Source: a phage
Sequence record: EF517033.1
Reading direction: 5' to 3' (one strand)
DNA length: 564 nt
Of the stretch, positions 1 through 564 are shown piece by piece. A program made the translations under genes and the position numbers. Numbering within the stretch: position 1 is the stretch's first letter; each line of letters opens with the position of its first letter. A model generated the notes under the pieces. That model was not told the origin of the DNA. It saw only the letters and a list, made by a program, of their open reading frames with translations, and did no database searches.

Positions 1-564
1 CTGGGAAAAAGAAAACCCGCCAATACAAGCAACTGGGTGTATAACTTGCTTAGAGAAAGATGATCGTTATCCACACACCTGTAACAAAGGAGCTAACGAT
101 ATGACCGAACGTGAACAAGAGATGATCATTAAGTTGATAGACAATAATGAAGGTCGCCCAGATGATTTGAATGGCTGCGGTATTCTCTGCTCCAATGTCC
201 CTTGCCACCTCTGCCCCGCAAATAACGATCAAAAGATAACCTTAGGTGAAATCCGAGCGATGGACCCACGTAAACCACATCTGAATAAACCTGAGGTAAC
301 TCCTACAGATGATCAACCTTCCGCTGAGACAATCGAAGGTGTCACTAAGCCTTCCCACTACATGCTGTTTGACGACATTGAGGCTATCGAAGTGATTGCT
401 CGTTCAATGACCGTTGAGCAGTTCAAGGGATACTGCTTCGGTAACATCTTAAAGTACAGACTACGTGCTGGTAAGAAGTCAGAGTTAGCGTACTTAGAGA
501 AAGACCTAGCGAAAGCAGATTTCTATAAAGAACTCTTTGAGAAACATAAGGATAAATGTTATGC
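1..564 (+). CDS. 1.7: Partial CDS, truncated at both ends, reading frame 2 (first complete codon 2-4, last complete codon 560-562). Likely product: phage T7-type gene 1.7 nucleotide kinase (dGMP/dTMP kinase) with a DUF3310/SaV-like C-terminal domain.
   Basis: Seen in sequence: 187 consecutive sense codons with no stop in + frame 2, while every other frame has stops. Codon usage and amino-acid composition look like a real protein, with a Cys-rich N-terminal part, a Pro/Thr/acidic linker and a C-terminal KPSHY...GNILKYRLRAGKK...DLAKADFY block. Recollection, unverified: the translation matches residues about 9-195 of the 196-aa T7 gp1.7, and the C-terminal block matches the DUF3310 family. The ORF track omitted it because neither a start nor a stop of this frame is inside the window. 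Confidence 0.85.
86..103 (+). promoter_or_regulatory. Internal ribosome-binding site (AAAGGAG, 86-92) plus in-frame ATG (101-103): a likely internal translation start giving a shorter N-terminally truncated isoform of the same protein.
   Basis: Seen in sequence: a near-perfect Shine-Dalgarno AAAGGAG lies 8 nt upstream of an ATG that is in the same frame as the long ORF. Recollection: T7 gp1.7 has been reported to be made in two sizes because of an internal ribosome-binding site. Confidence 0.6.
548..563 (+). promoter_or_regulatory. Putative ribosome-binding site (AAGGA, 548-552) plus ATG (561-563) in + frame 3: probable start of the next gene, overlapping the last codons of the gene 1.7-like CDS. 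Only ATG plus one nucleotide is inside the window.
   Basis: Seen in sequence: AAGGA lies 8 nt upstream of an ATG in a different frame from the main ORF, at the very 3' edge. Recollection: in T7 the gene 1.8 start overlaps the gene 1.7 end by about 8 nt, which is the geometry this ATG would give if gene 1.7 ends two codons past the window. Confidence 0.4.

Follow-up and report, generated by a model that had tools for sequence, protein, structure and literature searches.

A Probable Internal Translation Start at Met42 of Bacteriophage T7 Gene 1.7 and Its Distribution Among T7-Like Phages

Introduction

Can a Shine-Dalgarno (SD) sequence followed by an in-frame ATG in the middle of a phage coding sequence act as a working second start, so that one gene yields both a full-length and an N-terminally shortened protein? 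The question is raised by a 564-nt stretch of phage DNA (sequence record EF517033.1; hereafter the window, meaning the whole stretch analyzed), in which a first-pass annotation had pointed to an AAAGGAG element lying 8 nt ahead of an in-frame ATG and had judged so strong a site unlikely to be silent. In-frame internal starts that give rise to N-terminal proteoforms are well exemplified by the IF2 forms encoded by E. coli infB. The same principle underlies the bacterial in-frame internal starts mapped by genome-wide retapamulin Ribo-seq (bioRxiv 10.1101/520783), which involve a different gene family.

The window belongs to gene 1.7 of phage T7, whose product, gp1.7, has dTMP/dGMP kinase activity (PMC7693777; PMC11897194, both citing Tran et al., 2012). 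Among the papers on gp1.7 covered by a full-text search, whose reach ended short of the reports of Tran and colleagues, no mention of two gp1.7 forms was found. A 2010 study by Tran, Lee, Richardson and Tabor in Mol Microbiol reportedly described purified gp1.7 as a mixture of two forms, of about 22 and about 18 kDa, that did not differ in kinase activity, and a further study from 2012 in J Biol Chem is said to have shown that both forms co-purify in a large complex. The existence of two gp1.7 forms has reportedly been in the literature since 2010 and is already known rather than a new finding. The present analysis is concerned with the origin of the shorter form, and with what the distribution of the internal site among related phages suggests about the history of the gene.

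Results

Identity and Context of the Window

The window corresponds to positions 8190–8753 of the phage T7 genome (AY264774; 98.9% identity), which cover part of gene 1.7 (8167–8757) and the first four bases of gene 1.8. Pairwise alignment places it at nt 24–587 of gene 1.7, with its end falling 4 nt short of the end of the stop codon, and frame 2 is the sole long open frame, remaining open throughout. In T7, gene 1.7 is preceded by gene 1.6 (BC10 family) and followed by genes 1.8 and 2 (RNA polymerase inhibitor), and the neighbors of the gene 1.7 homologue in T7-like relatives match this order. The ATG of gene 1.8 (window positions 561–563) follows a TAAGGA element (547–552) with an 8-nt spacer and shares sequence with the final codons of gene 1.7, so that the 3′ end of the window carries a second, annotated ribosome-binding site.

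Six substitutions separate the window from T7 (positions 23, 44, 64, 313, 316, and 520), all of them G>A or C>T and none less than 20 nt away from the internal site. Two are missense changes (V16I, and A23T within CxxC), the other four being silent. None of the six was found in any T7 record or phage record in the phage collection, and their one-sided spectrum looks like the outcome of chemical mutagenesis or deliberate alteration, not of natural divergence.

The Internal Site and Its Expected Products

The arrangement claimed by the first-pass annotation is present in frame 2 (Table 1). Alignment with T7 identifies the ATG as codon 42, and the predicted loss of "41 or so" residues upon initiation at this codon proves to be exactly 41. 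The resulting product would begin MTEREQEMIIK... and comprise 155 aa, with a computed mass of 17.71 kDa, as against 196 aa and 22.18 kDa for full-length gp1.7.

Table 1. Features of the window bearing on the putative second start of gene 1.7.
Feature	Position	Strand	Basis
Gene 1.7 reading frame, codons 9–195 of 196	2..562	+	T7 match, annotation, alignment, translation
Cys/His motif of the N-terminal module (C21-x2-C24 ... H33-x-C35), long form only	38..82	+	Translation
CA repeat CACACAC shortly before the internal SD	72..78	+	Direct reading; longer in L104 and L105
Weakly structured stretch around the internal start (−17 to +12)	84..113	+	Predicted opening energy
Internal SD AAAGGAG (codons Lys37-Gly38 and first base of Ala39)	86..92	+	Direct reading
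8-nt spacer CTAACGAT	93..100	+	Direct reading
Internal start codon ATG (Met42), putative	101..103	+	Direct reading, translation, alignment
Predicted short-isoform coding sequence, 155 aa (residues 42–195 in the window)	101..562	+	Translation
Four-Cys motif of the middle module (C67, C71, C76, C79), both isoforms	176..214	+	Invariant alignment columns
DUF3310 domain, residues 122–184, both isoforms	341..529	+	Pfam PF11753, E = 4.5e-23

The part of the element matching the anti-SD is the AAGGAG hexamer, for which a duplex of −7.9 kcal/mol with the 3′ end of the 16S rRNA is computed. The same core at the same 8-nt spacing is found in the ribosome-binding site of gene 10A. The SD duplexes of annotated T7 starts have a median of −9.65 kcal/mol (n = 56), and 32% of them are as weak as or weaker than that of the Met42 site; to describe the site as being of consensus strength is hence to overrate it somewhat. 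At the codon level, GGA is a minority glycine codon in T7 (16%), and T7 codon usage assigns AAA GGA a probability of 0.055 given a Lys-Gly pair.

An AAGGAG-N5-10-ATG arrangement occurs once in the window against 0.02 expected, and was present in 4 of 200 shuffled versions. The whole T7 genome contains 19 such arrangements, all on the + strand, against 2.19 expected, and 16 of the 19 are annotated starts. The three unannotated matches lie at 8275 (the gene 1.7 site), 15461 (gene 5), and 19356 (gene 7), which is approximately the number to be expected by chance, set at about one unannotated match per T7 strand. The gene 5 match (15461–15478, + strand) reads AAGGAG-N9-ATG and is out of frame, while the gene 7 match (19356–19373, + strand) has the same form and meets a TAA directly after the ATG. 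Of the AAGGAG hexamers on the + strand of T7, 13 lie elsewhere than ahead of an annotated start, and that of gene 1.7 is alone among these in having an in-frame ATG 5–10 nt downstream. Because the unannotated matches genome-wide are no more numerous than chance predicts, the motif alone is not decisive, and it was rejected as proof of an internal start.

RNA Accessibility and Start-Site Scores

Opening energies were computed for 30 nt (−17 to +12) around every T7 start with a local partition function in a 150-nt window. At a predicted opening energy of 3.68 kcal/mol in T7, the Met42 site is easier to open than any other of the 303 internal in-frame ATGs (median 9.14) and than some 89% of annotated starts (median 6.46). 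The window's own sequence gives 3.93 kcal/mol. This small predicted rise from 3.68 accompanies the silent C>T at position 64, which extends a weak hairpin by pairing AUCGUUAUCC (63–72) with GGA..GCUAACGAU (89–100), and covers part of the internal SD and spacer. A search for a stable local RNA fold that might hide or regulate the Met42 site returned only a weak hairpin, no stabler than in shuffled sequences (z = +0.34).

When SD duplex and opening energies are combined, Met42 (−4.22) comes out ahead of every other candidate in this set of 303 and surpasses 70% of annotated T7 starts. The second rank is taken by the annotated internal start of gene 4B (−3.09), whose recovery serves as a positive control for this admittedly crude score, and the third site drops to −0.68; gene 4B is the only other internal ATG in T7 to score like a real start. 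For reference, the first start of gene 1.7 scores −4.59 and that of gene 10A −3.23. Other internal start-like sites were seen in frame at a TTG in gene 16 (codon 943; T7 33406–33423), following a perfect AAGGAGGTG, and at a GTG in gene 3.8 (codon 18; T7 11276), following AGGAGG; in addition, gene 16 has at codon 139 (T7 31009) an ATG whose SD reaches −12.6 kcal/mol but whose context is closed, with an opening energy of 13.4.

Conservation in Relatives With the N-Terminal Extension

Searching with the protein gave 877 homologues, and of the best 120 cluster representatives, which were those examined, 64 carry the N-terminal Cys/His module. All 64 have the equivalent of Met42, which is also invariant in an alignment of 59 sequences, and in all of them it is separated from the Cys/His module by a linker of exactly six residues that occurs in 25 different versions, with glycine at its third position in 61 of the 64. 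At the DNA level, 25 distinct genes with the extension were compared from Teseptimavirus and Kayfunavirus, and the internal SD is present in both genera. The ATG is found in 25/25, GGAG in 23/25, and the full AAAGGAG with an 8-nt spacer in 21/25. One of these genes (L103) encodes the linker peptide KKESTT instead of NKGAN, yet its DNA still reads AAGAAGGAG, and another (L109) carries a stronger SD, AAAGGAGG. In two further genes (L101 and L102), a Gly>Arg change (AAAAGAG) removes the SD (−2.1 and −2.4 kcal/mol), yet both the ATG and the gene are kept, which indicates that some phages can do without the internal site.

The first T7-type set, comprising 11 sequences, has the GGA codon in every one of them; half of the other conserved glycine columns vary. 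Within this set, the site belongs to a stretch of 4 invariant codons (44–50), the longest such stretch, of 5, being located elsewhere, and a permutation test for suppressed synonymous change at the site in these 11 sequences was not significant (P = 0.35). Taken together, the comparison suggests, but does not prove, selection on the site at the nucleotide level.

Relatives Without the Extension and Modular Rearrangements

In KP32-like Klebsiella phages (Przondovirus), the annotated gene begins MTEREIQV..., corresponding residue for residue with T7 Met42–Glu46, and its start directly follows a strong SD located where gene 1.6 ends. These homologues, like those of K1F-type phages, which are proteins of 148–155 aa beginning at the Met42 position, lie between gene 1.6 and the RNA polymerase inhibitor as in T7 and share the middle and DUF3310 modules, and the N-terminus of the KP32-like protein (MTERE...) is that of the predicted T7 short form. 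They differ from T7 in lacking the N module and in having the Met42 equivalent as their only start, with its SD at the end of gene 1.6, and would thus make one protein rather than two. The same picture emerges from 80 IMG/VR loci, 9 of which are T7-type with the internal site and 34–35 of which begin at the Met42 equivalent (MTERE...) after a strong SD. In 22 of the latter, a stop codon lies 0–1 codons upstream of the start, so that no longer form is possible there.

Further relatives have the N module fused straight to DUF3310 (L013, L014, and P0112), or consist of DUF3310 alone. Two tandem Cys/His N modules were seen in phage P694 (L018 278–787) and in protein P0069; in P694, the tandem modules are joined directly to DUF3310, without the four-Cys middle module. 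Since the N module is present, absent, or duplicated among relatives, gene 1.7 can be regarded as modular, with Met42 as a module boundary. Judging from these arrangements, the small Cys modules of gene 1.7 appear to behave as interchangeable units that the family gains and loses freely.

Structure prediction is consistent with such a boundary. DUF3310 is the single Pfam domain in the window product, and no solved structure related to the window protein was found. The AlphaFold model of the window protein, built on the 59-sequence alignment, is poor overall (mean pLDDT 58, pTM 0.36) and unfit for a fold search. Its pLDDT stays below 50 before Met42 (about 31 N-terminal residues of the window) and lies between 69 and 87 over the 60 residues that follow, so the confident part of the prediction starts at Met42 and takes in the four-Cys module.

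Natural Variants and Database Start Calls

Two relatives have a longer version of the CA repeat that precedes the internal SD. In L104 (a 39-kb contig; about 270–300), the repeat is longer by 2 nt, which places the N module out of frame, and its new frame is closed by a TGA that shares bases with the internal ATG (ATGA). In L105 (about 265–300), the repeat is longer by 4 nt and the N-module frame stops ahead of the SD. The downstream 155–157 codons are intact in both, and with the N module frameshifted only the internal ATG can express the kinase part. Each variant is known from a single assembly and could represent either real repeat slippage or an assembly error.

Start calls for gene 1.7 are inconsistent across database records. 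L106 combines a weakened first SD with a gene call made at the internal ATG. Phage ZH4 (OM355495.1; L111 401–871) and JGI protein P0084 are likewise annotated from the internal ATG, despite the presence in both of the N module and, upstream and in frame, of another ATG whose SD is strong (−13.0 kcal/mol).

Discussion

The evidence assembled here argues that the Met42 site is very probably a working second start, through which gene 1.7 would give rise to proteins of 196 and 155 aa. The first-pass expectation that so strong a site would not be silent finds support, at the level of sequence, in the top combined score, the invariant methionine, the retention of GGAG, and the many relatives that start at the equivalent position. 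It is also consistent with the two forms reportedly seen on purification of gp1.7, which concern the same gene of the same phage and agree with the masses computed from Met1 (22.18 kDa) and Met42 (17.71 kDa); the window differs from reference T7 at six bases, none of them in the site. We infer that ribosomes initiate at Met42 during T7 infection.

In the proposed mechanism, the gene 1.7 mRNA would carry two ribosome-binding sites serving one reading frame. The first, at the gene 1.6/1.7 junction and outside the window, would direct synthesis of the 196-aa protein, and the second, formed by AAAGGAG, 8 nt, and the AUG of Met42, would yield the 155-aa protein by ordinary SD-directed initiation. 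Because this second site sits in the least structured stretch of gene 1.7, 30S subunits could bind it directly. The short form would consist of the C-terminal 155 residues, both forms would possess the four-Cys module and the DUF3310 kinase domain, and they would differ only by the 41-residue N-terminal Cys/His module. The about equal scores of the two starts (−4.59 and −4.22) suggest that long and short products are made in comparable amounts, although ribosomes coming from the first start will cross the internal site and could reduce its use.

The closest parallel is provided by T7 itself. Gene 4A/4B also combines an internal SD with an in-frame ATG (codon 64; annotated in V01146), and the 4B protein is likewise N-terminally shortened, lacking a Cys-rich zinc motif. 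The two sites reach their scores in opposite ways, with a stronger SD (−11.6) in a more structured context (8.51) for 4B, and a weaker SD (−7.9) in a more open context (3.68) for gene 1.7. Furthermore, the 4A and 4B forms have known distinct activities, whereas we know of no functional difference between the gp1.7 forms.

This last point bears on the most serious alternative to the reading proposed here, which concerns the function of the site and not its mechanism. The Met42 site might be an evolutionary leftover, in which a Cys/His module became fused ahead of an MTERE... gene and the old start was carried along, perhaps still firing, with a short product that has no role and is not under selection. 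The many relatives that begin at the Met42 equivalent, the apparent freedom with which modules are gained and lost, and the two lineages (L101 and L102) that have lost the SD and kept the gene are all in line with such a history, as are the outcome of the synonymous-site test (P = 0.35, 11 sequences) and the kinase activity that Tran and colleagues are said to have found equal in both forms. A site free of selection does not, however, readily account for a methionine that is invariant in 64/64 representatives within an otherwise variable linker of fixed length, for an SD kept at the nucleotide level under a changed peptide (L103) and strengthened in L109, or for its retention in both Teseptimavirus and Kayfunavirus. 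Moreover, a decaying relic need not be the most open of all 303 internal in-frame ATGs of T7. On balance, we regard a vestigial site as unlikely, and yet as an alternative to be taken seriously.

A functional second start has much less to fear from the proposal that the SD and ATG are silent and that the smaller gp1.7 species arises by proteolytic removal of some 40 N-terminal residues. The 31 N-terminal residues of the window, with pLDDT below 50, could form a tail accessible to proteases, but the site outscores both 70% of annotated T7 starts and the gene 4B internal start, and its equivalent is the sole start in relatives. Given the quality of the site and this use as a sole start, proteolysis is an unnecessary assumption, and we consider it very improbable. 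Least credible of all is a role of the SD-like sequence as an elongation pause site or frameshift stimulator rather than in initiation: SD-like sequences within dnaX and prfB do stimulate frameshifting and the SD is closely preceded by a CA repeat prone to slippage, but the alternative frames run for a few codons at most, the invariant in-frame ATG at an exact spacing would be left unexplained, and neither a slippery heptamer (X XXY YYZ) nor a CUU UGA-type site was found at the required distance downstream of the SD.

As a discovery, a second start in gene 1.7 carries little weight in view of the two forms reportedly described in 2010, and its value is that of a useful worked case. A simple score based on SD binding and RNA opening was sufficient to single out, among 303 candidates, Met42 of gene 1.7 and the start of gene 4B, both clearly set apart from the remainder. 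The comparative details, which we have not seen described, are modest additions: the predicted short isoform corresponds to the entire KP32-like protein, confidence in the predicted fold sets in at the internal methionine, natural frameshifted variants occur, and database start calls disagree.

These comparisons suggest that a shorter gene originally started at the Met42 site, the N module having been either added by fusion or lost. A more far-reaching scenario can be drawn from this suggestion, although we hold it to be improbable as a whole. With Met42 as the original start, the N module would be an add-on that is fused, duplicated, swapped, or split off, and slips of 2 or 4 nt in the CA repeat would turn a two-isoform gene into one encoding a small upstream peptide and a short kinase made from the internal ATG only. 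If these arrangements were to differ in function, for instance in kinase oligomer assembly or in recognition by host defenses such as Avs5, the ratio of the isoforms would be a tunable trait of these phages and not a by-product.

Follow-up and report, generated by a model that had tools for sequence, protein, structure and literature searches.

Gene 1.7 and its DUF3310 core

The window, by which we mean the whole stretch of 564 nucleotides analyzed here, represents gene 1.7 of a T7-like phage and matches positions 8190-8753 of the T7 genome (AY264774) at 98.9% DNA identity. Its second reading frame is free of stop codons over the full length and codes for residues 9-195 of the 196-residue gp1.7 of T7, as judged from the translated T7 gene; the first 8 codons of gene 1.7, its last codon and the stop are missing from the window. 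The numbering of T7 gp1.7 is obtained from that of the window protein as n + 8. Mapping of the T7 annotation shows that the end of the window reaches the first bases of gene 1.8 and that the remainder lies within gene 1.7 (Table 1). The window thus maps between genes 1.6 and 1.8 in T7, as expected for the gp1.7 family, whose genes are located between gene 1.6 and gene 1.8/2 in Studiervirinae genomes, and the same slot is likewise occupied in phages T3, HZ2R8, RCIP0028, S523, PP47, and Q19. Two substitutions distinguish the encoded protein from the reference gp1.7 of T7, namely V16I and A23T. The latter is located inside the first CxxC motif, which is changed from CIAC to CITC, and this position is occupied by Ala in 24 of the 25 distinct motif versions. 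The gene as such, the kinase activity of its product and the occurrence of two forms of gp1.7 are already known. We take gp1.7 to be the sole nucleotide kinase of T7, a model phage, and to our knowledge it carries no recognizable nucleotide-binding motif.

Table 1. Features of the window (positions in nucleotides of the window; residues in window numbering unless T7 is indicated).
Feature	Position	Strand	Basis
Gene 1.7 coding frame	2..562	+	open frame; T7 identity 98.9%; phrog_2585 "nucleotide kinase", E 6e-86
V16I (T7 numbering)	23..25		comparison with T7 gp1.7
Cluster 1, C2HC motif CITCLEKDDRYPHTC	38..82	+	codons read; homologue, IMG/VR and tblastn comparison
Cluster 1 residues C13, C16, H25, C27 (C13-x2-C16-x8-H25-x-C27)	38-40, 47-49, 74-76, 80-82		codons read
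A23T (T7 numbering)	44..46		comparison with T7 gp1.7
Shine-Dalgarno sequence AAGGAG of the internal start	87..92	+	8-nt spacer to ATG; sequence
Internal ATG (Met42 of T7 gp1.7), start of the short isoform	101..103	+	Met in 117/119 homologues
Cluster 2 domain, ~58 residues: N-terminal helix (MTEREQEMIIKLIDNN), Cys4 loop, TLGEIRAM	101..277	+	AF2, tblastn, stand-alone ORF of Q19
Cluster 2 ligand set C-x3-C-x4-C-x2-C-P (CGILCSNVPCHLCP)	176..217	+	codons read; 158 distinct versions compared
Cluster 2 residues C59, C63, C68, C71 (C59-x3-C63-x4-C68-x2-C71)	176-178, 188-190, 203-205, 212-214		codons read
His77 (T7 numbering; window H69)	206..208	+	column variable, no ligand candidate
DUF3310 (PF11753), residues 114-176	341..529	+	Pfam E 4e-23
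His119	356-358		invariant in DUF3310 half
Cys145	434-436		invariant in DUF3310 half
His182	545-547		invariant in DUF3310 half
Cys186	557-559		invariant in DUF3310 half
Gene 1.8 ATG, overlapping the last codons of gene 1.7	561..563	+	T7 annotation mapped onto the window

The only Pfam domain of the window protein is DUF3310, whose score of 81.6 bits lies above the gathering cut-off of 24 and places the protein within this family. It is also the only part conserved at the DNA level with phage T3 and with Klebsiella and Pectobacterium phages, occurs in every gp1.7 homologue, and presumably represents the kinase core. The DUF3310 half contains invariant Cys and His residues of its own (Table 1), with the motif G[YF]CxGN present in 238 of 238 homologues and a C-terminal H[KR]xxC[YH] in 228 of 238. 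As far as can be read from the alignments, these residues may form a further metal site or participate in catalysis.

Two cysteine-rich modules in the N-terminal region

Two clusters of Cys and His residues precede the DUF3310 core. They had originally been predicted as C-x2-C-x8-H-x-C (cluster 1) and C-x3-C-x4-C-x2-C (cluster 2), and both patterns, with all their coordinates, proved to be correct when the codons were checked. Their conservation was assessed with one set of 120 homologues of T7 gp1.7 and another of 120 homologues of gp1.7 from a Klebsiella phage, i.e., with ~240 homologues overall, and 50 phage loci were compared as well. This comparison, proposed together with the original prediction as a check, indicated that both clusters are conserved. 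The four Cys residues of cluster 2 (C67, C71, C76, and C79 in T7 numbering) occur in 118-119 of the 118-120 aligned homologues (99-100%), versus only 30-70% conservation in the adjoining columns, and the fourth Cys is followed by Pro80 in 116 of 119 homologues. Among the 158 distinct versions of cluster 2 from both sets, C-x4-C-x2-C is found in all and the following Pro in 155. The last three Cys residues and the Pro are therefore fixed in their spacing, and the first gap varies from 3 to 12 residues. All four ligands are present in 229 of the 232 proteins bearing the module; the first Cys is absent from P0060, P0213, and P0219, and the last one from P0105. The additional His noted within cluster 2 in the original prediction is indeed encoded, but cannot be retained as a ligand candidate, because its column is not conserved: it contains S36, G31, H19, N9, E6 and further residues including K, D, and R in the 120 homologues, and S42, G29, H23 and others in the distinct motifs, with His being the commonest residue in no set.

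Cluster 1 follows the general form C-x2-C-x3-[DN]-D-R-[YF]-x-H-T-C over 15 residues and is present in 65-69 of the 120 homologues of T7 gp1.7, with the four ligands retained in 60-66 of those in a pattern-independent alignment. In the set of close relatives, the whole segment is ~90% conserved and the ligands are no more conserved than the rest; they stand out in distant phages, which contain versions such as CIACLEKDDRYPHTC, CEACAFDDDRYPHTC, CQACLEKDDRFGHTC, CTACIENDDRYPHTC and similar ones. The residues C, C, D, R, Y/F, H, T, and C are kept across phages of Escherichia, Yersinia, Salmonella, and Klebsiella. The C, C, H, and C ligands occur in 25 of 25 distinct DNA versions, a count obtained with a search pattern which itself demanded these residues. 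Their codons (TGT/TGC and CAC/CAT) are each used at close to 50:50 with the amino acids unchanged, which shows that selection acts at the level of the protein and not of the DNA. In IMG/VR, a degenerate DNA pattern of this cluster identified 33 loci, every one within gp1.7-type genes and distributed over at least six architectures, and no genuine gene in 185,579 prokaryotic species (one genome each), which yielded two chance matches outside of genes.

In several long forms of the T7-like type, a single ligand of cluster 1 has been lost (H to Y in P0009, C to Y in P0024, C to F in P0039 and P0061 and likewise in P0047), and deletions have removed its CxxC motif in P0033, P0044, P0062, P0063, and P0070, which suggests that the cluster is expendable in these forms. 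Among further variants (L025, which is IMG/VR 3300045988_000100, L038, P0116, and P0068), one carries an additional Cys/His insert (VCNCERDYDTSDGHALDC) that separates the linker from DUF3310, and others contain the motif of cluster 1 in tandem, with one copy degenerate. Judged by its sequence, cluster 1 is a mini-module of portable character that may represent a short zinc knuckle.

Both modules have a restricted distribution. Among 50,697 phage records, a tblastn search found 218 with cluster 1 and 346 with the cluster 2 domain, the latter including 189 Klebsiella and 125 Escherichia phages. When only the N-terminal 72 residues were used as the query, the search for homologues recovered one protein, the search for related loci with a single module returned close relatives only, and an exhaustive HMMER search with residues 1-90 gave 3 matches among 1.84 billion representatives, indicating that the Cys modules are confined to the group of T7-like phages.

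Structure prediction of the N-terminal region, which had also been suggested as a check, gave a clear picture for one of the two modules. The AF2 model of the full-length protein (alignment of 53 sequences) has a mean pLDDT of 59 and is confident only for residues 34-90 (72-90), with values below 50 for cluster 1. The cluster 2 domain modeled alone (64 diverse sequences) reaches a mean pLDDT of 88.6 and a pTM of 0.75 and is predicted as helical, with helices at residues 3-15 and 48-52, short helical turns around the first and the third Cys and no beta-strands. In these models, the domain behaves as an autonomous fold. A Foldseek search of the PDB with the full-length model, to be read in view of its low confidence, gave no match, and the search of viral models with the cluster 2 domain returned only members of the family and the Q19 ORF described below. 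The closest structural neighbors of the domain model are the N-terminal helix-turn-helix domains of the TetR/Rex type, which superimpose over 45-55 residues at 2.5-3.2 A. Residues 1-93 matched no Pfam family at E<=10, including those of zinc ribbons and treble clefs, and no NCBIfam entry at permissive thresholds, and a sequence search of the PDB gave no match. Both modules are without a match to zinc ribbons, treble clefs, Pfam families or solved folds; they have no Pfam entry and no solved structure.

Internal start and module shuffling

The internal start codon had been placed between the two clusters in the original prediction, and it is found there together with a Shine-Dalgarno sequence (Table 1), so that the short product contains cluster 2 but not cluster 1. 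The sequence AAAGGAG upstream of the internal ATG is kept in five of six distinct upstream sequences of long forms. Calculated masses are 22,184 Da for full-length gp1.7 and 17,711 Da for the product from Met42 to the end. Two forms of different molecular weight with nearly identical kinase activity were reportedly described by Tran in 2012, and this would fit with a non-catalytic role of cluster 1. Phages of the K1F-like and KP32-like types have no other start codon than the equivalent of the internal ATG, and the frame of a K1F-like phage opens just 21 nt before it. Since MTER... is the true N-terminus of the proteins of Klebsiella phages and of the K1F type, the short isoform of T7 corresponds to their complete protein, to which the long isoform adds cluster 1. 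The claim that cluster 1 is present only in the long isoform thus applies to the T7 lineage; it does not extend to other phages, because these reorder, isolate or drop the modules, with cluster 1 following cluster 2, standing alone or being absent. The annotated coding sequences of S523 (L003, ~1043-1414) and ZH4 (L049, 877-1440) are shorter than the respective in-frame ORFs, and cluster 1 is located upstream of the annotated start in both, so that the short forms in the databases are partly artifacts of gene calling.

A view on the related phages shows that the N-terminal accessory region of gp1.7 in the Studiervirinae is highly modular. The order cluster 1, cluster 2, DUF3310 is that of T7 and its relatives. 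Cluster 2 and DUF3310 without cluster 1 are found in the K1F and KP32 types, e.g., in the K1F-like phage Kaz2018 (L048), where the start is preceded by a strong Shine-Dalgarno sequence, and in the Klebsiella phage RCIP0028 (L004). Cluster 1 is directly combined with DUF3310 in proteins of ~100 residues (L009, L019, L028, L030, L034, L035, P0122), is followed by other small Cys/His clusters in the Berlinvirus S523 (L003) and in Klebsiella phages, and stands downstream of cluster 2 in a reversed arrangement preceding DUF3310 (L013, L017, L036, L037, P0123, P0124, P0175, P0223). Both clusters are absent from T3 (L002) and PP47 (L051), which have SH3-like domains in their place, and an SH3-like domain follows cluster 2 in EcpYZU01 (L050). 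One or two of these N-terminal SH3-like domains are present in the respective regions (L002, 929-1420; L051, 1058-1717; L050, 874-1539). Such module shuffling among the Studiervirinae appears not to have been described in the searchable literature.

In the Pectobacterium phage Q19 (L052, MK290739), two ORFs that overlap each other (2433-2651 and 2635-2994) share the slot of gene 1.7. The first one codes for 72 amino acids and represents a stand-alone cluster 2 module with the pattern C-x5-C-x4-C-x2-C-P, and the second one, of 119 amino acids, carries an alternative C-terminal domain. The nucleotide kinase gene is regarded as missing in the published description of this phage (PMC7693777). The split is a gene fission, which suggests that cluster 2 is functionally tied to the C-terminal domain and folds on its own. 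The alternative C-terminal domain (PEYTGGS..YY...AECNDIIEALGMNFAEGNAxKAxWRR...) also replaces DUF3310 after cluster 1 in the IMG/VR loci L007, L008, L010, L015, and L029. It gave no match in a Pfam search, and it looks DUF3310-like by eye, but a comparison of shallow alignments by hhalign (Q19 orf14 type) yielded a non-significant probability of 0.8%. One PHROG related to it is annotated as 3'-phosphatase/5'-polynucleotide kinase.

Probable metal binding and comparison with known systems

The reading that we favor, and regard as reasonably probable, is that two accessory mini-modules, independent of each other, make up the N-terminal third of gp1.7 and precede the DUF3310 kinase core. Cluster 1 would be a C2HC knuckle of 15 residues, and cluster 2 would be a Cys4 site of the type C-x(3-12)-C-x4-C-x2-C-P that pins the loops within a small domain of helical structure, with one structural Zn2+ most likely held by each. 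The internal start would be the ancestral-type start of a protein composed of cluster 2 and DUF3310, which would be the sole product in phages of the K1F-like and KP32-like types; in the long isoform of T7, the cluster 1 knuckle would be added in frame upstream. Structural zinc sites appear as the simplest explanation because of the conserved sets of four ligands in a cytoplasmic protein, the loops with little hydrophobic core and the small, portable nature of the modules; four Cys or His ligands conserved across homologues, as generally expected of a structural zinc site, are present in both clusters. Metal binding by either cluster and the identity of the metal are inferred from these features. 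Full-text literature searches for gp1.7 in combination with metal or zinc returned nothing relevant. The dTMP/dGMP kinase activity of gp1.7 does not depend on an added divalent cation, as stated in PMC7693777 and in PMC11897194 with reference to Tran 2012, which agrees with the corresponding statement in the original prediction and implies that any bound metal would be structural. This reported independence, the exchange of the modules for SH3-like domains in T3 and the Pectobacterium phage PP47, the occurrence of cluster 2 as a separate ORF and the absence of the modules from many homologues argue for accessory rather than catalytic functions. The Cys modules may thus serve as structural or partner-binding adaptors, involved either in assembly of the oligomeric kinase or in docking to another factor.

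Alternatively, the cluster 2 domain might bind a [2Fe-2S] cluster or a [4Fe-4S] cluster ligated by three Cys residues instead of zinc, which we consider rather unlikely. It is kept as a rival because the invariant C-x4-C-x2-C core exhibits the spacing of plant-type [2Fe-2S] ferredoxins. The only PDB entry found with the profile of the domain is 8uem_C, a [2Fe-2S] domain aligned through this motif (E 0.88), Pfam Fer2 gave an E value of 0.028 on homologue P0124, and the N-terminal fourth Cys varies in position and is sometimes lost, as in 3-Cys clusters. However, both matches are far below significance and driven by the Cys spacing alone; the plant-type ferredoxin family PF00111 had no match in the window protein and scored 14.8 bits on P0124, below its cut-off of 21. 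Moreover, the domain is predicted to be helical, gp1.7 is made within a lytic cycle of 15-20 minutes, and we know of no report of color or oxygen sensitivity for the purified protein, which has been studied in detail. If an Fe-S cluster were nevertheless present, gp1.7 would be a redox- or iron-responsive kinase.

The Cys residues may also be conserved for reasons other than metal binding, such as a thiol redox switch, disulfide or inter-subunit links, or partner contacts. The tolerance of natural variants for the loss of single ligands and the invariant Cys residues of the DUF3310 half, which need no metal role, are consistent with this reading. It still seems unlikely, since four Cys residues of fixed spacing within 13 residues in the reducing cytoplasm of E. 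coli are a classical signature of a metal site, and since the loop of cluster 2 is rich in Gly, Pro, and Ser and offers little hydrophobic core to hold it together metal-free.

The zinc-ribbon or treble-clef-like module envisaged in the original prediction has to be regarded as very unlikely, even though cluster 1 opens with a CxxC knuckle and the C-x2-C of cluster 2 is modeled in a short helical turn reminiscent of the second half of a treble clef. No such family was matched in the searches of Pfam and NCBIfam with residues 1-93 or in those of the PDB, the confident model is devoid of beta-hairpins, and spacers of only 4 and 8 residues leave no room for the defining hairpins. The two knuckles on beta-hairpins ~10 or more residues apart and the three-stranded sheet of a zinc ribbon are not found in gp1.7, nor is the treble-clef arrangement of an N-terminal knuckle, a loop or hairpin and a C-terminal helix carrying the last two ligands.

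With respect to composition, 7 Cys in 59 residues correspond to a binomial P of 2e-6 at a background of 1% Cys and of 5e-4 at 2.4%, the level of the neighboring T7 genes, so the original statement of an enrichment far above background holds for the number of Cys residues. Their clustering is only marginal if the 9 Cys of gp1.7 are taken as given (shuffle p ~0.06). The strong evidence beyond chance is conservation and not composition. A DNA-level element was rejected, as neither an Rfam family nor a T7 promoter or terminator was found in the window and the ligand codons vary synonymously. That the Cys/His richness reflects compositional chance or a DNA-level element has a practically negligible probability despite the marginal clustering, given that the residues are conserved in hundreds of diverged sequences and their codons turn over synonymously.

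The proposed modular layout with two structural zinc sites shows where to cut gp1.7 for structural work and which residues to mutate, and natural deletion controls already exist in the K1F-type, Berlinvirus-type, and T3-type proteins and the split genes of Q19. T7 gp1.7 was reported in 2025 to be an activator of the defense protein Avs5 (SIR2-STAND; PMC11897194), and the N-terminal modules are candidates for the part sensed by it. As a whole, these results refine the picture of a known protein modestly, at the domain level; they leave the view of the kinase mechanism unchanged and should not surprise specialists.

Compared to T7 gp1.7 (DUF3310/PF11753, phrog_2585), the window contains the same gene, shares its two-start layout and its C-terminal DUF3310 and is no different in kind, apart from the fact that the N-terminal Cys modules are outside of the Pfam family definition. 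Plant-type ferredoxins (PF00111) share the identical C-x4-C-x2-C with the core of cluster 2, but carry the fourth Cys ~29 residues downstream in a beta-grasp fold, whereas that of cluster 2 is located upstream in a domain predicted to be helical. Four Cys ligands and a presumed structural Zn are likewise found in another protein of T7, the primase gp4, and its zinc-binding domain (C-x2-C-x15-C-x2-C) is a zinc ribbon. Judged from the ligand patterns, the nearest described category for both clusters is that of the short zinc knuckles or zinc-binding loops, two groups reportedly included in the classification of Krishna, Majumdar and Grishin from 2003. These knuckles resemble the gp1.7 clusters in having four ligands within 13-15 residues, little regular secondary structure and the character of small add-ons, and they share the CCHC ligand set with cluster 1, the retroviral knuckle being C-x2-C-x4-H-x4-C. 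The gp1.7 clusters differ from them by their spacings of 2/8/1 and 3-12/4/2, by matching no family and by the inferred nature of their metal, and cluster 2 additionally by being embedded in a helical domain of ~58 residues, whereas a short zinc knuckle is free.
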